Assembly (NCBI RefSeq): GCF_009931435.1 | Contig: NZ_CP043414.1 | DNA: 64,000 nt | Strand: one strand, 5' to 3' | Source of the DNA: Escherichia coli | GTDB taxonomy: Bacteria; Pseudomonadota; Gammaproteobacteria; Enterobacterales; Enterobacteriaceae | Translations under genes and position numbers: made by a program | Shown here: one piece after another, positions 1 to 64,000 of the stretch | Numbering within the stretch: position 1 is the stretch's first letter | Layout of the letters: each line of letters starts with the position of its first letter | The notes under the pieces: generated by a model | What the model was told of the DNA's origin: nothing | What the model saw: the letters and a program-made list of their open reading frames with translations, nothing else | Database searches by the model: none

Positions 1-1324
1 CGCGCGCGGAGGCCTCTTCGATCATTCGTTTTGGCAGACCTGCTTCGATCGCTTTCGCCATGCCACCGGCTTCGTCGATCTGTTGGGTAATGGCTCTGGC
101 TTGTTTGACGATTTGATCGGTCAGCGATTCAACGTAATAGGATCCGGCCAGTGGATCGACGGTGCGGCAGAGTTCTGATTCTTCCTGAATGATGATCTGG
201 GTATTGCGGGCAATGCGTGCTGAGAAATCGGTAGGCAAACCAAGCGCTTCATCAAAGGCGTTGGTATGCAGTGACTGAGTACCGCCCAGCGTTGCAGCCA
301 GTGCTTCAATGGTGGTGCGGATAACGTTGTTATACGGATCCTGTTCAGTCAGGCTCCAGCCTGAGGTCTGGCAGTGGGTACGCAGCGCCAGTGATTTCGG
401 ATCCTGTGCGCCAAATCCACTGACCGCTTCGCTCCATAAATAACGTGCCGCACGCAACATGGCGACGTTCATAAACAGATCCATGCCAATACCGAAGAAA
501 AACGACAGGCGAGGAGCGAAGTCATCAATTTTCAGCCCAGCGGAGATTGCTGCTTTGATGTACTCAATCCCATCAGCGAGCGTAAATGCTACCTGCTGCA
601 CGCAGTTGGCACCCGCTTCACCCATATGGTAACCGCTGATACTGATGGTATTAAATCGCGGCATGTTGCCGGAACACCAGGCGATGATGTCTGCGATAAT
701 ACGCATTGACGGTTTTGGCGGGTAAATATAGGTGTTGCGGCAAAGATACTCTTTGAGGATATCGTTTTGAATGGTGCCGGTCAGTTTATCGGGTGTAACA
801 CCTTGCTCTTCTGCGGCGACAATATAAAACGCCAGTACTGGTAGTACTGCGCCATTCATGGTCATCGAAACCGACATTTTATCCAGCGGGATCTGGTCGA
901 ACAGGACTTTCATATCTTCCACGGTGTCGATAGCAACGCCCGCTTTGCCGACGTCGCCCGCCACGCGCGGGTTATCGGAGTCGTAGCCACGGTGGGTGGC
1001 AAGGTCAAACGCAACGGAAAGACCTTTTTGCCCGGCGGCCAGGTTACGGCGATAAAAAGCGTTGGACTCTTTTGCTGTTGAAAATCCAGCATACTGACGG
1101 ATGGTCCACGGTTGGGCGGTATACATAGTGGCACGCGGGCCACGAACGTAGGGCGGCAAACCAGGAAGGGTACCTGTCACTTCCAGATTATCGAGATCGG
1201 CTTCAGTATACAGCGGCTTGATGGCGATCCCTTCTGCGGTTTGTTGAACCAGCGAGTCGACAGTTTTCTCCCGACGACTCAATTCCTTGTTGGCAATCTG
1301 TTGCCACTCCTGCACGTTAGACAT
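1..1324 (-). CDS. sbm: Methylmalonyl-CoA mutase, N-terminal 441 codons (3-prime end runs off window start)
   Basis: Reverse-strand translation from ATG at 1322-1324 reads [20 protein letters not shown]; frame stays open to position 1 (ends ...[27 protein letters not shown]). Absent from ORF track because it is edge-truncated. Confidence 0.9.
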
Positions 1325-1527
1325 TATTTGCTCCATAAAACGCAATCAAAATGAGGGTATTTGCGCTTACGGTGAGCTTTTTACGTGGGTTTGTCGCCAG
1401 CAAAAAAAATGCATTCAGACGTCGTTTTTTGCCGCCTGAGATTTGTCTATTTTGTGATGTGATTCAAGGAATACAAAAAGAACTGGAGGTGATGCCTGGT
1501 ATGTATTACCAGGCATTATTTGATGGA

Positions 1528-2421
1528 TTATTCCTGACGAAGAACTTTGTGACCATAATCGAGCAACGCATCAGTGACTTTACGCATCATGCGGCTTTCA
1601 GGAGCAAAGCGGTGCCAGTAGAGCATCCGGCGTTGAAATAGCCCTGGCGTTAAGTCAATCAGTTCGCCGCTGGCCAGTTCTTTCTCGATTTGCAGATGTG
1701 GGATCATACAGCAGGTGGTCCCCTGACGAGCAAGTTGCACGAACGCTTCTGAAGAATTAACGATATGGCAGGGTACGCTGCCTGGAGGCAGATCAAAGTT
1801 TTGCTGCAAAAAGGCCTGGTGCATATCATCAAGATGGTCAAACGCGACCACTGGCGCTTTCAGTAATGCCGAACGCGTTACGCCGTTAGGGAAATATTTT
1901 TCGGCAAACGGTTTTGAGCTGACGAACAGATAGTCAAGCGCACCGAGCTTATCGACAAGACAACTCGGCAGCGCCTGATGTTGAATACTCACCGCGCCGA
2001 CCACTTCGCCGCGGCGCAGACGTTCCTGAGTGCGGGTTTCATCTTCTACCTGCAAGTTGAGGCGGATAGGCGAATCAGCTAACACAGGAGCCAGCGCCGG
2101 AAGCAACCACGTCGCCAGACTGTCAGCGTTGACCGCCAGTGAAAGCAGCAGCGGAGTTGAACCGGTTTGTTCATCGCCCAGCCACTCTTCTTCCAGTAAC
2201 TCCACCTGGCGTAGCAGTGCCAGCAGTTTTTGCCCTTGTTCCGTCGGGCGCGGCGGTACGGTACGCACCAACAGCGGCTGCCCGAACATATTTTCCAGTT
2301 GCTTAATGCGCTGTGAGACGGCTGATTGTGTAATGCACAGCTTTTGTGCCGCGCGCTCAAATCCTCGTTCACGTATCACCGCATCCAGTGCCTGTAATGT
2401 TCTGTAGTCCGGGCGTTTCAT
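1528..2421 (-). CDS. argP: LysR-family transcriptional regulator ArgP (IciA)
   Basis: Track ORF 1528..2487; recognised ArgP sequence begins at internal Met ([13 protein letters not shown]...), giving 297 aa. Confidence 0.9.
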
Positions 2422-2561
2422 TGCTGTTGTCTGCTCCTGGTAAATGCTTTTTCCTGCACTATGACACAATTTTGCGTCAGGTTGCATATACCGAAGCCGT
2501 CGGCGGGTACATTTGTATCAGTGGTTAAACACGCAGCTTAAAAGATCAGGGATTTGCGCTA

Positions 2562-2747
2562 TTGCATTTCGCTCAGCGAGTTCGCGCCCTGGTTATGTTG
2601 AATGGCGTGGCGTTATTGCCTCTGTTCGCACCGTGGAGCGGCATACCCAGACCGTTGTATGCTTTATTTGCCGGGCGAAAGGGGATGCCCGCCATTGCGC
2701 GATATTTTATGGATGAGTTAACCACGCGGCTTGCCAACGGGGTCTGA
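2562..2747 (+). CDS. Small hypothetical ORF in argP-rpiA intergenic region (possibly the yqfE-type small ORF)
   Basis: Track ORF of 61 aa; no recognisable domain; position only. Confidence 0.2.
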   Translation: MHFAQRVRALVMLNGVALLPLFAPWSGIPRPLYALFAGRKGMPAIARYFMDELTTRLANGV

Positions 2748-2925
2748 ATCGCTTTTTTTGTATATACTCGTCATACTTCAAGTTGCATGTGCTGCGTCTG
2801 CGTTCGCTCACCCCAGTCACTTACTTCTGTAAGCTCCTGGGGATTCACTCTCTTGTCGCCTTCCTGCAACTCGAATTATTTAGAGTATAATGCGTGTGAA
2901 ATTTCATACCACAGGCGAAACGATC

Positions 2926-3585
2926 ATGACGCAGGATGAATTGAAAAAAGCAGTAGGATGGGCGGCACTTCAGTATGTTCAGCCCGGCACCATTGTTGGT
3001 GTAGGTACAGGTTCCACCGCCGCACACTTTATTGATGCGCTCGGCACGATGAAAGGCCAGATTGAAGGGGCTGTTTCCAGTTCAGATGCTTCCACAGAAA
3101 AACTGAAAAGCCTGGGCATTCACGTTTTTGATCTCAACGAAGTCGACAGCCTTGGCATCTACGTCGACGGTGCAGATGAAATCAACGGCCACATGCAGAT
3201 GATCAAAGGCGGCGGCGCGGCGCTGACCCGTGAAAAAATCATTGCTTCGGTTGCGGAAAAATTTATCTGTATTGCAGACGCTTCTAAGCAGGTTGATATT
3301 CTGGGCAAATTCCCGCTGCCAGTAGAAGTTATCCCGATGGCACGTAGTGCAGTGGCGCGCCAGCTGGTGAAACTGGGCGGTCGTCCGGAATACCGCCAGG
3401 GCGTGGTGACCGATAACGGCAACGTGATCCTCGACGTCCACGGCATGGAAATCCTTGACCCGATAGCGATGGAAAACGCCATAAATGCGATTCCAGGCGT
3501 GGTGACTGTTGGTCTGTTTGCTAACCGTGGCGCGGACGTTGCGCTGATTGGCACACCTGACGGTGTCAAAACCATTGTGAAATGA
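2926..3585 (+). CDS. rpiA: Ribose-5-phosphate isomerase A
   Basis: Track ORF 2890..3585; recognised RpiA begins [19 protein letters not shown] at internal ATG; 219 aa. Confidence 0.93.
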
Positions 3586-3590
3586 TCTGA

Positions 3591-3616
3591 CGGGGGAACC
3601 TCCCCCGTTAAAAAAA
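3591..3616 (+). terminator. Hairpin cgggggaacctcccccg downstream of rpiA (weak, A/T-rich tail)
   Basis: Perfect GC-rich inverted repeat immediately after rpiA stop. Confidence 0.4.
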
Positions 3617-3840
3617 TTCTCTTCATTAAATTTGGTGACATGTGTCACGTTTTTACCTGGCTATTGTCGATTGCTCTAAATAAATCCTCTGAACCAGCAT
3701 ATTCATCCAAGAAATACCTTTGCGTGATATTTCCTCAACATCGCGACGCAAACGTTCATATTGCCGCAATATTATTTTTTGATATGTTGAAAGGCGGATG
3801 CAAATCCGCACACAACATTTCAAAAGACAGGATTGGGTAA

Positions 3841-5073
3841 ATGGCAAAGGTATCGCTGGAGAAAGACAAGATTAAGTTTCTGCTGGTAGAAGGCGTGCAC
3901 CAAAAGGCGCTTGAAAGCCTTCGTGCAGCGGGTTACACCAACATCGAATTTCACAAAGGCGCGCTGGATGATGAACAATTAAAAGAATCCATCCGCGATG
4001 CCCACTTCATCGGCCTGCGATCCCGTACCCATCTGACTGAAGACGTGATCAACGCCGCAGAAAAACTGGTCGCTATTGGCTGTTTCTGTATCGGAACAAA
4101 CCAGGTTGATCTGGATGCAGCTGCAAAACGCGGGATCCCGGTATTTAACGCACCGTTCTCCAATACGCGCTCTGTTGCGGAGTTGGTAATTGGCGAACTT
4201 CTCCTGCTATTGCGCGGCGTACCGGAAGCCAACGCTAAAGCACACCGTGGTGTCTGGAACAAGCTGGCAGCTGGCTCTTTTGAAGCGCGCGGCAAAAAGC
4301 TGGGTATCATCGGCTATGGTCATATTGGTACACAGTTGGGCATTCTGGCTGAATCGCTGGGAATGTATGTTTACTTTTATGATATTGAAAACAAACTACC
4401 GCTGGGCAACGCCACTCAGGTACAGCATCTTTCTGATCTGCTGAATATGAGCGATGTGGTGAGTTTGCATGTGCCAGAGAATCCGTCTACCAAAAATATG
4501 ATGGGCGCGAAAGAGATTTCACTAATGAAGCCCGGCTCGTTGCTGATTAATGCCTCGCGCGGAACGGTGGTGGATATTCCGGCGCTGTGTGACGCGCTGG
4601 CGAGCAAACACCTGGCAGGTGCGGCAATCGATGTCTTCCCGACGGAACCGGCGACCAACAGCGATCCATTTACCTCTCCGCTGTGTGAATTCGACAACGT
4701 CCTTCTGACGCCACATATTGGCGGTTCGACTCAGGAAGCGCAGGAGAATATCGGCCTGGAAGTTGCGGGTAAATTGATCAAGTATTCTGACAATGGCTCA
4801 ACGCTCTCTGCAGTGAACTTCCCGGAAGTCTCGCTGCCACTGCATGGTGGGCGTCGTCTGATGCACATCCACGAAAACCGTCCGGGCGTGCTGACTGCGC
4901 TGAACAAAATCTTTGCCGAGCAGGGCGTTAACATCGCTGCACAGTATCTGCAAACCTCAGCGCAGATGGGTTATGTGGTTATTGATATTGAAGCTGACGA
5001 AGACGTTGCCGAAAAAGCGCTGCAGGCAATGAAAGCTATTCCGGGCACCATTCGCGCCCGTCTGCTGTACTAA
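3841..5073 (+). CDS. serA: D-3-phosphoglycerate dehydrogenase
   Basis: Track ORF 410 aa; recognised SerA sequence (MAKVSLEKDKIKFLLVEGVHQ...) with C-terminal ACT domain. Confidence 0.95.
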   Translation: MAKVSLEKDKIKFLLVEGVHQKALESLRAAGYTNIEFHKGALDDEQLKESIRDAHFIGLRSRTHLTEDVINAAEKLVAIGCFCIGTNQVDLDAAAKRGIPVFNAPFSNTRSVAELVIGELLLLLRGVPEANAKAHRGVWNKLAAGSFEARGKKLGIIGYGHIGTQLGILAESLGMYVYFYDIENKLPLGNATQVQHLSDLLNMSDVVSLHVPENPSTKNMMGAKEISLMKPGSLLINASRGTVVDIPALCDALASKHLAGAAIDVFPTEPATNSDPFTSPLCEFDNVLLTPHIGGSTQEAQENIGLEVAGKLIKYSDNGSTLSAVNFPEVSLPLHGGRRLMHIHENRPGVLTALNKIFAEQGVNIAAQYLQTSAQMGYVVIDIEADEDVAEKALQAMKAIPGTIRARLLY

Positions 5074-5094
5074 TTCCCCTTCTCTGAAAATTAA

Positions 5095-5125
5095 CGGGCA
5101 GGTCACTGACTTGCCCGTTTTTTTA
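5095..5125 (+). terminator. Rho-independent terminator of serA
   Basis: Stem cgggcaggtcactgacttgcccg followed by T8. Confidence 0.8.
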
Positions 5126-5267
5126 TCCCTTTTCCCGCGCATGTCACTGCCATTTGTAGTGCGCTGCAATTGCCTTTGCGAGTCTGCTCGAAGAAATAAA
5201 TCAAAGCCAGATCAATGCGTTGTGCTTATTTAAAGAGAGTTTACGATGGCAGGGCAGCATGGGGCTG

Positions 5268-5412
5268 TAACGGTAAAGCCCTCACCGAAGCGAGGGCTTG
5301 AAGGAGAAGGGTTATGATGCGACTTGCCATCATACTGATTGTACTGTTACTCATAAGTTTGCCAGCTTATTAACAGTCAGTCACAGGGGAGGAGTCATCC
5401 TCCCTTACCCTT
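5268..5412 (-). ncRNA. sibC: Antisense sRNA SibC (antitoxin RNA overlapping ibsC); ends approximate
   Basis: Minus-strand promoter-like TTGACA (plus 5444-5449) N17 TAATTT (plus 5420-5425); minus-strand terminator hairpin gccctcgcttcggtgagggc + TTT near 5275-5300; fully overlaps ibsC. Confidence 0.5.
5314..5373 (+). CDS. ibsC: Type I toxin, 19-aa hydrophobic peptide (Ibs family)
   Basis: ATG ATG CGA ... TAT TAA encodes MMRLAIILIVLLLISLPAY; RBS aggagaagg 4 nt upstream; matches Ibs toxin family pattern and known serA-ygfA location of ibsC/sibC. Confidence 0.75.
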   Translation: MMRLAIILIVLLLISLPAY

Positions 5413-5473
5413 ACTCACTAAATTAGGTTAAAGAATCAACGATGTCAATCAGGGCGATGCAGGTGTGTCGCCC

Positions 5474-6022
5474 TTACCACTCCCAGACTTTCGACGGTGT
5501 AACCACCGCAGGAAGTGGGATATCCCACTCTTCAACGGGGAGTTTTTCCACCAACTGACAATCATGCGCATAACCCACCGGTTGCATTTGATAGCGCTGC
5601 CAGTTCTGTAAGGTCCGATCATAAAAACCACCGCCCATTCCCAGGCGCTGACCGTACTCATCAAAGGCGACCAGCGGTGTGATCAACACGTCTAATCGGG
5701 AAAGGGGTAGCACGTCACGCACATCCAGTTTTGGCTCATGGATCTTCAACCTGTTCATCACCAGTTCGCTTTGCGGATGGTAATTCAGGAACAGCAAATT
5801 ACCGGCACTAAAGGGATGCAAAACTGGAAGATATACGCGCTTACCGGCGCGCCAGAGTTGTTCTATGAGTGGCTGGGTGTCGAGTTCGCCATCAAAAGAG
5901 AGGAATACAGCGACCGTATGTGCCATCACCACCGGGGGATACGTCATCATCCGGGTAGCGGCTTGTTGACCCATTTCCTGCTGTTGTTCCGGCGTTAACG
6001 CACGACGACGTTGCCGAATCAT
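5474..6022 (-). CDS. ygfA: 5-formyltetrahydrofolate cyclo-ligase
   Basis: Track ORF 5474..6220; recognised protein begins MIRQRRRALTPEQQQEMGQQ at internal Met (182 aa); upstream part of track ORF overlaps the 6S RNA gene. Confidence 0.85.
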   Translation of the reverse strand: MIRQRRRALTPEQQQEMGQQAATRMMTYPPVVMAHTVAVFLSFDGELDTQPLIEQLWRAGKRVYLPVLHPFSAGNLLFLNYHPQSELVMNRLKIHEPKLDVRDVLPLSRLDVLITPLVAFDEYGQRLGMGGGFYDRTLQNWQRYQMQPVGYAHDCQLVEKLPVEEWDIPLPAVVTPSKVWEW

Positions 6023-6094
6023 TTTGCGGATTTCTTGTCGGGATAATGTCAGTGGGAGTTCTGGTAGTTGCGTCATGGCTGGTGCCAGATAAGA

Positions 6095-6280
6095 AGGGAA
6101 TCTCCGAGATGCCGCCGCAGGCTGTAACCCTTGAACCCTTGGTTCAAGGTGAATGTGTCGTCGCAGTTTTAAGGCTTCTCGGACGGACCGAGCATGCTCA
6201 CCAACCGCGGAGCGCCACATTCTTGTGGTATGAAATATCGGCTCAGGGGACTGGCCCGCTTGCGAACATCTCAGAGAAAT
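6095..6280 (-). ncRNA. ssrS: 6S RNA (RNA polymerase sigma70 holoenzyme-binding regulatory RNA)
   Basis: Reverse complement reads AUUUCUCUGAGAUGUUCGCAAGCGGGCCAGUCCCCUGAGCCGAUAUUUCAUACCACAAGAAUGUGGCGCUCCGCGG..., the recognised 6S RNA sequence; immediately upstream of ygfA. Confidence 0.93.
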
Positions 6281-6321
6281 TTTGTCTTCACGGTTACTCT
6301 ACCACAGTAAACCGAAAAGTG

Positions 6322-6717
<396 letters not shown>

Positions 6718-6818
6718 CTATAGCTACCCTGATGAGAAGAGACAAGCCCTTTTCTGGTCCACCAGGGCCCAAAGTGGTAGCATATCATGAATATTCCTCC
6801 CTTTGACGACGAATGCTT

Positions 6819-7397
6819 ATGTCTATACAGAACGAAATGCCTGGTTACAACGAAATGAACCAGTATCTGAACCAACAAGGGACGGGTCTGACCCCTGCTG
6901 AGATGCATGGTTTAATCAGTGGGATGATATGTGGTGGTAACGATGACAGCTCATGGCTGCCGCTGCTTCACGACCTGACGAACGAAGGCATGGCTTTCGG
7001 TCATGAGCTGGCACAGGCATTGCGCAAAATGCACTCTGCTACCAGCGATGCCCTGCAGGATGACGGCTTCCTTTTTCAGCTTTATCTGCCTGATGGCGAT
7101 GATGTCAGCGTTTTCGATCGGGCTGATGCGCTGGCAGGTTGGGTTAATCACTTCCTGCTTGGTCTTGGCGTTACGCAACCGAAGCTGGACAAAGTGACCG
7201 GCGAAACCGGTGAAGCCATCGACGATCTGCGTAACATCGCGCAGCTGGGCTACGACGAAGACGAAGATCAGGAAGAGCTGGAAATGTCGCTTGAAGAGAT
7301 CATCGAGTACGTCCGTGTTGCCGCGCTGTTATGCCACGACACCTTTACTCATCCGCAACCGACCGCGCCAGAAGTACAAAAACCGACTCTACACTAA
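6819..7397 (+). CDS. ygfB: UPF0149 family protein YgfB
   Basis: Track ORF 6813..7397; recognised start [17 protein letters not shown] (192 aa). Confidence 0.88.
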
Positions 7398-7422
7398 AAA
7401 CAAAAAACGTAAGGAGAGTGTT

Positions 7423-8748
7423 ATGAGTGAGATATCCCGGCAAGAGTTTCAGCGTCGCCGTCAGGCCCTGGTGGAGCAAATGCAACCCGGCAGCGCCGCG
7501 CTGATTTTTGCTGCACCAGAAGTAACACGTAGCGCCGACAGCGAATACCCCTATCGTCAGAACAGTGACTTCTGGTACTTCACCGGCTTTAACGAACCGG
7601 AAGCGGTGCTGGTGCTGATTAAAAGTGATGACACTCATAACCACAGCGTTCTGTTTAACCGCGTACGCGACCTGACGGCAGAGATCTGGTTTGGTCGCCG
7701 CTTAGGTCAGGATGCTGCACCGGATAAACTGGGCGTTGATCGCGCACTGGCGTTCAGCGAAATCAATCAGCAACTTTATCAACTACTTAATGGTCTGGAT
7801 GTGGTGTACCACGCCCAGGGCGAATATGCATATGCTGATGAAATCGTGAACAGCGCGCTTGAAAAACTGCGTAAAGGTTCGCGACAGAATCTCACCGCCC
7901 CGGCAACGATGATCGACTGGCGTCCCATTGTTCATGAAATGCGCCTGTTCAAATCACCAGAAGAGATTGCCGTACTTCGCCGCGCGGGGGAAATCACCGC
8001 CCTGGCGCATACCCGGGCGATGGAAAAATGCCGTCCGGGAATGTTCGAGTACCACCTGGAAGGCGAAATTCACCACGAATTTAACCGCCACGGTGCGCGC
8101 TATCCTTCCTATAACACCATTGTCGGCAGCGGTGAAAACGGCTGCATTCTGCACTACACCGAAAACGAGAGTGAACTGCGCGACGGTGACCTGGTGTTGA
8201 TTGACGCGGGTTGTGAATACAAAGGTTACGCGGGCGATATTACCCGCACCTTCCCGGTCAACGGCAAATTCACCCAGGCCCAGCGTGAAATCTACGACAT
8301 TGTGCTGGAGTCTCTTGAAACCAGCCTGCGGCTGTATCGTCCGGGAACTTCCATTCAGGAAGTCACTGGTGAAGTGGTGCGCATCATGGTTAGCGGCCTG
8401 GTAAAACTCGGCATCCTGAAAGGTGATGTTGATGAACTGATCGCTCAGAACGCCCATCGTCCTTTCTTTATGCATGGCCTTAGCCACTGGTTAGGTCTGG
8501 ATGTCCATGATGTTGGTATTTATGGTCAGGATCGCTCGCGCATTCTGGAACCGGGCATGGTACTGACCGTAGAGCCGGGGCTGTATATTGCGCCGGATGC
8601 AGAAGTGCCAGAACAATATCGCGGTATCGGCATTCGTATTGAAGACGACATTGTGATTACCGAAACCGGTAACGAAAACCTCACCGCCAGCGTGGTGAAA
8701 AAGCCGGAAGAAATCGAAGCGTTGATGGCAGCTGCGAGAAAGCAATGA
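7423..8748 (+). CDS. pepP: Xaa-Pro aminopeptidase (aminopeptidase P II)
   Basis: Track ORF 7210..8748; recognised PepP begins MSEISRQEFQRRRQAL at internal ATG preceded by aaggagag RBS; 441 aa. Confidence 0.93.
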   Translation: MSEISRQEFQRRRQALVEQMQPGSAALIFAAPEVTRSADSEYPYRQNSDFWYFTGFNEPEAVLVLIKSDDTHNHSVLFNRVRDLTAEIWFGRRLGQDAAPDKLGVDRALAFSEINQQLYQLLNGLDVVYHAQGEYAYADEIVNSALEKLRKGSRQNLTAPATMIDWRPIVHEMRLFKSPEEIAVLRRAGEITALAHTRAMEKCRPGMFEYHLEGEIHHEFNRHGARYPSYNTIVGSGENGCILHYTENESELRDGDLVLIDAGCEYKGYAGDITRTFPVNGKFTQAQREIYDIVLESLETSLRLYRPGTSIQEVTGEVVRIMVSGLVKLGILKGDVDELIAQNAHRPFFMHGLSHWLGLDVHDVGIYGQDRSRILEPGMVLTVEPGLYIAPDAEVPEQYRGIGIRIEDDIVITETGNENLTASVVKKPEEIEALMAAARKQ

Positions 8749-9923
8749 GCGTAATCATCGTCGGTGGCGGCATGGCGGGCGCGACGCTGGCGCTGGCTAT
8801 TTCCCGGTTAAGTCACGGGGCGCTGCCGGTACATTTGATTGAAGCGACCGCGCCAGAGTCACATGCTCATCCGGGCTTTGATGGACGAGCTATTGCGCTG
8901 GCGGCGGGTACTTGTCAGCAACTGGCGCGCATCGGCGTCTGGCAATCTCTGGCTGATTGCGCAACCGCCATCACCAGCGTGCATGTCAGCGATCGTGGTC
9001 ATGCCGGATTCGTCACCCTCGCCGCAGAAGATTACCAACTGGCGGCGCTGGGGCAGGTTGTCGAATTGCATAATGTCGGGCAACGGCTGTTTGCATTACT
9101 GCGCAAAGCACCTGGCGTAACGCTGCATTGCCCTGATCGCGTGGCTAACGTTGCCCGTGCTCAGAGTCACGTTGAAGTGACGCTGGAGAGTGGCGAGACG
9201 CTGACGGGCTGCGTGCTGGTAGCCGCTGATGGCACCCATTCCGCGTTAGCCACCGCGTGCGGTGTTGACTGGCAGCAGGAGCCTTACGAACAACTGGCCG
9301 TGATTGCGAACGTTGCGACTTCCGTTGCGCACGAAGGCCGGGCGTTTGAGCGTTTCACACAATATGGCCCGTTGGCGATGTTGCCGATGTCTGACGGACG
9401 CTGTTCGCTGGTCTGGTGTCATCCACTGGAACGGCGCGAAGAGGTGCTGTCGTGGAGCGACGAGACGTTTTGCCGTGAACTCCAGTCGGCCTTTGGTTGG
9501 CGACTTGGGAAAATTACCCACGCTGGTAAACGCAGTGCTTACCCGCTGGCGTTAACCCGCGCCGCCAGACCTATTACCCATCGTACCGTGCTGGTGGGCA
9601 ATGCGGCGCAAACTCTGCACCCGATTGCCGGGCAAGGGTTCAACCTCGGTATGCGGGATGTGATGAGCCTTGCGGAAACGCTGACTCAGGCTCAGGCACG
9701 TGAAGATGACATCGGTGATTACGGCGTATTGTGCCGTTATCAGCAGCGTCGGCAGAGCGATCGAGAAGCAACCATCGGCGTCACGGACAGCCTTGTACAT
9801 CTTTTTGCCAACCGTTGGACGCCGCTGGTTGTCGGGCGCAACATCGGGCTGATGGCAATGGAATTATTCACTCCGGCACGCGATGTGCTGGCGCAGCGCA
9901 CCCTCGGTTGGGTGGCGCGTTGA
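8745..9923 (+). CDS. ubiH: 2-octaprenyl-6-methoxyphenol hydroxylase (FAD-dependent)
   Basis: Track ORF 392 aa; FAD GxGxxG motif MSVIIVGGGMAGATLA; start overlaps pepP stop (ATGA). Confidence 0.93.
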   Translation: MSVIIVGGGMAGATLALAISRLSHGALPVHLIEATAPESHAHPGFDGRAIALAAGTCQQLARIGVWQSLADCATAITSVHVSDRGHAGFVTLAAEDYQLAALGQVVELHNVGQRLFALLRKAPGVTLHCPDRVANVARAQSHVEVTLESGETLTGCVLVAADGTHSALATACGVDWQQEPYEQLAVIANVATSVAHEGRAFERFTQYGPLAMLPMSDGRCSLVWCHPLERREEVLSWSDETFCRELQSAFGWRLGKITHAGKRSAYPLALTRAARPITHRTVLVGNAAQTLHPIAGQGFNLGMRDVMSLAETLTQAQAREDDIGDYGVLCRYQQRRQSDREATIGVTDSLVHLFANRWTPLVVGRNIGLMAMELFTPARDVLAQRTLGWVAR

Positions 9924-9945
9924 AGGCGGTTTTAAGGAATAAACA

Positions 9946-11148
9946 ATGCAAAGTGTTGATGTAGCCATTGTTGGCGGCGGCATGGTGGGGCTGGCGGTTG
10001 CCTGCGGCTTACAGGGGAGCGGCTTACGCGTTGCCGTACTGGAGCAGCGCGTACCGGAACCCCTGGCGGCGGATGCACCACCACAACTGCGCGTTTCGGC
10101 TATCAATGCCGCCAGCGAAAAATTACTCACCCGTCTTGGCGTCTGGCAGGAGATTCTCTCCCGCAGAGCCAGTTGCTATCACGGCATGGATGTGTGGGAC
10201 AAAGACAGTTTTGGTCACATTTCGTTTGACGATCAAAGCATGGGCTATAGCCATCTTGGGCATATCGTTGAAAATTCAGTCATTCACTACGCGCTGTGGA
10301 ACAAAGCACAGCAGTCCTCAGATATCAGCCTGTTAGCCCCTGCAGAATTACAGCAGGTCGCCTGGGGAGAGAACGAAACCTTCCTGACGCTGAAAGACGG
10401 CAGCATGTTAACGGCGCGTCTGGTAATTGGCGCAGACGGCGCTAATTCCTGGTTGCGCAACAAAGCCGATATTCCGCTGACTTTCTGGGATTATCAGCAT
10501 CACGCGCTGGTGGCGACCATTCGCACGGAAGAACCGCATGATGCGGTGGCGCGACAGGTTTTCCATGGCGAAGGCATTCTGGCCTTTTTGCCGCTTAGCG
10601 ATCCGCATCTTTGCTCAATTGTCTGGTCACTGTCCCCAGAGGAAGCACAGCGGATGCATCAGGCAGGCGAAGACGAATTTAACCGCGAGTTAAATATCGC
10701 TTTTGATAATCGCCTGGGCTTATGCAAGGTTGAGAGTGAACGTCTGGTGTTCCCGCTGACTGGGCGTTATGCGCGCCAGTTTGCCGCGCACCGTCTGGCG
10801 CTGGTGGGCGACGCCGCGCATACCATTCACCCGTTGGCGGGGCAGGGGGTGAATCTCGGCTTTATGGATGCTGCAGAGCTGATTGCTGAACTGAAACGGT
10901 TGCATCGTCAGGGTAAAGACATCGGGCAGTACATTTACCTGCGTCGCTATGAGCGTAGCCGCAAGCACAGTGCGGCGCTGATGCTGGCAGGTATGCAGGG
11001 ATTCCGCGATCTGTTTTCCGGGGCTAATCCGGCGAAAAAACTGCTGCGTGATATTGGCCTGAAACTGGCCGATACGCTTCCTGGCGTTAAACCACAACTT
11101 ATCCGTCAGGCAATGGGATTAAACGATTTGCCTGAATGGCTGCGCTAA
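9946..11148 (+). CDS. ubiI: 2-octaprenylphenol hydroxylase UbiI (VisC), FAD-dependent monooxygenase
   Basis: Track ORF 400 aa; paralogous to UbiH, GxGxxG motif VAIVGGGMVGLA. Confidence 0.92.
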   Translation: MQSVDVAIVGGGMVGLAVACGLQGSGLRVAVLEQRVPEPLAADAPPQLRVSAINAASEKLLTRLGVWQEILSRRASCYHGMDVWDKDSFGHISFDDQSMGYSHLGHIVENSVIHYALWNKAQQSSDISLLAPAELQQVAWGENETFLTLKDGSMLTARLVIGADGANSWLRNKADIPLTFWDYQHHALVATIRTEEPHDAVARQVFHGEGILAFLPLSDPHLCSIVWSLSPEEAQRMHQAGEDEFNRELNIAFDNRLGLCKVESERLVFPLTGRYARQFAAHRLALVGDAAHTIHPLAGQGVNLGFMDAAELIAELKRLHRQGKDIGQYIYLRRYERSRKHSAALMLAGMQGFRDLFSGANPAKKLLRDIGLKLADTLPGVKPQLIRQAMGLNDLPEWLR

Positions 11149-11191
11149 AAATTTCTCTTCTGCTGTTTATTTGATACCCATCACACTTTCA

Positions 11192-11220
11192 TCTCCCGGT
11201 TTTTTCGCCGGGAGATTTTC
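11192..11220 (+). terminator. Rho-independent terminator after ubiI
   Basis: Stem tctcccgg...ccgggaga followed by TTTT. Confidence 0.6.
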
Positions 11221-11229
11221 CTCATTTGA

Positions 11230-11594
11230 AATAAACTAATTTCACCTCCGTTTTCGCATTATATTTTCTAATGTCACGAATTTTTGATTTAGTGTTTTTT
11301 GACATTTTTTCAGTTCTTAATGTTGTCTTATTCAAATTAACTTTCTCATCTAATTATCTTTGTATAGAGAATGGTCGTTTTTTGGTTTTTTATTCTGTTG
11401 CAATTTTGACGTTTTTTAACCATAAGCTAATGTGATGTTTAATTTTACCTTATGGTTAACAGTCTGTTTCGGTGGTAAGTTCAGGGAAAAGAGAACGATT
11501 GCGTTGGGGACCGGGAGTGGCTCCGATGCTGGGTTTCGTGGTGATAATTTCACCATGAAAAAGTTGTCAGCCCCGCTTATTCAATGAGGACAAG
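11230..11594 (+). promoter_or_regulatory. gcvTHP control region (long AT-rich leader; known multi-regulator region in E. coli)
   Basis: ~365 bp AT-rich non-coding region upstream of gcvT; exact binding sites not resolved by eye. Confidence 0.5.
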
Positions 11595-12689
11595 ATGGCA
11601 CAACAGACTCCTTTGTACGAACAACACACGCTTTGCGGCGCTCGCATGGTGGATTTCCACGGCTGGATGATGCCGCTGCATTACGGTTCGCAAATCGACG
11701 AACATCATGCGGTACGTACCGATGCCGGAATGTTTGATGTGTCACATATGACCATCGTCGATCTTCGCGGCAGTCGCACCCGGGAGTTTCTGCGTTATCT
11801 GCTGGCTAACGATGTGGCGAAGCTCACCAAAAGCGGCAAAGCCCTTTACTCGGGGATGTTGAATGCCTCTGGCGGTGTGATAGATGACCTTATCGTCTAC
11901 TACTTTACTGAAGATTTCTTCCGCCTCGTTGTTAACTCCGCCACCCGCGAAAAAGACCTCTCCTGGATTACCCAACACGCTGAACCTTTCGGCATCGAAA
12001 TTACCGTTCGTGATGACCTCTCCATGATTGCCGTACAAGGGCCGAATGCGCAGGCAAAAGCTGCCACACTGTTTAATGATGCTCAGCGTCAGGCGGTGGA
12101 AGGGATGAAACCCTTCTTTGGCGTGCAGGCGGGCGATCTGTTTATTGCCACCACCGGTTATACCGGTGAAGTGGGCTACGAAATTGCGCTGCCCAATGAA
12201 AAAGCGGCGGATTTCTGGCGTGCGCTGGTGGAAGCGGGCGTTAAGCCCTGCGGTCTGGGCGCTCGTGACACACTGCGTCTGGAAGCGGGTATGAATCTGT
12301 ATAGCCAGGAGATGGACGAAACTATTTCTCCTTTAGCCGCCAACATGGGCTGGACCATCGCCTGGGAACCGACTGATCGTGACTTTATCGGTCGTGAAGC
12401 TCTGGAAGCGCAGCGTGAACATGGCACAGAAAAACTGGTTGGTCTGGTGATGACCGAAAAAGGCGTGCTGCGTAATGAACTGCCGGTACGTTTTACCGAT
12501 GCGCAGGGCAATCAGCATGAAGGCATTATCACCAGCGGTACTTTCTCCCCGACGTTGGGTTACAGCATTGCGCTGGCACGCGTGCCGGAAGGTATTGGCG
12601 AAACGGCGATTGTGCAAATTCGCAACCGTGAAATGCCGGTAAAAGTGACGAAACCTGTTTTTGTGCGTAACGGCAAAGCCGTCGCGTGA
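11595..12689 (+). CDS. gcvT: Glycine cleavage system T protein (aminomethyltransferase)
   Basis: Track ORF 364 aa, recognised GcvT sequence. Confidence 0.95.
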
Positions 12690-12711
12690 TTTACTTTTTG
12701 GAGATTAATTG

Positions 12712-13101
12712 ATGAGCAACGTACCAGCAGAACTGAAATACAGCAAAGAACACGAATGGCTGCGTAAAGAAGCCGACGGCACTTACACTGTTGGCATCAC
12801 TGAGCACGCTCAGGAGCTGTTAGGCGATATGGTGTTTGTTGACCTGCCGGAAGTGGGCGCAACAGTTAGCGCGGGCGATGACTGCGCGGTTGCCGAATCG
12901 GTAAAAGCGGCGTCAGACATTTATGCGCCAGTAAGCGGTGAAATCGTGGCGGTAAACGACGCACTCAGCGATTCCCCGGAACTGGTGAACAGCGAACCGT
13001 ATGCAGGCGGCTGGATCTTTAAAATCAAAGCCAGCGATGAAAGCGAACTGGAATCACTGCTGGATGCGACCGCATACGAAGCATTGTTAGAAGACGAGTA
13101 A
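12712..13101 (+). CDS. gcvH: Glycine cleavage system H protein (lipoyl carrier)
   Basis: Track ORF 12709..13101; recognised start [20 protein letters not shown] at second ATG; 129 aa. Confidence 0.93.
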
Positions 13102-13218
13102 CGGCTTTATTCCTCTTCTGCGGGAGAGGATCGGGGTGAGGATATTTACGCCTCACCCTCACTCTCTTCGCAAGGAGAGAGGTTCACAATTCACTGCACG
13201 TTTCAGGAACCATCGCTC

Positions 13219-16092
13219 ATGACACAGACGTTAAGCCAGCTTGAAAACAGCGGCGCTTTTATTGAACGCCATATCGGACCGGACGCCGCGCAACAGCAAG
13301 AAATGCTGAATGCCGTTGGCGCACAATCGTTAAACGCGCTGACCGGCCAGATTGTGCCGAAAGATATTCAGCTTGCGACCCCGCCGCAGGTTGGCGCACC
13401 GGCGACCGAATACGCCGCGCTGGCGGAACTCAAGGCTATTGCCAGTCGCAATAAACGCTTCACGTCTTACATCGGCATGGGTTACACCGCCGTGCAGTTA
13501 CCGCCGGTTATCCTGCGTAACATGCTGGAAAATCCGGGCTGGTATACCGCGTATACTCCGTATCAACCTGAAGTCTCCCAGGGCCGCCTTGAAGCACTGC
13601 TCAACTTCCAGCAGGTAACGCTGGATTTGACTGGCCTGGATATGGCTTCGGCTTCTCTTCTTGACGAAGCCACCGCTGCCGCCGAAGCAATGGCGATGGC
13701 GAAACGCGTCAGCAAACTGAAAAATGCCAACCGCTTCTTTGTTGCTTCTGACGTGCATCCGCAAACGCTGGATGTGGTACGTACTCGTGCCGAAACCTTT
13801 GGTTTTGAAGTGATTGTCGATGACGCGCAAAAAGTGCTGGATCACCAGGACGTCTTCGGCGTGCTGTTACAGCAGGTCGGCACTACCGGTGAAATTCACG
13901 ACTACACCGCGCTTATCAGCGAACTGAAATCACGCAAAATTGTGGTCAGCGTTGCCGCCGATATTATGGCGCTGGTGCTGTTAACTGCGCCGGGTAAACA
14001 GGGCGCGGATATTGTCTTTGGTTCGGCGCAACGCTTTGGCGTACCGATGGGCTACGGTGGCCCGCACGCGGCATTCTTTGCGGCGAAAGATGAATACAAA
14101 CGCTCAATGCCGGGCCGTATTATTGGTGTATCGAAAGATGCTGCGGGCAATACCGCGCTGCGCATGGCGATGCAGACTCGCGAGCAACATATTCGCCGTG
14201 AGAAAGCGAACTCCAACATTTGTACTTCCCAGGTACTGCTGGCAAACATCGCCAGCCTGTATGCCGTTTATCACGGTCCGGTTGGCCTGAAACGTATCGC
14301 TAACCGCATCCACCGTCTTACTGATATCCTGGCTGCAGGTCTGCAACAAAAAGGTCAGAAGCTGCGCCATGCGCACTATTTCGATACTTTGTGTTTGGAA
14401 GTGGCCGACAAAGCGGGCGTGCTGGCGCGTGCCGAAGCGGCTGAAATCAACCTGCGTAGCGATATTCTGAATGCGGTGGGGATCACCCTTGATGAAACCA
14501 CCACGCGCGAAAACGTGATGCAGCTTTTCAGCGTACTGCTGGGCGATAATCACGGACTGGACATCGACACGCTGGACAAAGACGTGGCTCACGACAGCCG
14601 TTCTATTCAGCCTGCAATGCTGCGCGATGACGAAATGCTCACCCATCCGGTGTTTAATCGCTACCACAGCGAAACCGAAATGATGCGCTATATGCACTCG
14701 CTGGAGCGTAAAGATCTGGCGCTGAATCAGGCGATGATCCCGCTGGGTTCCTGCACCATGAAACTGAACGCCGCCGCCGAGATGATCCCAATCACCTGGC
14801 CGGAATTTGCCGAACTGCACCCGTTCTGCCCGCCGGAACAGGCCGAAGGTTATCAGCAGATGATCGCGCAACTGGCTGACTGGCTGGTGAAACTGACCGG
14901 TTACGACGCCGTCTGTATGCAGCCGAACTCTGGCGCTCAGGGCGAATACGCGGGGCTGCTGGCGATTCGTCATTATCATGAAAGCCGCAACGAAGGACAT
15001 CGCGATATCTGCCTGATCCCGGCTTCTGCGCATGGCACTAACCCGGCTTCCGCGCATATGGCAGGAATGCAGGTGGTGGTTGTGGCGTGTGATAAAAACG
15101 GCAACATCGATCTGACTGACCTGCGCGCGAAAGCGGAGCAGGCGGGCGATAATCTCTCCTGCATTATGGTGACCTATCCTTCCACCCACGGCGTGTACGA
15201 AGAAACGATCCGTGAAGTGTGTGAAATCGTGCATCAGTTCGGCGGTCAGGTTTACCTTGATGGCGCGAACATGAACGCCCAGGTTGGCATCACTTCGCCG
15301 GGCTTTATTGGCGCGGACGTTTCGCACCTTAACCTGCATAAAACTTTCTGCATTCCGCACGGCGGTGGTGGTCCGGGTATGGGACCGATCGGCGTGAAAG
15401 CGCATTTGGCACCGTTTGTTCCGGGTCATAGCGTGGTGCAAATCGAAGGCATGTTAACCCGTCAGGGCGCGGTTTCTGCGGCACCGTTCGGTAGCGCTTC
15501 TATTCTGCCAATTAGCTGGATGTACATCCGCATGATGGGCGCAGAAGGGCTGAAAAAAGCAAGCCAGGTGGCAATCCTCAACGCCAACTATATTGCCAGC
15601 CGCCTGCAGGATGCCTTCCCGGTGCTGTATACCGGTCGCGATGGTCGCGTGGCGCACGAATGTATTCTCGATATTCGCCCGTTGAAAGAAGAAACCGGCA
15701 TCAGCGAGCTGGATATTGCCAAGCGTCTGATCGACTATGGTTTCCACGCGCCGACCATGTCGTTCCCGGTGGCGGGGACGCTGATGGTAGAACCGACTGA
15801 ATCTGAAAGCAAAGTGGAACTGGATCGCTTTATCGACGCGATGCTGGCTATCCGCGCAGAAATTGACCAGGTGAAAGCCGGTGTCTGGCCGCTGGAAGAT
15901 AACCCGCTGGTGAATGCTCCGCACATTCAGAGCGAACTGGTCGCCGAGTGGGCGCATCCGTACAGCCGTGAAGTTGCAGTATTCCCGGCAGGCGTGGCAG
16001 ATAAATACTGGCCGACAGTGAAACGTCTGGATGATGTTTACGGGGACCGTAACCTGTTCTGCTCCTGCGTACCGATTAGCGAATACCAGTAA
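13219..16092 (+). CDS. gcvP: Glycine dehydrogenase (decarboxylating), glycine cleavage P protein
   Basis: Track ORF 957 aa, recognised GcvP sequence, PLP-dependent. Confidence 0.95.
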
Positions 16093-16140
16093 TTTACTGA
16101 TTCGACTATCTTCTAAAGGCGCTTCGGCGCCTTTGACACT

Positions 16141-16286
16141 GATGTCAAACTCAACATTGCCTGATGCACCTCGTTTATCAGGCCTACATAGTCTGTGCAA
16201 TGTATTGAATTTGCACGATCTTGTAGGCTGGATAAGGCGTTCACGCCGCATCCGGCATAATAAAAGCACTTTGTCATCAATAATTT
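16141..16286. repeat. REP/BIME element cluster between gcvP and ygfF
   Basis: Contains gcctgatgcacctcgtttatcaggcctaca and tgtaggctggataaggcgttcacgccgcatccggca, typical REP palindromes. Confidence 0.8.
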
Positions 16287-16287
16287 G

Positions 16288-16315
16288 AAAGGCGCTTCGG
16301 CGCCTTTATTTTTTT
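16288..16315 (+). terminator. Rho-independent terminator (second copy of duplicated hairpin aaaggcgcttcggcgccttt + T-tract)
   Basis: Perfect 8-bp stem with 4-nt loop followed by ATTTTTTT. Confidence 0.7.
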
Positions 16316-16325
16316 AGGAAAACAA

Positions 16326-17069
16326 ATGACTATAGCACTTGTGACCGGTGGCAGTCGCGGCATCGGGCGGGCAACTGCATTACTGTTGGCGCAAGAAGGG
16401 TATACGGTGGCGGTTAATTATCAGCAAAACCTCCACGCGGCGCAGGAAGTGGTGAAGTTAATCACGCAAGCCGGTGGCAAGGCATTCGTGCTTCAGGCGG
16501 ATATCAGCGACGAAAATCAGGTCATCGCAATGTTTACAGCAATCGATCAGCACGATGAACCGCTAGCCGCGCTGGTCAATAACGCCGGGATCTTGTTTAC
16601 CCAGTGCACCGTAGAAAACCTTACCGCAGAGCGAATCAACCGGGTACTTTCCACCAATGTGACGGGATATTTTCTCTGCTGCCGCGAGGCGGTAAAGCGC
16701 ATGGCGCTTAAGAACGGCGGTAATGGCGGTGCTATCGTCAATGTCTCGTCAGTGGCTTCACGGCTGGGATCGCCGGGAGAATACGTTGACTATGCGGCAT
16801 CGAAAGGGGCGATTGATACGTTAACCACAGGGCTGTCACTGGAAGTCGCCGCGCAGGGGATCCGCGTTAACGGCGTGCGGCCAGGGTTTATTTATACCGA
16901 AATGCACGCCAGCGGTGGCGAACCTGGACGCGTTGATCGCGTTAAGTCGAACATCCCCATGCAGCGTGGCGGACAGGCGGAAGAGGTCGCGCAGGCCATC
17001 GTCTGGCTGTTAAGTGATAAAGCCTCTTATGTCACGGGAAGTTTTATCGATTTGGCGGGTGGAAAATAA
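16326..17069 (+). CDS. ygfF: Short-chain dehydrogenase/reductase family oxidoreductase
   Basis: Track ORF 247 aa; SDR Rossmann motif TGGSRGIG and YxxxK catalytic motif. Confidence 0.9.
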   Translation: MTIALVTGGSRGIGRATALLLAQEGYTVAVNYQQNLHAAQEVVKLITQAGGKAFVLQADISDENQVIAMFTAIDQHDEPLAALVNNAGILFTQCTVENLTAERINRVLSTNVTGYFLCCREAVKRMALKNGGNGGAIVNVSSVASRLGSPGEYVDYAASKGAIDTLTTGLSLEVAAQGIRVNGVRPGFIYTEMHASGGEPGRVDRVKSNIPMQRGGQAEEVAQAIVWLLSDKASYVTGSFIDLAGGK

Positions 17070-17087
17070 AACAGGAAAGTTATCTGA

Positions 17088-17113
17088 CCGGATGCAACGA
17101 GTATTGCATCCGG
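17088..17113. terminator. Inverted repeat between convergent ygfF and bglA (possible bidirectional terminator)
   Basis: ccggatgcaacgagtattgcatccgg palindrome; lacks strong T-tract. Confidence 0.35.
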
Positions 17114-17125
17114 TACTTCATCGAC

Positions 17126-18586
<1,461 letters not shown>

Positions 18587-18603
18587 TTACAGGAAATAGT
18601 ACC

Positions 18604-18915
18604 ATGCAGCCAAACGACATCACTTTTTTTCAACGTTTCCAGGATGACATTCTGGCTGGTCGTAAAACCATCACCATCCGCGACGAGTCTGAATCGCACT
18701 TCAAAACGGGTGATGTGCTTCGTGTCGGGCGTTTTGAAGATGACGGTTATTTTTGCACGATTGAAGTCACCGCAACCTCAACCGTAACGCTGGATACACT
18801 GACGGAAAAACATGCAGAGCAGGAAAATATGACCCTGACTGATCTGAAAAAGGTCATTGCCGATATCTATCCCGGCCAGACACAGTTTTATGTGATTGAA
18901 TTTAAATGCCTTTAA
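18604..18915 (+). CDS. yqfB: ASCH-domain protein YqfB (N4-acetylcytidine amidohydrolase)
   Basis: Track ORF 103 aa, recognised YqfB sequence. Confidence 0.88.
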
Positions 18916-19075
18916 ATTGAACTCACGCCTGTTAGTTGAAATTTCGCATTTAATTTCATGATTTTTCGGAGATTAGTCTCAAATCAGAATTTATTTTAGC
19001 TAACAGGTGTTCACTGGAACTATTCTCAGTTACGCTGGAGAGGTATACATGTGCGTGTACGTTTCTCCGGAGTAA

Positions 19076-19738
<663 letters not shown>

Positions 19739-19744
19739 TGGGTG

Positions 19745-19910
19745 TGCCTTTGTAGGCCTGATAAGACGCGTCAGCGTCGCATCAGGCATCGGATCGCAAC
19801 TGCCGGATGCGGCGTGAACGCCTTATCCGGCCTACGGGCCGCGTCCTTGGTGTGATAAAGGCACCAAATCCCAGGCATGATAAGACGCGTCAGCGTCGCA
19901 TCAGGCAATA
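19745..19910. repeat. REP/BIME cluster (three REP palindromes) between yqfA and ygfZ
   Basis: Repeated gcctgataagacgcgtcagcgtcgcatcaggc and gccggatgcggcgtgaacgccttatccggcctac units. Confidence 0.85.
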
Positions 19911-19932
19911 GTCGCCGGAGCGATACAGAGAT

Positions 19933-20913
19933 TTACTCTTCGAGCGAATACGGCAGCGGCTCGATATGCAATGTATTCGCATCGTCACGTACGCGGAAGA
20001 TGCTGTCCGGTTCCATATCGTTATTCATGACGACCTGTACCACGACCTGACCATCTTCCAGTTTTACCGCAGCCAGCACCGTACCGGTACGACGCCAGTT
20101 CTCGCCCATTTTCAGCTCTAAATCTTCACCCGCTTCCGGCAGTCGGCTGGCGCTACCTGCCAGCAGCCAGAGGGCACGTTTGTTGGCACCGCGGAATTTA
20201 GCTCGTGCCACCATCTCTTGTCCGGTATAACAGCCTTTTTTAAAGCTGATGCCGCCCAGCGCCTGGAGGTTGGTCGCCTGTGGGATAAACTGCCCGCTGT
20301 TGGCGGCATCAATCACCGGAAAACCCGCTTCAATGTTTAATGCCAGCCACTGTTGGCTATTGTTCAGTTCTGCTTCACCGCGCAGTTTATCGGTCAGCGT
20401 ATTGGCGGTAGCTTCATCGGTTACGATCAGGAAACGTTCTGCTGGGTGTTCAAACCATAGCAGGGTAGTCGCACCTTCTCTGATAACCTGCTTTTCCTTC
20501 GAAGGTAATTCACTAAAGAGGTTAGCCAGCGCAGCGCGTGCCTGAAAACCGGCAACACCAAGCAGCACACGTTCATCGTCTGGCGCGATGGTCACTTTAG
20601 AGAACACCGCATATTTTTTCAGTTCAGTCAGTTGTGACTCGCGCACGCTGCGCCGTTCAATCCACGCAAAGCCATCGCCGTCGCGGAACAGACGTAAATT
20701 GCTCCACATTTTGCCTTTGGCGTCGCAATGGGCGGCGAGCAGGTGCTGATCTTCTGTCATCTGGCTGACATCTGCTGTCACCTGACCCTGCATATATTTT
20801 TCGCTGTCCGCGCCAGTAATGGTGGCAAGCGCCCAGTCATCAAGCGTCATCAGCGTCAGCGGTAAACGGGCAGAAGCCGTAGGCTGACGGGGAGGAAAAG
20901 GTGTAAAAGCCAT
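19933..20913 (-). CDS. ygfZ: tRNA-modifying / Fe-S cluster-associated folate-binding protein YgfZ
   Basis: Track ORF 19933..20979; recognised YgfZ begins [30 protein letters not shown] at internal Met (326 aa). Confidence 0.88.
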
Positions 20914-21152
20914 AATGGAGTCCTGTTTTACAAACGGCGTATTTATGACTAATGGTAAAAGAGCTATGAGGCAATGCAAGTGCTTTCACTACGCGATCTG
21001 TGCCTTCTGATATGCTTTGCGAGGCGACTACCAAAAAAATGAAGCCCTTGAAATATTGTGGGTTAATTTCGCGATCGCGATTGTGTTTACTGATATTCCC
21101 GCAAAAGAAGTCGAAAAACACGTTACAATAGCCTGGTACTGGATTTTCGTGA

Positions 21153-21819
<667 letters not shown>

Positions 21820-21822
21820 AGA

Positions 21823-21853
21823 TGACGGCAAAGGCTGTGTGCTAAGCCGTCAG
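21823..21853. terminator. Hairpin between convergent ygfX and fldB
   Basis: tgacggcaaaggctgtgtgctaagccgtca inverted repeat. Confidence 0.5.
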
Positions 21854-21858
21854 TGACA

Positions 21859-22380
21859 TCAGGCGTAATGCTCTGCCATTTCGTTGAGGATTTGCTCGCA
21901 CCAGCTCTGAATACGCTCGTCGCTAAGGTCATACTGGTTAGTTTCGTCCAGTGCCAGACCCACGAACAGTTGCCCGTCAGCAATCACCGGTTTCGGGCTG
22001 GTAAACTCATATCCTTCCGTTGGCCAGTAGCCGACGAACTTCACGCCTTTGGTCGAGAGTTTGTCATGCAGCATGCCGAGCGCATCGAGGAACCACTCGC
22101 CGTACCCCAGTTGATCGCCAAGCCCATACAGCGCAACAATTTTACCTTCGAGATTCAGGTCGTCGAGCTGATCCCAGATGGCTTCCCAGTCTTCCTGGAT
22201 TTCGCCAAAATCCCAGGTCGGGATACCCAGAATGAGCACATCGTACTGCTCCATTAATTTCGGGGAGTCGTCCTTGAGGTTATGTAAGGTCACCAGTTCT
22301 GGGCCGATAATATCGCGGATTTTTTCTGCCGCCATTTCGGTGTAACAGGTGCTGGAACCGTAAAAAAGACCCATATTCAT
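21859..22380 (-). CDS. fldB: Flavodoxin 2
   Basis: Track ORF 173 aa, recognised FldB sequence ([20 protein letters not shown]). Confidence 0.93.
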
Positions 22381-22491
22381 AACGTAAGCTTCTCGATTCT
22401 GCTGTGGCTTTTGCGGCTAGTGTATCAGAATCGCTTTAGTCACGGCACAATAAGGCATAATGGATCAAATGAGTGACCATAAGGGGCGCAA

Positions 22492-23388
22492 GTGAAACAG
22501 GATCTGGCACGCATCGAGCAGTTTCTTGATGCTCTGTGGCTGGAAAAAAATCTGGCTGAAAATACGTTGAACGCATACCGTCGCGATCTGTCAATGATGG
22601 TGGAGTGGTTGCATCACCGCGGGTTGACGCTGGCGACGGCGCAAAGTGACGATTTGCAGGCATTACTGGCAGAACGGCTGGAGGGTGGGTATAAAGCCAC
22701 CAGCTCAGCGCGTTTGCTGAGTGCAGTGCGCCGATTGTTCCAGTATCTTTATCGCGAAAAGTTTCGTGAAGACGATCCCAGCGCGCATCTCGCTTCGCCG
22801 AAATTGCCCCAGCGTTTGCCAAAAGATTTAAGCGAAGCGCAGGTCGAACGATTATTACAGGCACCATTAATTGATCAGCCACTGGAGCTGCGCGATAAAG
22901 CCATGCTTGAAGTGTTGTATGCTACCGGGCTGCGAGTCTCTGAACTGGTCGGGCTGACAATGAGTGATATCAGCCTGCGTCAGGGCGTAGTGCGGGTCAT
23001 TGGTAAAGGCAACAAAGAACGCCTTGTGCCGTTAGGTGAAGAGGCGGTTTACTGGCTGGAAACTTATCTGGAACACGGGCGACCGTGGTTGCTAAACGGT
23101 GTGTCAATTGACGTGTTGTTTCCCAGTCAGCGCGCGCAGCAGATGACGAGACAAACCTTCTGGCACCGCATTAAACATTATGCTGTGCTGGCGGGTATCG
23201 ACAGCGAAAAGCTGTCACCGCATGTGTTGCGTCACGCTTTTGCCACTCATTTATTAAATCATGGTGCGGATTTACGCGTGGTGCAGATGCTACTGGGCCA
23301 CAGCGATCTCTCCACCACGCAAATTTATACGCATGTCGCTACCGAGCGACTGCGGCAACTTCATCAACAGCATCACCCGCGGGCGTGA
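22492..23388 (+). CDS. xerD: Site-specific tyrosine recombinase XerD (GTG start)
   Basis: Track ORF 298 aa; recognised XerD sequence with catalytic RHRY residues (HVLRHAFATHLL...Y). Confidence 0.95.
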   Translation: MKQDLARIEQFLDALWLEKNLAENTLNAYRRDLSMMVEWLHHRGLTLATAQSDDLQALLAERLEGGYKATSSARLLSAVRRLFQYLYREKFREDDPSAHLASPKLPQRLPKDLSEAQVERLLQAPLIDQPLELRDKAMLEVLYATGLRVSELVGLTMSDISLRQGVVRVIGKGNKERLVPLGEEAVYWLETYLEHGRPWLLNGVSIDVLFPSQRAQQMTRQTFWHRIKHYAVLAGIDSEKLSPHVLRHAFATHLLNHGADLRVVQMLLGHSDLSTTQIYTHVATERLRQLHQQHHPRA

Positions 23389-23412
23389 TGTCTGAAAAGA
23401 ACGGGAAGATTT

Positions 23413-24123
23413 ATGAAGAAAGGTTTTATGTTATTTACGTTGTTGGCGGCGTTTTCAGGCTTTGCTCAGGCGGATGACGCGGTAATTCAACAGACGTTAG
23501 CCAAAATGGGCATCAAAAGCAGCGATATTCAGCCTGCACCCGTGGCTGGCATGAAGACAGTTCTGACTAACAGCGGTGTGTTGTACATCACCGATGACGG
23601 TAAACATATCATTCAGGGGCCAATGTATGACGTTAGCGGAACGGCTCCGGTCAATGTCACCAATAAGATGCTGTTAAAGCAACTGAACGCGCTTGAAAAC
23701 GAGATGATCGTTTATAAAGCGCCGCAGGAAAAACACGTCATTACCGTGTTTACTGATATTACCTGTGGTTACTGCCACAAACTGCATGAGCAAATGGCAG
23801 ACTACAACGCGCTGGGGATCACCGTGCGTTATCTTGCTTTCCCTCGCCAGGGGCTGGAGAGCCAGGCTGAGCAACAAATGAAAGCCATCTGGTGTGCGAA
23901 AGATAAAAAGAAAGCGTTTGATGATGTGATGGCGGGTAAAGCTGCCACTCCGGCAAGTTGCGATATCGATATTGCCGATCATTACGCACTTGGCGTCCAG
24001 CTTGGCGTTAGTGGCACTCCGGCAATTGTGCTGAGCAATGGCACACTTGTTCCGGGTTACCAGCCGCCGAAAGAGATGAAAGAATTCCTCGACGAACACC
24101 AAAAAATGACCAGCGGTAAATAA
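23413..24123 (+). CDS. dsbC: Periplasmic disulfide isomerase DsbC
   Basis: Track ORF 236 aa; signal peptide and CGYC active site. Confidence 0.95.
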   Translation: MKKGFMLFTLLAAFSGFAQADDAVIQQTLAKMGIKSSDIQPAPVAGMKTVLTNSGVLYITDDGKHIIQGPMYDVSGTAPVNVTNKMLLKQLNALENEMIVYKAPQEKHVITVFTDITCGYCHKLHEQMADYNALGITVRYLAFPRQGLESQAEQQMKAIWCAKDKKKAFDDVMAGKAATPASCDIDIADHYALGVQLGVSGTPAIVLSNGTLVPGYQPPKEMKEFLDEHQKMTSGK

Positions 24124-24128
24124 TTCGC

Positions 24129-25862
24129 GTGAAACAACAGATACAACTTCGTCGCCGTGAAGTCGATGAAACGGCAGACTTGCCCGCTGAATTGCCTCCC
24201 TTGCTGCGCCGTTTATATGCCAGCCGGGGAGTACGCAGTGCGCAAGAACTGGAACGCAGTGTTAAAGGTATGCTGCCCTGGCAGCAACTGAGCGGCGTCG
24301 AAAAGGCCGTTGAGATCCTTTACAACGCTTTTCGCGAAGGAACGCGGATTATGGTGGTCGGTGACTTCGACGCCGACGGTGCCACCAGCACGGCTCTAAG
24401 CGTGCTGGCGATGCGCTCGCTTGGTTGCAGCAATATCGACTACCTGGTACCAAACCGTTTCGAAGACGGTTACGGCTTAAGCCCGGAAGTGGTCGATCAG
24501 GCCCATGCCCGTGGCGCGCAGTTAATTGTCACGGTGGATAACGGCATTTCCTCCCATACGGGGGTTGAACATGCTCGATCGTTGGGCATTCCGGTTATTG
24601 TTACCGATCACCATTTGCCGGGCGAAACATTACCCGCGGCGAAAGCGATCATTAACCCTAACTTGCGCGACTGCAATTTCCCGTCGAAATCACTGGCAGG
24701 CGTGGGGGTGGCGTTTTATCTGATGCTGGCGCTGCGCACCTTTTTGCGCGATCAGGGCTGGTTTGATGAGCGCGGCATCGCAATTCCTAACCTGGCAGAA
24801 CTGCTGGATCTGGTCGCGTTGGGGACAGTGGCGGACGTCGTGCCGCTGGATGCTAATAATCGCATTCTGACCTGGCAGGGGATGAGTCGCATCCGTGCCG
24901 GAAAGTGCCGTCCAGGGATTAAAGCGTTGCTGGAAGTGGCCAACCGCGATGCGCAAAAACTCGCCGCCAGCGATTTAGGTTTTGCGCTGGGGCCACGTCT
25001 CAATGCAGCCGGGAGACTGGATGATATGTCCGTTGGTGTGGCGCTGTTGCTGTGCGACAATATCGGCGAAGCGCGAGTACTGGCAAATGAACTCGATGCG
25101 CTAAACCAGACGCGAAAAGAGATCGAACAGGGAATGCAGGTTGAAGCCCTGACCCTGTGCGAGAAACTGGAGCGCAGCCGCGACACGCTACCCGGCGGGC
25201 TGGCAATGTATCACCCGGAATGGCATCAGGGCGTTGTCGGTATTCTGGCTTCGCGTATTAAAGAGCGTTTTCACCGTCCGGTTATCGCTTTTGCGCCTGC
25301 GGGTGACGGTACGCTGAAAGGTTCCGGTCGCTCCATTCAGGGGCTGCATATGCGTGATGCGCTGGAGCGGCTAGACACACTCTACCCCGGCATGATGCTG
25401 AAGTTTGGCGGTCATGCGATGGCGGCAGGCCTGTCGCTGGAAGAGGATAAATTCGAACTCTTTCAGCAACGGTTTGGCGAACTGGTTACTGAGTGGCTGG
25501 ACCCTTCGCTATTGCAAGGCGAAGTGGTGTCAGACGGTCCGCTAAGCCCAGCCGAAATGACCATGGAAGTGGCGCAGCTGCTGCGCGATGCTGGCCCGTG
25601 GGGGCAGATGTTCCCGGAGCCGCTGTTTGACGGTCATTTCCGTCTGCTGCAACAGCGGCTGGTGGGCGAGCGTCATTTGAAAGTCATGGTCGAACCGGTC
25701 GGCGGCGGTCCGCTGCTGGACGGTATTGCTTTTAATGTCGATACCGCCCTCTGGCCGGATAACGGCGTGCGCGAAGTGCAACTGGCTTACAAGCTGGATA
25801 TCAACGAGTTTCGCGGCAACCGCAGCCTGCAAATTATCATCGACAATATCTGGCCAATTTAG
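24129..25862 (+). CDS. recJ: Single-stranded-DNA-specific 5-prime to 3-prime exonuclease RecJ (GTG start)
   Basis: Track ORF 577 aa; DHH/DHHA1 motifs. Confidence 0.95.
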   Translation: MKQQIQLRRREVDETADLPAELPPLLRRLYASRGVRSAQELERSVKGMLPWQQLSGVEKAVEILYNAFREGTRIMVVGDFDADGATSTALSVLAMRSLGCSNIDYLVPNRFEDGYGLSPEVVDQAHARGAQLIVTVDNGISSHTGVEHARSLGIPVIVTDHHLPGETLPAAKAIINPNLRDCNFPSKSLAGVGVAFYLMLALRTFLRDQGWFDERGIAIPNLAELLDLVALGTVADVVPLDANNRILTWQGMSRIRAGKCRPGIKALLEVANRDAQKLAASDLGFALGPRLNAAGRLDDMSVGVALLLCDNIGEARVLANELDALNQTRKEIEQGMQVEALTLCEKLERSRDTLPGGLAMYHPEWHQGVVGILASRIKERFHRPVIAFAPAGDGTLKGSGRSIQGLHMRDALERLDTLYPGMMLKFGGHAMAAGLSLEEDKFELFQQRFGELVTEWLDPSLLQGEVVSDGPLSPAEMTMEVAQLLRDAGPWGQMFPEPLFDGHFRLLQQRLVGERHLKVMVEPVGGGPLLDGIAFNVDTALWPDNGVREVQLAYKLDINEFRGNRSLQIIIDNIWPI

Positions 25863-25952
25863 CGTCATATTATCTATAAAAAAGAGCGTGGATTGGGTAC
25901 AATCCCGCTCTTATCACCGCATTTTGACTAGCTCAATAAAAGAAATCAGACC

Positions 25953-27051
25953 ATGTTTGAAATTAATCCGGTAAATAATCGCATTCAGGACCTCACGGAA
26001 CGCTCCGACGTTCTTAGGGGGTATCTTTGACTATGACGCCAAGAAAGAGCGTCTGGAAGAAGTAAACGCCGAGCTGGAACAGCCGGATGTCTGGAACGAA
26101 CCCGAACGCGCACAGGCGCTGGGTAAAGAGCGTTCCTCCCTCGAAGCCGTTGTCGACACCCTCGACCAAATGAAACAGGGGCTGGAAGATGTTTCTGGTC
26201 TGCTGGAGCTGGCTGTAGAAGCTGACGACGAAGAAACCTTTAACGAAGCCGTTGCTGAACTCGACGCCCTGGAAGAAAAACTGGCGCAGCTTGAGTTCCG
26301 TCGTATGTTCTCTGGCGAATATGATAGCGCCGACTGCTACCTCGATATTCAGGCAGGTTCTGGCGGTACGGAAGCACAGGACTGGGCGAGCATGCTTGAG
26401 CGTATGTATCTGCGCTGGGCTGAATCGCGTGGTTTCAAAACTGAAATTATCGAAGAGTCGGAAGGTGAAGTGGCGGGTATTAAATCCGTGACTATCAAAA
26501 TCTCCGGCGATTACGCTTACGGCTGGCTGCGTACAGAAACTGGCGTTCACCGCCTGGTGCGTAAGAGCCCGTTTGACTCCGGCGGTCGTCGCCACACGTC
26601 GTTCAGCTCCGCGTTTGTTTACCCGGAAGTCGATGATGATATCGATATCGAAATCAATCCGGCGGATCTGCGCATCGACGTTTATCGCGCATCCGGCGCG
26701 GGTGGTCAGCACGTTAACCGTACCGAATCTGCGGTGCGTATTACTCACATCCCAACCGGGATCGTGACCCAGTGCCAGAACGACCGTTCCCAGCACAAGA
26801 ATAAAGACCAGGCCATGAAGCAGATGAAAGCGAAGCTTTATGAACTGGAGATGCAGAAGAAAAATGCCGAGAAACAGGCGATGGAAGATAACAAATCCGA
26901 CATCGGCTGGGGCAGCCAGATTCGTTCTTATGTCCTTGATGACTCCCGCATTAAAGATCTGCGCACCGGGGTAGAAACCCGCAACACGCAGGCCGTGCTG
27001 GACGGCAGCCTGGATCAATTTATCGAAGCAAGTTTGAAAGCAGGGTTATGA
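25953..27051 (+). CDS. prfB: Peptide chain release factor 2, requires programmed +1 ribosomal frameshift at codon 26 (CTT TGA C)
   Basis: ATG at 25953 gives [25 protein letters not shown] then in-frame TGA at 26028-26030; +1 frame continues as [13 protein letters not shown]... to 27051 (track ORF 26170..27051); GGQ motif present. Confidence 0.93.
26016..26031 (+). other. prfB autoregulatory +1 frameshift site (internal SD AGGGGG + CUU UGA C)
   Basis: Sequence agggggtatctttgac read directly. Confidence 0.9.
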
Positions 27052-27060
27052 GGAACCAAC

Positions 27061-28578
27061 ATGTCTGAACAACACGCACAGGGCGCTGACGCGGTAGTCG
27101 ATCTTAACAATGAACTGAAAACGCGTCGTGAGAAGCTGGCGAACCTGCGCGAGCAGGGGATTGCCTTCCCGAACGATTTCCGTCGCGATCATACCTCTGA
27201 CCAATTGCACGCAGAATTCGACGGTAAAGAGAACGAAGAACTGGAAGCGCTGAACATCGAAGTTGCCGTTGCTGGCCGCATGATGACCCGTCGTATTATG
27301 GGTAAAGCCTCCTTCGTTACTCTGCAGGACGTTGGCGGCCGCATTCAGCTGTACGTTGCCCGTGACGATTTACCGGAAGGCGTTTACAACGATCAATTCA
27401 AAAAATGGGATCTCGGCGATATCCTCGGCGCGAAAGGTAAACTGTTCAAAACCAAAACGGGTGAACTGTCTATCCACTGTACCGAGCTGCGTCTGCTGAC
27501 CAAAGCACTGCGTCCGCTGCCGGACAAATTCCACGGTTTGCAGGATCAGGAAGCGCGCTATCGTCAGCGTTATCTGGATCTCATTTCTAACGATGAATCC
27601 CGCAACACCTTTAAAGTGCGTTCGCAGATCCTCTCTGGCATTCGCCAGTTCATGGTGAATCGTGGCTTTATGGAAGTTGAAACGCCGATGATGCAGGTGA
27701 TCCCAGGCGGCGCGGCGGCGCGTCCGTTTATCACCCATCACAATGCGCTGGATCTCGACATGTACCTGCGTATCGCGCCGGAACTGTACCTCAAGCGTCT
27801 GGTGGTTGGTGGCTTCGAGCGTGTATTCGAAATCAACCGTAACTTCCGTAACGAAGGTATTTCCGTACGTCATAACCCAGAGTTCACCATGATGGAACTC
27901 TATATGGCTTACGCGGATTACAAAGATCTGATCGAGCTGACCGAATCGCTGTTCCGTACTCTGGCACAGGATATTCTCGGTAAGACGGAAGTGACCTACG
28001 GCGACGTGACGCTGGACTTCGGTAAACCGTTCGAAAAACTGACCATGCGTGAAGCGATCAAGAAATATCGCCCGGAAACCGACATGGCGGATCTGGACAA
28101 CTTCGACTCTGCGAAAGCGATTGCTGAATCTATCGGCATCCACGTTGAGAAGAGCTGGGGTCTGGGCCGTATCGTTACCGAGATCTTCGAAGAAGTGGCA
28201 GAAGCACATCTGATTCAGCCGACCTTCATTACTGAATATCCGGCAGAAGTTTCTCCGCTGGCGCGTCGTAATGACGTTAACCCGGAAATCACTGACCGCT
28301 TTGAGTTCTTCATTGGTGGTCGTGAAATCGGTAACGGTTTTAGCGAGCTGAATGACGCGGAAGATCAGGCGCAGCGCTTCCTGGATCAGGTTGCCGCGAA
28401 AGACGCAGGCGACGACGAAGCGATGTTCTACGACGAAGATTATGTCACCGCACTGGAACACGGCTTACCGCCGACAGCAGGTCTGGGAATTGGTATCGAC
28501 CGTATGGTAATGCTGTTCACCAACAGCCATACCATCCGCGACGTTATTCTGTTCCCGGCGATGCGTCCGGTGAAATAA
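27061..28578 (+). CDS. lysS: Lysyl-tRNA synthetase (constitutive)
   Basis: Track ORF 505 aa, class II aaRS motifs; recognised LysS sequence. Confidence 0.95.
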
Positions 28579-28598
28579 GCATTACGTTATGCTCACAA

Positions 28599-28626
28599 CC
28601 CCGGCAAATGTCGGGGTTTTTTATTT
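28599..28626 (+). terminator. Rho-independent terminator after lysS (overlaps idi stop)
   Basis: Stem ccccggcaaatgtcgggg followed by T-run. Confidence 0.85.
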
Positions 28627-29169
28627 AAGCTGGGTAAATGCAGATAATCGTTTTCTGGCTTCGCGATTTGTCGCCTGCATCACCATCCACGGACTGAACG
28701 CCCACGGCGTGGCATCAATACCGCGTAAAACCGCTGCTAAATCACACCATTGATAATCCATCACTTCATCATCGTTGATCTGTAACGCACTGGTCGTGCG
28801 TGCGGCAAATACCGGACATACTTCATTTTCTACAATGCCATTCGGATCGGTGGCGCGGTAGCGAAAGTCAGGATAGACCGGTTCTGGTGCTGTTATTTCC
28901 ACACCCAGTTCAAAGCGGCAACGGCGGATCACCGCGTATTCGTTGCTTTCGCCCAGTTGTGGGTGCCCACAAACCGAGTTAGTCCACACGCCCGGCCATG
29001 CTTTTTTGCTAAGGGCGCGGCGGGTAACTAATAATTGCCCTTTGGCATTAAACAGCCAGCAGGAGAACGCGAGATGTAAGAGAGTGTCTGCCGTGTGTGC
29101 GGCATACTTTTCCAGCGTACCCGTGGGAACTCCCTGTGCATTCAATAAAATGACGTGTTCCGTTTGCAT
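28621..29169 (-). CDS. idi: Isopentenyl-diphosphate delta-isomerase (Nudix type I)
   Basis: Track ORF 182 aa, recognised Idi sequence. Confidence 0.93.
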
Positions 29170-29417
29170 AATTTCTCACATGTAATTCTAATCACTCATC
29201 ATTATAGATAATTGAAGAGTGAAATGATTAACCAAGTGAGCGTTTATCGACAACCGCCCGTTTTGAGCGGATGTCGACAGGTAAAACCATTTAAAAAAGC
29301 AGCATCATATATTTGAAGCGACTTTCAATGGCCATTGCAACACAGTCAGAAATGACAGGAATAGAGAGAGTAAAAAGCAACAACAGACTGAATATAGCGC
29401 GCATTAAAAGATTCATA

Positions 29418-30866
29418 TTATTCTCCATGCTCATTTTTCTTCAGCTTGCGCATCAGAAGCCACATACGTACTGTCCTGACTTTTAAATCTTTATCAGAGA
29501 CGGATTCCTTCACCAGATCAGCATGATGCTGATAGCCATTAAAGAAGACGTTCAGCACAACGGCGCTAAGGGTTGCGAGCATAATGCCGCTATGCAGCAA
29601 CGGTTGCAGTACGGCCGGTAACTTAGAAAAGAAATCGTGTGAGAGCGTCGGAGTCATGCCAACGCCGAGACTGATCGCCACAATATAGAGGTTGTAACGG
29701 TTAGTGGTGTAGTTACAGCGCGACAGAATTCGAATCCCCGTCGCCAGTACCATGCCGAACATCACCAGCCCTGCGCCGCCAAGCACAAATTGCGGAATCG
29801 AGGCTACCAGCACCGCCATTTTGGGCACCATGCCAAACATGATTAATATGATCCCCGAAGAAATACACACCCAGCGACTATGAACGCGAGTCACGCTAAC
29901 CAGGCCAACGTTTTGAGAAAATGACGTGTGGGGGAAGCTGTTAAACGTTCCGCCTATCATTGTCCCTACACCATCGACACGCAGCCCGCGAATAATATCG
30001 TGCGAAGAGAGTTTACGACCGACTATTTCACCCAGTGCCAGGAACATCCCCATCGACTCGATAAACACGATGATTAACACAGCGGTCATGGTTAGAATAG
30101 AAACGGGGTCAAATACCGGCATACCAAACGACATTGGGGTGACAATCGCAAACCACGAAGCATCATGTAGCCCGGACAAATTGACTTCATTCATCATCCA
30201 CGAAAGTAAAAAGCCAAATACAATCCCCAGTAATACGGCGACGTTGGACATAAATCCTTTCGCATAGCGAGTAATGAGCAAGATAAAAATTAAGACGGCA
30301 AAGGAGATACCTAAATAAACGGGATTACCATATTGCGGATTCCCTTTACCTCCAGCGGCCCAGTCAATACCGACCTGAATAATGCTAAGCCCGATAGAAG
30401 TAATAACCACACCGGTAACCAGTGGCGGGAATAAAGGCATTAAGCGACCGATAAGTGGTGCTAATAATGTGGTGATAAATCCCGCGGCGATAGTGGCACC
30501 AAATATCCCCAGCAGGCCGATATCCGGGTTCATGCCAATGGCTATCATTGGTGTTACAGCAGCAAAGGTTACCGACATAATCACCGGCAGACGGATCCCC
30601 ATAAAGCGGCCGATACCGATACATTGTAATAATGTGACGATCCCGCAGCAAAAGAGATCCGAGCTAATGAGCATCGCAATAGCTTCTTTTGAGAGGCCCA
30701 GTCGGTCACCAATCATAAGAGGAACAGCGACTGCACCTGCGTACATTACAAGGACGTGTTGCAGACCGAGTATGATCAGCTTTCCTGGTGATAATATGCG
30801 GTCAACCTCATCAGTTGGGCGGTCTTGCCCTGAAGATGAGGGAAGTTGGGAATCTATGGCGCTCAT
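29418..30866 (-). CDS. uacT: NCS2-family uric acid/xanthine permease
   Basis: Track ORF 29418..30995 (TTG artefact start); recognised protein begins MSAIDSQLPSSSGQDRPTDE at internal ATG; 482 aa, many TM helices. Confidence 0.88.
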   Translation of the reverse strand: MSAIDSQLPSSSGQDRPTDEVDRILSPGKLIILGLQHVLVMYAGAVAVPLMIGDRLGLSKEAIAMLISSDLFCCGIVTLLQCIGIGRFMGIRLPVIMSVTFAAVTPMIAIGMNPDIGLLGIFGATIAAGFITTLLAPLIGRLMPLFPPLVTGVVITSIGLSIIQVGIDWAAGGKGNPQYGNPVYLGISFAVLIFILLITRYAKGFMSNVAVLLGIVFGFLLSWMMNEVNLSGLHDASWFAIVTPMSFGMPVFDPVSILTMTAVLIIVFIESMGMFLALGEIVGRKLSSHDIIRGLRVDGVGTMIGGTFNSFPHTSFSQNVGLVSVTRVHSRWVCISSGIILIMFGMVPKMAVLVASIPQFVLGGAGLVMFGMVLATGIRILSRCNYTTNRYNLYIVAISLGVGMTPTLSHDFFSKLPAVLQPLLHSGIMLATLSAVVLNVFFNGYQHHADLVKESVSDKDLKVRTVRMWLLMRKLKKNEHGE

Positions 30867-31300
30867 CAGTGTTTCTCCTTTCGCCCGCCAGAGTAAAAAG
30901 CAACCGTTTACGTTCATGAAACTGTTTAAACACATGCTCGTGGAGTGCCAGTTTTTGCAAGGAAGGGGAGTTAGAGACAGGAATTGCGGAGGCAATCACA
31001 TAATCGTGATTAAACTACGAAAATGAGAAGAGAACCAGACAGTGGAATTATCTGCAATTTTCTCATATTGATATTTTATTAATCATTCTGGCATGTAGCT
31101 CTCTCGCATTTAATCAAGTTTATCTGGATAGCTCTCTTTTGGACCTTGATGTTGAAATAATGAAAGCGGCACAGATTGAGGGGTAATAATTTGAACTTAG
31201 TCACAAACTTATAATTAAAAAGTCATTCTACCTAATATATGCCCGTTTATTGCATCGCGAACTTTGAGAAGACATAACTCATTAAATGAAAGGGATGCAA

Positions 31301-33220
31301 ATGAATAAGTTTATCGCTGCTGAAGCTGCGGAATGTATAGGCTGTCATGCTTGTGAAATTGCCTGTGCGGTGGCACACAATCAAGAAAACTGGCCGCTGA
31401 GTCACAGTGACTTTCGACCGCGTATCCACGTTGTAGGGAAAGGCCAGGCTGCGAATCCGGTGGCCTGTCATCACTGCAACAATGCTCCTTGCGTTACGGC
31501 TTGTCCGGTTAATGCTCTGACTTTCCAGCCCGATAGCGTACAACTGGACGAGCAAAAATGTATTGGTTGTAAAAGATGCGCAATCGCTTGCCCCTTTGGC
31601 GTCGTTGAGATGGTCGATACGATTGCGCAGAAATGCGACCTTTGTAACCAGCGCAGTTCCGGCACGCAAGCCTGTATTGACGTATGCCCAACACAGGCGT
31701 TACGGCTGATGGACGATAAAGGGTTGCAGCAGATAAAGGTGGCCCGCCAGCGCAAAACGGCAGCAGGAAAAGCGTCATCAGACGCTCAGCCATCTCGCAG
31801 TGCAGCGTTGCTCCCCGTTAACTCGCGTAAAGGCGCAGATAAAATTTCAGCGAGTGAACGGAAAACCCACTTTGGCGAAATTTATTGCGGGCTGGATCCA
31901 CAACAAGCGACTTATGAGAGTGACCGCTGTGTTTATTGCGCCGAAAAAGCTAACTGCAACTGGCATTGCCCGCTGCATAACGCTATTCCGGATTACATCC
32001 GTCTGGTGCAGGAAGGAAAGATTATTGAAGCGGCAGAACTTTGCCACCAGACCAGTTCCTTACCAGAAATCTGCGGCAGGGTATGTCCACAGGACCGTCT
32101 TTGTGAAGGCGCATGTACTTTGAAAGATCACTCTGGCGCAGTCTCTATCGGTAATCTGGAACGCTACATCACCGATACCGCGCTGGCGATGGGCTGGCGT
32201 CCTGATGTCAGCCATGTTGTTCCCCGTATCGAAAAAGTGGCGGTGATTGGCGCAGGGCCTGCAGGGTTAGGGTGTGCTGATATTCTGGCGCGCGCAGGAG
32301 TTCAGGTTGATGTCTTTGATCGCCATCCAGAAATTGGCGGTATGCTGACTTTTGGCATACCTCCTTTCAAACTCGATAAAACGGTATTAAGCCAGCGGCG
32401 AGAGATATTCACCGCAATGGGAATCGACTTTCATCTTAACTGTGAAATTGGCCGCGATATTACCTTTAGCGATTTAACTTCTGAATATGATGCCGTTTTC
32501 ATCGGCGTGGGGACTTACGGGATGATGCGAGCAGATCTGCCGCATGAAGATGCGCCCGGTGTCATTCAGGCTCTACCGTTCCTGACTGCCCATACCCGCC
32601 AGTTGATGGGATTGCCGGAGTCTGAAGAGTATCCGCTGACGGATGTGGAAGGTAAGCGAGTCGTGGTATTGGGCGGTGGCGATACGACCATGGATTGTTT
32701 GCGGACTTCCATCCGCCTCAATGCCGCCAGCGTGACCTGCGCGTATCGTCGTGATGAAGTCAGTATGCCGGGCTCGCGCAAAGAGGTGGTCAATGCGCGC
32801 GAGGAAGGTGTCGAGTTTCAGTTCAATGTTCAGCCGCAATATATCGCTTGTGACGTAGATGGGCGTTTAACTGCGGTGGGCCTTATTCGTACCGCTATGG
32901 GTGAGCCGGGTCCGGATGGACGCCGTCGTCCTCGTCCGGTAGCGGGTTCAGAGTTTGAGCTGCCTGCCGATGTTCTGATTATGGCCTTTGGTTTCCAGGC
33001 GCATGCCATGCCGTGGTTGCAAGGCAGCGGAATTAAGCTCGATAAATGGGGCCTGATTCAAACCGGGGACGTCGGGTATTTACCTACCCAGACGCACCTG
33101 AAAAAAGTCTTTGCTGGTGGGGATGCAGTTCATGGCGCGGATCTGGTTGTCACTGCAATGGCCGCAGGAAGGCAAGCGGCGCGCGATATGTTAACTCTGT
33201 TTGATTCGAAGGCATCGTGA
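31301..33220 (+). CDS. ygfT: Fused 4Fe-4S ferredoxin-like / NAD(P)H-flavin oxidoreductase (GltD/PreT-like small-subunit homolog)
   Basis: Track ORF 31286..33220; N-terminal Cys clusters ([32 protein letters not shown]), central FAD/NAD motif [14 protein letters not shown]; 639 aa from [11 protein letters not shown]. Confidence 0.88.
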
Positions 33221-33708
33221 TGAAATCGTTAATTATCGTTAATCCGGCTGACTGTATTGGCTGCCGTACTTGTGAAGTGGCCTGTGTGGTCGCTCACCCT
33301 TCAGAACAGGAGTTGAATGCCGATGTCTTTTTACCCCGGCTGAAGGTACAGCGACTGGACTGCATCAGTGCGCCGGTGATGTGCCATCAGTGTGAAAACG
33401 CCCCTTGTGTTGGCGCTTGCCCCGTGGGAGCGCTGACGATGGGCGAGCAGGTGGTGCAGGCCAATTCTGCCCGTTGTATTGGCTGTCAGAGTTGCGTCAG
33501 TGCGTGCCCGTTTGGGATGATAACCATTCAGTCGTTGCCGGGGGATACCCGGCAACAAATTGTGAAATGCGATCTCTGTGAACAGCGGGAAGAGGGGCCT
33601 GCCTGCGTTGAATCTTGCCCGACACAGGCGCTGCAGTTGCTTACTGAAAGAGAACTCAGGCGAGTCCGCCAGCAGCGTATTGTTGCCAGCGGTGAGAATC
33701 CTCTCTGA
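33220..33708 (+). CDS. ygfS: 4Fe-4S ferredoxin-type protein
   Basis: Track ORF 33217..33708; four Cys clusters ([38 protein letters not shown]); start codon overlaps ygfT stop. Confidence 0.85.
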
Positions 33709-33711
33709 AAG

Positions 33712-33737
33712 AATTCTCCGCGCTGAAAGGCGCGGAG
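33712..33737. terminator. Bidirectional hairpin between convergent ygfS and ghxQ
   Basis: ttctccgcgctgaaaggcgcggagaa palindrome. Confidence 0.5.
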
Positions 33738-33743
33738 AATCTA

Positions 33744-35111
33744 TTAGATAGCCCATCCACCCGCGTAAAATGCGACCAGTGCGGCAGTAATGATTACCGT
33801 ACCAATATTCAGCTTTTGCCATTCGCGTGCAAAGACGCGGCCTACGACCAGTGTCACAAAGCCCAGCATAATACCGGTAACGATATTACAAGTCAGAACG
33901 ATAAACACGGCACACACCAGGCCAGCCATTGCGTCAATAAAATCGTTGAAATCCAGCTTCGAGACGTTACTTAACATCAGCAAACCTACGTACATCAGAG
34001 CGGGTGCAGTGGCGTAACCAGGGATCAAAAATGACAGTGGTGATAAAAACAGAATCAACAGGAATAACGCCCCCACTACGGTTGCGGTCAACCCTGTTTT
34101 ACCCCCGGCGGCGGTTCCTGCCGCTGATTCGATATAAACCGCTGCGGGCGCAGCACCCACCAGGCCGGAGAATATTGAACTTACTGAGTCACTGGTCAGG
34201 GCTTTACCGCCGTTGATGATCTGGTTGTCTTTATCTAACAAATTCGCCTGACCGGCGACGGCACGGATGGTACCGGTGGCGTCGAACACTGCGGTCATCA
34301 CCAATGCCAGTACACTCGGAAGTACAGTTGGCTGGAGTGCCCCCATAATATCGAGGCTGAAAATCAGAGACTTACCATCTTCGCCAGTCAGACTGGGCAT
34401 CGCCACCAGACCGTGGTACTTCACCGCTGGATCAAAGATTAAGCCGATGATCGAAATTGCAATAATCACCAACAAGATCCCGCCAGGTACGCGGCACTTT
34501 TCCAGACCGAAGATGACCGCCAGACCCAGTAAGCTCATCATCACCGGGAAGGAGGTAAACGCACCGAGCGCCACCGGCAAGCCTTCAATCGGGTTTTTGA
34601 TAACCATTCCCACACCGTTAGCAGCAATCAGCAGCAGAAACAGGCCGATACCGATACCTGTGCCGTGAGCGATACCCATCGGTAAATTACGTAATATCCA
34701 GGTTCGCACACCGGTTACAGAAATGGCGGTGAAGATGACGCCCATCAGAAAGACCGCACCCAGTGCGACAGGAACGCTAATTTGTTGCCCGAGTACCAGA
34801 CTGAATGCGGTAAATGCCGTTAAGGAAATAGCGCAACCAATCGCCATTGGCAAGTTGGCCCACAAGCCCATCAGCAACGAGCCGAAGCCCGCGACCAGAC
34901 AGGTGGCAACAAACACAGCTGCGGGAGGAAAACCTGCTTTGCCCAGCATTCCCGGAACGACGATAACGGAATAAACCATGGCCAGAAAGGTCGTTAAGCC
35001 AGCCAGTACTTCCTGACGAACGGTACTGCCACGAGCGGTAATTTTAAAATAATTATCCAGCGCGCCTTGTGGCTTTGGTGCGTCCGGTGTTTGTAGGATG
35101 TCTCCAGACAT
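33744..35111 (-). CDS. ghxQ: NCS2/AzgA-family guanine/hypoxanthine permease
   Basis: Track ORF 455 aa; polytopic membrane protein. Confidence 0.88.
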
Positions 35112-35146
35112 AATGATGTCCTCACGAGGATGTTAAAGTTTTATTA

Positions 35147-36466
35147 TTAGTTGCGTTCGTACACCAGACGACCATCAACGTAGGTGCGGTAGATCGAACG
35201 GTCATCGCCCAACGTCATCATCACGAACAATTTGTCGACTAAAGAAACAGAGTTGTCATAGCGCAGCTGCTGTAGCGGGGTGGCGGTGGGTTCCATCACC
35301 ACGAAATCAGCCTCTTTGCCAGGTAAAAAGTTGCCAATCAAATCGTCAAGGCCCAGAGATTTCGCCCCGCCGAGCGTGGCAAGGTAAAACGCTTCATATG
35401 CCGAGAGGCGATAGCCTTGTAATTGCAACACTTTGTAGGCTTCGTTCAGCGTTTGCAGCATGTTGAAAGTTGTTCCTGCGCCAATGTCAGTCCCCATGCC
35501 CACTTTGACTTTCTTCTGCCATGCTTTTTTCAAGTTGAATAAGCCACTGCCGAGGTAAAGGTTGGAGGTAGGACAGAAAGCAATGCTGGATTTGGTTTCG
35601 CTGAGACGATCCCACTCTTTCTCTTCGAGATGGACGCAGTGAGCAAAGACACAATTTTTACCTGTCAGACCGTACTGATGGTAAACATCCAGATAACCAT
35701 CATGGTCAGGATAAAGCGATTTGACCCAGGCAATTTCATCTTTATTTTCACAAAGATGGGTATGTACCCATGTGTCGGGATACTCTTCTTTCAGGCGTTG
35801 CGCCATCGCCATCTGTTCAGGAGATGAGGTTGGGGCGAAGCGTGGCGTAATCGCATACAACAGACGACCATTTTTGTGCCAGCGTTCGATCAGTTCTTTG
35901 CTTTGGTGATAGCTGCTTTCGGCAGTGTCGAGCAGATAATCCGGTGCGTTGCGGTCCATCATCACCTTACCGGCAATCATACGCATATTGATATGACTGG
36001 CGGCTTCAAACAGCGCATCAACGGATTGCGGATGAACGGTACCAAACACCAACGCTGTGGTGGTTCCGTTACGTAAAAGCTGCTTGATGAAGAACGCCGA
36101 CATTTCGCGGGCGTACTCTAAATCCTCATAACGACGTTCAGTAGGGAAGGTGTGTTTATTCAACCACTCCAACAATTGTTCACCATAGGCCCCAACCATT
36201 TCACTTTGCGGATAATGGATATGTGTATCGACAAAGCCCGGTACTACCAGTTTGCCGCGATAGTCGCGCACGCGAATGGTGTCAGGAATTTGATGCTTTC
36301 CGTCTTCCCATTCGCCAAACCATTCCACTTTTCCCTGTTTAATGAGTAATAAACCATCCTCAATAAACCGCAGCGCAGAGGCAATCTCTTCCGGGTTATC
36401 GACCGTACGGGTGACATCAATAAAACTGCCTCGTACCGCTTTTAACGTGTGTTCTCCTGACATCAT
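35147..36466 (-). CDS. guaD: Guanine deaminase (amidohydrolase superfamily)
   Basis: Track ORF 35147..36586; recognised start MMSGEHTLKAVRGSF; HxH metal motif (VDTHIHYPQ); 439 aa. Confidence 0.9.
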   Translation of the reverse strand: MMSGEHTLKAVRGSFIDVTRTVDNPEEIASALRFIEDGLLLIKQGKVEWFGEWEDGKHQIPDTIRVRDYRGKLVVPGFVDTHIHYPQSEMVGAYGEQLLEWLNKHTFPTERRYEDLEYAREMSAFFIKQLLRNGTTTALVFGTVHPQSVDALFEAASHINMRMIAGKVMMDRNAPDYLLDTAESSYHQSKELIERWHKNGRLLYAITPRFAPTSSPEQMAMAQRLKEEYPDTWVHTHLCENKDEIAWVKSLYPDHDGYLDVYHQYGLTGKNCVFAHCVHLEEKEWDRLSETKSSIAFCPTSNLYLGSGLFNLKKAWQKKVKVGMGTDIGAGTTFNMLQTLNEAYKVLQLQGYRLSAYEAFYLATLGGAKSLGLDDLIGNFLPGKEADFVVMEPTATPLQQLRYDNSVSLVDKLFVMMTLGDDRSIYRTYVDGRLVYERN

Positions 36467-36480
36467 TGACTCCTTTACTG

Positions 36481-37881
36481 TTAATCCATCTCTTCCGCTG
36501 AGGTAATACCAGGCAGAACGTTTTCCTGTCGGTAGCCACCAGGGAGGATAATATTTAATAAAATCGCAGTTAATCCACCAGCACAAATAGGGTTTTCAAC
36601 TAATACATAAATAGAGGCTGGCAATATTTTAAAAATTTCCGGGTCGTAGGAGACGCCAAGCCCTAAACCTAAAGAAGTGGCGACAATAAGTGTTTCACGG
36701 CGCTTTAATCCGTTGGTGATGATGATGCGAATCCCAGCGATGGCAATCATGGAAAACATCAACGTCATTGCGCCTCCCAGAACAGCCGAGGGAATGGTCG
36801 TGAAGAAGCCGCCAATCATCGGAAACAAGCCGAGAATAACCAACATGACCGCGATGGTTCGCCCGACATAACGTGAAGCGACACCGGTCATCTGAATAAC
36901 CCCATTATTTTGCGCAAACGTGGTTAACGGTAATGAACCGACAGCGGAAGCGATAACCGAAACCAGGCCATCTGCCAGTACGCCGCCTTTCAGACGCGAC
37001 TGATACTCTTCTCCCTGGATGGGGCGGCGGGAAACCATTGCCGTGGCGGTGATATCACCGACAGCTTCCAGCACGCTAAGCAAATAAATCGTGCCGACCA
37101 CCAGGAACTGATGGAAGCTGAAACTAAACCCGTATTTGAACGGATGCGGGATGGTGATTAACGGCAAATTGCGCATACTGCTGAAATCCACCATGCCCAG
37201 GCATAACGACGCGATATAACCGACACATAGCCCAATGGCAATCCCTCCCATGCGTAGTAACGGACTGCGGCAGCAGTTAAAGCCGATCACCACAATCAAA
37301 ACCAATAAACCAACGCCGAGATGTTCGTAATTGCCGAACGTACCGCTGCTTTTGGCAGCAAATCCTCCACCAAAATCGATAATGCCGACTTTAATCAGGC
37401 TTAAGCCGATCATCAGCACCACAATGCCGCTAACGGTAGGTGTAATAACCCGACGTAAATAGGGCAGGATAAAAGAAGAGCCGACAACCAGAAATGCGCC
37501 AACGAAGGAGACGCCGAGAAGCGACGACATGATTAACTCTTCGTGAAAACCATCGCTTTTCATGCTGCTGCCCAGCGCAATCATGACTGTAACAAATGAA
37601 AAATTGACTGACTGAATTGAGAGTAGGCCAGAACCGACGATGCCATAGCGGTTTACCTGTAACCAGGTACCAATACCAGAGGCGATCATCGCCATAGAAA
37701 CAAGATAGGCGGTTGTTTCAGCGGAAAGCTGTAAGGCCGCACCCACGATTAACGCAGGGGTTACCATCGGAACGAAAATTGCCAACAGATGGGTAATGGC
37801 ACCAACGAGAGCCTGATGAAAGGGAGGGCGATCCTCCAGTTCAAATATAAGGTCAGAACCTGCATGGTTTATATCAGACAT
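36481..37881 (-). CDS. xanQ: NCS2-family xanthine permease
   Basis: Track ORF 36481..37938; recognised start MSDINHAGSDLIFELEDRPPF; 466 aa. Confidence 0.9.
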   Translation of the reverse strand: MSDINHAGSDLIFELEDRPPFHQALVGAITHLLAIFVPMVTPALIVGAALQLSAETTAYLVSMAMIASGIGTWLQVNRYGIVGSGLLSIQSVNFSFVTVMIALGSSMKSDGFHEELIMSSLLGVSFVGAFLVVGSSFILPYLRRVITPTVSGIVVLMIGLSLIKVGIIDFGGGFAAKSSGTFGNYEHLGVGLLVLIVVIGFNCCRSPLLRMGGIAIGLCVGYIASLCLGMVDFSSMRNLPLITIPHPFKYGFSFSFHQFLVVGTIYLLSVLEAVGDITATAMVSRRPIQGEEYQSRLKGGVLADGLVSVIASAVGSLPLTTFAQNNGVIQMTGVASRYVGRTIAVMLVILGLFPMIGGFFTTIPSAVLGGAMTLMFSMIAIAGIRIIITNGLKRRETLIVATSLGLGLGVSYDPEIFKILPASIYVLVENPICAGGLTAILLNIILPGGYRQENVLPGITSAEEMD

Positions 37882-38011
37882 CCCTTCACTCCTTTTAAAG
37901 TAAATTTGATCATCTGAATCAGTAAAATAAATTCCCACGAATTTGGGGCGCAGGACGCCTTGAGAACGGCTTATCTCATTTTCGCAGTCAACTATTTAGT
38001 CATCGTTCAAA

Positions 38012-38037
38012 CAGAGAAACAGGCCGCCGAAGCGGCC
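38012..38037 (-). terminator. Terminator-like hairpin downstream of xdhD (ggccgcttcggcggcc + T-rich tail on minus strand)
   Basis: Inverted repeat aggccgccgaagcggcc read on plus strand. Confidence 0.5.
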
Positions 38038-38046
38038 ATTTATTAT

Positions 38047-40917
38047 TTATATTTTTTCCAGCGCGGTGAGTATTTTCTCCGGTGTGAAATGCCATTCGCG
38101 TAACCAGATGCCGCAGGCATCGTGAATTGCGGTAGCAATCGCCGGAGCTGCGCCATTTACACCGATTTCTGAGATTGATTTCGCCCCGAATGGGCCGACT
38201 TTATCGTCGCTCGGCACCAGCACAGCGCGGAAATCACGCGGAATGTCACCAATTTTCGGTGCGCCGTAACTGCGTAAATCACGCGTTAACGGGTGGCCTT
38301 CGGCGTCATAAATGATTTCTTCGCTCATACTGTGCCCGATAGCACGCAGGGTGGCTCCGTAGATTTGTCCCAACGCTAACTCTGGATTGACCGGTGTACC
38401 ACAGTCCAGCAAGGCGTAGAATTTATCCAGGCGGATTTCACCCGTACGTGTGTTGACGGCAACTTCAGCAAAGTTTGCGCCATACGGGAAGGCGAAATCA
38501 GGCGTGATATAACTGGCAGTTCCCACCAGTGAACCAAAACCGGTGCCGGTTTCGCCTTTATGGGCAATATCCCCGAAACTAACTTCGCCTTTCTTGCCGC
38601 GCACGACGCCCGGCGTTGCTAGTTGAACATCTGCCACTGGCTCACCCAACATTTGCGCGCCGTGGAACAGAATTTTATCCCGCAGATTTTCCGCTGCCAA
38701 ACGCGCCGCGTTACCCGAGAAGCAAGTACCGGACGAGGCATATGCGCCTTTATCAAACAACGCATGATCGGTATCACCGGAGATAACATGCACGTCCTGC
38801 GGTGGGCAGTGCAGCACTTCTGCTGCCAGTTTCGTCACCACGGTATCCAGACCAGTACCAATATCCGCACCGCCAGAATGAACAATAAAGGTACCGTCCG
38901 ATTCCAGTTTAATCATGCAGTTAGCCTGATCGATATCCGGGATCCCCGATTTCTGCATGATAATGGCGACGCCGCGACCGATGTGCCAGTCACCATTTTG
39001 CGGTTTTGGTGAAGACCATTGGATCATCTCGCGACCCTGACGCAGGATCTCTTCCAGCGCGCAGCTGGCGGCGGAAGGAACGGAGGTCGGCGCTTTACCT
39101 TCACCAATCGCACCGAGAATTTTCAGCTCTTGCCCTTCGTGTACCCGGTTACGTTCGATAATTTCCAGTTGGTCGATCTGTAACTGTTCAGCCAGTTCCG
39201 CTAATGCCATAGTGATAGCGAAGTTACCTTTCGGTGCACCATAACCCTGATAAGCACCATTTGGACAAATGTTGCTGTAGTAGGTGGTGACCTGGAAATC
39301 GACGTTATCGCACGGATATAACGGCAGCGACAGCGCCGGTCCGTTACATGGTACGGTGAGTGAGTGATTGCCGTAAGGGCCTGTGTTGGCGCGGAAATCC
39401 ATCTTCACGGCCGTCAGGCGACCATCTTTCTTTGCCCCCAGTTTGACGGTGACTTTCGCGACGTGACGAGAGGTGTTAGCAATAAACTCTTCTTCACGGG
39501 TGTAGCGGAACAGTACCGGACGCCCGGTCACGCAGGTTGCCCAGGCGCACACTTCTTCCAGCAGGATGTCCTGTTTAGACCCAAAACCGCCGCCAACTCG
39601 CTCTTTAATTACATGAACTTTATGTTGTTTCATGCCCACGAGGCGCGCGACCTGGCGGCGTAAGTGCCATGGTACCTGGGTGGAGGCGTGGATAACCAGA
39701 CGATCGCCGTCCATACGGGTAAAGCATATATGAGTTTCAGTCGGGCACTGCTGCGCCTGCGTTGAGTTATAGGTTCGCTCAATGATCACATCGGCATCGG
39801 CAAAGCCTTTGTCCATATCGCCAATATGACCATGAATACTGGCGGCGATATTTTTACGGGGGCGAGAACCGATCGGGAAGTTGATGATCATATGCTCGCC
39901 GCGCTGGGCTGCATGGCTGTTATCGTCTTCCAGAGTATCTGGCGCACCAGCAACATACACCACCGGTTCATCGTGCACGACAGGCGCATCTTCCGCCATT
40001 GCCTCGTCAATCGACATTACAGGTTTAAGCACTTCATATTCAACGTCGATGAGCTTCAGTGCTTCGAGCGCAATTTCTTCACTTTCTGCGACGACCGCAG
40101 CAACGCGATCGCCGACGTGACGCATTTTCTTGCCGAACATACGGCGGTCAAGCGGTGACGGTTCCGGTGCGCTCTGACCACCCGGGGTGTAGTAGATATC
40201 CGGGCAATTCAGATGAGTAATAACGTGGACGACGCCTGGTAAGGCTTCAGCTTTGCTGACATCCAGGTGAGTAATCAGTGCGTGAGCGTGAGGGCTACGT
40301 AACATTTTAATGACGCAGGCGTCAGCCGTTACGCGGTCTTCAACATAGCAGGGTTTCGCCTGCACCATTTTTGCGGCATCAGTTTTAGGATAATGCTTAC
40401 CAATGACTTCAAGGTCATCGCGGAAAGTCGGAGCGATATCAATGGTGGCCTGCGGGTTATTTTTACGTGCAACCGCCAGTTCAATGACCTGATAGTATTG
40501 TTGCCAGCCTGCATCGCGACTGAACAAACCAGAAAGCGCGTCGTCGATCTCTTCGCGGGTCGGTGCGGCGATACGCTCGAGCAGATCAGTGATAATCAGA
40601 GCCGCAGCTGGATCGTTATAACCAGACTGCACCACGCCAACATCAACCATTGCCTGTTGAACCAGACTTAACTCGTTCCATTTGCCCAGAGACTCTGCGG
40701 TACGAATATCTGCCTTCTCTAACTGTGCGGCGATAAGCAAGGACGCGTTAACGATATTACCGTTAAAGATAATTGCGTCAGAACCGGCAAACCCGAATCC
40801 ATCATCGCTGTTGCGTACAGAGTGCATTCCCATGTTAAACAACAGCTTTTGCACGTTTTCGCCTGGATTAACGGTTAGCTCCTGAGGCGCGCCATTTAAA
40901 GTAAAGTGGATGATCAT
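38047..40917 (-). CDS. xdhD: Molybdenum-hydroxylase family protein with fused N-terminal 2Fe-2S domain and C-terminal molybdopterin domain (xanthine-dehydrogenase-like)
   Basis: Track ORF 956 aa; aldehyde oxidase/xanthine dehydrogenase family features. Confidence 0.88.
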   Translation of the reverse strand: MIIHFTLNGAPQELTVNPGENVQKLLFNMGMHSVRNSDDGFGFAGSDAIIFNGNIVNASLLIAAQLEKADIRTAESLGKWNELSLVQQAMVDVGVVQSGYNDPAAALIITDLLERIAAPTREEIDDALSGLFSRDAGWQQYYQVIELAVARKNNPQATIDIAPTFRDDLEVIGKHYPKTDAAKMVQAKPCYVEDRVTADACVIKMLRSPHAHALITHLDVSKAEALPGVVHVITHLNCPDIYYTPGGQSAPEPSPLDRRMFGKKMRHVGDRVAAVVAESEEIALEALKLIDVEYEVLKPVMSIDEAMAEDAPVVHDEPVVYVAGAPDTLEDDNSHAAQRGEHMIINFPIGSRPRKNIAASIHGHIGDMDKGFADADVIIERTYNSTQAQQCPTETHICFTRMDGDRLVIHASTQVPWHLRRQVARLVGMKQHKVHVIKERVGGGFGSKQDILLEEVCAWATCVTGRPVLFRYTREEEFIANTSRHVAKVTVKLGAKKDGRLTAVKMDFRANTGPYGNHSLTVPCNGPALSLPLYPCDNVDFQVTTYYSNICPNGAYQGYGAPKGNFAITMALAELAEQLQIDQLEIIERNRVHEGQELKILGAIGEGKAPTSVPSAASCALEEILRQGREMIQWSSPKPQNGDWHIGRGVAIIMQKSGIPDIDQANCMIKLESDGTFIVHSGGADIGTGLDTVVTKLAAEVLHCPPQDVHVISGDTDHALFDKGAYASSGTCFSGNAARLAAENLRDKILFHGAQMLGEPVADVQLATPGVVRGKKGEVSFGDIAHKGETGTGFGSLVGTASYITPDFAFPYGANFAEVAVNTRTGEIRLDKFYALLDCGTPVNPELALGQIYGATLRAIGHSMSEEIIYDAEGHPLTRDLRSYGAPKIGDIPRDFRAVLVPSDDKVGPFGAKSISEIGVNGAAPAIATAIHDACGIWLREWHFTPEKILTALEKI

Positions 40918-41693
40918 ACGGCTTCCTCCCCAGCCTGTTGGCAGTCGGCATAAAGGTCGGCTACCAGAACTCCCGTGATATAGCGTTTATAGGCCACGCT
41001 GCCCCGCAAATCTTCCTGCGGGAAAATGGCGTTGGCGACAGCCTGTTCAAGTGCATTGCCTTCCAGGTTTTGTTTTTCAACATCGTGCAGACGCAGTGCT
41101 TTACTGGCCACGCCATCCAACGCAATTCGCATACCGTCGTGATCGGTAAACGCAACGGCTGCCGTTACTACCGTTAACCCAGCCTGAGAACGGCTAATTT
41201 TGCGAGTCGCACAGGTGCGATACGGATCTTTAATGATGATTTCGGTTAGCAGGTGATCGCATGGGCAGGCCAGGTACTCCTCAATTGACAGAGTTTCACC
41301 GTTGCCAAAAACCAGTTCGGCATCTAGTGCCAGCAGGACGGGAAGCAGCACCGACTCTTCCTGCCGGGCGGCGATTTCACCACCAATGGTCGACTGATTA
41401 CGAATATGGCGAGAATAGACAAAGCCGAGAGCCTCACGCAGTGCTGCAGGAATAAACCGTGCATCACGCAGTGTTTGCAAGCGAGACATCGCGCCAATCC
41501 GCAATGCACCGTTATCCCAGTCAACCCAGTCCAGTTCCAGATCCTGTAAGGATATGGCAATCTTTTTATCGGTACGGGTTGGTGTGGCGTTGAGTTTACT
41601 GCCTCCGGCGAACCAGACGGCTTCATCCTGGTAGCGGCGCTTCAGTTCCAGCGCCTGTTCGACAGAGTCGGGCCTGAAAAATTGTTCAATCAT
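40914..41693 (-). CDS. ygfM: FAD-binding subunit of molybdopterin dehydrogenase (CO dehydrogenase medium-subunit-like)
   Basis: Track ORF 259 aa; 4-nt overlap with xdhD start. Confidence 0.85.
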   Translation of the reverse strand: MIEQFFRPDSVEQALELKRRYQDEAVWFAGGSKLNATPTRTDKKIAISLQDLELDWVDWDNGALRIGAMSRLQTLRDARFIPAALREALGFVYSRHIRNQSTIGGEIAARQEESVLLPVLLALDAELVFGNGETLSIEEYLACPCDHLLTEIIIKDPYRTCATRKISRSQAGLTVVTAAVAFTDHDGMRIALDGVASKALRLHDVEKQNLEGNALEQAVANAIFPQEDLRGSVAYKRYITGVLVADLYADCQQAGEEAV

Positions 41694-41743
41694 CTTCTTT
41701 CCTTATTTAACCCTCTTCCCTGCGGGAAGAGGGTATTTGTCAT

Positions 41744-43072
41744 TTATGCCAGCGCATCCATCCGACGCCACATAGCAGCAGCGGCTTTTCTGGCTTGCGC
41801 ATAAATGGAATCGCAATCGAAGTTAAACTGACGGTCTTCATAGACCATAACGCCGTTGACCATCACGCTGTGGACGCTGCCTGAACCCATGCCGAAAGCG
41901 ATATGTCCAGCGATATTGTCTGCCAGCAGTGGCGTCGGCGAGTTGTAATCGCAAATGGTTAAATCGGCTTTATAACCGGTTTCCAGCAGGCCAAATTTCG
42001 CGCCAAAGTTGCGGCTCATCAGTTCGTTGCCGTTAGCCAGAGCTTTGGCAAAGCTGTCAGGCCACAGCGGACCACCCGCATCGCGATGTTTAAAGAAGGC
42101 AAATTTCATCTCTTCAAACATATCTGAACCAATACCGTCCGTACCCAACGCCAGATTGCGGATGTCGCAAAGATGATGGTTGTAGCCGACATGGTTGTTC
42201 ATGTTTGAACGGGCGTTATGCACCAGGAATGCATCACGCTGATTGAGCAACGCGATGTCGTCTTTAGACAGATAAAGCCCATGAGCGACCAGCGTTTTGC
42301 TGTCGATGAGATCGAATTGCGCTAATCGTGCCAGCAGATCTTTGCCGTACCAGTGATGACTATGGGAAACATCGTAAAGGTCTTCCGCAGCGTGAATATG
42401 TAAACCACGGCCTGTGGCTTTCACGGCCTCACGCAGCATTTCCAGACCGGCATCCGGCACAGTAAACGGCGCGTGAGCACCAATATGAGCCTCTACCAGA
42501 TACGGTTCAGTTGCCGCTTTCTTCGCATCATCAATCTGACGGGCGAAGCGGATATTTTCCTCTACTCCTTCCTGTAGTTCTTTAATGCCGTTGTTACGGT
42601 CAGTGGTTTCAAAACAGGTCATCGCACGCAGGCCAACTTTTAAAAATGCGTTGCGCAATGTGGAGAGCGACCCGCTGATATACGCCGGAGAGGCATGGTG
42701 ATCGATAACAGATGTACAGCCGCTCTTAATCGCTTCCAGTGAACAAATCAGCCCGCTGTAATAGAGCGACTCTTCATCAAGGGCGCGATCGAGCCGCCAC
42801 CAGAGATTTTTCAGCGTTGAAATGAAATCCGGGCAGGGGGCGATGTTTGCCATAATTCCACGGGAAAGCCCCGAGTAAAAATGGTTGTGCGAGCAGACAA
42901 TTCCCGGCATCACAATCCGACCATGCATCTCTTTGTAGTTGGCATCGGGGTAGCGTTGCGTCAGCGCATCGCCGATAGCGACAATCACATCATTTTCGAT
43001 GGCGATATCAACGCCTTCCTGCACTTTCGCCGGGTGTAACTGCACTGCGGTGACATTCTTCAGAATCAACAT
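41744..43072 (-). CDS. ssnA: Amidohydrolase-superfamily protein SsnA (chlorohydrolase/aminohydrolase-like)
   Basis: Track ORF 442 aa; HxH motif (CSHNHFYSG). Confidence 0.88.
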   Translation of the reverse strand: MLILKNVTAVQLHPAKVQEGVDIAIENDVIVAIGDALTQRYPDANYKEMHGRIVMPGIVCSHNHFYSGLSRGIMANIAPCPDFISTLKNLWWRLDRALDEESLYYSGLICSLEAIKSGCTSVIDHHASPAYISGSLSTLRNAFLKVGLRAMTCFETTDRNNGIKELQEGVEENIRFARQIDDAKKAATEPYLVEAHIGAHAPFTVPDAGLEMLREAVKATGRGLHIHAAEDLYDVSHSHHWYGKDLLARLAQFDLIDSKTLVAHGLYLSKDDIALLNQRDAFLVHNARSNMNNHVGYNHHLCDIRNLALGTDGIGSDMFEEMKFAFFKHRDAGGPLWPDSFAKALANGNELMSRNFGAKFGLLETGYKADLTICDYNSPTPLLADNIAGHIAFGMGSGSVHSVMVNGVMVYEDRQFNFDCDSIYAQARKAAAAMWRRMDALA

Positions 43073-43074
43073 GA

Positions 43075-46000
43075 TTACACCTCCACGCGGCCCAGCAGAT
43101 AATGATGATGCTGGTGGACATGGCTAATGATGCGGCACATATCGTTCAGCTCCGGTGGTACGTTGTTGAACTGACCTTCGCTGTCGATGTTTAACACCCA
43201 GCTTTGGTTATTCAGACGTACTCGTACCCGGCAATCTTCCACAAGGAAGCCTGGGTTGCTGCTGTTATCAAAGTCTTGCGACAGGCTGAAGACGGTGATT
43301 TTGTCTTTGTACGGTTTACCGTTCCACGGACAGAACTGAGCACAGTTGCCGCATTCGTTACAGTAAGCGTCGAGGTGCAGCGTCTGGAAACGGTTCTGGA
43401 AGCCAGGGACCGCAATGGATACGTTGGCGCGGTTCGGGCAGACATCCACACACTTGCTGCAAACGTAGTTACATTCAAGGCAGCGAGCGGCTTCCTGGGC
43501 GACAAACGCGTCACGATCGTCGCTATCCACCAGGGTGATAGAGATATCGCCTTTGCGTTGATAGATTTCCGCCGGATTGACGTTGTTCCAGTATTTATCG
43601 TTCTGGTGGGAACGGATATTTTCCCGACTAAGGATGGCATCGGTAGCCCGACGCGCAGTTCCGACAGCAGCGACAATGGAGGATGGTCCGCGCTGTACGT
43701 CGCCGATCATAAAGACGTCAGTCAGACGAGTTTCGCCATTATGGTCGACGTCTGGCCAGCCATTTTTGTCCAGCGGCACGCCCATCGCATTCAGGGCTTC
43801 AGTATCCTGCTGTTCGCCAATGGCGGTGATCAGGCTGTCTACATGCAGTGTTACTGTTTCGTTGGTTTCAACCGGACGGCGACGACCTTTCTCATCAGGT
43901 TCGCCAAGCGACATAACGCGCAAGGTTAAGGTGCCATCAGCATCGAAACGTTCCGGATTATTCAGGAAACGGAACTCCACGCCGTCGTGCAACGCTTCTT
44001 CATACTCTTCGCGCCATGCGGGCATCTCTTGCAGTGAACGACGATAAACGACCGTTGCTTTTTCTACGCCTGGAACGCGTAACGCCGCACGAGCGCAGTC
44101 CATTGCGGTGTTACCCGCCCCGACAACGACCACATGCTTGCCCAGCTTGAGCGTAGTGCCTTTGTTGTATTCACGCAGGAAGGGGAGTGATTTCCACACA
44201 TTTTGGTTGTCGCCCGCCAATTTCACACCGCTATTTTTATCAGTGCCGGTGGCAATCAGAACATAGTGGAAGCCCTGATTTTTTAACTGTTCAACGGTCA
44301 GATCGGGTGAGCAGCCATACTCAAATTTCACGCCGTGAGCGGCAACAAAATCGATATCGTGCTGAATTAACTCTGCAGGAATACGGAACTGAGGAATGAT
44401 ATTTTTCACCACGCCGCCCGCATTGGCTTCGCGTTCAAACAGCGTAACCGGATGGCCCGCTCTGGCAAGGAAGTAACCTGCTGCCAGACCCGCCGGACCT
44501 GCACCAATCACGGCAACCGGATGGCGTGAACCAGAACCGGCTGGTTTGTGCCAGCGTTGCTTATATTCATCCCAACCTTTTTCCAGCGCGACTTTTTTCA
44601 GTTCGCGGATATTCAGCGCACTGTCGTAATCCAGGCGGGTACAGTTGTATTGGCACTGGTGATCGCAAATATGACCGGTAATGGCGGGCAGGGCGTTGCG
44701 TTGGTAGATGAGTTCCAGTGCGTCGGCATAGCGGTGTTCGCCAAGCAGACGGATGTATTCCGGAATATCCTGTTTAATGGCGCAAGCAGTAACGCACGGT
44801 GCAACGTAGCAGTCGGTCAGCGGCAGGTCTTCTGCCACTTCAATACGCTCTTCTGGCTTCCAGTGTTTCTGCGTGTATTCCATGGTTAACGCGTCTGCTG
44901 CCAGTTTGTTCAGTCGTTCGACGTCAACATGGTCAAGCCCCCAGGCGTCGGAGCCTTCCAGCTCGCGCATGCAGGCACTTAAGCGCAGATAGCCGCCAGG
45001 TTTCAGCAGGTCGGTTGCCATAGTAATAGGGCGAATACCAGTATCAAAAATATCGCGGATAGTCAGCTGACTGGCACCACCGGAATAAGAAATGGGCAGT
45101 TTGCCGTCAAAGGCGCGAGAGAGAACTGCTGCAACATTGATGGAGAGCGGGAACAGCGCACGGCCTGACATATACATCTCTTCACCAGGCAGTGCACCTT
45201 TGTTATTAATGGTGCCGAGGGTATTGGTCAGTTTGACGCCAAAGCCGAGTGATTTTTCTTTTGCCAGTACCATCAGGCGTTCCAGCATTTCCAGCGCTTG
45301 CGTCAGCTTGAGGTCGTGATCAAATGACTCTTCTTTTAAGCCTATGTAACCGAAACCGCAGACATCGAGGATCTCACGAACACGCGCGTACCCCAGTAAG
45401 GTCGGGTTGAGTTTCACAAAGGTATTGAGCCCTTTTTCTTCCAGCATGTAGCGGCAAATGGCTTCGATTTCATGCGGAGGACAGCCGTGCATCGTGGAGA
45501 GGGTAACGCCTTGTACCATGCTGGTGGGGATGCGTGCCGGTAAGGCCTGCAAGCATTCGCGTTTTTCCTGTAAGCCGTGGCGGGCTAAAAATGCGTCATC
45601 CTGGAGTAATTTATTCAGCGTATCGCGATATTGAGCGAATTTCGGATGGTCAGATGCGTCCATCATATTATCGATGAACTGTTGCATCGGCGGTTGCTTA
45701 ATACCTTCGAGGTTGTAACCGACGCTCATATTAAAGATGAACGATTTACCGGAATCAGAAGGCTGGAACATCGCTTCGAGAAGGTGCAGGGCAAACCAGG
45801 CTTTGAGGTATTCATCCCAGGCTTTAAGCAGGGTAAATTCGGTGGACCATTCGGTGTTAAAGCACTCGTCTTCGGCATCAATACAGGGCTTTTCCAGCTC
45901 CAGGCGGTCAAGAATTTGGACGGTTTTTAGTTCGATGAAGCGTCCGCCAGTCAGCCAGGATGTGACAATATTTTGCGCGAGCTGCGTGTGCGGACCAGCG

Positions 46001-46173
46001 GCAGGGCCGACGGGAGTGGCACAGGTTTCACCGAAGACGCTAACAGTTTTACCTTTTACGGGTGAGTAAAACTGTTGCTCGGGAATACCAAAGATTGAGC
46101 GTTGTTGTTGGTATTCATCAAATATGCGCGTCAAAAGTTCCTCAAACGGAATGGGACGCATAATATCCCCCAT
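43075..46173 (-). CDS. ygfK: Large Fe-S / FAD-NAD(P) oxidoreductase (historically annotated putative selenate reductase subunit YgfK)
   Basis: Track ORF 1032 aa; GAGPAG dinucleotide motifs and C-terminal Cys clusters (CxxCxxCxxxCP). Confidence 0.88.
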   Translation of the reverse strand: MGDIMRPIPFEELLTRIFDEYQQQRSIFGIPEQQFYSPVKGKTVSVFGETCATPVGPAAGPHTQLAQNIVTSWLTGGRFIELKTVQILDRLELEKPCIDAEDECFNTEWSTEFTLLKAWDEYLKAWFALHLLEAMFQPSDSGKSFIFNMSVGYNLEGIKQPPMQQFIDNMMDASDHPKFAQYRDTLNKLLQDDAFLARHGLQEKRECLQALPARIPTSMVQGVTLSTMHGCPPHEIEAICRYMLEEKGLNTFVKLNPTLLGYARVREILDVCGFGYIGLKEESFDHDLKLTQALEMLERLMVLAKEKSLGFGVKLTNTLGTINNKGALPGEEMYMSGRALFPLSINVAAVLSRAFDGKLPISYSGGASQLTIRDIFDTGIRPITMATDLLKPGGYLRLSACMRELEGSDAWGLDHVDVERLNKLAADALTMEYTQKHWKPEERIEVAEDLPLTDCYVAPCVTACAIKQDIPEYIRLLGEHRYADALELIYQRNALPAITGHICDHQCQYNCTRLDYDSALNIRELKKVALEKGWDEYKQRWHKPAGSGSRHPVAVIGAGPAGLAAGYFLARAGHPVTLFEREANAGGVVKNIIPQFRIPAELIQHDIDFVAAHGVKFEYGCSPDLTVEQLKNQGFHYVLIATGTDKNSGVKLAGDNQNVWKSLPFLREYNKGTTLKLGKHVVVVGAGNTAMDCARAALRVPGVEKATVVYRRSLQEMPAWREEYEEALHDGVEFRFLNNPERFDADGTLTLRVMSLGEPDEKGRRRPVETNETVTLHVDSLITAIGEQQDTEALNAMGVPLDKNGWPDVDHNGETRLTDVFMIGDVQRGPSSIVAAVGTARRATDAILSRENIRSHQNDKYWNNVNPAEIYQRKGDISITLVDSDDRDAFVAQEAARCLECNYVCSKCVDVCPNRANVSIAVPGFQNRFQTLHLDAYCNECGNCAQFCPWNGKPYKDKITVFSLSQDFDNSSNPGFLVEDCRVRVRLNNQSWVLNIDSEGQFNNVPPELNDMCRIISHVHQHHHYLLGRVEV

Positions 46174-46254
46174 AACCCTCTCCTTAGCTTATACAGATAT
46201 CATTGAGTGACCGGTGTTGAGAAATCCGGTGGTTTAGGGGGATAGAGCAACAAT

Positions 46255-46271
46255 CGCACCACTCTTGCCAG
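46255..46271 (-). promoter_or_regulatory. Candidate sigma54-like promoter upstream of ygfK: minus strand CTGGCAAGAGTGGTGCG (GG-N10-GC)
   Basis: Read directly; ~85 nt upstream of ygfK ATG; -12 element GTGC deviates from TTGC. Confidence 0.35.
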
Positions 46272-46494
46272 GTTTGGCGGGAAATATAAAAAAATGTGAG
46301 GCGGCTCGAAACTTAAGGGCTTTTTGTGAATGAACTCACAGGTGCCAAATGAGAATTAAAATCACTCCTGGGAATTATTATTACCAGCCCATTTATCACT
46401 TTTTCTCTTTTCTCAAAATCAGTGATTCCTTATCATAATGATAAAGCAGGCTGGATGGTTTAAATATTTGAACGCAAACGTTTAACTACGTTTT

Positions 46495-47073
46495 CTAAAT
46501 TTCAGTATACCTTTTTTGCGCTGTAATAAAGTCGTCCGGAGTATCAATATCTAAAATTATTTCTGCATTCTCTATTTCGACGGAATAATGTTCTCCCATA
46601 AGGAGTGCCTGACGCATATTGGTGACATTGGGTCGCTGGGTTGCCTGCATCAGGCATGGCTTTGACACTAAAATCGGATGGCCGGGGATACCTTTATGGA
46701 GTGGCAGTATTGCGCCATCATTACGTAACGACCAGATTTTTCTAAAAATATCGATGGTGAGGGTTGGCATGTCACCGTGGGTGAGAAAACAATGTTCGGT
46801 TTGCACCGCGGGTACTGCGGCCTTTACTGATGTCAGTAAACCCTGCGCATAATTTGGGTTGTGGATAATAGTGATATTACTCTGGTTCGCATAACGTTCG
46901 TGCAGTTCATTACCACGATAGCCGGTGACTAAAATAATTCGGCTACAAAACTGCAACGCATTTTTGATACTTGCATCAAGAATTGTTCCCTCTTGCCAGG
47001 GTAACATCATTTTCCATTGCCCCATTCTTGATGATAATCCGGCAGCGGTAATTATACAGTCGATGGCTGACAT
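46495..47073 (-). CDS. mocA: Molybdenum cofactor cytidylyltransferase
   Basis: Track ORF 192 aa; nucleotidyltransferase N-terminal motif IITAAGLSSRMG. Confidence 0.88.
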   Translation of the reverse strand: MSAIDCIITAAGLSSRMGQWKMMLPWQEGTILDASIKNALQFCSRIILVTGYRGNELHERYANQSNITIIHNPNYAQGLLTSVKAAVPAVQTEHCFLTHGDMPTLTIDIFRKIWSLRNDGAILPLHKGIPGHPILVSKPCLMQATQRPNVTNMRQALLMGEHYSVEIENAEIILDIDTPDDFITAQKRYTEI

Positions 47074-47175
47074 AGTGGTTCCATTATTAATAGGGGCTAA
47101 TAACGCCTGTTAATTGCGTTACTTCCTGATGGATTAAGTTGGGGATAATTTATCCCAGAGAGGTCATAAAGACTC

Positions 47176-47946
47176 GTGAAAAGTATAGTTGACCCATCGG
47201 CATTATTCATTGATTTAGGCGCGCAGAAACGCCCCACTGTGATTTCTGTTGTTGGGGCTGGGGGGAAAACCAGCTTGCTTTTTTGGCTGGCAGAACTGCT
47301 CCAGGCTAGCGGCAGGCGTGTGTTAATCACTACGACGACACATATGTTTATGCCAACGTCTCACTGGCCCGTGGTTTTCTGTCGTGATCCCGCCATGCTT
47401 CCTCATACGTCTCTTACATCCCCCATTTCATTTTGTTTTCACAGCTGGAAAGCGAACCAGGGAAAAGTGCAGGGATTTATGCCAGAAGCGATTGATGCAC
47501 TGGTGCAACGACCAGAGTGTGACGTAATTCTCATTGAGGCAGATGGCTCGCGTGGAATGCCGTTAAAAGCGCCTGATGAGCACGAACCTTGCATACCCAA
47601 AAGCAGTTGCTGCGTGATTGCTGTGATGGGAGGACATATTTTGGGTGCGAAAGTGAGCACAGAAAATGTCCATCGCTGGTCGCAGTTTGCTGATATTACC
47701 GGGTTAACACCTGATGCAACCTTGCAACTGAGCGATCTCGTTGCGCTGGTTCGCCACCCTCAGGGCGCATTTAAAAACGTACCGCAAGGTTGTCGGCGAG
47801 TCTGGTTCATTAACCGTTTTTCTCAATGTGAGAATGCGATTGCGCAAAGCGAGCTCCTTCAACCGCTGCAACAACACGACGTAGAGGCAATCTGGCTGGG
47901 CGATATACAAGAACATCCTGCAATCGCGCGCAGATTTGTGAATTAG
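47176..47946 (+). CDS. yqeC: Selenium-dependent hydroxylase accessory protein YqeC family (GTG start)
   Basis: Track ORF 256 aa; P-loop-like VVGAGGKTS. Confidence 0.85.
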   Translation: MKSIVDPSALFIDLGAQKRPTVISVVGAGGKTSLLFWLAELLQASGRRVLITTTTHMFMPTSHWPVVFCRDPAMLPHTSLTSPISFCFHSWKANQGKVQGFMPEAIDALVQRPECDVILIEADGSRGMPLKAPDEHEPCIPKSSCCVIAVMGGHILGAKVSTENVHRWSQFADITGLTPDATLQLSDLVALVRHPQGAFKNVPQGCRRVWFINRFSQCENAIAQSELLQPLQQHDVEAIWLGDIQEHPAIARRFVN

Positions 47947-47993
47947 CGGCCCGGGTATTCCGGGTTACTGAAAGGATATCCATTGAGGTTGGT

Positions 47994-49619
47994 ATGAATA
48001 TTTTCACAGAGGCTGCAAAACTTGAAGAGCAAAATTGTCCGTTTGCGATGGCGCAAATTGTTGATAGCCGAGGCTCGACTCCCCGCCATTCTGCACAAAT
48101 GTTAGTGCGCGCCGATGGTTCTATCGTCGGTACAATTGGTGGTGGAATGGTTGAGCGGAAGGTGATTGAAGAGTCGCTTCAGGCATTGCAGGAACGTAAG
48201 CCGCGATTATTCCATGGACGTATGGCTCGTAACGGTGTGGATGCTGTCGGGTCAGATTGTGGAGGTGCAATGTCCGTGTTTATCAGCGTCCATGGTATGC
48301 GTCCTCGTCTGGTGTTGATTGGCGCGGGGCATGTCAACCGGGCGATAGCCCAGAGTGCGGCGCTATTAGGATTTGATATTGCCGTTGCCGATATTTATCG
48401 CGAAAGCCTTAATCCTGAATTATTCCCACCATCAACCACGCTTCTCCATGCTGAGTCGTTTGGTGCGGCAGTGGAAGCACTGGATATTCGCCCTGATAAT
48501 TTTGTCCTGATTGCCACGAATAATCAGGATCGTGAAGCCCTCGACAAACTCATTGAACAGCCCATTGCATGGCTGGGGTTGCTGGCAAGTCGCCGCAAGG
48601 TTCAGCTTTTCCTACGTCAATTGCGTGAGAAAGGCGTGGCTGAAGAACATATTGCCCGTTTACATGCGCCCGTTGGTTACAACATAGGTGCGGAAACGCC
48701 GCAGGAGATCGCCATCAGCGTGCTGGCAGAAATATTACAGGTGAAAAATAACGCGCCGGGTGGGCTGATGATGAAACCTTCTCATCCTTCCGGACACCAG
48801 CTGGTGGTGATTCGCGGTGCGGGGGATATCGCCAGTGGTGTGGCGCTACGTCTGTATCATGCGGGTTTTAAAGTGATCATGCTGGAAGTGGAAAAGCCGA
48901 CGGTGATTCGTTGTACCGTGGCGTTTGCCCAGGCTGTGTTCGACGGCGAAATGACGGTCGAAGGTGTTACTGCCCGTCTGGCAACCAGCTCTGCTGAGGC
49001 GATGAAACTTACCGAACGCGGATTCATCCCTGTGATGGTAGATCCCGCCTGTTCATTGCTTGATGAACTGAAACCGCTTTGCGTGGTGGACGCTATTCTG
49101 GCGAAACAGAATTTGGGTACGCGGGCAGATATGGCACCAGTAACAATCGCGCTTGGGCCGGGCTTTACTGCTGGGAAGGATTGCCATGCGGTAATTGAAA
49201 CAAATCGCGGGCACTGGCTCGGTCAGGTGATTTACTCTGGTTGTGCGCAGGAGAATACCGGTGTTCCCGGCAATATTATGGGGCATACCACCCGACGGGT
49301 GATCCGTGCTCCTGCTGCAGGCATTATGCGATCCAACGTGAAATTAGGCGATCTGGTGAAAGAGGGCGATGTGATTGCCTGGATTGGTGAGCATGAAATT
49401 AAAGCACCATTGACGGGGATGGTGCGTGGCTTGTTGAACGACGGACTGGCGGTGGTCGGTGGTTTTAAAATTGGTGATATCGATCCACGTGGTGAAACGG
49501 CTGATTTCACCAGCGTTTCTGATAAAGCCCGGGCAATTGGCGGCGGCGTACTTGAGGCGTTAATGATGTTGATGCATCAGGGCGTTAAAGCGACAAAAGA
49601 AGTGCTGGAAGTGGCTTAA
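47994..49619 (+). CDS. yqeB: Selenium-dependent molybdenum hydroxylase system protein YqeB (XdhC/CoxI-family)
   Basis: Track ORF 541 aa. Confidence 0.85.
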   Translation: MNIFTEAAKLEEQNCPFAMAQIVDSRGSTPRHSAQMLVRADGSIVGTIGGGMVERKVIEESLQALQERKPRLFHGRMARNGVDAVGSDCGGAMSVFISVHGMRPRLVLIGAGHVNRAIAQSAALLGFDIAVADIYRESLNPELFPPSTTLLHAESFGAAVEALDIRPDNFVLIATNNQDREALDKLIEQPIAWLGLLASRRKVQLFLRQLREKGVAEEHIARLHAPVGYNIGAETPQEIAISVLAEILQVKNNAPGGLMMKPSHPSGHQLVVIRGAGDIASGVALRLYHAGFKVIMLEVEKPTVIRCTVAFAQAVFDGEMTVEGVTARLATSSAEAMKLTERGFIPVMVDPACSLLDELKPLCVVDAILAKQNLGTRADMAPVTIALGPGFTAGKDCHAVIETNRGHWLGQVIYSGCAQENTGVPGNIMGHTTRRVIRAPAAGIMRSNVKLGDLVKEGDVIAWIGEHEIKAPLTGMVRGLLNDGLAVVGGFKIGDIDPRGETADFTSVSDKARAIGGGVLEALMMLMHQGVKATKEVLEVA

Positions 49620-49659
49620 ATGAAAATGGCCGGATGGTATTACCCACCCGGCCTTTAAA

Positions 49660-50592
49660 TTACTGACAAATCACCGTTCCGGTTTTGCCTTCAATCCCTT
49701 CTTTCGCTTTGCTCAATACGGTAATCAGTGCTTCGCGTCCAGCGCGAGAGCGAGCAAACGAGGCGGCTGCTTCCACTTTAGGCAGCATAGAACCTTTCGC
49801 AAAATGACCTTCTTCGATAAAGCGTTCAGCATCACTTAATGACAGGCGATCGAGCCACTGTTCGTTCTCTTTACCGAAGTTAATGGCCACTTTTTCTACC
49901 GCAGTCAGAATGATCAGCATATCGGCATCAATCATTTCTGCTAAACGGGCGCTGGCCCAGTCTTTATCGATAACCGCACTGGCACCGCGCAGATGGTTGC
50001 CTTCACGAATAACAGGAATGCCACCACCGCCAACGGTGATCACCACCTGGCCTGCTTCTACCAGCGCTTTTACCGTCTCTTTTTCAATGATATCAACCGG
50101 TTTTGGTGAAGCAACAACACGGCGATAGCCGCGACCAGCATCTTCTTTCAGGGTGTAGCCCTGTTTTGTCAGAAGTTCAGCTTCCTGCTCGGTAAAGAAC
50201 GAACCGATCGGTTTGGTCGGGTTGAGGAATGCCGGATCGTTAGCGTCGACTTCGACCTGGGTCACCAGAGTGACAACGGGTTTATGAATGCCACGGGAGA
50301 GCAACTCTTCCCTTAAGGCGTTTTGCAAATCGTAACCAATATATCCCTGGCTTAAGGCAACACAGACAGACATCGGCAGCATTGGCGAGTGCGCTTCAGT
50401 TTTTGCGGCGGCTTCAAAGGCCTGGTTAATCATGCCTACCTGCGGCCCGTTACCATGAGTGACGATGACCTCATGTCCCTGGGCAATTAAATCAACAATT
50501 GCCTGAGACGTAATTTTTACCGCTTTCATTTGTCCGGCTAGATCGTCGCCCAGCGCATTCCCGCCCAGGGCGAGAACAATTTTCTTACTCAT
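49660..50592 (-). CDS. yqeA: Carbamate kinase-like protein
   Basis: Track ORF 310 aa; amino acid kinase family N-terminus MSKKIVLALGGNALG. Confidence 0.88.
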   Translation of the reverse strand: MSKKIVLALGGNALGDDLAGQMKAVKITSQAIVDLIAQGHEVIVTHGNGPQVGMINQAFEAAAKTEAHSPMLPMSVCVALSQGYIGYDLQNALREELLSRGIHKPVVTLVTQVEVDANDPAFLNPTKPIGSFFTEQEAELLTKQGYTLKEDAGRGYRRVVASPKPVDIIEKETVKALVEAGQVVITVGGGGIPVIREGNHLRGASAVIDKDWASARLAEMIDADMLIILTAVEKVAINFGKENEQWLDRLSLSDAERFIEEGHFAKGSMLPKVEAAASFARSRAGREALITVLSKAKEGIEGKTGTVICQ

Positions 50593-50639
50593 TTTTCCTC
50601 ACTCATCATTCTTGATTGTGTATAGATCCCTGGCAGTGG

Positions 50640-52025
50640 TTAGAGCACGGGAGGGACAAACGGTTTGCGTCGCAGGAAACGACCTCGCCCGGCTTTACCT
50701 GTAAAGGTGCCGTCACAGAAAATCGTTTCACCACGGGATAATGTTCTGACAATCGCGCCCTGACAGGTAAACCCCTCCCAGGGCGAGTAGTCGGCGTTGT
50801 CGTGGAGATGGCTATGCTGAATTTGTTGGCTCTGACGTGGGTCGATAATCACCACGTCACCATCGGAACCGGGCGCTAATATCCCTTTTTGCGGCCACAG
50901 GCCAAACAGCCTGGCGGGCATTGCACTGGTTAGTTCAACAAAACGTTCCGGTGTTATACGTCCCGTCATCACTCCACTGGAAAACAGTAACTGCATGCGG
51001 TTTTCCACACCGGGTAAGCCATTTGGGCAGCGACTGAAATCGCCTTTAGAAATTTGCAGGCGTTGAGCCATCGAGAAGGTGCAGTGATCGGTCGCCACCA
51101 CGTCAATCGCACCATCACTAATGCCACACCACAGTTTGTCCTGCTCGCGTACGTTACGCAGTGGTGGGCTAAGAATGAACTTCATGCCGTCTTCTGTATC
51201 GTAACTGCGTTCGTCCAGCAGGAGATATTGCGGGCAGGTTTCAACCCAGACTGGCTGCTGATTCGCGCGGGCAAGACGCAGATAATCCAGACCTAAGCCG
51301 TTAGAGAGGTGGACGATATAGAGCGGGGCGTTACCGGCAATTTGTGCCAGGTTAATCATGCGGGCGATGGCTTCCGCTTCGCATTCCAGAGGGCGACTCA
51401 AGGCGTGATAGCGCGGCGCGGTTAACCCTGCGGCAATAAACTCCGCCCGCTTGCTGGCGATAGCCGCGTCATTTTCCGGGTGCACGGTGGTCAGTGCGCC
51501 AGACTCATGCAAGCGGCGTAATGCCTGCAACACTTCATCATCGTTGAGTTTATATTGATAGGTTAAATAGAGTTTAAAACTGCTCAGCCCTTCTTCGACC
51601 ATCATCGGAATTTCGTCGAGGATGGCGTGATTAATGTGCTGGATAACACCGTGAAAGCTGTAGTCAATAACCGCTTTATGGGCGGCATAACCACGATAAA
51701 CTTCCAGTTGATGGCGTAATCGGCAGCCATTTGGTCCAAATCCCATATGGTCAATAATGGTTGTTGTACCGCCACACGCAGCTGCGCGGGTACCGGTAAA
51801 AAAATCATCACAACTGCGCGCGATGCCGACATCAATATTGAAGTGTGTATGGACATCTACGCCGCCAGGGAAAACGTAACAGCCAGTAGCATCAATTTCT
51901 TCATAAGGGAGCTGCGGCGAAATATCGGAGCCCAACTGGCGAACAATCCCGCTTTCAATCAGCAAATCTTGTTTGGCTTGTCCATCTGCGTTAACGACAG
52001 TGCCGTTTTTGATCAATACGCGCAT
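50640..52025 (-). CDS. hyuA: D-phenylhydantoinase / dihydropyrimidinase-family cyclic amidohydrolase
   Basis: Track ORF 50640..52037; recognised start MRVLIKNGTVVNADG; HxH motif VDVHTHF; 461 aa. Confidence 0.9.
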   Translation of the reverse strand: MRVLIKNGTVVNADGQAKQDLLIESGIVRQLGSDISPQLPYEEIDATGCYVFPGGVDVHTHFNIDVGIARSCDDFFTGTRAAACGGTTTIIDHMGFGPNGCRLRHQLEVYRGYAAHKAVIDYSFHGVIQHINHAILDEIPMMVEEGLSSFKLYLTYQYKLNDDEVLQALRRLHESGALTTVHPENDAAIASKRAEFIAAGLTAPRYHALSRPLECEAEAIARMINLAQIAGNAPLYIVHLSNGLGLDYLRLARANQQPVWVETCPQYLLLDERSYDTEDGMKFILSPPLRNVREQDKLWCGISDGAIDVVATDHCTFSMAQRLQISKGDFSRCPNGLPGVENRMQLLFSSGVMTGRITPERFVELTSAMPARLFGLWPQKGILAPGSDGDVVIIDPRQSQQIQHSHLHDNADYSPWEGFTCQGAIVRTLSRGETIFCDGTFTGKAGRGRFLRRKPFVPPVL

Positions 52026-52077
52026 AGCAAACTCCAAAAACCCTCCGGCGAACCGGAGGGGAATAAGTGAAGAGTAA

Positions 52078-53289
52078 TTATTCGGTTGCCAGCCAGCTTA
52101 ACGGGATTGCAGCGTACATCGCGGCACAGGTCACCAGGTGAGATTTCCAGGTTTTTTCGTTAGGTGCATGCGCTTCAGGTTCTTTACCCGGGCCAAAGCC
52201 GATCACCGGAATGCCGTGACGACCCATGATAGATACGCCGTTAGTTGAGAAGGTCCACTTATCAACAACCGGCGCTTTGCCAAACAGACCTTCGTAGGCA
52301 TTCACCAGTGCTTTAACAGTGAAGTGATCTTCTTCCACTTTCCAGGTCGGGAAGTAGCATTCGGTTGGGTAAACCAGGCCAGTCCAGGACGGACGGTCGT
52401 AGTTGTACATAGAAACAACCGCGTTAGCTTTCTGTACCGCAGGCAGGGCGCGGATTTCGTCCAGCGCGCCTTCCCAGGTTTCGCCCCAGGTCAGACGACG
52501 GTCGATTGAAACTGCGCAGCTATCTGCTACAGCGCAACGGCTTGGGGATGTGAAGAAAATTTCAGAAACGGTGAGGGTGCCTTTGCCGAGGAATTCATCA
52601 TAGCCCAGGCGCTGGGAGAGTTCTTGTAATTCGCCAAGAATCGGACCCATTTTGAAAATGGCGTTGTCACCGCGTTCTGGTGCAGAACCGTGGCAGCTAA
52701 CACCCTGAACATCAATGCGAATTTCCATACGACCGCGTTGACCACGGTATACCTGGCAATCAGTCGGTTCAGTACTGACCACAAATTCCGGGCGAATGCC
52801 GGATTGTTCAATAATGTACTGCCAGCACAGACCGTCGCAGTCTTCTTCCTGCACCGTACCGGTAACCAGCAGGGTATATTCATCTTCCAGACCGAGGTCT
52901 TTAATGATTTTACCGGCATAAACCATAGAGGCCATGCCGCCTTCCTGGTCGGAAGTACCGCGACCACCGATCAGTTCATCAGTTTCCATGCCTTCGTACG
53001 GATCGAAGTCCCAGTTTTTGATGTTGCCAATGCCGACGGTATCAATATGAGCATCCATTGCCACCAGACGCGGGCCGTGACCGATATAACCGAGAACGTT
53101 GCCCATCGGGTCGATTTCAACTTTATCGAAGCCGACTTTTTCCATCTCTTCTTTAATACGATGCACTACGCGTTTTTCGTCGCAGCTTTCGCTGGGGATC
53201 GCAACCATGTCGCGCAGGAAGCGAGTCATGTCTGCCTGGTAATCTTTTGCTTTTTCAAGAATCAGTTTGAATGGAATATTCTTAGCCAT
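52078..53289 (-). CDS. ygeY: M20-family peptidase / amidohydrolase YgeY
   Basis: Track ORF 403 aa. Confidence 0.88.
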
Positions 53290-53346
53290 TATTTTTCTCC
53301 AGATTTTTTACTCCCCGTTTTGCGGGGAGCAGTTCCAATAGGGTGA

Positions 53347-54543
53347 TTAAGGTGCTACAGAGTGTTTGCCTTCCCAGACAACTTCGCGGTAGTGCTTCAC
53401 GTCGGTGTCGCCTTCAGTGCTGATAACCAGCACCACTGCATCTTTGTTCAGCGCTAGTTTTTCCATCAGGCTTTGACGTTGCGGGTGATAATGAACCGCC
53501 GCGAGAACGCCCAAACCGACAGCGCCGGATTCACCGGAGATGATGCGCGGGTCGTTGCCGTACGGATTACCCAGCACGCGCATACCTAATGCGGCAACGC
53601 TGTCCTGGCAGGAGATGAATTGGGTGGCGCAGTTACGTAGGATTTCCCAGCCCAGTGGGTTAGGTTCGCCGCAAGCCAGGCCCGCCATGATAGTGGCCAT
53701 ATCGCCGCCAACGTTGACGATGTCGCCTTTGACACCAGAACGATAGATACAGTCAGCTTTGTCAGGTTCAACAATAATGCTGTGCAGGTTTTGCGGGCTG
53801 TAGACGTCGACCAGATAACCCAGTACGCCGCCGGCCATCGCGCCGACACCGGCTTGCAGCAGAACGTGAGTTGGGGTTACGCCCATTTCACGCATTTGCT
53901 CGACGGCTTCATCTGCCAGAGTGGCATAGCCCTGCATGATCCAGGTTGGGATTTTGGTGTAGCCTTCCCAGGCGGTATCTTGCACCACTTCCCAGCCGTG
54001 TTGCTGCGCGTGTTGCATGGTCAGGCGAACGGTATCGTCATAGTTCATATCAGTGACGATGCACTCGGCTCCGAGGTTCAGAATGGCGTCAACGCGTTCC
54101 TGAGCGGAACCTTTCGGCATGTAAATTACCGCGTTCTGACCGAGTTGCTGTGCTGCCCAGGCAACACCGCGCCCGTGGTTGCCGTCGGTCGTTGTAGCAA
54201 ATGTCATTTTTTCGCCGATGGCATTTTTCAGATGCTCGAATGACAGTGTTTCGATATCAAGATGATATTTTTCGCACAACAACTGAGCGATGGCATATGC
54301 GCCGCCGAGCATTTTGAATGCGTTCAGACCGAATCGTTTTGATTCGTCCTTAACGAGAATTTTTTTCACCCCAAAAAGGTTTGCGAGATCGTCCAGCGCG
54401 CAAAGTGGTGTTGGGCGATAGCCAGCAATTTTCTGGTGGAACTGGCGCGCCAGTTTTGCCTGGCTTTGCGAAAAGAGCGGTGATGTTTCGCCGTTGAAAA
54501 ATTTGTTATCGGCGATATCAATCTTCAATGAGAAAACGGACAT
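53347..54543 (-). CDS. dpaL: PLP-dependent diaminopropionate ammonia-lyase
   Basis: Track ORF 398 aa; recognised YgeX/DpaL sequence. Confidence 0.88.
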   Translation of the reverse strand: MSVFSLKIDIADNKFFNGETSPLFSQSQAKLARQFHQKIAGYRPTPLCALDDLANLFGVKKILVKDESKRFGLNAFKMLGGAYAIAQLLCEKYHLDIETLSFEHLKNAIGEKMTFATTTDGNHGRGVAWAAQQLGQNAVIYMPKGSAQERVDAILNLGAECIVTDMNYDDTVRLTMQHAQQHGWEVVQDTAWEGYTKIPTWIMQGYATLADEAVEQMREMGVTPTHVLLQAGVGAMAGGVLGYLVDVYSPQNLHSIIVEPDKADCIYRSGVKGDIVNVGGDMATIMAGLACGEPNPLGWEILRNCATQFISCQDSVAALGMRVLGNPYGNDPRIISGESGAVGLGVLAAVHYHPQRQSLMEKLALNKDAVVLVISTEGDTDVKHYREVVWEGKHSVAP

Positions 54544-54601
54544 ATCCTATCCTTTTGGCCTCTGGAAATAGAGAGCCGACCTGTCGATCGGCCCGAGGGG
54601 G

Positions 54602-55792
54602 TTATTTCACGCGTTCTTGCGCTTCTTTCAGCAGTTGTTCGAGCAGTGCGCCTGGTTTGGAATATTTACGGGAAAGGATCATTGCTGCGATGATGTATGG
54701 CTTCCAGCTGGCTTCTTTGTAGGTCGCGATACGGTATTTTTCGAATACGCCTTCAGTGACTTCACCTTCTTTGCAGGATACGCCGCTGATATCTGCTGGC
54801 AGGCAGTGCATGTACAGGGCTTCGCCATCACGGGTCAGTTCCATCATCTCTTCAGTGCAATGCCAGTCTTTGTGTTGCGCGTTCTGTGCCAGACACTGTT
54901 TTTCCAGTGCTTTTAAGCCTTCGTGATCGTTCGCACGCAGCAGTTCAGTACGCTCTTCCATCACTTTGTAAGGTGCCCATGACTTCGGATAAACGATGTC
55001 TGCGTCTTTGAAGGCTTCTTCCATGCTGGTGACCTGACGGAAGCTACCGCCAGAGGCTTTAGCATTATTTTTAGCTACTTCAACTACATCCGGGATCAAA
55101 TCGTAGCCTTCCGGATGGGCCAGGGTGACATCCATACCGAAGCGGGTCATCAGGCCGATAATGCCTTGCGGTACAGAGAGCGGTTTGCCGTAGCTTGGCG
55201 AGTATGCCCAAGTCATGGCGATTTTTTTACCTTTCAGGTTTTCGAGCGAACCAAAGTGTTCACGCAACCATGCCAGGTCAGCCATTGACTGAGTCGGATG
55301 GTCGATATCGCATTGTAGGTTCACTAAAGCCGGACGCTGTGGAAGCACGCCCTGCTTGTAGCCGTCATCAAGCGCAGCGCCAACTTCACGCATATAGGCG
55401 TTACCTGCGCCCAGATACATATCGTCACGAATACCAATAGCGTCGGCGCAGAAGGAGATCATATTGGCGGTTTCACGTACGGTTTCGCCGTGAGCGATTT
55501 GTGATTTGCCTTCGTCGAGATCTTGCTGTGCAAGGCCGAGCAGGTTAAGCGCGGAAGCATAAGAGAAGCGGGTACGGGTGGAGTTGTCGCGGAATACGGA
55601 AATACCTAATCCACTATTAAAGACTTTGGTTGAGATGTTTTCAGCACGCAGTGCTTTTAATGCTGCGGCAACGTCCAGTACTTGTTTCAGTTCATCAGGC
55701 GTCTGTTCCCACGTTAACAAAAAATCTTTCTCGTGAAGGTGAGAGGTCAGCGAATTGATATCCTTAATCAGCTCATTAACAGTTTTCATCAT
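54602..55792 (-). CDS. ygeW: Knotted carbamoyltransferase YgeW (ATCase/OTCase fold)
   Basis: Track ORF 396 aa; carbamoyl-phosphate-binding STRTR motif. Confidence 0.88.
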   Translation of the reverse strand: MMKTVNELIKDINSLTSHLHEKDFLLTWEQTPDELKQVLDVAAALKALRAENISTKVFNSGLGISVFRDNSTRTRFSYASALNLLGLAQQDLDEGKSQIAHGETVRETANMISFCADAIGIRDDMYLGAGNAYMREVGAALDDGYKQGVLPQRPALVNLQCDIDHPTQSMADLAWLREHFGSLENLKGKKIAMTWAYSPSYGKPLSVPQGIIGLMTRFGMDVTLAHPEGYDLIPDVVEVAKNNAKASGGSFRQVTSMEEAFKDADIVYPKSWAPYKVMEERTELLRANDHEGLKALEKQCLAQNAQHKDWHCTEEMMELTRDGEALYMHCLPADISGVSCKEGEVTEGVFEKYRIATYKEASWKPYIIAAMILSRKYSKPGALLEQLLKEAQERVK

Positions 55793-55882
55793 AAAGTCCC
55801 GGTAGTGGAATGACAGGCAAAGTGGTTTATTTCACTGTGACTTGCCAAAGTGATTGGTGTTTTCACAGCTATACCAGGGACT

Positions 55883-55899
55883 AACAATAAGTGTGCCAG
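55883..55899 (-). promoter_or_regulatory. Candidate sigma54-like promoter upstream of ygeW: minus strand CTGGCACACTTATTGTT (perfect TGGCAC, -12 TTGT)
   Basis: Read directly; ~95 nt upstream of ygeW ATG; -12 GC replaced by GT. Confidence 0.3.
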
Positions 55900-56267
55900 A
55901 ATTATCCACACGGCTATAAAAGACTAATTTGACGGGTAATGTGTGGTGTAGATCACAAATTGATGCCAGCTTCCGGTTGTGTGTAAAATACGAAAACGTT
56001 TGGCTTTTTTTATTGCGTTGTTTATTTGCTGCTAAGTATCAGAAATAAGATAAAGGGGCAGGCTATCCCTCGTCAGTTTGATAAACTCACCGCTGTAATT
56101 CTCATATTGATATAGAAATGTGATATCTCTTCCATAATTTCATTAGAAAGTGATAAAAACCTTATGTTTTTATCAAAGCCAATTTCGCCTGAGTTAATAT
56201 CATGATGATCTGTGAACCATCAACGTCTTCAATGATCGACTTTTAAGTAAGTCTGGAAGGTAAAGCT

Positions 56268-58046
56268 ATGGAGCTTGCTACTACGCAGTCAGTATTGATG
56301 CAAATTCAACCGACAATTCAGCGTTTTGCCAGAATGCTTGCCAGCGTTTTGCAGCTTGAGGTTGAGATCGTTGATGAAAACTTGTGTCGCGTCGCCGGAA
56401 CGGGCGCGTATGGGAAGTTTCTTGGCCGCCAGTTGAGCGGCAACTCACGCCTGCTCCGCCACGTCCTGGAAACGAAAACTGAAAAAGTTGTGACACAGTC
56501 TCGCTTCGATCCCCTTTGCGAAGGTTGCGATAATAAAGATAATTGTCGCGAAAAAGCATTTCTGGGTACGCCTGTCATTTTACAGGATCGTTGTGTTGGG
56601 GTGATAAGTTTGATTGCAGTTACCCACGAGCAACAAGAACATATCAGTGATAATTTACGCGAGTTTTCTGATTACGTTCGCCATATATCCACCATTTTTG
56701 TTTCGAAACTTCTGGAGGATCAGGGACCAGGAGATAACATCAGTAAAATATTCGCGACCATGATCGATAATATGGATCAGGGCGTATTAGTTGTTGATGA
56801 CGATAATCGGGTTCAGTTTGTTAATCAGACGGCCTTAAAAACACTCGGTGTTGTGCAAAATAATATTATTGGGAAACCTATCCGTTTCAGACCATTAACA
56901 TTTGAGAGTAATTTTACCCACGGACATATGCAACATATTGTTTCGTGGGACGATAAAAGTGAATTAATCATTGGCCAATTGCATAACATTCAGGGCAGAC
57001 AATTATTTTTAATGGCGTTTCACCAATCGCATACCAGTTTTTCTGTAGCAAATGCACCTGATGAACCGCATATTGAACAATTGGTTGGCGAGTGCCGTGT
57101 TATGCGGCAATTAAAACGACTCATTAGCCGTATTGCGCCCAGCCCATCCAGCGTTATGGTGGTTGGTGAAAGCGGCACGGGTAAAGAAGTCGTCGCGCGT
57201 GCAATCCATAAGTTGAGTGGAAGACGAAATAAACCCTTTATTGCTATCAACTGTGCCGCGATTCCTGAACAACTTCTGGAGAGCGAACTATTCGGTTATG
57301 TTAAAGGCGCATTTACTGGCGCTTCAGCCAACGGTAAAACAGGGTTGATTCAGGCGGCGAATACGGGCACGCTGTTTCTCGATGAAATTGGTGATATGCC
57401 ATTAATGTTGCAGGCTAAATTACTGCGCGCTATTGAGGCGCGTGAAATACTGCCGATTGGTGCCAGTAGCCCAATTCAGGTCGACATCCGAATCATTTCT
57501 GCAACTAACCAGAATTTGGCCCAGTTCATTGCCGAAGGTAAATTCCGCGAAGATCTCTTCTACCGACTCAATGTTATCCCGATCACTCTTCCACCGCTGC
57601 GTGAACGTCAGGAAGATATTGAACTGCTGGTACATTACTTTTTACATCTGCATACCCGTCGTCTGGGATCGGTTTATCCTGGCATTGCTCCCGATGTCGT
57701 CGAGATATTGCGTAAGCATCGTTGGCCCGGAAACCTGCGCGAGTTAAGCAATTTAATGGAATATCTGGTTAACGTTGTTCCTTCAGGTGAAGTTATCGAC
57801 AGCACGCTATTGCCTCCAAATTTGCTGAATAATGGCACAACGGAGCAAAGTGATGTAACAGAGGTCAGCGAGGCGCACTTGGCACTCGATGATGCGGGCG
57901 GCACGGCGCTGGAGGAGATGGAAAAGCAAATGATCCGCGAGGCGCTTTCACGTCATAGCAGCAAGAAGCAAGTTGCTGATGAACTGGGTATCGGCATTGC
58001 TACGCTCTATCGCAAGATAAAGAAATATGAGTTGTTAAACGCATAA
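56268..58046 (+). CDS. ygeV: Sigma54-dependent transcriptional activator (bacterial enhancer-binding protein) with N-terminal sensor region, AAA+ domain and C-terminal HTH
   Basis: Track ORF 592 aa; Walker A GESGTGKE, GAFTGA sigma54-contact motif, C-terminal HTH. Confidence 0.9.
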   Translation: MELATTQSVLMQIQPTIQRFARMLASVLQLEVEIVDENLCRVAGTGAYGKFLGRQLSGNSRLLRHVLETKTEKVVTQSRFDPLCEGCDNKDNCREKAFLGTPVILQDRCVGVISLIAVTHEQQEHISDNLREFSDYVRHISTIFVSKLLEDQGPGDNISKIFATMIDNMDQGVLVVDDDNRVQFVNQTALKTLGVVQNNIIGKPIRFRPLTFESNFTHGHMQHIVSWDDKSELIIGQLHNIQGRQLFLMAFHQSHTSFSVANAPDEPHIEQLVGECRVMRQLKRLISRIAPSPSSVMVVGESGTGKEVVARAIHKLSGRRNKPFIAINCAAIPEQLLESELFGYVKGAFTGASANGKTGLIQAANTGTLFLDEIGDMPLMLQAKLLRAIEAREILPIGASSPIQVDIRIISATNQNLAQFIAEGKFREDLFYRLNVIPITLPPLRERQEDIELLVHYFLHLHTRRLGSVYPGIAPDVVEILRKHRWPGNLRELSNLMEYLVNVVPSGEVIDSTLLPPNLLNNGTTEQSDVTEVSEAHLALDDAGGTALEEMEKQMIREALSRHSSKKQVADELGIGIATLYRKIKKYELLNA

Positions 58047-58055
58047 CCTCAGTAA

Positions 58056-58085
58056 ATCCGGCCTGAGTTCAGGCCGGATATCCTT
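58056..58085 (+). terminator. Terminator hairpin after ygeV (bidirectional with xdhC)
   Basis: atccggcctgagttcaggccggat followed by T-rich tail. Confidence 0.65.
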
Positions 58086-58565
58086 TTACTTCGTTTTCTC
58101 GCAATCCAGAACTGTATTTACAATCATCTGATACCCCGTGCAGCGACAAAGATTTCCCGCCAGGCCGCGACGAATCTCCGTAATAGTTAATGGCTTCTCG
58201 CGTGGTTTCGCCAGCATTGCCGTGGTAGCCATAATCAGGCCAGGCGTACAAAACCCGCACTGCACCGCGCCGGATTTCGCATAAGCTTGCTGGACATGAG
58301 AAAGTTTTCCGCCTTTCGCTTCACCTTCCAGCGTGCGGATTTCTTTGCCTTCAGCCCAGGCGGCAAGGTATAAGCAACTGTCTATCGCAGTACCGTCGAC
58401 CAGCACCGTACAGGCACCACATTCACCCACGCAGCAACCTTGCTTGACGCTTAGCAGCCCTTGTTCGCGGAGTAATTCCGAGAGCGGCGTGCCTGGCGCG
58501 GCGTGAAGCTGAAAAGGTATCCCGTTAATGGTGCATGCGATGGTAATTGTTTCGCTGTGATTCAT
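58086..58565 (-). CDS. xdhC: Xanthine dehydrogenase Fe-S subunit (two 2Fe-2S clusters)
   Basis: Track ORF 159 aa; Cys motifs CxxGxCGxC and CGFC. Confidence 0.9.
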
Positions 58566-59440
58566 TGCAATTTTCCCCCCGCCGCGGCGACGGCTTCGCT
58601 AATCACTTTTTTAGTCATCGTCTGGATGAGATGCAGACGAAACTCTTTGCTGGCCCGCCATGAAGAACGCGGGGCGACATCCTGCAGGACTGATTCGCTG
58701 ATGGCTTCCAGCGTTTGCAGGTTTAATGGCGCATTTTGTGCAGTTTGTTCGGCATGTTGGCAGCGAATCGGCGTTGGCGCGGCAACGCCAAATGCCAGGC
58801 GTAATTCGCTGAAATTGCCGTTATCCAGTCGGCAATGTGCGGCACAGCCAATCGTTGAAATATCCATCGCATCGCGCATGGCATATTTAAAATGGGCGCT
58901 GCCTGCGTGTTCTTTCGGCTGGGGCGGAAAATGAAAGGCGACAAGGATTTCGTCATGCTCAAGGGATACTTTGCCCGGTCCGGTGTGGAAGCCATTAATC
59001 GGGACGAAATGAACACCGCGCGGGGAGTGGATCTCCAGCTTCGCATCATAAATTAGCGTTGGCGTGGCAGAATCCGCGCTGGTGGCTCCATTGCAAATAT
59101 TTCCTCCGTAGGTAGCGACGTTACGGATCTGCGGTCCAGCAATGGACGAGGCCGCAGCACATAACGCCGGGAGATGACGTTGAGTTACAGGATCTTCAAT
59201 GAGCTGGGTAAATGTCGTTGCTGAGCCGATGCGTAGCGAGTCATCTTCCGCTAGCGTAATTCCACGAAGCTCCGTCAGATTGTGGATATCAACAATATGG
59301 CGATAACGGTCATTGTGATGGTGGAGCTGAATCAGTACGTCAGTGCCACCGGCGAGCAGTTTGGCCTGTGGGTTGTCAGCCAGCAGGTTTATTGCATCGG
59401 CAAGGGATGCTGCGCGATGGTAAGAAGCAAAATCAAACAT
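58562..59440 (-). CDS. xdhB: Xanthine dehydrogenase FAD-binding subunit
   Basis: Track ORF 292 aa; 4-nt overlap with xdhC. Confidence 0.9.
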
Positions 59441-59450
59441 GATGTTATCC

Positions 59451-61709
59451 TCAAATCAATCCTGCCAGATGGAACTCTTCATATAACCGTTTTGGCGTCA
59501 GCGGCAGTGTATTGATTGCAACACCGGTAGCCATTTTCACCGCGTTACGAATAGCAGCGGCAACAGGAATTATTGGTGGCTCACCCAGTGACTTATGTCC
59601 GTATGCGGATTGCGGCTCATTGATTTCGACGAACGCGCTTTCCAGTTGTGGCAGATCTGGCATGGTCGGCATTTTGTAATCCAGCAGATTGGGGTTACGG
59701 ACCACGCCGCTTTTCGCATCGATGATCATTTCTTCAAATAGCGCCCAGCCAATGCCCATCCCCATTCCGCCGTGTACCTGACCTTCTGCCAGCAACGGAT
59801 TAAGAATATGACCCGAATCATGAACGTTGAGGATGCGGTTGATGGTGACTTTGCACAGCGCAATATCGACCGTCAGATCAACAAAGGTACAGCCAAATGC
59901 TGGTGGGTTAGTGGTGGTTTTGATGGAGCTTTCGGCAGAGAGCTGCCCGCCGCGTTCAGGGTGGTAGAAAGCGTCCATCGCCAAATCTTTTAACGACAAT
60001 AACGATTCTTCCGGTCGTTCAACCAGCACGATATGGCCTTTTATTAGGGTCAGATTCATCGCTGACTGATGTAGCATGACAGCGGCGTGAGCGATGATTT
60101 TTTCTTTTAATAACAGTGCCGCACTGCGCAATGCAGGCGCGGCAACATAGCTCTGGCGTGAGGCAAATGCGCCGGGATCGAACGGCGTAACGTCGGTATC
60201 TTGTGTTGAAATAACGCGAACGTCGCTGACCGGAACCCCTACGGTTTCTGCCACCATTTGCGAGAACACGGTGTCGGCACCCTGGCCGATTTCCGTCGCG
60301 CCGCTTTGCACATTGATGGTTCCATCCTGATTCATCAGAAGGCGCGCGCCGGCTATTTCTACGCCGACAGGCCAGGTGTTAGAGGTGTAGCTAAAACAGG
60401 CGACGCCAACGCCGCGGCGTAAATTGCCTTGCTGGTTCTGGCATTCTGCACGGCGTTTTTCCCATTCAAAGATTTTCCGGCCTTTTTCAAGACACTCCGG
60501 CAACCCTGCGCTGTAAATACGTTTGCCCGTGAGCGGATTAGCATCTCCTTCGCGGGCGGCGTTGCGTAAACGAATTTCAATAGGATCAATATTTAACGCT
60601 GTCGCGGCGTCATCAAGCATTGACTCAACGGCAAATACGACTTGTGGCGCGCCATAACCGCGCATCGCTCCAGCCGAGGGGAGGTTGGTATAAAAGGTCT
60701 TTGAACTGTAAGCGTAGGCACAACGAGGATAAAGGTAAGCGACTTTATTCCCGCCCGCAGAAGCGATGGAGTGCCCGTGAGATGCATAAGCGCCTGTGTT
60801 AGACAGAACATCCAGACTATAGCCTTTCAACGTTCCGTCTCGGTTTACGCCCATTTGCCCGTCAATAGTAAAAGCGTGGCGGGTACGGGTTGCGAGGAAA
60901 CACTCTTCACGGCTAAGGGAAACTTTCACCGGAATGCCGCCGAGCTTGCTGGTCAGAAAAGCCGCCATGGGCTCTTCCAGCACATCCTGTTTATTACCAA
61001 AACCGCCACCGACAAACGGTTTGATGACTCGTACGCATGACCAGGGAATACCCAGCGCCTGACCAACCACGCGGCGAACAATGTGCGGGATCTGGGTGCT
61101 GGAAACGATGGTAATTCGAGAGTCATCCTCCATCCATGCCAGCGATGTCACGCTTTCCATATGACAATGTTGAATAACGGGAGTCTGATAGTGCCCCTGC
61201 ACCTGGTAATCGGCGGCATCGATTGTTTGTTGGACATTACCCGTCGACATCGAGCTTTGTTTTAGTAAATTGCCGCCGTTATGGATTGGTGCAGCGTCAT
61301 CTGCCAGCGCCGCTTCTGGCGTGGTGATAACGGGTAATTCTTGCCACTCAATGCTGACCAATTGCGCCGCTTTTTCTGCCGTGAGTTCATCACGGGCCAC
61401 GACGATGGCAACGGCGTCACCATGATGACGAACATGGCGAGTTAGCAGTGCGCGATCGGCGGTATCGCGCTTGTTTTCGTCAAGTGTCCAGGCATGCCCA
61501 GCTGTAGCGAATGGGATATCAGGTACATCTTCCCAGGTAAAAATTGCCAGTACGCCTGGTAAACTTCTGGCTTGTTCATCATTAATACTTACGGCATAAC
61601 CATGTGCGATAGGGCTACGTACATATTTCGCGTAACACATGCCCGCCATAACATAATCGTCAGTATATCGTGCCCGCCCAGTGACCTTAGCAATGGCATC
61701 GACGCGCAT
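59451..61709 (-). CDS. xdhA: Xanthine dehydrogenase molybdenum-binding subunit
   Basis: Track ORF 59451..61748; recognised start MRVDAIAKVTGRARYTDDY at internal ATG; 752 aa. Confidence 0.9.
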   Translation of the reverse strand: MRVDAIAKVTGRARYTDDYVMAGMCYAKYVRSPIAHGYAVSINDEQARSLPGVLAIFTWEDVPDIPFATAGHAWTLDENKRDTADRALLTRHVRHHGDAVAIVVARDELTAEKAAQLVSIEWQELPVITTPEAALADDAAPIHNGGNLLKQSSMSTGNVQQTIDAADYQVQGHYQTPVIQHCHMESVTSLAWMEDDSRITIVSSTQIPHIVRRVVGQALGIPWSCVRVIKPFVGGGFGNKQDVLEEPMAAFLTSKLGGIPVKVSLSREECFLATRTRHAFTIDGQMGVNRDGTLKGYSLDVLSNTGAYASHGHSIASAGGNKVAYLYPRCAYAYSSKTFYTNLPSAGAMRGYGAPQVVFAVESMLDDAATALNIDPIEIRLRNAAREGDANPLTGKRIYSAGLPECLEKGRKIFEWEKRRAECQNQQGNLRRGVGVACFSYTSNTWPVGVEIAGARLLMNQDGTINVQSGATEIGQGADTVFSQMVAETVGVPVSDVRVISTQDTDVTPFDPGAFASRQSYVAAPALRSAALLLKEKIIAHAAVMLHQSAMNLTLIKGHIVLVERPEESLLSLKDLAMDAFYHPERGGQLSAESSIKTTTNPPAFGCTFVDLTVDIALCKVTINRILNVHDSGHILNPLLAEGQVHGGMGMGIGWALFEEMIIDAKSGVVRNPNLLDYKMPTMPDLPQLESAFVEINEPQSAYGHKSLGEPPIIPVAAAIRNAVKMATGVAINTLPLTPKRLYEEFHLAGLI

Positions 61710-61802
61710 GCATGATTCACCCGTAGCGGTTGCTTCCCGCGCTTCCATAGAAATCCCCTCGATTTGAACATTTGGTTCTTATGGCAAAGATTTAGTCTAA
61801 GC

Positions 61803-61819
61803 AGGCAAGATTTACGCCA
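61803..61819 (-). promoter_or_regulatory. Candidate sigma54 promoter for xdhABC: minus strand CTGGCGTAAATCTTGCC (TGGC-N8-TTGC spacing exact)
   Basis: Read directly: reverse complement of ggcaagatttacgccag; ~90 nt upstream of xdhA ATG; sigma54 EBP gene ygeV adjacent. Confidence 0.5.
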
Positions 61820-62163
61820 GAAACGACGATAAACGTTAGGGGAGGAAGGAAGTGTGATGACGTTAAAAAAATACAGATACGATACGAAACAGGACCCTGA
61901 ATAGGGACAGTGATACGTATCAATATGAGTGGCGATAAAATCAATGTGATAAATCAGGATTATTACGCATCAGGATGGGAAATAGGGTAAAAGAGTCAGG
62001 AACTTCGATACCACCACAGCAAATATTTTGCTTATGATACTTCCCTTTGCCAAATGAAATTAATCTCTTTCTCAATTACCTCGTTTTTCCAGAAGCGAGA
62101 GATTGGGTATCCAGAGGCTGGCTGCTATGATATGGCGTCTTGTTTTTTAAGCGAGGAAAGATT

Positions 62164-62916
62164 TTGAGTGCGGGACGCCTGAATAAAAAATCTCTGGGTA
62201 TCGTGATGTTGTTATCGGTTGGACTGCTTATGGCGGGCTGTTCGGGTAGCAAATCATCCGATACAGGAACGTATTCCGGCTCCGTTTACACCGTGAAACG
62301 GGGGGATACGCTATATCGTATTTCGCGCACCACGGGAACCAGCGTAAAAGAGCTGGCGCGGCTGAACGGCATTTCCCCCCCTTACACCATTGAAGTTGGT
62401 CAGAAACTAAAACTGGGTGGGGCGAAAAGTAGCAGTACACGTAAATCAACCGCCAAATCAACGACCAAAACCGCATCGGTTACACCGTCATCAGCAGTAC
62501 CAAAATCTTCCTGGCCGCCAGTAGGGCAACGTTGTTGGTTATGGCCAACGACAGGGAAAGTTATCATGCCGTATTCGACAGCTGATGGCGGCAATAAAGG
62601 GATTGATATCTCAGCTCCACGGGGTACACCTATTTACGCCGCGGGTGCAGGAAAGGTGGTGTATGTGGGCAACCAGCTGCGTGGCTACGGTAATCTCATC
62701 ATGATTAAACACAGTGAAGATTACATTACGGCTTACGCCCATAATGACACGATGCTGGTAAATAATGGGCAAAGCGTGAAGGCTGGGCAAAAAATCGCCA
62801 CTATGGGGAGCACTGATGCGGCATCGGTTCGCCTGCATTTCCAGATTCGTTACCGTGCAACGGCAATTGATCCGCTACGTTACTTGCCGCCTCAGGGCAG
62901 CAAGCCAAAATGCTGA
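62164..62916 (+). CDS. ygeR: LysM-domain / M23 (LytM) peptidase-family lipoprotein
   Basis: Track ORF 62140..62916; likely TTG start giving (M)SAGRLNKKSLGIVMLLSVGLLMAGCSGS lipobox; LysM motif YTVKRGDTLYRISR; M23 C-terminal domain. Start codon uncertain (62140 or 62164). Confidence 0.85.
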   Translation: MSAGRLNKKSLGIVMLLSVGLLMAGCSGSKSSDTGTYSGSVYTVKRGDTLYRISRTTGTSVKELARLNGISPPYTIEVGQKLKLGGAKSSSTRKSTAKSTTKTASVTPSSAVPKSSWPPVGQRCWLWPTTGKVIMPYSTADGGNKGIDISAPRGTPIYAAGAGKVVYVGNQLRGYGNLIMIKHSEDYITAYAHNDTMLVNNGQSVKAGQKIATMGSTDAASVRLHFQIRYRATAIDPLRYLPPQGSKPKC

Positions 62917-62994
62917 TGGCGAATTAATCAGCAGTCAGCAGCGCGGCACTTGCTAAGGAGAGCGTAAGGTTTATAATGCCTTACGCATCTCGAA

Positions 62995-63068
62995 GCGGGC
63001 GTAGTTCAATGGTAGAACGAGAGCTTCCCAAGCTCTATACGAGGGTTCGATTCCCTTCGCCCGCTCCA
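62995..63068 (+). tRNA. glyU: tRNA-Gly (anticodon CCC)
   Basis: GCGGGCGTAGTTCAATGGTAGAACGAGAGCTTCCCAAGCTCTATACGAGGGTTCGATTCCCTTCGCCCGCTCCA: 7-bp acceptor stem, anticodon loop CTTCCCAAG, T-loop GGTTCGATTCC, encoded CCA end. Confidence 0.95.
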
Positions 63069-63301
63069 ATTTATCTTCACCTCATCAATCTGCCATTTTT
63101 GCTGTATCTGATTTTCTATATTATCTTAATTCAATTGCTTCAGACTTTTCACAATCGCTGTAACACTTCCCCATTTTTTTGTAAATAAAAAGCGTTTACG
63201 CAATGCAATCCTTTTGTAACAACCCAGGTAAAATACCTTATTTTCAAGTTGTTAAATAAGTGGTTATCTACGCTTTTAACAAACGATAGATGGAATATTT
63301 T

Positions 63302-64000
63302 ATGAAAGGGAAATCTGCATTAACTCTTCTGCTCGCTGGTATATTTTCATGCGGCACATGCCAGGCGACAGGGGCAGAAGTGACGAGTGAATCTGTATTT
63401 AACATTCTTAATTCCACAGGGGCGGCAACTGATAAAAGTTATTTATCGTTAAATCCAGATAAGTATCCTAATTATCGTCTTCTGATTCACTCAGCCAAAT
63501 TAAAAAATGAAATAAAGAGCCACTATACCAAAGACGAAATTCAAGGATTGTTAACATTAACAGAAAATACACGAAAGTTAACGTTGACGGAGAAACCCTG
63601 GGGAACATTTATTCTTGCTTCTACTTTCGAAGATGACAAAACAGCGGCAGAAACCCACTATGATGCTGTCTGGCTGAGGGATAGTTTATGGGGCTATATG
63701 GCATTAGTATCAGATCAGGGAAATAGTGTAGCCGCAAAAAAGGTTCTGCTCACTCTGTGGGATTATATGTCTACGCCCGACCAGATTAAGCGGATGCAGG
63801 ACGTCATTAGCAACCCAAAACGACTGGATGGTATTCCTGGGCAAATGAATGCTGTGCATATCCGATTTGACAGCAACTCCCCCGTGATGGCAGATGTGCA
63901 GGAAGAAGGCAAGCCGCAGCTGTGGAACCATAAACAAAATGATGCGTTAGGTCTTTATCTTGATCTCCTTATACAAGCAATCAATACTGGTACTATTAAC
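63302..64000 (+). CDS. Putative secreted/lipoprotein with GH15 (glucoamylase-like) N-terminal signature, 5-prime partial (continues beyond window)
   Basis: ATG at 63302, open to window end; signal peptide MKGKSALTLLLAGIFSCGTC; conserved-looking WLRDS motif; AT-rich codon usage unlike the core genes. Not in ORF track because edge-truncated. Confidence 0.6.
   Translation, partial: MKGKSALTLLLAGIFSCGTCQATGAEVTSESVFNILNSTGAATDKSYLSLNPDKYPNYRLLIHSAKLKNEIKSHYTKDEIQGLLTLTENTRKLTLTEKPWGTFILASTFEDDKTAAETHYDAVWLRDSLWGYMALVSDQGNSVAAKKVLLTLWDYMSTPDQIKRMQDVISNPKRLDGIPGQMNAVHIRFDSNSPVMADVQEEGKPQLWNHKQNDALGLYLDLLIQAINTGTIN

What the first reader, a model, noticed from the sequence alone, without database searches (positions are those of the whole stretch)
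5250..5420. Type I toxin-antitoxin ibsC/sibC between serA and ygfA
A 19-codon ORF encoding the extremely hydrophobic peptide MMRLAIILIVLLLISLPAY with a strong SD sits in an otherwise non-coding spacer. The opposite strand carries a sigma70-like promoter and a terminator hairpin, so an antisense RNA of ~140 nt would fully overlap the ORF. The ORF track does not list it (too short) and it is easily missed in automated annotation.
Basis: partly seen in the sequence, partly recalled or inferred. Interest (0 to 1): 0.55.

Follow-up and report, generated by a model that had tools for sequence, protein, structure and literature searches.

The report
Known ibsC/sibC toxin-antitoxin locus
The spacer between serA and fau (ygfA) holds the well-known E. 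coli ibsC/sibC module, a 19-residue membrane toxin gene silenced by a fully overlapping antisense RNA; it is a natural allelic variant and otherwise ordinary.

Summary
A 19-codon ORF at 5314-5373 (+) encodes MMRLAIILIVLLLISLPAY behind an AAGGAG Shine-Dalgarno. It is the only ATG ORF of 15-30 codons in the 64-kb window with GRAVY of 2.0 or more. The opposite strand matches Rfam SIB_RNA (RF00113) at 133.6 bits against a gathering score of 56 (E 2e-28). The locus sits in the same serA-fau-ssrS synteny as the curated sibC (b4446) and ibsC (b4665) of E. coli K-12. Alignment to K-12 places SibC at 5412->5272 (-), 141 nt, with 133/141 bases identical. The ibsC mRNA maps to 5254-5412 (+). The locus is present in 5424 of 5426 complete E. 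coli genomes, and RefSeq annotates the toxin there. This copy differs from K-12 by V5A, F16L and S17P. Each substitution occurs in other natural alleles, but the exact 159-nt allele is absent from those genomes. Seven of the eight RNA differences fall in predicted loops, and four hit the TRD1 recognition loop. Antisense repression and membrane toxicity are inferred from published K-12 work, not tested here. Verdict: already known, low interest.

The parts
5220..5247 (+). Inferred ibsC promoter: weak -35 TTGTGC (5220-5225), 16-nt spacer, -10 TACGAT (5242-5247)
   Evidence: It sits 6 nt upstream of the ibsC +1. That +1 was transferred from K-12 using the Han et al. 2010 primers ERI-T7-ibsC and MscIIC+1 (PMC2943612). 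The -10 and the start site are identical to K-12. The simple promoter scan did not flag it.
5254..5412 (+). ibsC mRNA (159 nt), by homology
   Evidence: The 5' end GCAGCATGGGG equals the K-12 ibsC +1. Position +159 equals SibC +1, from the ibsC+159 primer (PMC2943612). The RNA is strongly structured, MFE -64.2 kcal/mol, z -5.0, with the same architecture as the K-12 mRNA. The 3' end was only estimated in the source paper.
5301..5306 (+). Shine-Dalgarno AAGGAG, 7 nt upstream of the ATG
   Evidence: Read directly from the sequence. It is unpaired in the predicted mRNA fold. It is complementary to the single-stranded J1/7 segment CUCCUUC of SibC.
5314..5373 (+). ibsC ORF, 19 codons plus TAA: MMRLAIILIVLLLISLPAY
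   Evidence: Translation. 16/19 identical to K-12 IbsC MMRLVIILIVLLLISFSAY. GRAVY 2.33, unique among 477 short ORFs of the window. RefSeq annotates the equivalent CDS in the closest genomes.
5387..5404 (+). GGGAGGA/TCCTCCC hairpin: 3' hairpin of the ibsC mRNA, and P2 of SibC on the other strand
   Evidence: Inverted repeat I5 and the folds.
5420..5448 (-). sibC promoter: -35 TTGACA (5448-5443), 17-nt spacer, -10 TAATTT (5425-5420); alternative -10 CCTAAT with a 15-nt spacer
   Evidence: Covered by positions 1-30 of the Rfam SIB_RNA model. Only one base (5429) differs from K-12 across this stretch. It ends 7 nt upstream of the SibC +1 transferred from K-12. The choice of -10 hexamer is my inference.
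5272..5412 (-). SibC antitoxin RNA, 141 nt (5' end 5412, 3' end 5272)
   Evidence: Coordinates were transferred from K-12 sibC b4446 through alignment A1. 133/141 identical. The 5' AAGGGTAAGGG matches the Han 2010 primer AatIIC-F. MFE -54.8 kcal/mol, z -4.6, with the P1/P2/P5/P6/P7 architecture. This is the same as K-12 and as the consensus of the five K-12 paralogs.
5345..5367 (-). TRD1 (SibC nt +46 to +68; P5 loop), target recognition domain inside the ORF
   Evidence: Defined for K-12 SibC in PMC2943612. Here nt 49-52 are UGGC instead of K-12 GCUG, and they lie in the predicted 8-nt loop.
5298..5314 (-). TRD2 (SibC nt +99 to +115; J1/7), anti-SD and anti-translation-initiation segment
   Evidence: Defined in PMC2943612. 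Identical to K-12 here. Nt 107-113 are single-stranded in the fold.
5276..5299 (-). SibC terminator hairpin P7 (10 bp, UUCG loop) followed by UUUACC
   Evidence: Inverted repeat I2 and the fold. Identical to K-12. Compensatory changes occur among the paralogs.

Best explanation
This is the chromosomal type I toxin-antitoxin module ibsC/sibC of Escherichia coli, at its usual place between serA and fau (ygfA).

The + strand gives a ~159-nt mRNA (5254-5412) that encodes the 19-residue hydrophobic peptide IbsC. The - strand gives the 141-nt SibC RNA (5412->5272), which is perfectly complementary to the whole ORF and its ribosome-binding site.

SibC contacts the mRNA through two exposed segments. 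TRD1 is the P5 loop, opposite codons 11-18. TRD2 is the J1/7 single strand, opposite the SD and the first base of the start codon. Pairing then spreads, translation initiation is blocked and the mRNA is degraded, so IbsC is normally not made.

If SibC falls short, IbsC inserts into the inner membrane, collapses membrane potential and ATP, and stops growth.

Shown here: the sequences, the structures, orthology and presence across the population. Inferred from published K-12 and Salmonella work: transcription of both strands, repression, and toxicity of this particular allele (A5, L16, P17).
For: - ORF and SD.
- Uniqueness of the hydrophobic short ORF in the window.
- Rfam SIB_RNA 133.6 bits against GA 56, E 2e-28.
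- Synteny with curated K-12 sibC b4446 and ibsC b4665.
- Alignment to K-12 and transfer of coordinates.
- Present in 5424/5426 complete E. coli genomes, with the CDS annotated as IbsC or Ibs family toxin.
- SibC fold with P1-P7, the TRD1 loop and the single-stranded anti-SD, the same as K-12 and as the paralog consensus, with 10 compensatory pairs.
- Literature. TRD1/TRD2, transcript ends and mRNA degradation are in PMC2943612. Membrane depolarisation within minutes, psp induction and sequence requirements are in review PMC8309996. Sigma-70 transcription and NAD capping of A-initiated Sib RNAs are in PMC12956327. Sigma-S polymerase binding at sibC is in PMC4447067.
Against: - Nothing contradicts the identity.
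- Functional caveat on the peptide. Its three changes are at V5, F16 and S17. The review cited describes V5 as the one N-terminal residue whose loss affects toxicity, and the C-terminal residues as required. F16 is invariant in all five K-12 Ibs paralogs. Toxicity of this allele is therefore not guaranteed.
- The sibC -10 hexamer is weak and the terminator lacks a U tract.
- NCBIfam gave no hit for the padded 20-aa peptide. This is uninformative for so short a sequence.
- No expression data exist for this genome.
Confidence: 0.93

Rival explanations
1. It is a decaying or neutralised copy. The RNA pair is still there, but the A5/L16/P17 peptide has lost toxicity, so the locus is a relic rather than a working toxin-antitoxin pair.
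For: V5 and the C-terminal residues are reported as important for IbsC toxicity (PMC8309996). F16 is invariant in the five K-12 paralogs but is L here. SibA/ibsA in K-12 is reported as non-lethal when derepressed (PMC2943612).
Against: The ORF, SD, both promoters, both terminator hairpins and TRD2 are intact and near-identical to K-12. Hydrophobicity is preserved, GRAVY 2.33 against 2.44. A5, L16 and P17 each recur in other natural alleles, and P17 is the residue in K-12 IbsB and IbsE. The review states that IbsC tolerates many substitutions provided about 10 hydrophobic residues remain.
Confidence: 0.06
2. This rival keeps the same identity but changes the effector step. IbsC would not act as a general membrane-depolarising or pore-forming peptide. 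It would act as a specific inhibitor of a membrane protein, the Fo sector of ATP synthase, as a physiological regulator of ATP level rather than a 'toxin'.
For: A 2025 preprint reports that Salmonella IbsA, a 19-aa Ibs homolog at the yqiK-rfaE locus, binds the Fo a and b subunits, blocks proton translocation and lowers ATP (bioRxiv 10.1101/2025.05.26.656083).
Against: That work concerns a different paralog in a different genus and is a preprint. For E. coli IbsC the published phenotype is rapid depolarisation and psp induction. Nothing in the sequence discriminates between the two modes.
Confidence: 0.25
3. The short ORF is a chance reading frame within an sRNA gene or intergenic hairpins, and no peptide is made.
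For: Very short ORFs are abundant: 477 ATG ORFs of 15-30 codons in the window.
Against: It is the only one of the 477 with GRAVY of 2.0 or more, and it carries a consensus SD at ideal spacing. The frame, length, start and stop are conserved across five K-12 paralogs and all sampled E. coli alleles, despite nucleotide changes. Orthologs are experimentally toxic.
Confidence: 0.01

Closest known systems
E. coli K-12 ibsC (b4665) / sibC (b4446, formerly rygC/QUAD1c), Rfam RF00113 SIB_RNA
   Same: The genomic position between serA and fau is the same. Lengths are the same: 19 codons, a 141-nt sRNA and a 159-nt mRNA. The SD, the start sites, TRD2, the terminator hairpins and the predicted P1-P7 architecture are identical. 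133/141 nt and 16/19 aa are identical.
   Different: There are eight nucleotide differences, at SibC nt 17, 18, 30, 49-52 and 86. They give V5A, F16L and S17P in the peptide and a different 4-nt core (UGGC against GCUG) in the TRD1 recognition loop. The exact 159-nt allele is not in any of 5426 complete E. coli genomes; the best match is 98.7%.
Other natural E. coli IbsC alleles (WP_001387035.1 MMRLAIILIVLLLISFPAY; WP_100635201.1 MMRLVIILIVLLLISLPAY; WP_071525914.1 MMRLVIILIVLLLISFPAY)
   Same: Same locus and same RNA architecture. Each carries one or two of the window's three substitutions.
   Different: None of the sampled alleles combines A5 with L16 and P17. RefSeq names two of these 'Ibs family toxin' rather than IbsC.
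Paralogs ibsA/sibA, ibsB/sibB, ibsD/sibD and ibsE/sibE of K-12, and Salmonella ibsA/sibA
   Same: The design is the same: an 18-19-aa MM(K/R)...S-F-x-x-Y peptide, a fully overlapping ~136-145-nt antisense RNA, and a shared fold with compensatory pairs.
   Different: They lie at different chromosomal sites (yegL-mdtA; yqiK-hldE). Their TRD1 and TRD2 sequences differ and confer cognate-only repression (PMC2943612). The window copy has the R3 and the TRD2 of the C type.
Other type I toxin-antitoxin modules with small membrane toxins (hok/sok, ldr/rdl, tisB/istR-1, shoB/ohsC, zorO/orzO)
   Same: A small hydrophobic inner-membrane peptide is repressed post-transcriptionally by an antisense RNA, and overexpression depolarises the membrane.
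   Different: In Ibs/Sib the antitoxin overlaps the entire ORF and the translation initiation region. [quoted passage not shown] In hok/sok the antitoxin binds at the SD of the upstream mok reading frame. The peptide is also much shorter (19 aa).

Membership tests
Ibs/Sib type I toxin-antitoxin family | Antisense sRNA matching the Rfam SIB_RNA (RF00113) covariance model at or above the gathering score | tested here: met
   133.6 bits against gathering 56, E 2e-28, full model 1-147, window 5298-5448 (-).
Ibs/Sib type I toxin-antitoxin family | An 18-19-codon ORF on the opposite strand encoding a highly hydrophobic peptide of the Ibs pattern (MM[KR]...S-F-x-x-Y), preceded by an SD | tested here: met
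   MMRLAIILIVLLLISLPAY, GRAVY 2.33, SD AAGGAG 7 nt upstream. 16/19 identical to K-12 IbsC. One deviation: L replaces the otherwise invariant F16.
Ibs/Sib type I toxin-antitoxin family | The sRNA spans the whole ORF and the translation initiation region of the toxin mRNA (complete cis overlap) | tested here: met
   SibC 5272-5412 contains SD 5301-5306 and ORF 5314-5373. The ends were transferred from K-12 annotation and from the Han 2010 primers. Transcript ends in this strain are inferred, not measured.
Ibs/Sib type I toxin-antitoxin family | Conserved Sib secondary structure (P1 closing stem, P2, P5 stem-loop carrying TRD1, P6, single-stranded J1/7 carrying TRD2, P7 terminator) | tested here: met
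   The MFE fold of the window SibC reproduces it, z -4.6. It is the same as the K-12 fold. The RNAalifold consensus of the window copy plus five K-12 paralogs has 44 pairs, 10 of them with compensatory changes.
Ibs/Sib type I toxin-antitoxin family | Peptide toxic on overexpression, and toxicity relieved by the cognate Sib RNA | not testable with these tools
   Known for K-12 IbsC/SibC (PMC2943612; PMC8309996). The window allele (A5, L16, P17) is untested.
ibsC/sibC ortholog specifically (as opposed to paralogs A, B, D, E) | Position between serA and fau (ygfA), next to ssrS | tested here: met
   serA 3841-5073 (+), fau 5474-6220 (-), 6S RNA 6097-6280 (-). The order is the same in K-12 and in the closest genome.
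ibsC/sibC ortholog specifically (as opposed to paralogs A, B, D, E) | C-type recognition domains TRD1 and TRD2 | tested here: inconclusive
   TRD2 (nt 99-115) is identical to K-12 SibC. The TRD1 core nt 49-52 is UGGC, against GCUG in K-12 SibC and UGCG in SibD. Cognate pairing is automatic for a cis pair. Cross-talk with paralogs of the source genome could not be examined.
NCBIfam / Pfam protein family for Ibs toxins | HMM match of the peptide | tested here: inconclusive
   NCBIfam returned 0 families for the peptide padded to 20 aa. The Pfam tool needs at least 30 aa and the cluster look-up at least 20 aa. At 19 residues the peptide is below the length limits of the Pfam and cluster look-up tools, and a miss in NCBIfam is uninformative for so short a sequence.

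The most novel reading that the evidence does not exclude
This allele carries a 4-nt replacement in the TRD1 kissing loop and an A5/L16/P17 peptide. The exact 159-nt allele (mRNA span 5254-5412) is absent from 5426 complete E. coli genomes. Among 11 sampled alleles, 13 of 16 polymorphic sites fall in unpaired SibC positions, which make up 33% of the RNA (binomial P about 1e-4). One reading is ongoing diversification of the antitoxin's recognition loops, and with them toxin residues 5, 16 and 17. Such diversification could shift specificity or cross-talk among the Sib paralogs between strains. The alternative is simple relaxed constraint on loops.
Probability: 0.1. Interest if true: 0.3.

Novelty: already known. 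Interest (0 to 1): 0.1.

Why it matters
It matters little beyond correct annotation. The module has been characterised since 2008-2010, is in Rfam, and its toxin CDS is annotated by RefSeq in essentially every E. coli genome.

Two practical points remain. First, automated records list the ibs CDS but not the sibC antitoxin RNA, so the pair is only half annotated outside curated K-12. Second, the natural variation seen here changes the experimentally defined specificity loop TRD1 together with residues 5, 16 and 17 of the toxin. That gives ready-made natural mutants for testing Sib/ibs discrimination and the sequence requirements of IbsC.

Tried and rejected
- **Simple promoter and terminator scan.** It flagged neither the real sibC promoter nor either Sib/ibs terminator. 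Its single minus-strand promoter hit (5365-5338) lies inside the ORF and could not give a fully overlapping RNA, so I rejected it as chance.
- **NCBIfam on the peptide padded to 20 aa.** No family was returned. This is uninformative for so short a peptide.
- **Scan of 100,044 species-representative genomes with AAGGGTYATGATGN9CATCAT.** The aim was to map the family outside E. coli and test whether the serA-fau position is conserved. It returned only three hits, in two Porphyromonadaceae MAGs and one Thaumarchaeota MAG. None encodes a hydrophobic peptide. The number is about what I expected by chance (my own estimate). No Enterobacteriaceae hit came back at all, which I cannot explain. Taxonomic spread therefore rests on the literature.
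- **Primary papers.** The Fozo et al. 2008 and Mok et al. 2010 papers are not held. Their results are cited second-hand through PMC2943612 and PMC8309996.
- **Hairpin overlapping the fau stop codon (about 5451-5474, minus strand).** I considered it as a terminator insulating sibC from ssrS-fau read-through. Its fold is no better than shuffled sequence, z -0.12, so no claim is made.
- **Other ORFs across the locus.** The 42-aa TTG ORF at 5298-5426 (+) and the 37-aa ORF at 5241-5354 (-) are in other frames, are not hydrophobic, and I treat them as spurious.

Full report
**What is in the sequence**

The spacer between serA (3841-5073, +) and fau/ygfA (5474-6220, -) is 400 nt long. An AAGGAG Shine-Dalgarno lies at 5301-5306, 7 nt before the ATG.

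As a control I listed all 477 ATG-started ORFs of 15-30 codons on both strands of the 64-kb window. Only this ORF, and its nested second ATG, reaches a Kyte-Doolittle GRAVY of 2.0 or more (2.33), and both have an SD. It is not a chance ORF.

**The antisense gene**

Rfam SIB_RNA (RF00113) matches the minus strand at 5298-5448 with 133.6 bits, against a gathering score of 56 (E 2e-28). The match covers the whole model. The model's first ~30 positions are the promoter, TTGACA at 5448-5443, then 17 nt, then TAATTT at 5425-5420.

Its -10 is weak, so the simple consensus scan did not report it. The scan's one minus-strand hit (5365-5338) is internal to the ORF and cannot give a fully overlapping RNA.

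The antisense terminator is a 10-bp hairpin with a UUCG loop (5299-5276), followed by UUUACC only. The scan missed it as well.

**Orthology**

The gene order rpiA-serA-[locus]-fau-ssrS-zapA-ygfB-pepP is that of E. coli K-12. In the curated K-12 record, sibC (b4446, 141 nt) and ibsC (b4665) occupy the same spacer.

Alignment of the spacers transfers the K-12 coordinates onto the window. SibC runs 5412->5272 on the minus strand, 141 nt, with 133/141 bases identical.

Primer sequences in Han et al. 2010 (PMC2943612) fix the ends:
- SibC +1 is the A of AAGGGTAAGGG, at 5412.
- ibsC mRNA +1 is the G of GCAGCATGGGG, at 5254.
- ibsC mRNA +159 coincides with SibC +1.

A -10 TACGAT (5242-5247) with a weak -35 TTGTGC (5220-5225) sits at the right distance from 5254. 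This promoter assignment is inferred.

The four short inverted repeats in the locus are the stems expected for the two RNAs.

**Structure**

The window SibC folds at -54.8 kcal/mol (z -4.6). The fold has the following elements:
- a closing stem P1;
- hairpin P2;
- a long stem ending in an 8-nt loop that carries TRD1;
- hairpin P6;
- a single-stranded CUCCUUC anti-SD segment (J1/7, part of TRD2);
- the terminator P7.

K-12 SibC gives the same architecture. The consensus fold of the window copy plus the five K-12 paralogs keeps 44 pairs, 10 of them with compensatory changes. The predicted mRNA folds are also alike, with the SD unpaired.

**Population**

The 159-nt locus is found in 5424 of 5426 complete E. 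coli genomes, at 90-99% identity. None is identical; the best is 98.7%. The whole spacer is 99.3% identical to one strain, and RefSeq annotates the CDS as IbsC or 'Ibs family toxin'. Over 12 kb the window is 95-99% identical to nearly all E. coli genomes, the listed best hits reaching 97.1-98.6%. The source is therefore E. coli in the broad sense.

Sampled alleles encode V/A/I at residue 5, F/L at 16, S/P at 17 and R/Q at 3. The window combines A5, L16 and P17, and no sampled allele has that combination.

Of the eight nucleotide differences from K-12 SibC, seven are in predicted loops. Four of them (nt 49-52, UGGC for GCUG) form the core of TRD1, the loop that Han et al. showed discriminates SibC from SibD. 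TRD2 is unchanged.

Among 11 alleles, 13 of 16 polymorphic sites lie in unpaired positions, which are 33% of the RNA (binomial P about 1e-4). The sample is small and not corrected for phylogeny.

**Mechanism**

Two layers of evidence need to be kept apart. Shown here are the sequence features, complementarity, folds, orthology and near-universal presence. Taken from the literature are the following:
- Sib RNAs are expressed constitutively and repress the cognate ibs mRNA.
- TRD1 or TRD2 alone suffices. Pairing spreads from these contacts, and the mRNA is degraded.
- IbsC overexpression depolarises the membrane within minutes, induces the psp operon and kills cells. The peptide can be shortened to about 15 residues if hydrophobicity is kept, and V5 and the C-terminal residues matter.
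- sibD is transcribed by sigma-70 polymerase, and A-initiated SibC/D/E RNAs can be NAD-capped.
- Sigma-S polymerase binds at sibC.
- A preprint reports that Salmonella IbsA inhibits the Fo sector of ATP synthase. This is an alternative for the effector step.

Because this allele changes V5, F16 and S17, its toxicity is inferred, not certain. The intact signals, and the recurrence of each substitution in other strains and in paralogs, argue against decay.

**Dead ends**

- NCBIfam gave nothing for so short a peptide.
- A scan of species-representative genomes with a family-wide pattern gave only three chance hits and, unexpectedly, no Enterobacteriaceae.
- The two primary papers from 2008 and 2010 are not held.
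- A hairpin at the fau stop codon is not better than shuffled sequence.

**Verdict**

The feature is the already known ibsC/sibC module in a natural allelic form. Interest is low. The one mildly interesting aspect is that variation is concentrated in the experimentally defined recognition loop and in toxin residues 5, 16 and 17.

Noticed in passing
window 6097-6280 (-): 6S RNA (ssrS), Rfam RF00013 at 139.8 bits, immediately upstream of fau on the same strand as sibC. This is the expected neighbour in E. coli.
   Followed up: no
window 5132-5173: The stretch between the serA terminator (5093-5119) and the ibsC promoter is the most variable part of the spacer. It has a 12-nt insertion relative to K-12 and many substitutions among strains, while the ibsC/sibC core is 95-99% conserved in most genomes.
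   Followed up: partly
window 5272-5412 compared with loci L001, L002, L005-L012: 13 of 16 polymorphic sites among 11 E. coli ibsC/sibC alleles fall in predicted unpaired SibC positions, which are 33% of the RNA (binomial P about 1e-4). The sites are clustered in the P2, P5 (TRD1) and P6 loops. The sample is small and there is no phylogenetic correction.
   Followed up: partly
loci L001, L005-L012 (RefSeq E. coli records): PGAP-annotated genomes list the ibs CDS (and ssrS in the one locus, L001, wide enough to include it) but carry no sibC ncRNA feature. Only the curated K-12 record has sibC. The antitoxin half of the pair is systematically unannotated.
   Followed up: yes
window 19755-19832 (both strands); 16180-16222 (-): There are Rfam hits to naRNA4/CssrE (81.3 and 59.7 bits on the two strands, typical of a palindromic REP-type element) and to ES036/CssrF (38.4 bits, just above its gathering score).
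   Followed up: no
window 62995-63068 (+): tRNA-Gly (anticodon CCC), the only tRNA in the window.
   Followed up: no
window about 5451-5474 (-): An AGGGCGA/TCGCCCT hairpin overlaps the fau stop codon, directly upstream of the sibC -35. It could limit read-through from ssrS-fau into sibC. However, it has no T tract and its fold is no better than shuffled sequence, z -0.12.
   Followed up: partly
Genome-contig collection (loci L013-L015): A family-wide Ibs/Sib DNA pattern found no Enterobacteriaceae among 100,044 species-representative genomes. It gave only three chance hits, in Porphyromonadaceae and Thaumarchaeota MAGs. The pattern matches all five K-12 copies, so the collection or its index seems not to return these genomes.
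   Followed up: partly
E. coli complete genomes: One of 7295 sibC-like places lies on a plasmid rather than a chromosome, and some genomes have a second matching place. Neither was examined.
   Followed up: no

Follow-up and report, generated by a model that had tools for sequence, protein, structure and literature searches.

A decayed BoxC pair in the gcvH-gcvP spacer of Escherichia coli coincides with an RNA 3' end mapped in K-12

In a 64,000-nucleotide stretch of Escherichia coli DNA (hereafter, the window), the gcvH-gcvP spacer carries, in its 5' two-thirds (13111-13181), a mutated and decayed inverted pair of BoxC repeats that has become fixed in this species. Its predicted hairpins coincide with a strong RNA 3' end published for K-12. 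With a probability of roughly 55%, we favor the reading that these REP-like hairpins block 3'-to-5' exonucleases, which would leave a stable gcvTH transcript.

Structure of the gcvH-gcvP spacer

The original prediction had placed the gcvH-gcvP spacer at 13102-13218, and these limits are exact, as 117 nt separate the gcvH stop codon (TAA, 13099-13101) from the gcvP ATG at 13219. The locus is composed of the following features:

11595-12689, + strand: gcvT, coding sequence
12709-13101, + strand: gcvH; the listed open reading frame starts with TTG at 12709, the likely start is the ATG at 12712, and the stop is TAA at 13099-13101
13102-13110, + strand: unpaired linker of 9 nt from the gcvH stop codon to hairpin H1
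13111-13130, + strand: predicted hairpin H1, UCCUCUUC-UGCG-GGAGAGGA, 8 bp, one of them a U.G wobble, loop UGCG, -11.8 kcal/mol
13133-13159, + strand: predicted hairpin H2, GGGGUGAGG / CCUCACCCU, 9 bp with a 9-nt loop, -15.8 kcal/mol
13162-13181, + strand: predicted hairpin H3, CUCUCUUC-GCAA-GGAGAGAG, 8 bp including one U.G wobble, -10.6 kcal/mol
13163, + strand: position equivalent to the K-12 RNA 3' end, 4 nt past H2 and 2 nt into the 5' arm of H3
13185-13218, + strand: translation-initiation module of gcvP, in which AGGA (13205-13208) lies 10 nt upstream of the ATG; near-invariant across 10 genera
13219-16092, + strand: gcvP, the downstream cistron, with its ATG at 13219 and an mRNA level that we propose is lowered

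Folding of 13102-13218 as sense RNA predicts a stable structure of three adjacent hairpins with a minimum free energy of -44.4 kcal/mol, as compared to -30.7 +/- 3.4 kcal/mol for 200 dinucleotide shuffles (z = -4.0; 0/200 as good). Both of the inverted repeats that had been pointed out beforehand were recovered (ggggtgagg...cctcaccc at 13133-13158 and ctctcttc-gcaa-ggagagag at 13162-13181), and the description of the spacer as structured holds, except that it named only these two repeats and missed the third hairpin, H1. The motif GGTGAGG-N3-20-CCTCACC has a single occurrence in the 64 kb of the window, where 0.00 would be expected. A long alternative hairpin at 13119-13172, which joins the 3' arm of H1 to the 5' arm of H3 (-29.0 kcal/mol) and would be a candidate RNase III substrate, was rejected as the dominant fold because the three-hairpin state reaches -44.4 kcal/mol. 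Downstream of the hairpins, the last ~34 nt before the gcvP ATG (CACAATTCACTGCACGTTTCAGGAACCATCGCTC) are near-invariant in ten enterobacterial species regardless of the upstream repeat, and the conservation of 13185-13218 exceeds what a Shine-Dalgarno sequence alone would need. A weak stem (-1.6 kcal/mol), in which UUC.CUG pairs with CAG.GAA, lies over the gcvP Shine-Dalgarno sequence.

The K-12 gcvH-gcvP spacer carries zero RefSeq-annotated features. An Rfam scan of 10500-17000 assigned the spacer to no family and found no upstream glycine riboswitch; whalefall-1 was the sole match within the spacer and, with 18.4 bits (E = 0.45), fell short of its gathering score of 37. The promoter scan was without any sigma-70-like site, and an internal gcvP promoter is not indicated. 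The segment 12700-13700 is 97.2-97.7% identical to E. coli genomes sampled across the ranking, 5424/5425 genomes fall in the 95-99% band, and a single genome, NZ_AP027764.1 (strain 2017-02-2CC), reaches 99.9% identity. Given this near-identity to one genome only, the source of the window is probably a divergent, seldom-sequenced Escherichia lineage.

Resemblance to inverted BoxC pairs

BoxC repeats, which are the same elements as PIT and TMECO, have been listed as 23 copies in MG1655, all of them intergenic and five of them inverted pairs (Holder et al. 2015, PMC4666352), and the gcvH-gcvP spacer is absent from this published list. Earlier descriptions of the family are those of Bergler 1992, of Bachellier, and of Hoyne and Maher 2000 and 2002. 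We built an HMM from the 23 published copies, and its best match in the whole 64-kb window, albeit a weak one, lies within the spacer. The two halves of the pair are:

13111-13141, + strand: BoxC-like half-element 1, consisting of a hairpin, ATC and GGGGTGAGG; HMM match at 13121-13141, E = 0.051
13151-13181, - strand: BoxC-like half-element 2, inverted; weak HMM match at 13182-13152, E = 4.1

H1 corresponds to a decayed form of the BoxC hairpin CCCTCTCCC-N-GGGAGAGGG, H3 to the decayed BoxC hairpin of half-element 2, and H2 pairs the G-block of half-element 1 with the C-block of half-element 2. The resulting order of hairpin, G-block, spacer, C-block and hairpin is that of the inverted pairs found in K-12 between hrpB and mrcB, where a full-length canonical copy is located, and downstream of gcvP. 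Furthermore, the spacer aligns column for column, with common flanks, with canonical pairs occupying the same gcvH-gcvP junction in six other genera or lineages, as expected of positional homologs. The canonical pairs at this junction, including those of Enterobacter, Pseudocitrobacter and Siccibacter, read CCCTCTCCC..GGGAGAGGG-GGGGTGAGGG...CCCTCACCC-CCCTCTCCC..GGGAGAGGG, and several Enterobacter, Pseudocitrobacter and related genomes carry the near-perfect element CCCTCTCCC-N-GGGAGAGGG-NN-GGGGTGAGGG...CCCTCACCC-TAA-CCCTCTCCC-N-GGGAGAGGG. Used as a query, the consensus of the canonical Enterobacter element hits 19 places in the median E. coli genome. The E. coli spacer itself is too diverged to retrieve other BoxC copies, as a BLAST search of it against 5426 E. 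coli genomes returned the orthologous locus only; likewise, the strict consensus CCCTCNCCC-N3-6-GGGNGAGGG-N3-GGGNGAGGG yields zero regex matches on both strands of the window. It is the inverted-pair layout, the column-for-column alignment and the best HMM match in the window that together lead us to regard the spacer as a decayed BoxC pair, an ancestry that the original prediction had left unrecognized.

The window contains other repeats as well. The gcvP-ygfF intergenic region (16093-16325) holds REP/BIME-type palindromes between exact 20-nt direct duplicates of the gcvP terminator stem (AAAGGCGCTTCGGCGCCTTT, 16115-16134 and 16288-16307), with a T-run only at the second copy. This arrangement is common to only 8/5426 E. 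coli genomes, and K-12 has a canonical BoxC pair (TMECO 10+11) downstream of gcvP in place of the REPs of the window. Rfam places ES036/CssrF at 16180-16222 on the minus strand of this region (38.4 bits against a gathering score of 37.6), along with a sub-threshold match to naRNA4. An isolated perfect hairpin at 41711-41734, CCCTCTTCCC-TGCG-GGAAGAGGG, resembles a BoxC hairpin without an adjoining GGGGTGAGGG, and its HMM match is weak (E about 1.2).

The K-12 RNA 3' end and its possible origins

Term-seq had been suggested as a way to look for RNA ends in the spacer, and published data do give a strong one 4 nt past H2, at MG1655 position 3049097 on the minus strand, where it is classed as 'orphan' (Adams et al. 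2021, PMC7815308, supplementary file 1). The file gives each growth condition its own sheet and lists this end three times, with 412,219 reads in LB at OD 0.4 and 171,112 in a second sheet, while the gcvP terminator end at 3046123 was called in one sheet only, with 36,065 reads in LB at OD 0.4 (Adams et al. 2021, PMC7815308). The spacer end thus has ~11x the reads of the gcvP terminator end and is the strongest among the ends listed in the gcv operon, with the qualification that Term-seq reads do not separate termination from processing and that high counts could reflect a small stable decay remnant instead of a complete gcvTH mRNA. The K-12 RNA ends in ...GCCUCACCCUCACU, and the equivalent RNA of the window would end in ...CCUCACCCUCACU; the 3'-end data are those of K-12, whose spacer differs from that of the window at five aligned positions.

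3'-to-5' exonucleases are known to stall at REP elements, and the reading that we favor would extend this behavior to the gcv transcript. The gcvTHP mRNA would be transcribed through the spacer, where three stable hairpins would form. Transcripts that are cut or that end farther downstream would be trimmed in the 3'-to-5' direction by PNPase and RNase II, and the exonucleases would stall at H1 and H2, near the point, 4 nt past H2, at which a large share of gcv transcripts end in vivo. The gcvT-gcvH message would be stabilized and the gcvP part would decay, leaving more gcvTH mRNA than gcvP mRNA, and gcvP would be translated independently from its conserved initiation module at 13185-13218. The K-12 data agree with such a barrier in that the in vivo 3' end lies a few nucleotides past a stable hairpin in a transcribed spacer. 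A scan for U-tracts (>= 5 U in 8 nt) found no terminator-like site on the + strand of 12500-13500, and the tails that follow the hairpins (AUCGGGGU, CACUCUCU and GUUCACAA) likewise include no U-tract. Because there is no U-tract and the end is only 4 nt from the stem, a processing or protective hairpin fits best. Similar ends are found at other BoxC or BoxC-like copies of K-12: four Term-seq ends (847200(-), 3781065(+), 3959467(-) and 4231270(-)) lie 4-5 nt past the hairpin, and at these copies G-rich sequence comes next, with no U-tract. A fifth, 632098(+), is the one case of the five in which the offset is ~11 nt. As the 4-5 nt offset is identical at gcv and at these other copies, a shared mechanism of exonuclease stalling can be argued for both. 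We infer that the end is the work of exonucleases and not of RNA polymerase, with protein ratios changing accordingly.

Several observations speak against a barrier. An exonuclease arriving from downstream would first have to breach H3 (-10.6 kcal/mol), or H3 would have to be cut. Both Erwinia and Rosenbergiella have spacers without a hairpin, and the element is therefore dispensable in some lineages. BoxC locations are also reported to show no functional bias (Holder et al. 2015, PMC4666352). As for Rho-dependent termination, a text search of the Rho-region table (Adams 2021, supplementary file 2) found no 30486xx-30491xx coordinate and no gcv gene name, which speaks against it. The only gcv entry in the Salmonella TIER-seq data is for the gcvT 5' UTR, with no gcvH or gcvP entry. 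The hairpins had originally been proposed as either a partial terminator/attenuator or RNase-processing structures. This was correct in substance, with processing as the best-fitting branch; the spacer shows no sign of ligand sensing or leader-peptide attenuation and has no Rfam family. It had further been proposed that the hairpins set gcvP expression relative to gcvTH, with which the 412,219 reads, as compared to 36,065 at the gcvP terminator, are in agreement at the RNA level, whereas a consequence for protein stoichiometry is our inference.

The main rival reading, unlikely in our estimation, is that H2 instead serves as a weak partial intrinsic terminator, at which RNA polymerase would release a fraction of transcripts just past H2 and slight trimming would give the mapped end. 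H2 is certainly suggestive of one, being a 9-bp GC-rich hairpin followed by the pyrimidine-rich UCACUCUCUUC, and hairpins with U-rich tails occupy the same junction in many lineages outside the core Enterobacteriaceae. However, only 3 U are present in the 8 nt past the stem, and the consensus scan of the + strand finds no terminator. Intrinsic terminators usually place the 3' end 7-9 nt from the stem, not at the 4 nt seen here. Moreover, the ends at the other BoxC copies share this offset, and the G-rich tails there are unable to terminate; PIT elements had no terminator activity in earlier reporter assays, according to the summary in Holder 2015 (PMC4666352). From the literature, a partial terminator gains from the lack of a Rho region on record at the spacer (Adams 2021) and from genome-wide studies, in which the site is called a TTS, as stated in the part of Forquet et al. 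2022 (PMC9239193) that treats it. In Dickeya, Forquet et al. measured a strong internal TTS after gcvH, with a termination probability of 71 +/- 22%, and they cite two E. coli studies, Yan 2018 and Ju 2019, as being in agreement with it. The main text of Yan 2018, at least, does not mention gcv, and the E. coli 'TTS after gcvH' rests on the citation by Forquet et al.

Conservation, other genera and known systems

The spacer is present once per genome, with at least 92.6% identity, in 5425/5426 complete E. coli genomes. Among six E. coli sequences, all substitutions fall in the H2 and H3 loops or in the H2 closing pair. E. coli TW10590 (L085, spacer 23-146) carries a duplication of 6 nt (CCTCAC) within the 3' arm of H2, which resembles replication slippage inside the repeat; no other sampled E. 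coli spacer shows a length change > 1 nt. In the comparison of ten species, 95.7% of cells are paired, and compensatory pairs number 7, as compared to 2.3 +/- 1.1 after shuffling (0/500) and at most 4 with sliding partners as control. A hand count from the pair table gives ~18 cells of the G.U type and ~5 of the A.C type for one-sided changes in H1-H3. One-sided changes are thus mostly G.U or U.G, and for this reason the hairpins are clearly stronger in sense than in antisense RNA, with antisense energies of -6.5, -14.0 and -5.8 kcal/mol for H1, H2 and H3 against sense values of -11.8, -15.8 and -10.6. Taken as sequence comparisons in which the cells of the ten species are phylogenetically non-independent, these results are suggestive of a spacer maintained as an RNA structure. 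They also bear upon the other serious rival, which we consider improbable to about the same degree as partial termination, namely that the spacer is what a selfish or structural DNA repeat has left behind, a neutral relic whose 3' end would be an unavoidable by-product of the hairpin with no selected effect upon gcv. Such a relic would be in keeping with the absence of functional bias in BoxC locations (Holder et al. 2015, PMC4666352), with the absence of the hairpin in some genera, and with a junction that holds BoxC, REP or ERIC-like repeats in different genera, as a permissive landing site might. It is harder to reconcile with a single-copy spacer that is this uniform in E. coli when canonical BoxC loci are reported as unusually unstable or variable; the K-12 BoxC pair downstream of gcvP, for example, is replaced by REPs in the window, unlike the fixed spacer. 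The confinement of E. coli variation to loops and the H2 closing pair, the excess of compensatory changes over controls, the stability bias toward the sense strand and the near-universal presence of a structured spacer all argue against neutrality as well.

We compared the gcvH-gcvP spacers of 80 species. Among 79 gammaproteobacterial loci, 75 have a spacer of at least 50 nt, and together with the window these give 76 spacers, for which the median fold z is -2.65; z is below -2 in 55 of them. In core Enterobacteriaceae, the junction holds BoxC-type, REP/BIME-type or ERIC-like repeats without U-tracts, with REPs in Citrobacter, Lelliottia and Pseudescherichia. In Pantoea, Photorhabdus, Providencia, Dickeya, Yersinia, Shewanella and others, the gcvH stop is often followed closely by a hairpin with a U-rich tail, and a comparable hairpin followed by UUUUG was seen by eye in Serratia (L056), where the scan had not flagged it. 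The short spacers without a hairpin are those of Erwinia (23 nt; L045, L053 and L078) and Rosenbergiella (8 nt; L080). At the other extreme, a Providencia sp. MAG (L068, spacer 2897-3341) has the longest spacer of the set at 445 nt, made up of three tandem ERIC-like palindromic units. In a GTDB species representative from another Escherichia lineage (L003, spacer 2894-3006), the inner part forms a near-perfect 18-bp palindrome (GGGAGAGTTAGGGTGAGG / CCTCACCCTAACTCTCTC), owing to which the predicted fold is one long hairpin rather than three short ones. As read from these sequences, a putative 3'-end-forming structure after gcvH is widespread, though not universal, and the sequences that supply it have been exchanged. 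A broader proposal, that BoxC/PIT/TMECO elements in general act on RNA as REP-like hairpins that both set and protect mRNA 3' ends, and that the gcvH-gcvP slot is selected for any strong hairpin, with BoxC, REP, ERIC-like repeats and intrinsic terminators interchangeable, is one that we offer as tentative and would currently put at somewhat less than even odds.

Much less probable is an effect upon translation, in which H1 might hinder terminating ribosomes or re-initiation and might thereby uncouple gcvP translation or tune GcvH output. H1 begins 9 nt past the gcvH TAA, gcvP has its own conserved initiation region, and a REP within 15 nt of a stop codon reportedly lowers upstream-gene expression via ribosome stalling, a finding ascribed to Liang, Rudd and Deutscher in 2015. 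Nevertheless, this would leave the strong 3' end at H2 unexplained, and species differ in how far the first hairpin lies from the stop codon. The idea least in keeping with our results, and one that we disfavor as very improbable, is that the spacer acts at the DNA level as a triplex or cruciform affecting replication or recombination, as proposed for canonical BoxC/TMECO: half-element 1 does keep 8/9 positions in each of its purine blocks (GGGAGAGG and GGGTGAGG) and the family forms triplexes in vitro, yet the strict TMECO consensus is unmatched in the window, half-element 2 has lost the mirror-repeat purine block and carries GAAGAGAG in place of GGGTGAGG (with mismatched triads, as read from the sequence), in a DNA hairpin the U.G positions would be mismatched as T.G, the locus is stable across E. 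coli, and triplexes are undetected in vivo even for canonical copies.

BoxC repeats, REP-type mRNA stabilization and an internal TTS after gcvH are already known. What appears to be new is the identity of the spacer as a decayed BoxC pair, the connection of this pair to the orphan 3' end, and the hint that BoxC hairpins may be general markers of RNA 3' ends; none of these (the decayed-pair identity, the orphan-end link or a 3'-end role for the family) is stated in the literature that we examined. To our knowledge, no function of BoxC/PIT/TMECO elements has gained acceptance since the 1990s, and discussion of them has been confined to DNA triplexes and instability. Our results suggest that they behave in a REP-like manner on RNA. 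An unannotated E. coli spacer would gain a concrete identity and an 'orphan' Term-seq end an explanation. In the glycine cleavage system, the H and T proteins are expected in excess over the P protein, a need that a structured element after gcvH would fit, and an exonuclease barrier could be a simple route to this excess. The gcvH-gcvP junction, where unrelated hairpin elements have replaced one another, may also offer a convenient natural setting in which to test whether such elements are functionally interchangeable. Current understanding is not overturned by any of this, and the finding is best taken as a useful annotation for an element of an ordinary kind.

Among known systems, the E. coli spacer is closest in layout to the BoxC/TMECO pairs 1+2 and 10+11, with which it shares an intergenic location and the order of hairpin, G-block (GGGGTGAGG), loop, C-block (CCTCACCC) and hairpin. 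Unlike canonical BoxC, its stems are cut to 8 bp with U.G wobbles, its second half has probably lost its triplex potential, and it is stably fixed rather than variable. In mode of action, it would be most similar to REP/BIME elements, as its hairpins lie in a transcribed intercistronic spacer with an RNA 3' end at the hairpin base, and the upstream gcvT-gcvH cistrons would be expected to outlast the downstream gcvP; by sequence, the spacer of the window has no REP motif, unlike those of Citrobacter and Lelliottia. The paradigm for REP as an intercistronic mRNA stabilizer is said to be malE-malF, from the 1987 work of Newbury and Higgins. The partial terminator that follows gcvH within the operon of Dickeya dadantii occupies the same junction and would have the same outcome, in that gcvTH is transcribed both alone and within gcvTHP (Forquet et al. 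2022, PMC9239193). In Dickeya, a canonical GC hairpin and then a U-run directly follow gcvH (loci L055 and L067), whereas in E. coli the corresponding hairpins are without a U-tract.

Follow-up and report, generated by a model that had tools for sequence, protein, structure and literature searches.

The spacer between gcvP and ygfF in the Escherichia coli sequence analyzed here (hereinafter the window, the whole stretch of 64,000 nucleotides) carries a repetitive element between two identical copies of a hairpin. Comparison of this region with related alleles shows the insertion of a sharply bounded element together with the direct duplication of one whole palindromic hairpin. The best explanation, in which we have considerable confidence even with the enzyme-made symmetric cuts included, is that the ancestral terminator hairpin of gcvP was duplicated by the insertion of a BIME-1. 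The signature of this insertion consists of three parts, namely sharp inverted ends, a duplication that amounts to one dyad-centred terminator palindrome, and matching empty sites, and it gives a concrete, testable model in which the predicted targets are terminator cruciforms.

The exact 20-mer AAAGGCGCTTCGGCGCCTTT is present in two copies in the same orientation, at 16115-16134 (copy 1) and 16288-16307 (copy 2) of the plus strand, with 153 bp between them; there is no third site in the 64,000-nt window even when three mismatches are tolerated, and two or more matches were found in none of 100 dinucleotide-preserving shuffles. Because the loops have the same orientation, the duplication is direct and not inverted. 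In the predicted fold of either copy, a UUCG loop closes a stem of 8-9 bp (-13 to -14 kcal/mol). A T-run (A followed by T7, 16308-16315, plus strand), located 10 nt upstream of the ygfF start codon (16326), follows copy 2 only and completes what is, according to a terminator scan, the sole terminator-like site on the plus strand of the region; with its 8-bp stem, five G-C pairs and A plus T7, copy 2 alone has the makeup of a putative intrinsic terminator. Copy 1 has just three T before GACAC and is not called by the scan. The two copies are the left and right copies of the duplicated target: copy 1 retains the ancestral upstream context ..CTATCTTCT, identical to that of an empty site in another E. 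coli strain (2020CK-00188, see below), and copy 2 retains the ancestral downstream context, which is identical to that of the same empty site and homologous to the corresponding sequences of Klebsiella and Metakosakonia.

The gene order, taken from the list of open reading frames, is gcvT (11595-12689), gcvH (12709-13101), gcvP (13219-16092; glycine dehydrogenase, the last gene of gcvTHP, so annotated in matching E. coli records) and ygfF (16326-17069; an SDR oxidoreductase), all on the plus strand, followed by bglA (17126-18583) on the minus strand. A spacing of 22 nt separates the 3' end of gcvP from hairpin copy 1.

The 153 bp at 16135-16287 is, judging by its sequence organization, a complete BIME-1, also denoted RIB (reiterative ihf BIME) or RIP (repetitive IHF-binding palindromic element), that consists of a Y unit, an L motif with an IHF-like site and a Z1 unit, framed by the imperfect inverted ends GACACTGATGTCAAA...TTTGTCATCAATAATTTG. 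The left end GACACTGATGTCAAACTCAACATT (16135-16158, plus strand; family consensus GAGACTGATGACAAACG) is an imperfect inverted repeat of the right end ..GCACTTTGTCATCAATAATTTG (16258-16287, plus strand; family consensus CTTTGTCAGCAATCTG), and the consensus ends, GAGACTGATGACAAA and, in reverse complement, CAGATTGCTGACAAA, match at approximately 12 of 15 positions by eye. Between the ends lie the Y-type palindromic unit, or REP, GCCTGATGCACCTCGTTTATCAGGCCTACA (16159-16188, plus strand), which is part of the pattern that retrieved BIME-1 elsewhere; the L linker (16189-16221); and, in inverted orientation, the Z1-type REP TGTAGGCTGGATAAGGCGTTCACGCCGCATCCGGCA (16222-16257, plus strand), which corresponds to inverted repeat I2 and to a partial naRNA4 match. 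The linker contains a putative IHF-binding site, ATTCAATACATTG (16198-16210, minus strand), with one mismatch to WATCAANNNNTTR; one-mismatch matches to this motif are common in the window (67 found vs 54 expected). The whole element is predicted to fold end to end with its termini paired (-52.7 kcal/mol, z = -6.2). Two Rfam matches, to ES036/CssrF (16180-16222, minus strand; 38.4 bits vs the gathering score of 37.6) and to naRNA4 (16226-16267, plus strand; partial and under the gathering score), mark REP/BIME sequence here rather than a separate sRNA gene.

BIME-1 (RIB/RIP) elements have been described as single-copy units of about 140-150 bp that combine a Y REP, a long L linker with an IHF-type site and a Z1 REP and are located at the 3' ends of transcription units (PMC3333891); their presence/absence polymorphism among isolates is attributed to Bachellier 1997 in the citing paper (PMC1187871). 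The window element is an ordinary member of this group and in itself does not differ from it: a single unit (16159-16257) combines one Y and one inverted Z1 REP with a long L linker, the core pattern TTATCAGGCCTACA-N41-GGATAAGGCG is common to it and to the copies in other genomes, and it is located at the 3' end of a transcription unit, 22 nt past gcvP, where it is present in some E. coli and absent from others. No further BIME-1 copy was found in the window. A REP cluster at 19745-19910, between the open reading frames 19079-19738 (plus strand) and 19933-20979 (minus strand), comprises three or four BIME-2 or atypical units, without BIME-1 end motifs or flanking hairpin repeats.

A survey of the gcvP-ygfF spacer in 5,426 complete E. 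coli genomes revealed four allelic states: the BIME-1-occupied allele of the window (approximately 9 genomes), an empty site (3 genomes), a K-12-type allele (3,026 genomes; see below) and an allele that lacks ygfF (approximately 2,400 genomes, a rough estimate from the spread of hit types). The empty sites have a single hairpin and 100% identity over 200 bp: the window sequence is there except for precisely one 173-bp unit, composed of the element and a hairpin; in E. coli 2020CK-00188, the site reads ..CTATCTTCT AAAGGCGCTTCGGCGCCTTT ATTTTTTTAGGAAAACAAATGACT. Beyond E. coli, the gcvP-hairpin-ygfF synteny is kept in Klebsiella, Metakosakonia and Pseudescherichia. Klebsiella variicola has one AAAGGCGCTGCGGCGCCTTT followed by ATTTTTT, directly before the ygfF ribosome-binding site, and Metakosakonia massiliensis has one hairpin, the identical AAAGGCGCTTCGGCGCCTTT, followed by ATTTTT; the single hairpin in these two genera implies that one hairpin is the ancestral state. 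Precise deletion between the repeats, and not a lack of prior occupancy, may account for the three empty E. coli alleles; the outgroups argue independently for one ancestral hairpin, whatever the origin of these alleles. In Escherichia sp. E1V33, the orthologous locus (93-96% identical) contains the same element variant twice and three hairpins, two of which are slightly mutated, and accordingly the insertion is old and the unit can amplify in tandem. The earlier note, which had reported an exact 20-bp direct hairpin duplication around REP sequence, with a T-tract at the second copy only, is accurate in its coordinates, the spacer being 153 bp, and its proposal that the hairpin pair is a target-site duplication left by the insertion of a REP element into the gcvP terminator is strongly supported, among other things by the filled and empty sites; the single hairpin that it proposed looking for in relatives without the REP is found in the three E. 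coli empty sites, Klebsiella and Metakosakonia. The possibility that the hairpin itself belongs to a repeat family was considered and rejected: it has only two copies in the window, each of the other loci has a hairpin of its own, and the outgroups have just one copy.

Two variants of this locus carry rearrangements of their own. Strain 2017-02-2CC (NZ_AP027764.1), one of the approximately nine genomes with the window allele and the genome most similar to the window (99.9% identity over 3.7 kb), has IS621, of the IS110 family, inside the Y unit of the same BIME-1 (3480-4780 of the retrieved locus, corresponding to window position 16183/16184), with ..TTATCAGGCCT before and ACATAGTC.. after the insertion sequence; IS621 is absent from the window. 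In ETEC1701 (893-1057 of the retrieved locus), gcvP is followed by the hairpin, TTTTTAG, approximately 120 bp of unrelated sequence and bglA, and ygfF is absent. Since TTTTTAG is shared with the K-12-type allele, the sequence suggests that ygfF was lost through a deletion that began inside a K-12-type element.

The first hint that hairpin duplication is general came from the prohibitin-tkt and yddM-fdnI spacers of E. coli, where homologous elements of 151-152 bp each lie between two copies of another hairpin. A scan of species-representative genomes with one exact-match pattern for the BIME-1 core retrieved at least 120 stretches from E. albertii, E. coli, Escherichia sp. E1V33, E. whittamii, Pseudocitrobacter, Kosakonia and Citrobacter; as it covers the matches listed for a single exact-match pattern, this is a sample and not a genome census. 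Among the matches listed, both end motifs are present in 49 copies, with lengths of 146-153 bp (mode 152). The copies of Pseudocitrobacter faecalis DSM 27453 look, by eye, nearly alike, a sign of possible recent activity. A flanking direct repeat with a score of at least 10 was detected for 30 of these 49 listed copies, compared with 1% of swapped-flank controls, and an end-anchored repeat with a score of at least 8 for 28 of the 49, compared with 0.9% of 1,923 such controls. Among the matches listed, the 28 anchored repeats are 18-30 bp long, represent approximately 22 distinct loci and are on average 91% identical within a pair, with 5 of the 28 pairs identical; the repeats abut the element ends with an offset of 0 in 20-23 of 30 cases, and the repeated sequence is a different hairpin at each locus. 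On this evidence, most of the intact BIME-1 copies (28 of the 49 listed), in different species and at different loci, appear to be flanked by a whole-hairpin duplication.

The boundaries of the element are sharp in the 49 listed copies, with the information content rising from 0.20 to 1.40 bits exactly at the left edge and falling from 1.37 to 0.21 bits at the right edge. The 32 nt next to the element in the listed copies have a median folding energy of approximately -12.5 kcal/mol, compared with -4 to -5 kcal/mol at 64-96 nt away. Among the matches listed, the midpoint of the repeat coincides with the hairpin dyad in 18 of 28 cases; in the reconstructed empty sites, the palindrome usually runs symmetrically 1-5 bp (A/T pairs) past the repeat, and in the listed sequences the repeats, by eye, typically begin with AA(A) and finish with TT(T). 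As we read the A/T counts of the flanks, bidirectional terminators are frequent among the targets, and the element occurs in both orientations relative to the T-tract, with no evident bias. Filled and empty sites are found at other loci as well: at yddM-fdnI, EC11 has a single hairpin, strain 277 has one element, and strain 3A has two elements and three hairpins, and the reconstructed empty site matches an O157:H7 genome at 193 of 193 positions; at uvrB-yvcK, the site is empty in Ecol_276, with one hairpin, and filled in E69.

Approximately 40% of the intact listed copies have no clear duplication (one locus, L054, has none at all). These copies may be old ones that have decayed, or they may reflect looser target choice, with occasional non-hairpin targets and a short default stagger. 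Two Pseudocitrobacter loci (L032 and L076) have short, exact, abutting repeats that are not hairpins, ATAGCAT (7 bp) and, beside a hairpin, GGCTTT (6 bp), respectively; repeats of 6-7 bp may be the default stagger of the enzyme on non-extruded DNA. Tandem arrays of the form hairpin-element-hairpin-element-hairpin are present in the retrieved stretches L100 (1700-2100), L134 (110-500), L016 and L027. Within an array, the element copies are, by eye, nearly identical, a similarity that favors unequal exchange at the duplicated hairpins or elements over repeated insertion.

The model that we favor starts from one hairpin, AAAGGCGC-TTCG-GCGCCTTT, with its T-tract, that stood downstream of the gcvP stop codon, before the ygfF ribosome-binding site, and served as the intrinsic terminator of gcvTHP. 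A non-autonomous BIME-1 of 153 bp integrated at this palindrome and all 20 bp of it were duplicated (X-H-Y to X-H-E-H-Y, where H is the hairpin and E the element), as the comparison of filled and empty sites shows. The integrating enzyme would recognize the conserved element ends and attach each of them to one strand of the target, at points that lie 2-3 bp beyond the G+C stem and mirror each other across the dyad. In B-form DNA these points would be 18-30 bp apart, whereas extrusion of a cruciform, or of hairpins from the two strands, would bring them together at the base, and repair synthesis across the gap would leave the whole palindrome on both sides. An enzyme that acts as a dimer on a four-way junction and binds the conserved termini would fit this geometry. 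We infer the cruciform and the staggered cut from geometry; the polarity of the cut is invisible in sequence. The resulting 20-bp direct repeats could then support precise loss, as perhaps in the empty alleles, or tandem gain, as in E1V33 and in strain 3A at yddM-fdnI. The model accounts for the location of BIME-1 at the 3' ends of transcription units, for its precise gain and loss and for the short tandem arrays. A search for end-motif pairs 0.4-4 kb apart in 1.1 Mb of loci yielded no transposase or autonomous partner; the end-motif pairs in these loci flank only elements of approximately 150 bp.

The earlier note had suggested mediation by RAYT (TnpA_REP, a Y1 HUH transposase); on this reading, the REP doublet would have been cut out as single-stranded DNA and placed at the terminator by this enzyme. 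No other enzyme has so far been linked to the spread of REPs and BIMEs, RAYT binds and cleaves BIMEs in vitro (PMC3333891), and the element, with its two inverted REPs (Y and Z1), is REPIN-like. However, transposition of the IS200/IS605 type involves neither target duplication nor terminal inverted repeats (PMC2817692, PMC3333891), and insertion into one strand cannot place a 20-bp copy of the target on both sides. Furthermore, TnpA_REP cuts between C and T next to or within REPs (PMC3333891), whereas the boundaries of the element are 24-31 nt outside the REPs, and the rayT gene of K-12 is flanked by BIME-2-type REPs without BIME-1 end motifs. The properties of Y1 enzymes, the position of the cut and the BIME-2-type flanks of rayT make this route improbable, so this part of the earlier reading is not upheld; the integrating enzyme is probably not RAYT. 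The duplication suggests that one class of BIME moves otherwise than by the RAYT single-strand route and gives an indication of how the abundant BIME-1 repeats spread.

A second alternative invokes no dedicated transposase: a host junction or hairpin nuclease would cut the cruciform, or replication would switch templates at the hairpin, after which the 5' overhangs would be filled in and a free BIME-1 captured. A symmetric, dyad-centred duplication whose length tracks that of the hairpin is what cruciform resolution followed by fill-in is expected to produce, and BIME-1 itself is a long palindrome. Capture of random fragments is nevertheless at odds with element boundaries that are identical to the base across genera; such base-exact boundaries argue for sequence-specific recognition of the ends. 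Likewise, the same termini recur in a related family whose core differs (see below), as expected if a protein reads the ends, and E. coli has, to our knowledge, no efficient end-joining pathway. We therefore consider this explanation unlikely and retain integration by an enzyme that recognizes the ends of BIME-1. It is highly unlikely that the second hairpin was kept for use, copy 1 being an element of stability or processing of the gcvP mRNA, as the earlier note had also entertained: the hairpin of copy 1, with its UUCG loop, is still perfect (predicted -14 kcal/mol), the two copies can pair in RNA into one predicted 228-nt stem that encloses BIME-1, and in K-12-type alleles copy 1 is intact and copy 2 decayed, but the exact 20/20 copy, loop included, abuts the element ends, as do unrelated hairpins at approximately 22 loci among the matches listed, the hairpin copies of E1V33 have begun to diverge, and just 5 of the 28 listed repeat pairs across all loci are identical. 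Function cannot explain an origin that recurs with unrelated hairpins at so many loci; an RNA role is not needed for the origin of copy 1, and a secondary role is possible.

Duplication of the terminator hairpin around BIME-1, as well as the reading of the element flanks as inverted termini, is absent from the literature searched, which covers work other than the primary papers of the 1990s (Boccard & Prentki, Oppenheim, Bachellier); both are apparently new, and an earlier description in the 1990s is possible. According to a 2011 review, REPs ‘do not display MITE signatures’ (PMC3184786), and the mechanism of insertion is described as unresolved in a 2026 preprint. The element described here has terminal inverted repeats, sharp and conserved boundaries and a flanking target-site duplication that is single at the empty site, all features of MITEs; the duplication is atypical in being 18-30 bp long and comprising a whole palindrome. 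It resembles the Correia/NEMIS and ERIC/IRU MITEs in its size range (approximately 100-170 bp in those families), terminal inverted repeats, lack of an open reading frame, high copy number, intergenic location, folding into long hairpins and the coexistence of filled and empty sites. The duplications of Correia elements (TA) and of ERIC are short and of fixed length, whereas those of BIME-1 vary between 18 and 30 bp and correspond to a palindrome centred on its dyad. By this analogy, BIME-1 appears to act like a MITE such as Correia, but with a target duplication defined by structure and not by a fixed length. Correia elements also have a central IHF site (PMC3184786).

REPINs and their RAYTs share with the element an inverted REP doublet as the mobile unit, long-term vertical persistence and very slow duplication. 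The definition of a REPIN, however, rests on the REP doublet alone, and the proposed route of REPIN movement is a single-strand one through Y1 enzymes, without target duplication, whereas the boundaries of BIME-1 are outside the REPs and duplications are present. The insertions of IS621/IS110-family elements and IS1397 into REPs show that REP/BIME loci are hot spots of recombination, and in strain 2017-02-2CC IS621 lies in the Y unit of the element described here. In those cases the REP is the target, whereas here the REP-bearing element is the insert and a terminator hairpin its target. Class C group II introns and IS30 hot spots show a preference for terminator stem-loops or palindromic targets, and the IS1634 group has unusually long, variable direct repeats; we know of none among these that duplicates exactly one palindrome. 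Kinship of the BIME-1 left end with IS30 was considered, given the 9-mer AACGCAACA in common with the IS30 inverted repeats, and was rejected as too weak (shuffle p ~0.04). IS30A of K-12 (L140, 1042-1086) also has, by eye, an AGAyT motif in common with the consensus left end of BIME-1.

In the K-12-type allele, the same hairpin is followed by T5 and then by a different palindromic repeat of approximately 185 bp with a boxC-like, G-rich core (CCCTCGCCCCTTTGGGGAGAGGGTTAGGGTGAGGGG). The termini of this repeat, TAGTCAGATGACAAAG ... GTTTGTTAGCAATCTC, resemble those of BIME-1, and a degenerate second hairpin, AAAGATACGTCAACGAATTA, with approximately 11-12 of 20 positions matching by eye, occupies the ancestral position before ygfF. 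The boxC-like family was examined at three loci: the K-12-type spacer (L003, 433-637), L141 (120-345) and L074 (150-345). At yijF-gldA, the left hairpin of the boxC-like copy is degenerate (approximately 17 of 25 positions matching by eye), and the Pseudocitrobacter copy has a hairpin at one side only. These sequences suggest that the boxC-like repeats are a sister family that uses the same integration machinery and that the K-12-type allele arose by a second, independent insertion at the gcvP terminator; with the duplicated hairpins degenerate or one-sided, the evidence on this family is only suggestive. A broader proposition, which we put forward tentatively and which stands somewhat below even chances, is that BIME-1 and the boxC-like sister family are MITE-like elements that are integrated by an enzyme at extruded terminator palindromes, through symmetric cuts at the hairpin base that duplicate the terminator. 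If true, this would be a structure-directed mode of integration so far undescribed for bacterial transposons, and it would account for the presence of these repeats at the 3' ends of operons and for their precise coming and going.

At the gcvP-ygfF locus, the insertion would have made BIME-1 part of the gcvP 3' UTR and shifted termination to copy 2. Because copy 1 lacks a U-tract, the gcvTHP transcripts are predicted to read through copy 1 and BIME-1 and to end at copy 2. For annotation, paired identical terminators around a REP doublet would thus represent one ancestral terminator, with only the downstream copy predicted to be functional. Given that the duplicated target is palindromic, pairing between copy 1 and copy 2 is possible in RNA; in the predicted RNA of 16093-16320, a long stem around BIME-1 (-83.8 kcal/mol, z = -6.8) competes with the local hairpins. 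A predicted sigma-70-like site, TTGAAA-16 nt-TATTTT (16285-16312), is located 14 nt upstream of the ygfF start codon; it arises at the junction of the right end of the element (..TTTG) with copy 2 and the T-tract. The empty site has TCTAAA in place of TTGAAA at the -35 position.

Follow-up and report, generated by a model that had tools for sequence, protein, structure and literature searches.

An inverted repeat upstream of trhA in Escherichia coli probably reflects a known FabR operator and a second, FabR-like box

The spacer between yqfB and trhA (yqfA) in Escherichia coli carries an inverted repeat that is real and conserved, yet is no entity in its own right. The repeat is probably a by-product of two mirror-oriented FabR-type operators, namely the operator already known to control trhA (O1) and a second, degenerate FabR-like box close behind the yqfB stop codon (O2), which would be auxiliary to O1. 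Judged from its sequence and from its retention in related genera, O2 is a probable auxiliary FabR operator that is apparently undescribed. The literature searched, a scope that leaves the primary FabR binding papers and RegPrecise outside, holds no mention of a second FabR site at trhA/yqfA, and no high-resolution FabR binding map was found in it; the novelty of O2 is provisional.

The inverted repeat in the yqfB-trhA spacer

The features on which the argument turns lie within the window, that is, the whole stretch of 64,000 nucleotides that was analysed, and are as follows.

17126-18583, minus strand: bglA, on an E. coli-type chromosome
18604-18915, plus strand: yqfB coding sequence, the co-oriented neighbour 5' of trhA
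18920-18937, unstranded: O2 (AACTCACGCCTGTTAGTT), a degenerate FabR-like box whose binding is putative
18928-18935, plus strand: left arm of the repeat (CCTGTTAG), a perfect 8-bp arm within the right half of O2
18998-19015, unstranded: O1 (AGCTAACAGGTGTTCACT), the validated FabR operator of the trhA/yqfA promoter
19000-19007, plus strand: right arm of the repeat (CTAACAGG), a perfect 8-bp arm within the left half of O1
19079-19738, plus strand: trhA (yqfA) coding sequence, the regulated gene

The repeat had been assigned by the first-pass annotation to the yqfB-yqfA spacer, and both flanking genes are indeed those named; yqfA is currently called trhA in RefSeq (PAQR family membrane homeostasis protein). 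The spacer is 163 nt long (18916-19078) and differs from that of E. coli K-12 MG1655 by a single base, at 18967, which is outside either arm. Published K-12 experiments are thus directly applicable to it. A scan of 18500-19300 identified no terminator-like site, and thus none between yqfB and trhA, so that co-transcription of the two genes in E. coli is possible.

An inverted repeat is present where it had been noted, although the spans originally given for its arms (18927-18936 and 18998-19007) are shifted by about one base; the intervening DNA is AT-rich as described (75% A+T), but the gap separating the perfect 8-bp arms is 64 nt and not ~62. The 8-bp core by itself is not significant, because about 17-19% of 163-nt stretches carry one: when the spacer was shuffled by mononucleotides, 16.6% of the shuffles contained a perfect inverted repeat of 8 bp or longer, as did 18.9% of the real 163-nt slices taken from the window. 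When the arms are extended to 18 nt each (18925-18942 and 18993-19010), they agree at 15 of 18 positions by Watson-Crick matching (83% complementarity), a value attained by only 1 of 300 shuffles (~0.3%, P ~0.003). Given this rarity and an RNA folding z-score of -5.6 for the region, the extended repeat is more than chance.

As exact 8-mers the arms are poorly kept among relatives, the left one occurring in 3 and the right one in 27 of 80 loci, and in E. albertii the left arm is broken (CCCGTTAG). Conservation of the arms holds instead for the underlying motif, whose positions AC..TGT..G are invariant in the aligned segments.

A separate 13-nt inverted repeat (92%; 18897-18909 and 18946-18958) spans the yqfB stop and encloses O2. 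It was rejected as a structure or terminator, being weak as RNA (z = -1.2) and unconserved in relatives.

A known FabR operator and a second FabR-like box

O1 is already known as a member of the FabR operator set. The reported right arm falls within it, in the half that reads AGCTAACA. O1 fits the FabR core that has been proposed (ACAnnTGTnnnnT; PMC4804515), together with the AGC../..GCT outer positions, exactly, is identical at 15 of 18 positions to the E. coli fabA and fabB operators as read from K-12, and is by far the top FabR-like hit of a position weight matrix (PWM) in the 64-kb window. The sole other PWM hit in the window, at 29114-29131 (AGCGTACCCGTGGGAACT, 10.4 bits), is inside an open reading frame on the minus strand (28621-29169) and is probably due to chance. 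The O1 core is found upstream of trhA in 78 of 80 orthologous loci, ranging from Escherichia to Erwinia, Pantoea and Pectobacterium.

Experimental evidence for O1 comes from several species. FabR occupies the yqfA promoter in vivo in Salmonella, as determined by ChIP (PMC4804515), and loss of fabR derepresses yqfA in both Salmonella and Klebsiella (PMC4804515; PMC11481535), as it does trhA in E. coli (PMC9017321). Mutagenesis of the E. coli site made use of the primer CAGAATTTATTTTAGCTAgtgGGTGTTCACTGGAAC, which introduces ACA>GTG (PMC9017321); this primer is the same as window positions 18981-19016 except at A19003, C19004 and A19005, all of which belong to the right arm. The change at 19003-19005 raised trhA expression and abolished both the effect of deleting fabR and the repression by oleate (PMC9017321). 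FabR binds O1 and represses trhA, as it represses fabA and fabB, and the repression is stronger when unsaturated acyl ligands are present.

O1 overlaps the inferred -35 element and the spacer of the trhA promoter, whereas O2 lies outside this core promoter. The promoter elements, and the islands of conserved sequence between the two boxes, are listed below.

18938-18997, unstranded: A+T-rich inter-operator spacer (60 bp, 75% A+T)
about 18951-18954, unstranded: TAA(C) island, conserved in the spacer, outside the FabR core
18959-18963, unstranded: TGATT island, invariant in the spacer, outside the FabR core
18991-18997, unstranded: TTATTTT, invariant, where an UP element would sit
19008-19013, plus strand: inferred trhA -35 element, TGTTCA, in the right half of O1 and 17 nt upstream of TAnnCT
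19021-19026, plus strand: alternative -10 element, TATTCT
19031-19036, plus strand: inferred trhA -10 element, TACGCT, a conserved TAnnCT hexamer

A consensus scan identified no canonical sigma-70 site. The TAnnCT hexamer keeps a constant spacing to O1 in almost all of 79 O1-bearing loci (CAGGCT takes its place in L079), and the Pantoea counterpart of the -35 element is TGTACA. From these elements we infer that transcription of trhA starts near 19043, downstream of both arms of the repeat.

The spacer islands could represent a -35-like element or a site for another factor. Readings of the TGAAA, TGATT and TGTAAC islands as sites for sigma-32, sigma-E, Fur, CRP or PhoP gave no convincing match by inspection. 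The spacer of Klebsiella, Raoultella and Trabulsiella (L015, L016, L026 and L029) contains a symmetric TGTAAC..N19..GTTACA pair. Further downstream, the E. coli 5'-UTR has a hairpin (GGAGAGGUAUACA...UGUACGUUUCUCC; 19037-19072) that abuts the Shine-Dalgarno sequence GGAG (19069-19072); RNAalifold found no consensus 5'-UTR structure in 20 relatives, and the hairpin may be lineage-specific.

O2 begins 5 nt past the yqfB stop, and its centre lies 78 bp upstream of that of O1. Read on the opposite strand, the right half of O2 (TGTTAGTT) gives the left half of O1; it is one base off the right half of the fabA operator (TGTTAGCT). The E. coli copy of the box, ACGccTGTtagtT, has one core mismatch, ACG for ACA, in which a G replaces the A found in every validated site, and its outer left half is poor. 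Twelve of its 18 positions agree with the fabA operator (P = 3.9e-4 per 18-mer; ~0.06 expected per spacer), a match that must be considered borderline across all spacer positions. An asymmetric PWM derived from the O1 orthologues over-fitted the right half of O1 and placed E. coli O2 at -4.1; it was replaced by a symmetric half-site PWM and by direct comparison with the fabA and fabB operators. Under the symmetric PWM, from whose training set O2 was absent, E. coli O2 scores 3.3 bits versus 24.6 for O1 and ranks 21st among 63,983 window positions. O2 also resembles AACT...TGTT, but its interpretation as a FadR site was rejected by inspection on account of its register (14 nt versus 17 nt).

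The O2 sequence is identical in the window, in K-12 and in locus L001, and E. albertii has lost the TGT core (CGT). To judge from these sequences, O2 has drifted in Escherichia and looks to be decaying, and it probably contributes little there.

Among the relatives, an AC[A/G]nnTGT core within 120 nt upstream of O1 was identified in 47 of 79 loci, versus ~3% expected. The offsets of this second core cluster at 75-78 nt (38 of the 79 loci) and at 64-66 nt (6 loci), and the best symmetric-PWM hit in the 90 nt upstream of O1 reaches a shuffle p <= 0.05 at an offset of 75-79 nt in 33 loci. The Kluyvera versions of O2 (TGCGTACATGTGTTAGCT and AGTGTACACCTGTTAGCT) share 16 of 18 positions with the fabA operator validated in E. 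coli (P < 5e-6 per 18-mer), and the strict FabR core is present in the O2 of Kluyvera, some Citrobacter, some Enterobacter and K. spallanzanii. More generally, an O2-type box is kept across Citrobacter, Klebsiella, Enterobacter, Salmonella, Kluyvera and others, and is near-consensus in some genera.

Thirty-eight segments from more than 12 genera were aligned. The invariant columns of the O2 region (A, C, G, T and G), together with a nearly invariant T, correspond to the AC..TGT..G positions of FabR sites; of the five invariant columns, four coincide with one of the six positions of the ACA/TGT core (hypergeometric P ~0.02). The distance between O2 and O1 is held within ~1.5 bp (75-78 bp) despite a diverged central spacer (alignment columns 27-76), in which pairwise identity between genus representatives is 51%. 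Because O2 is located past the yqfB stop codon, coding constraint is no explanation for it.

O2 is missing from the orthologous trhA loci of Cedecea, Buttiauxella, Pantoea and Erwinia and from most of those of Kosakonia. A weak box at 64-66 nt occurs in one Kosakonia locus and in one unclassified metagenome-assembled genome; the loci of this distance class are L034, L036, L049, L050, L054 and L055, of which L050 and L055 are convincing and the other four weak. In Cedecea colo (L066), a core is located 40 nt upstream of O1. Six loci from Superficieibacter, several Enterobacter and Phytobacter massiliensis (L003, L012, L020, L022, L025 and L033) lack yqfB, which is replaced by a divergent gene for an RpiR-like HTH regulator (~500-1290, minus strand). 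O2 is retained, though weaker, in these six loci. Since it persists without yqfB, O2 belongs to the trhA control region.

A proposed operator pair and competing explanations

FabR, a dimer of the TetR family, recognises an 18-bp imperfect palindrome with the half-site AGC[G/T][T/A]ACA. In the model that we consider probable, O1 in its left half and O2 in its right half carry this same half-site on opposite strands, and the arms of the repeat are complementary because one half-site is read in both directions. The earlier suggestion of a dimeric regulator site was thus right in spirit, in that both arms are parts of FabR-type operators. A single dimer site cannot have the two arms as its half-sites, however, since a gap of 64 nt is much too large for it. 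FabR responds to unsaturated acyl ligands by binding O1 over the -35 element and promoter spacer, and so represses trhA. O2, ~77 bp upstream and at roughly -115, may recruit a second FabR dimer and thereby raise the occupancy of O1, either via cooperative contacts across the bendable A+T-rich spacer or through a higher local concentration of repressor.

The published mutagenesis limits what O2 could do. Mutation of O1 alone abolished all FabR dependence in E. coli constructs that probably included O2 (PMC9017321), the cloning primer of those constructs starting at ~18822. Thus, O2 is insufficient for repression, and its role, if any, is auxiliary.

A more elaborate version of the model, in which O1 and O2 act as a pair by holding two FabR dimers ~7 helical turns apart in a loop or wrapped complex, and so tune how sensitively trhA responds to the unsaturated-to-saturated ratio of acyl chains, is a tentative idea and rather doubtful. 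The second distance class (64-66 bp) is about one helical turn shorter than the first (75-78 bp), although it is made up of few lineages that are maybe not independent, and the two classes hint at a phasing constraint. A distance of 77 bp corresponds to 7.3 turns at 10.5 bp per turn and would be in phase only at ~11 bp per turn in vivo. We know of no FabR tetramers, and of no FabR looping or oligomerisation beyond the dimer. The operator model, moreover, gives no reason for the complementarity to reach 4-5 bp outside the boxes (TGAAA against TTTTA), as it does.

The alternative that retains the most weight, though it seems unlikely on the whole, is that O2 in E. coli is a non-functional relic, whether of a decaying ancestral FabR box or of an ancestral inverted duplication of O1, and that the repeat is functionless here. 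The low score of E. coli O2 relative to O1, its ACG for ACA, its degenerate outer left half, the additional loss of the TGT core in E. albertii and the disappearance of FabR control on mutation of O1 alone (PMC9017321) are all consistent with a relic. Conversely, the core positions of O2 are invariant in 38 sequences from more than 12 genera while the surrounding spacer is ~50% identical, and the box is the same in the window, K-12 and L001. Moreover, it is typical of auxiliary operators, lac O3 among them, to be weak and to have no effect alone.

The first-pass annotation also raised the possibility of a long-range stem, and an RNA structure is indeed predicted on thermodynamic grounds. Folded as RNA, positions 18920-19015 have a minimum free energy (MFE) of -28.9 kcal/mol (z = -5.6), which none of 200 shuffles equals, with the extended arms forming the two sides of the stem.

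18925-18941, plus strand: extended left arm, 5' side of a predicted 17-bp stem
18994-19010, plus strand: extended right arm, 3' side of the predicted 17-bp stem

In 35 of 39 relatives the MFE fold includes pairing between the two boxes (median z = -3.6 across the 39), and in-register cells are paired in 77.5% of cases versus 32-45% when the partners are slid. This pairing runs past the boxes into the flanking TGAAA and TTTTA, and the frequent variants of O2 (A>G, C/U) retain wobble pairs. These features, and the fact that no terminator separates yqfB from trhA, would fit a stem made up of 17 bp and an inner helix (~86 nt), formed in RNA that reads through from yqfB into trhA, which could serve as a processing site, a stabiliser of the 3' end of yqfB mRNA or an insulator between the two cistrons.

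Such a role is improbable, however, because two copies of a palindromic operator are mutually complementary and pair automatically, which accounts for the complementarity of the stem in relatives. The covariation score is equal to the shuffled expectation (0.090 versus 0.089, with ~235 of 500 shuffles matching the observed value) and 4 double-change pairs were found versus 4.7 expected, albeit with low power in both cases since the O1 arm hardly varies. The few columns in which O1 differs show either no compensation or an inconsistent one: a G at position 4 of O1 is accompanied by a compensating C in O2 in 3 of 9 loci, and the O1 change in Kluyvera leads to T.T mismatches in the stem. The complementarity therefore comes from column composition and not from co-variation. 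RNAalifold gives no consensus long stem (-0.16 kcal/mol), and there is no match to an Rfam family. The transcript that would carry the stem is equally questionable, as the inferred trhA start is 3' of both arms and O2 is kept in the six loci with a divergent upstream gene, where there would be no read-through RNA. Like intergenic hairpins and intrinsic terminators, the predicted hairpin is long, stable and located right after a stop codon; it differs from them in lacking a U-tract (the right arm is followed by GTGTTCACTGG) and a G+C-rich stem, in showing neither an Rfam family nor covariation, and in having a loop of ~50 nt.

It is similarly hard to credit that O2 is a site for FabR, or for another factor, with a separate job, either at a second promoter within the spacer (with TTGAAA or TTGATT as a -35-like element) or as a roadblock to read-through from yqfB. 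The conserved TGAAA beside O2 and the invariant TGATT (18959-18963) do resemble -35 elements, and yqfB has no terminator after it. Neither -35-like element, though, is followed by an acceptable -10 element in E. coli (scan and manual inspection), O2 persists beside a divergent upstream gene where there is nothing to block, and the FabR dependence of E. coli trhA maps wholly to O1 (PMC9017321). Finally, a chance match, for which the frequency of 8-bp repeats alone in such spacers might speak, or a single dimeric regulator with the two 8-bp arms as its half-sites is highly improbable, as the extended repeat is rare in shuffles and its place is conserved across genera, while the gap is incompatible with one dimer and each arm lies in its own 18-bp palindrome.

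Known operator systems and implications for the FabR regulon

Among the FabR (YijC) operators of fabA, fabB and yqfA/trhA, O1 is the known yqfA member. O2 resembles these operators in being an 18-bp imperfect palindrome with an AC(A)nnTGT core and a half-site close in sequence to the right half of the fabA operator; it differs from them in its location, ~115 bp upstream of the inferred start and off the core promoter, and in its poorly conserved outer left half. The fabA and fabB promoters, in contrast to that of trhA, have a FadR site beside the FabR box and no second FabR box.

Auxiliary operators that work with a main operator are established for lac (O3/O1), gal (OE/OI) and deo. O2 resembles weak auxiliary operators such as lac O3, being a weak upstream copy at a conserved distance from a main operator that overlaps the promoter; further likenesses are the A+T-rich, bendable DNA in between, the lack of effect of the weak copy alone and the two distance classes about one turn apart. 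The repressors of lac, gal and deo are proven tetramers or bridged dimers, whereas FabR is a dimer and is not known to loop, and membership of O2 in a looping system is not claimed on the strength of this analogy.

DesT of Pseudomonas aeruginosa is a FabR homologue, a TetR-family sensor of the saturation state of acyl-CoA. Its operator is a palindrome whose half-sites are of the GAACA/TGTTC type, as is the right half of O1 (TGTTCACT), but it controls another regulon (desCB) in another group of organisms. To our knowledge, no paired-operator architecture exists for DesT.

The more important half of the repeat already has an explanation: through O1, which is proven as a FabR operator, the bacterial PAQR homologue trhA belongs to the unsaturated-fatty-acid regulon. 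What is new is a FabR-type box at a fixed distance upstream of O1, a small but concrete refinement of a well-studied regulon. If O2 is non-functional, the repeat amounts to a known operator plus a relic. Joint action of O1 and O2, if true, would give FabR its first example of an auxiliary-operator or looping architecture, and might underlie both the 'complex binding' and the disagreement among reports as to whether yqfA is under FabR control. A functional O2 would make trhA unique among known FabR targets in having paired operators; this arrangement might account for differences among species and strains in the strength of FabR control of trhA, and would provide a handle on cooperativity in a TetR-family lipid sensor.

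Follow-up and report, generated by a model that had tools for sequence, protein, structure and literature searches.

The programmed +1 frameshift site of prfB in the Escherichia coli sequence NZ_CP043414.1 and its counterparts in other bacteria

The autoregulation of prfB, the gene encoding release factor 2 (RF2), has been described for E. coli K-12 by Craigen and Caskey and by Weiss et al., as summarised in PMC12421855, and the published E. coli experiments comprise the ribosomal shift itself, its stimulation by a Shine-Dalgarno (SD)-like sequence and its response to the RF2 level (summarised in PMC12421855). In this system the pairing of the SD-like sequence with the anti-SD drives the tRNA out of the E site, tRNA-Leu takes up new pairing on UUU and the codon read next is GAC, and a high RF2 level favours termination whereas a low level favours frameshifting (PMC12421855). 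Ribosome profiling at the native locus gave a frameshifting efficiency of about 28% with the K-12 RF2 and of about 21% with the Ala246 form (E. coli B type) (PMC5373646). With reporters the shift amounts to about 40-90% depending on ribosome load, and inactivation of the SD-like sequence lowers it to about 10% (PMC6815119). A frameshift cassette of this kind is present in prfB of 64% of 12,753 genomes (PMC12421855). Here we describe the corresponding site in E. coli NZ_CP043414.1, using a window of 64 kb, which is the whole stretch of DNA that was analysed and to which all coordinates refer.

Sequence anatomy of the frameshift site

Read on the plus strand from the ATG at 25953, the window contains the succession CTT AGG GGG TAT CTT TGA C, and the following elements can be assigned:

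25953..26027, plus strand: prfB ORF0, codons 1-25, the N-terminus of RF2 (from translation; start ATG 25953)
26016..26021, plus strand: internal Shine-Dalgarno-like stimulator AGGGGG (from sequence)
26022..26024, plus strand: 3-nt spacer, the E-site codon UAU (Tyr24) (sequence TAT)
26025..26028, plus strand: slippery CUU U, consisting of the P-site Leu25 codon (26025-26027) and the first base of the stop (from sequence)
26028..26030, plus strand: codon 26, UGA in frame, a stop that is specific for RF2 and senses the RF2 concentration (from sequence)
26031, plus strand: C following the stop, resulting in UGAC, a poor context for termination (from sequence)
26029..27051, plus strand: prfB +1-frame ORF, codons 26-365 and the stop TGA (27049-27051) (from translation, 340 residues)

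The first-pass annotation had pointed to an in-frame UGA at codon 26 preceded by CUU and AGGGGG, and every one of these elements was found at the position listed here. Its further claim of a textbook autoregulatory +1 frameshift is borne out as well, as the same elements are described in this way in PMC12421855 and the site is base for base that of K-12. All features that define such a site at the sequence level are present, namely a class-I RF2 as host gene, a stop decodable by RF2, CUU U, the purine-rich SD-like sequence and C 26031. AGGGGG together with U 26022 allows seven pairs with the anti-SD of the 16S rRNA, and C 26031 doubles as third base of the Asp26 codon GAC in the +1 frame. The 3 nt that separate the SD-like sequence from the slippery codon are the consensus spacing (PMC12421855).

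The 16-nt pattern AGGGGGNNNCTTTGAC has a single match in the 64-kb window when both strands are searched and one mismatch is allowed, compared to a chance expectation of 0.01 derived from dinucleotide-preserving shuffles. An Rfam scan of the whole window at gathering thresholds revealed no RNA family over the prfB frameshift site, which is to be expected because the signal is linear and reportedly independent of folded mRNA (PMC6815119).

The joined product and other routes to RF2

Joining 25953-26027 to 26029-27051, the check proposed along with the annotation, skips T 26028 and leads to a full-length RF2 of 365 aa. The opposite outcome, a joined product unlike the RF2 family, did not occur: the product scores 525.9 bits against NCBIfam TIGR00020 (prfB, peptide chain release factor 2; cut-off 370), and over its full length it shares 364 of 365 positions with E. 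coli RF2 as solved in the PDB structures 1gqe and 1ml5. The TIGR00020 match consists of one stretch, residues 12-362, that spans the 25/26 junction, and the RF1 models of NCBIfam score under their cut-offs. Furthermore, the product comprises the Pfam domains PCRF (31-219) and RF-1 (228-337) as well as the RF2 tripeptide SPF at 205-207 and GGQ at 250-252.

As had also been claimed, naive ORF calling splits prfB, and the ORF list contains a 25-aa ORF (25953-26030) and a 293-aa ORF (26170-27051). The +1 frame stays open between 25975 and 27051, and its first ATG/GTG/TTG is located only at 26170; the lack of any earlier start codon in this frame explains the 293-aa fragment in the list. Taken at face value, the two ORFs could represent two translation units, a 25-aa leader ending at UGA26 and a truncated RF2 starting from ATG 26170, with no frameshift in between, and it is in favour of this reading that ATG 26170 is the first +1-frame start and that the 293-aa ORF contains both SPF and GGQ. 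Yet the start-less region 26029-26169 encodes the conserved residues 26-72, which align to domain 1 of RF2 (NCBIfam, structures), and with no +1-frame start before 26170 these RF2-matching residues are therefore unreachable by independent initiation. Residues 1-25 of ORF0 argue in the same direction, as the alignment shows them to be homologous to the N-termini encoded by uninterrupted RF2 genes of other taxa, and these genes (Amphritea, Marinobacterium, Nitrincola and others) align gap-free through the junction. Hence, we regard two separate translation units as extremely unlikely.

At the junction itself, uninterrupted genes read for example LR-TYLEYP or LR-VYLDYD, compared to LRGYLDYD in the window. 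The gap-free alignment fits a Leu25-Asp26 junction at which one base would be skipped and no residue added. This also bears on the question whether the frame could be restored in a different way than by a +1 shift of the ribosome, that is by readthrough of the UGA or insertion of selenocysteine, by a -2 ribosomal shift, or by transcriptional slippage in the runs of five G and three T. A -2 shift reaches the same frame, and a ribosomal +1 shift and a one-base deletion at the RNA level cannot be separated directly by sequence alone. In contrast, readthrough or selenocysteine insertion stays in frame 0, in which the next stop after UGA26 follows at 26034 and 24 more are encountered thereafter; with frame 0 closed by a total of 25 stops until 27051, RF2 therefore cannot be made by readthrough. 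A -2 shift would bring in one more residue (YLFDY), whereas the uninterrupted homologues are without an extra residue at the junction, and the loss of a G in the G5 run would read RGIFDY, as the +1 frame does in the window, not the conserved RGYLDY. For transcriptional slippage the runs are short, and in published studies of E. coli the event is ascribed to the ribosome, together with SD:anti-SD pairing and competition by RF2. Taken together, the gap-free junction and the published work disfavour a -2 shift and transcriptional slippage, and we assume that any of these other routes is highly improbable.

For annotation the preferred reading, a ribosomal +1 shift, has a practical value, since naive ORF calling in a pipeline turns the gene of an essential translation factor into a 293-aa fragment or a pseudogene, while the correct prfB call is a single 365-aa CDS, join 25953..26027 + 26029..27051. 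In RefSeq/PGAP the homologous E. coli gene is a CDS in two pieces, 1099 nt in length and marked "programmed frameshift", prfB of K-12 MG1655 (b2891) is likewise annotated as a joined CDS, and in the best-matching E. coli genome the annotated prfB product is identical to the joined product of the window.

Conservation of the cassette within and beyond E. coli

For a region of 1251 bp around prfB, 5425 out of 5426 complete E. coli genomes contain a match with 97.4-99.4% identity, each in a single copy, and the identity of the window's prfB to that of E. albertii is 95.3%. Over the 12-25 kb chunks of the window that were compared, the best of the 5426 complete E. coli genomes is 98.2-98.8% identical, which suggests that the window might stem from an under-sampled E. 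coli lineage or from a mosaic.

The split in the naive ORF call would also be obtained if prfB were a pseudogene or affected by a sequencing error, with an extra base near 26028 disrupting the gene and an only incidental resemblance to a frameshift signal. Several findings stand against this. The 42 nt from 25990 to 26031 are 100% identical in 5413 of the 5426 complete E. coli genomes, and no second prfB-like ORF was found in the examined part of the window. RF2 is considered to be essential for E. coli, which likewise counts against a pseudogene. Further evidence comes from other species, for which one genome per species was scanned with a degenerate pattern around the GGQ region, resulting in at least 120 loci. 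Being located about 224 codons downstream from the site of the shift, this anchor makes the sample independent of the cassette. Loci with SPF or SPY at 40-52 residues before GGQ were taken as RF2, and the usable foreign loci numbered 79.

Among the matches listed, 63 of these 79 foreign RF2 loci, from several phyla, carry the cassette, defined as NTT and an in-frame stop in the correct frame, and the proportion of about 80% cassette-bearing loci among the matches listed agrees with the published 64-87% (PMC12421855). The codon distance is likewise kept: with respect to G250, 56 of the 64 first-detected candidate sites among the matches listed are located exactly 224 codons upstream, and all of them 222-228 codons upstream with the exception of the rejected L083. 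The automatic "cassette" of L083, GACCATGGATTTTGAC, is 243 codons away from GGQ and was discarded as a false positive. One locus (L103) was first scored as having no frameshift and was moved to the cassette-bearing group after alignment. Uninterrupted prfB genes account for 15 of the 79 sampled loci, and L015 was placed in neither group (matches listed).

The exact 16-mer AGGGGGTATCTTTGAC occurs in at least 35 foreign loci, out of 62 automatically detected cassettes. In these 62 foreign cassettes (matches listed) the stop is TGA in 61 cases, TAA in one and TAG in none, and this choice of UGA, rarely UAA and never UAG agrees with PMC12421855. The conservation of the single elements in the same 62 foreign cassettes, again among the matches listed, is as follows, with offsets counted from the T of TGA:

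offsets -12 to -7: SD-like sequence, 76-100% conserved
offsets -6 to -4: spacer T, A, T, 100%, 98% and 90% conserved
offset -3: C of CTT, 97% conserved, a base that is not imposed by detection
offset +3: C after the stop, 98% conserved despite being a third position in the +1 frame

The detection rule was NTT and a stop, so the offsets -2 to +2 are conserved partly by construction. In the SD-like sequence of the 62 foreign cassettes (matches listed) the conservation includes third codon positions: for the third positions at -10, -7 and -4 of the cassettes the information content is 1.79, 1.54 and 1.54 bits (62 foreign cassettes, matches listed), compared to means of 0.28 bits upstream and 0.42 bits downstream for third positions in the flanks (62 foreign loci, matches listed). 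This pattern marks the cassette as being under selection at the nucleotide level, beyond the needs of the protein. Strong conservation of synonymous positions and a cassette that recurs with an unchanged codon distance among 63 of the 79 foreign loci are both at odds with an incidental resemblance, and the probability of a pseudogene or a sequencing error appears to be vanishingly small.

Deviating cassettes were found in the loci L045, L007, L012, L044/L079/L087/L090 and L103. In Thiospirillum jenense the prfB cassette reads CTT TAA C with a UAA stop, in a Pantoea insect symbiont TTT TGA C, and in Candidatus Pantoea edessiphila AGGAGG TAT GTT TGA T, with a Val codon and a T after the stop. 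CGGAGC replaces AGGGGG in L044, L079, L087 and L090, of which L044 and L079 are of Acidobacteria type, and in L103 the cassette is present while ORF0 is devoid of ATG/GTG/TTG. The uninterrupted prfB loci include L002, L031, L054, L072, L076, L098 and L105, which by title comprise Amphritea (L002, L076), Marinobacterium (L031, L072) and Nitrincola (L054), the titles behind these names covering loci up to L081. The junction region of the uninterrupted genes still reads (T/V/Q)Y(L/M)(D/E)Y.

Mechanism, genomic setting and comparison with known systems

We consider it almost certain that the site in the window is the canonical E. coli prfB programmed +1 frameshift with autoregulation by RF2, and no feature of the sequence speaks against this reading. 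In detail, a ribosome initiating at ATG 25953 would come to hold CUU, codon 25, in the P site with UGA in the A site; UGA is decoded by RF2 alone, and the C that follows turns it into a poor stop. Abundant RF2 would terminate translation at UGA26 and set free a 25-aa peptide. With RF2 in short supply, the ribosome would pause at UGA26, the AGGGGG(U) located three bases upstream would pair with the anti-SD of the 16S rRNA and destabilise the E-site tRNA, and the peptidyl-tRNA-Leu would slip by one base from CUU to UUU. GAC (Asp26) would then enter the A site, and translation in the +1 frame would yield the 365-aa RF2. In this way RF2 would limit its own synthesis, as termination at UGA26 would compete with slippage. 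From the identity with the studied E. coli allele we infer that both the frameshifting and its response to the RF2 level most probably take place in the strain of NZ_CP043414.1 as well.

The strength of the pairing was estimated with the 3' tail of the E. coli 16S rRNA (anti-SD), for which we take the established sequence to apply; the Rfam scan revealed no 16S gene in the 64-kb window. The predicted duplex with AGGGGGU has -9.8 kcal/mol, and the same calculation resulted in -1.3 kcal/mol for the initiation region of prfB (25933-25952) and -6.3 kcal/mol for that of lysS. A value of -12.6 kcal/mol for an 18-nt mRNA piece was discarded, as in this duplex the first base of the P-site codon was paired along with the spacer, an arrangement that is sterically not meaningful. 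Low ribosome load raises prfB frameshifting in reporters (PMC6815119), and it is possible that the weak start of prfB may be part of the design.

The gene is located between recJ and lysS, with idi beyond in opposite orientation, and its downstream neighbour is:

27061..28578, plus strand: lysS, lysine--tRNA ligase (from the ORF and the annotation of homologous loci)

lysS starts 9 nt after prfB, a terminator scan revealed no terminator-like site between the two genes, and a strong terminator-like hairpin follows after lysS at 28597-28618. This arrangement fits a prfB-lysS operon. A search for sigma-70 consensus matches over 25700-28800 yielded no promoter-like site, and none upstream of prfB. 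The 90-nt spacer between recJ and prfB contains an imperfect hairpin (AGAGCG-GGAT / ATCC-CGCTCT, 25883-25911) with an A run before it, which the terminator scan flagged as terminator-like on the minus strand; two of the 90 spacer positions differ from K-12, both outside the hairpin.

The window as a whole (1-64000) is E. coli-type core chromosome from gcvP to glyU with the gene order gcvP, serA, ssrS, recJ-prfB-lysS-idi, ygfK, xdhD, yqeB, ygeY, dpaL, ygeW, ygeV, xdhA, glyU. Its part from 1 to 25000 contains a multi-copy element with a median of 33 matching places per E. coli genome, which is likely to represent REP/BIME-type repeats, as for instance in the naRNA4 match at 19755-19832 on both strands. 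Rfam and ARAGORN scans identified the following RNAs:

5298-5448, minus strand: SIB RNA (type I antitoxin sRNA)
6097-6280, minus strand: 6S RNA
16180-16222, minus strand: ES036 sRNA, barely over the gathering score
62995-63068, plus strand: tRNA-Gly(CCC)

A comparison with known systems may start with the -1 frameshift of E. coli dnaX, which resembles prfB in having an internal SD-like stimulator upstream of the slippery site (PMC6815119). However, the dnaX shift is by -1 and takes place on an A AAA AAG heptamer, its SD spacing is longer and a stem-loop lies downstream, and dnaX gives rise to two functional products and is not an autoregulatory stop-codon sensor. With respect to the bacterial prfB cassettes, the window matches the consensus exactly, consisting of AGGGGG, a 3-nt spacer, CTTT, TGA and C, whereas AGGAGG, CGGAGC, a TAC spacer, TTT TGA, CTT TAA and GTT TGA T occur elsewhere and are absent here.

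The closest system is prfB of E. coli K-12, which is embedded in the same neighbourhood xerD-dsbC-recJ-prfB-lysS-idi. The first 81 nt are identical, including codons 1-25 of ORF0, for which there is no difference, and the whole AGGGGG-TAT-CTT-TGA-C cassette, and UGA is codon 26 in K-12 as well. In total, 23 of 1099 nt differ from prfB of MG1655, of which 22 are synonymous, and the sole amino-acid difference is Ala246 in the window (GCA, 26689-26691) compared to the K-12-specific Thr246. Ala246 is the form of E. coli B and of most bacteria, and the K-12 form with Thr246 has a reduced activity (PMC5373646). Codon 27 is TAT in the window and TAC in K-12, and owing to the T at 26034 the window has a second frame-0 TGA at 26034-26036, two codons past UGA26. 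It is very unlikely, in our view, that this less common lineage, with the more active Ala246 form of RF2, the second frame-0 UGA and an identity of at most about 98.8% to any complete genome over the neighbouring 25 kb, has a shifted autoregulatory set-point, or that the 25-aa ORF0 peptide set free by termination has an independent function; no observation points to one or the other. In comparison with these systems, the prfB +1 frameshift site described here is an already known and canonical one that adds nothing to the textbook case.

What the first reader, a model, noticed from the sequence alone, without database searches (positions are those of the whole stretch)
29290..29417. Small hydrophobic ORF translationally coupled to the uacT stop codon
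On the minus strand an ATG lies 1-2 nt after the uacT stop, with a GGAGAA SD embedded in the last uacT codons. It opens a ~36-41 codon ORF encoding a hydrophobic, Cys/Leu-rich peptide (my reading: MNLLMALYSVCCCFLLSLFLSFLTVLQWPLKVASNI). My base count in this stretch disagrees by 1 nt with the ORF-track end coordinate of uacT, so the frame and exact sequence need verification. It could be an unannotated small membrane protein co-translated with the urate transporter.
Basis: seen in the sequence. Interest (0 to 1): 0.35.

Follow-up and report, generated by a model that had tools for sequence, protein, structure and literature searches.

The report
Known small membrane protein gene yqfG

Summary
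The ORF exists on the minus strand at 29416..29291: 41 codons plus TAA. Its ATG lies exactly 1 nt after the uacT stop (TAA-T-ATG), and a GGAG sits 6 nt upstream. It then drops one base and follows the +1 frame. The true product is MNLLMRAIFSLLLLFTLSIPVISDCVAMAIESRFKYMMLLF, which is Leu-rich and has one Cys.

The ORF is not unannotated. It is yqfG (b4684 in K-12), named "protein YqfG" in RefSeq and present in about 99% of complete E. coli genomes. Published work describes YqfG as a small membrane protein of unknown function and shows that tagged YqfG is cleaved by the S2P protease RseP, in vivo and in vitro.

Comparative analysis here supports coding:
- Pairwise dN/dS is 0.03-0.47 in 43 of 44 computable pairs.
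- Variable sites by codon position are 23/10/35.
- P20, R33 and F34 are invariant.

Divergent 38-42-residue relatives occur in Citrobacter, Kluyvera, Enterobacter and Klebsiella. Each follows a xanthine/uracil-family permease gene directly, with a stop-start distance of -1 to +4 nt except in Kluyvera. This supports the coupling idea and suggests, without proving, a role tied to the transporter.

Verdict: already known; low interest.

The parts
29291..29416 (-). yqfG coding sequence: 41 codons plus TAA. Product: MNLLMRAIFSLLLLFTLSIPVISDCVAMAIESRFKYMMLLF.
   Evidence: Translation. Annotated as yqfG/'protein YqfG' in strains identical over the region and in K-12. The 41-residue product is identical to the one in the annotated strain L001 and 40/41 identical to K-12 YqfG, with L3 in place of F3. 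dN/dS 0.03-0.47 in 43 of 44 computable pairs. Variable sites by codon position 23/10/35.
29423..29426 (-). Shine-Dalgarno-like GGAG, 6 nt upstream of the yqfG ATG, inside the last uacT codons (..H-G-E).
   Evidence: Sequence. Purine-rich or G-rich equivalents sit at the same place in Citrobacter, Klebsiella, Enterobacter and unnamed contigs. It is weaker (GGTG) in E. albertii and a cryptic Escherichia clade.
29418..29420 (-). uacT stop codon TAA. One nucleotide (29417) separates it from the yqfG ATG.
   Evidence: The 1-nt spacing is kept in Escherichia, Citrobacter and contig L085 while the stop codon varies among TAA, TGA and TAG.
29418..30866 (-). uacT (ygfU), urate:H+ symporter gene, 482 codons. 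It is the upstream cistron of yqfG.
   Evidence: Annotation in matching E. coli records. Xan_ur_permease Pfam family in orthologous loci.
29245..29279 (-). Stable hairpin starting 12 nt after the yqfG stop. It may be the 3'-end structure of the uacT-yqfG transcript. No U tract follows it.
   Evidence: RNA fold -22.9 kcal/mol, z = -4.3. It is conserved in Escherichia and Citrobacter, with changes on both sides in 5 of 10 pairs. The terminator scan did not call it.
29224..29316 (+). Antisense small ORF that corresponds to yqfH. It is 30 codons here and 23 in K-12, and overlaps the yqfG 3' end by 26 nt.
   Evidence: PMC6001520 Table 1 lists YqfH among the small proteins detected in that study. 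Its length is variable and it is missing in some Escherichia.

Best explanation
The feature is the known gene yqfG (b4684). It encodes a 41-residue single-helix inner-membrane peptide and forms the distal cistron of a uacT-yqfG unit.

Proposed mechanism, with the status of each step:
1. Ribosomes that terminate at the uacT UAA, or ribosomes recruited by the GGAG in the last uacT codons, initiate at the AUG 1 nt downstream. YqfG is therefore made together with the urate permease. This is inferred from the sequence and from conservation of the junction.
2. The peptide inserts with its N terminus in the cytoplasm. R6 precedes a hydrophobic helix of residues about 7-19. A conserved Pro20 hinge follows, then a C-terminal segment outside the membrane that carries the invariant R33-F34 of the S-R-F motif. 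This is predicted. The published topology, type II, is also a prediction.
3. The site-2 protease RseP cleaves the peptide within the membrane and so turns it over. This was shown in the literature with N-terminally tagged YqfG, in vivo and with purified RseP.
4. Its physiological role is not known. The small gene stays attached to the 3' end of a xanthine/uracil-family permease gene across Escherichia, Citrobacter, Kluyvera, Enterobacter and Klebsiella while the downstream genes change. The most likely role is therefore a small partner of the UacT-type permease, acting in assembly, stability or regulation. This is inference; I rate it about 0.35-0.4.
For: Identity:
- The window region is 100% identical to RefSeq strains that annotate uacT, yqfG ('protein YqfG', WP_001050745.1) and idi.
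- K-12 annotates yqfG b4684 at 3032817..3032942, 1 nt after uacT.
- The window product is 40/41 identical to K-12 YqfG.
- The ORF is present at 80% coverage or more in 5359 of 5426 complete E. coli genomes. It is named YqfG in 39 of 40 evenly sampled records.

Coding:
- Intact 41-codon orthologues occur in E. albertii, a cryptic Escherichia clade and three or more Citrobacter lineages.
- NG86 dN/dS is 0.03-0.47 in 43 of 44 computable pairs. The exception is 1.01 between two nearly identical Citrobacter sequences.
- Variable sites by codon position are 23/10/35, and the other two frames carry 1-5 stops.
- A profile search finds 38-42-residue relatives in Enterobacter and Klebsiella. P20, R33 and F34 are invariant; R6 and L14 are nearly so.

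Coupling and linkage:
- In every context where the upstream gene could be read, the ORF follows a Xan_ur_permease gene.
- Stop-start distances are -1 (TAATG overlap), +1, +3 and +4. They are +2 in L098, whose 45-residue upstream fragment gave no UacT match, and +66 only in Kluyvera.
- The permease partner has diverged to about 42% identity in Klebsiella, Enterobacter and contig L097.
- Downstream genes differ: idi, AraC/rha genes, a molybdopterin oxidoreductase, or xdhC.

Membrane peptide and RseP:
- Hydropathy peaks over residues 7-22.
- AF2 predicts one helix, residues 3-40, with pLDDT 90, 91, 84, 70 and 52 in successive blocks of 10 residues.
- PMC4597795 calls YqfG a small membrane protein of unknown function with a TMHMM-predicted N-in/C-out orientation. 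It shows HA-MBP-YqfG to be RseP-cleaved and cites a supplementary figure for its integral membrane association.
- PMC10470546 lists YqfG as a Class I RseP substrate, positive in all four assays, including chromosomal RseP and purified enzyme.
Against: - I could not retrieve direct evidence that the untagged, chromosomally encoded protein is made. Hemm et al. 2008, which I recall as the SPA-tag discovery paper, and the ribosome-profiling supplements were not available.
- Coupling is inferred from spacing only. In Kluyvera the ORF sits 66 nt after uacT with its own SD, so strict coupling is not universal.
- The SD is weakened (GGTG) in E. albertii.
- The gene has decayed or is absent after uacT homologues in Cedecea, Serratia oryzae, Pluralibacter, Hafnia and Edwardsiella. 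Truncated or frameshifted alleles occur in a minority of E. coli. It is therefore dispensable in some lineages.
- Overexpressing ygfU is reported to raise urate degradation in E. coli Nissle (PMC9067508). That paper does not mention yqfG, and the host presumably still carries a chromosomal copy.
- There is no physical or genetic evidence for a UacT-YqfG interaction.
Confidence: 0.9

Rival explanations
1. YqfG is a pre-peptide rather than a resident membrane protein. Residues 1-23 would act as a Sec-type signal peptide, signal peptidase I would cut after Val-Ile-Ser23, and an 18-residue peptide (DCVAMAIESRFKYMMLLF) would be released into the periplasm. RseP would then only clear the leftover signal peptide.
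For: - The layout is signal-peptide-like: basic R6, a 13-residue hydrophobic core, Pro20, then small or neutral residues at -3 and -1.
- The candidate sites are V-I-S|D in E. coli, A-I-S|E in Citrobacter and V-Q-A|G in Kluyvera.
- The most conserved residues (S-R-F) lie in the putative mature part.
- The authors chose YqfG as an RseP test substrate because it resembles signal peptides (PMC4597795).
Against: - The -3/-1 pattern does not hold across the family. Klebsiella and Enterobacter have P-x-V-Q-Q-[AG], which puts Gln at -3.
- AF2 models one continuous helix through the site.
- No processing by signal peptidase is described in the passages I read. HA-MBP-YqfG ran at the expected full-length size without RseP, although a 2-kDa loss would be hard to see (PMC4597795).
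- No signal-peptide predictor was available here.
Confidence: 0.1
2. Only the act of translating the ORF matters. It would act in cis on uacT mRNA stability, on termination at the downstream hairpin, or on read-through into idi. The peptide itself would have no function.
For: - The ORF sits tightly against uacT.
- A conserved hairpin follows directly, and the reported idi promoter -35 overlaps its 3' arm (PMC3946193).
- The ORF has been lost in some lineages.
Against: - Purifying selection acts on the amino-acid sequence: dN/dS 0.03-0.47 in 43 of 44 computable pairs.
- P20, R33 and F34 are invariant and the length stays at 38-42 residues down to about 21-30% identity.
- The ORF is retained where the downstream gene is not idi.
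Confidence: 0.03
3. YqfG is a type I toxin-like hydrophobic peptide, and the transcript of the antisense yqfH region restrains its expression.
For: - It is a small hydrophobic single-helix peptide.
- An antisense ORF and transcript (yqfH) overlaps its 3' end.
- RseP also degrades the Hok toxins (PMC10470546).
Against: - In the passages I read, tagged YqfG was expressed without toxicity being reported, unlike HokA in the same study (PMC10470546).
- The gene occurs once per genome in a fixed operon position after a permease, which is not the pattern of type I toxin loci.
- The antisense ORF is poorly conserved and absent in some Escherichia.
- There is no Rfam antitoxin RNA match. The only hit scores 19 bits against a gathering score of 100.
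Confidence: 0.03
4. It is a chance open frame in T-rich DNA that is not translated.
For: 15% of shuffles of the 120-nt body remain open. There is no Pfam or NCBIfam model.
Against: - Conservation, the codon-position pattern and dN/dS argue against chance.
- The gene is curated in K-12.
- Published experiments treat YqfG as an expressed small membrane protein (PMC4597795, citing Hemm et al. 2008).
Confidence: 0.01

Closest known systems
YqfG of E. coli K-12 (b4684, YP_002791254.1; RefSeq WP_001050745.1 'protein YqfG')
   Same: It is the same gene. It occupies the same position, 1 nt after uacT and upstream of idi, has the same 41-codon length, and is 40/41 residues identical to K-12. Over the region searched the DNA is 100% identical to many RefSeq strains that annotate yqfG.
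   Different: The window allele has Leu3 where K-12 has Phe3, plus silent differences.
Small single-pass membrane proteins that are RseP (S2P) substrates: YkgR, YshB, Blr, HokB and HokE, and remnant signal peptides
   Same: Similar size, a single hydrophobic helix, a predicted type II orientation, a very short region outside the membrane, and helix-destabilising residues (Ser, Thr, Pro) in or next to the helix. YqfG itself is a Class I substrate in PMC10470546.
   Different: This group is a substrate class, not a homologous family. RseP cleavage of the window allele (L3) was not tested, and the physiological meaning of the cleavage is unknown (PMC4597795).
Small accessory subunits or regulators encoded with, or acting on, membrane transport complexes: KdpF (kdpFABC), CydX (cydABX), MgtR, AcrZ, MgtS (from my own knowledge of these systems)
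   Same: A peptide under 50 residues with one helix. Here it is encoded in the same transcription unit, directly attached to the gene of a large polytopic membrane protein, and that linkage is conserved across genera.
   Different: There is no evidence that YqfG binds or affects UacT, and no sequence similarity to any of these peptides. To my knowledge no small subunit is known for a transporter of the NAT/NCS2 family.
Sec signal peptides cleaved by signal peptidase I
   Same: Basic N terminus, a short hydrophobic core, Pro at -4 and small residues at -3 and -1 in the Escherichia, Citrobacter and Kluyvera sequences.
   Different: The cleavage motif is not conserved in the Klebsiella and Enterobacter members. 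The putative mature part would be only 16-18 residues. Cleavage has not been tested.

Membership tests
YqfG (E. coli b4684) | Sequence identity to the curated K-12 protein | tested here: met
   tblastn gives 41/41 residues aligned, 97.6% identity to K-12 (L002) and 100% to RefSeq strain L001.
YqfG (E. coli b4684) | Genomic position: same strand as uacT, start 1 nt after the uacT stop, upstream of idi and lysS | tested here: met
   Window ORF list and sequence against the K-12 and RefSeq annotation tables.
YqfG (E. coli b4684) | Protein actually synthesised from the chromosome | not testable with these tools
   The literature cites Hemm et al. 2008 for the expression of such small membrane proteins (PMC4597795). 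I could not retrieve that paper or the ribosome-profiling supplements. Comparative evidence for coding is strong.
RseP (S2P) substrates of the small-membrane-protein type | Single transmembrane helix, type II (N-in/C-out) orientation, very small periplasmic part | tested here: inconclusive
   One hydrophobic segment at residues 7-22. AF2 gives a single helix. R6 lies on the N-terminal side. The orientation is only predicted, here and in PMC4597795 (TMHMM).
RseP (S2P) substrates of the small-membrane-protein type | RseP-dependent cleavage | not testable with these tools
   Shown for tagged K-12 YqfG in vivo, with plasmid and chromosomal RseP, and in vitro (PMC4597795; PMC10470546 Table 1). The window allele differs only at residue 3.
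Bacterial lipoproteins | Lipobox L-[AS]-[GA]-C at the end of the signal peptide, with an invariant Cys | tested here: not met
   The sequence before Cys25 is V-I-S-D, and Asp at -1 is not a lipobox residue. Cys25 is replaced by Gly, Ser, Ala or Val outside Escherichia.
Sec signal peptide with a signal peptidase I site | n-h-c regions with small uncharged residues at -3 and -1, conserved in the family | tested here: inconclusive
   Met in Escherichia (V-I-S|D), Citrobacter (A-I-S|E) and Kluyvera (V-Q-A|G). Not met in Klebsiella and Enterobacter, where Gln is at -3. No predictor or experiment was available.
Type I toxin peptides (Hok, Ldr, Ibs, TisB and similar) | Toxicity on expression and a dedicated, conserved antisense or overlapping RNA antitoxin | tested here: not met
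   There is no Rfam antitoxin family. The best hit scores 19 bits against a gathering score of 100. The antisense yqfH ORF is variable or absent among Escherichia. Toxicity was not tested here and is not reported for tagged YqfG in the passages I read (PMC10470546).
Small subunits or regulators of transporters (KdpF, CydX, AcrZ type) | Conserved co-location with the partner gene | tested here: met
   In every context where the upstream gene could be read, the ORF lies directly 3' of a Xan_ur_permease gene. This holds across at least five genera and down to about 42% permease identity, with varying downstream genes.
Small subunits or regulators of transporters (KdpF, CydX, AcrZ type) | Physical association with the partner and an effect on it | not testable with these tools
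   No interaction data were found. The structure tool returns no inter-chain contacts.

The most novel reading that the evidence does not exclude
YqfG may be the founding member of an unrecognised, Enterobacteriaceae-wide family of 38-42-residue peptides with the signature R-x13-P-x4-[small]-x3-[small]-x2-[S/G]-R-F-x-[F/Y/W]-x-L-x-F. Members would act as dedicated small partners of UacT-type (NAT/NCS2) urate permeases. They would be made in step with the transporter through stop-start coupling, and RseP would remove them when in excess. That would be the first accessory subunit described for this transporter family, and it could matter for engineered uricolytic probiotics, which so far overexpress ygfU without any mention of yqfG.
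Probability: 0.3. Interest if true: 0.45.

Novelty: already known. Interest (0 to 1): 0.12.

Why it matters
As a finding it matters little. The gene is curated in E. coli K-12, named in RefSeq, and used as a model substrate in published RseP work.

Three things add value:
- YqfG-like ORFs remain attached to the 3' end of urate/xanthine-family permease genes well beyond Escherichia. This gives a concrete, testable hypothesis for a protein whose function is still unknown.

UacT lies next to the anaerobic uric-acid degradation cluster, which is now of medical interest (PMC12507026, PMC9067508). A modulator of urate uptake would therefore have some practical relevance.

Tried and rejected
Literature that could not be retrieved:
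- Hemm et al. 2008, Hemm et al. 2010, the EcoSal Plus 2020 small-proteome review, the published version of Weaver et al. 2019, and Papakostas & Frillingos 2012.
- No supplementary tables are held for the ribosome-profiling or mass-spectrometry papers.
- Direct evidence for endogenous YqfG expression therefore rests on citations in PMC4597795 and on my own recollection.

Database searches that found nothing:
- Pfam and NCBIfam have no model for YqfG or the antisense ORF.
- The PDB has no relative.
- Rfam has no credible family in 28900-29700.

Readings rejected or weakened:
- Lipoprotein: there is no lipobox and the Cys is not conserved.
- Longer N-terminal start (in-frame ATGs at 29434 and 29428, which some gene callers use, for example P0014 and P0041): these have no SD, and the family alignment starts at the proximal ATG.
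- Canonical intrinsic terminator after yqfG: the hairpin is real and covaries but has no U tract, and the scan did not call it.
- Secreted peptide: weakened by the wider family alignment.

Limits of what was done:
Taxonomic distribution, for example in Salmonella, is therefore incompletely sampled, and absences should be read with care.
- AF2 on the family alignment gives only a single helix.
- I did not attempt a UacT-YqfG fusion model, because the tool reports no contacts or PAE.

Full report
**1. What is in the sequence**

The minus strand of the window reads ...GAG CAT GGA GAA TAA T ATG AAT CTT TTA ATG CGC GCT....

- uacT ends with ...NEHGE and TAA at 29420-29418.
- One base (T, 29417) follows, then an ATG at 29416-29414.
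- That ATG opens a frame of 41 codons ending in TAA at 29293-29291.
- GGAG lies at 29426-29423, 6 nt from the ATG.
- The product is MNLLMRAIFSLLLLFTLSIPVISDCVAMAIESRFKYMMLLF.

The same tail occurs in rare natural frameshift alleles (P0064, P0086). The real peptide is Leu-rich and has a single Cys.

An open frame of this length is not remarkable in itself, because 15% of shuffles stay open.

**2. It is an annotated gene**

- The 411-nt region is 100% identical to RefSeq E. coli chromosomes that annotate uacT, yqfG ('protein YqfG', WP_001050745.1), a short antisense hypothetical protein, and idi.
- In K-12 MG1655 the same ORF is yqfG, b4684, at 3032817..3032942, 1 nt after uacT. yqfH (b4753) lies on the opposite strand.
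- The window allele differs from K-12 by L3 in place of F3.
- The ORF is present at 80% coverage or more and 95% identity or more in 5359 of 5426 complete E. coli genomes. It carries the YqfG name in 39 of 40 evenly sampled records.

**3. What is published**

- PMC4597795 (eLife 2015) calls YqfG a small membrane protein of unknown function with a TMHMM-predicted type II orientation. The authors chose it because it resembles signal peptides.
- That paper shows that HA-MBP-YqfG is cleaved by RseP but not by the E23Q mutant. It cites a supplementary figure for the fusion's integral membrane association. Pro substitutions at Ile8-Phe15 alter cleavage by RseP loop mutants.
- PMC10470546 (mBio 2023) lists YqfG as a Class I RseP substrate. 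It is positive with the HA-MBP and 3xFLAG tags, with chromosomal RseP, and with purified RseP.
- Both papers state that the physiological meaning is unknown.
- From my own recollection, the gene was discovered and SPA-tagged by Hemm et al. 2008. I could not retrieve that paper or the ribosome-profiling tables.

**4.

A first protein search found relatives only in Escherichia and Shigella. DNA-level inspection of the region after uacT homologues then found more:

- intact 41-codon orthologues in E. albertii and Citrobacter sp. R56;
- a 38-residue version in Kluyvera;
- a 10-codon remnant (MNFLALLQSY*) in Cedecea;
- nothing recognisable after the homologues in Pluralibacter, Hafnia, Edwardsiella, Morganella and Aeromonas. 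In Serratia oryzae there is only a possible decayed N-terminal remnant.

A profile search added C. amalonaticus, C. enshiensis and others.

For ten 41-codon sequences:
- NG86 dN/dS is 0.03-0.47 in 43 of 44 computable pairs. For example, E. coli against E. albertii gives dN 0.010 and dS 0.32. The exception is 1.01 between two nearly identical Citrobacter sequences.
- Variable sites by codon position are 23/10/35.
- The two other frames carry 1-5 stops in every sequence.

The ORF is therefore under purifying selection as a protein.

**5. A wider family, always behind a permease**

An HMM of 17 sequences searched against 1.84 billion representatives gave 31 hits at E of 0.001 or better. These include 38-42-residue proteins whose cluster members come from the Enterobacter cloacae complex and from Klebsiella oxytoca, K. 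michiganensis and K. pasteurii. All are labelled hypothetical.

In a 27-sequence alignment:
- P20, R33 and F34 are invariant.
- R6 and L14 are nearly invariant.
- Position 32 is Ser or Gly.
- Positions 25 and 29 are mostly small residues.
- Position 36 is aromatic.
- Most sequences end in ..LLF, ..LFF or ..FYF.

In every context where the upstream gene could be read, the ORF sits directly 3' of a Xan_ur_permease gene. The stop-start distances are:
- +1 in Escherichia, Citrobacter and contig L085;
- -1 (TAATG overlap) in Enterobacter and Klebsiella;
- +3 in L095 and L096;
- +4 in L097;
- +2 in L098, whose 45-residue upstream fragment gave no UacT match;
- +66 only in Kluyvera, which has its own AGGA and an intervening hairpin.

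Within the +1 group the stop codon itself varies among TAA, TGA and TAG, so it is the spacing that is conserved, not the sequence. The partner permease has diverged to about 42% identity to UacT in Klebsiella, Enterobacter and L097. The downstream genes differ: idi, AraC/rha genes, a molybdopterin oxidoreductase, or xdhC/yqeC. This pattern is what one expects of a small protein whose function is tied to the permease. It is not proof.

**6. Shape of the peptide**

- Hydropathy is highest over residues 7-22.
- AF2 on the family alignment gives one helix, residues 3-40, with confidence falling toward the C terminus (pLDDT 90, 91, 84, 70 and 52 in successive blocks of 10 residues).
- The P-[VA]-[IV]-S|[DE] stretch looks like a signal peptidase I site in Escherichia and Citrobacter, as does V-Q-A|G in Kluyvera. 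Klebsiella and Enterobacter have Gln at -3, so I rate the pre-peptide reading low.
- There is no lipobox, and Cys25 is specific to Escherichia.
- There is no Pfam or NCBIfam model, no PDB relative and no credible Rfam match.

**7. Surroundings**

- A stable hairpin (29279-29245, -22.9 kcal/mol, z = -4.3) follows the yqfG stop. It is kept in Escherichia and Citrobacter, with changes on both sides in 5 of 10 pairs. No U tract follows it, and the terminator scan did not call it.
- The published constitutive idi promoter -35 (TTGTCG; PMC3946193) lies in its 3' arm.
- The antisense ORF yqfH is listed among the detected small proteins in PMC6001520. It is 23 residues in K-12 and 30 in this window, because of a 1-nt T-run difference. 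It is 17 residues in a cryptic Escherichia clade and absent in another E. coli, so it is poorly conserved.

**8. Verdict**

- The reading of a coupled small membrane protein is reasonable and is strengthened by the comparative data.
- The ORF is the known gene yqfG, so novelty is 'already known' and interest is low.
- The most novel reading still open is that YqfG-family peptides are dedicated partners of UacT-type permeases. I put this at about 0.3.

Noticed in passing
window 29224-29316 (+): The antisense small ORF that corresponds to yqfH is 30 codons here (MINQVSVYRQPPVLSGCRQVKPFKKAASYI) and 23 in K-12. A 1-nt difference in a T run shifts its C terminus. It is 17 codons in a cryptic Escherichia clade and absent in E. 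coli L080, so it shows little sign of protein-level constraint even though it is listed as detected in PMC6001520.
   Followed up: yes
window 29245-29279 (-): A stable hairpin lies directly after the yqfG stop (-22.9 kcal/mol, z = -4.3). It is conserved in Escherichia and Citrobacter with compensatory changes in 5 of 10 pairs. A T-rich run precedes it and no U tract follows, so it is not a canonical intrinsic terminator on either strand. The reported idi promoter -35 (TTGTCG, 29253-29248) lies in its 3' arm.
   Followed up: partly
L008 4136-4168 (Cedecea); L004 4443-4547 (Serratia oryzae): These look like decayed remnants of the small ORF after uacT. Cedecea keeps ATG 1 nt after the stop but has only MNFLALLQSY*. 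Serratia oryzae has an ATG that overlaps the stop and an MIRFWFAAALL... start that then diverges. This suggests the gene was lost in some lineages.
   Followed up: partly
L089 1051-2499 (cryptic Escherichia clade, GCA_004745145.1): uacT matches in two different frames that join near codon 107-111, and no gene is called there. This points to a frameshift, either a pseudogene or an assembly error. The yqfG immediately after it is intact.
   Followed up: partly
L092, L093, L094, L097 (Enterobacter, Klebsiella and an unnamed contig): The permease in front of the YqfG-like ORF is only about 42% identical to E. coli UacT. It is still followed by the small ORF, with a TAATG stop-start overlap or a 4-nt gap. 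A molybdopterin oxidoreductase gene follows 17-27 nt later, which suggests a longer operon than in E. coli.
   Followed up: partly
Many other truncated or 'partial' YqfG entries exist, each represented by very few sequences.
   Followed up: yes
window 29428-29434 (-): Two in-frame ATGs upstream of the annotated start (M-S-M-E-N-N-M) overlap the end of uacT. Some automatic gene callers use one of them or an even earlier start (for example P0014 and P0041). They have no SD, and the N-terminal extension is not conserved in the family.
   Followed up: partly
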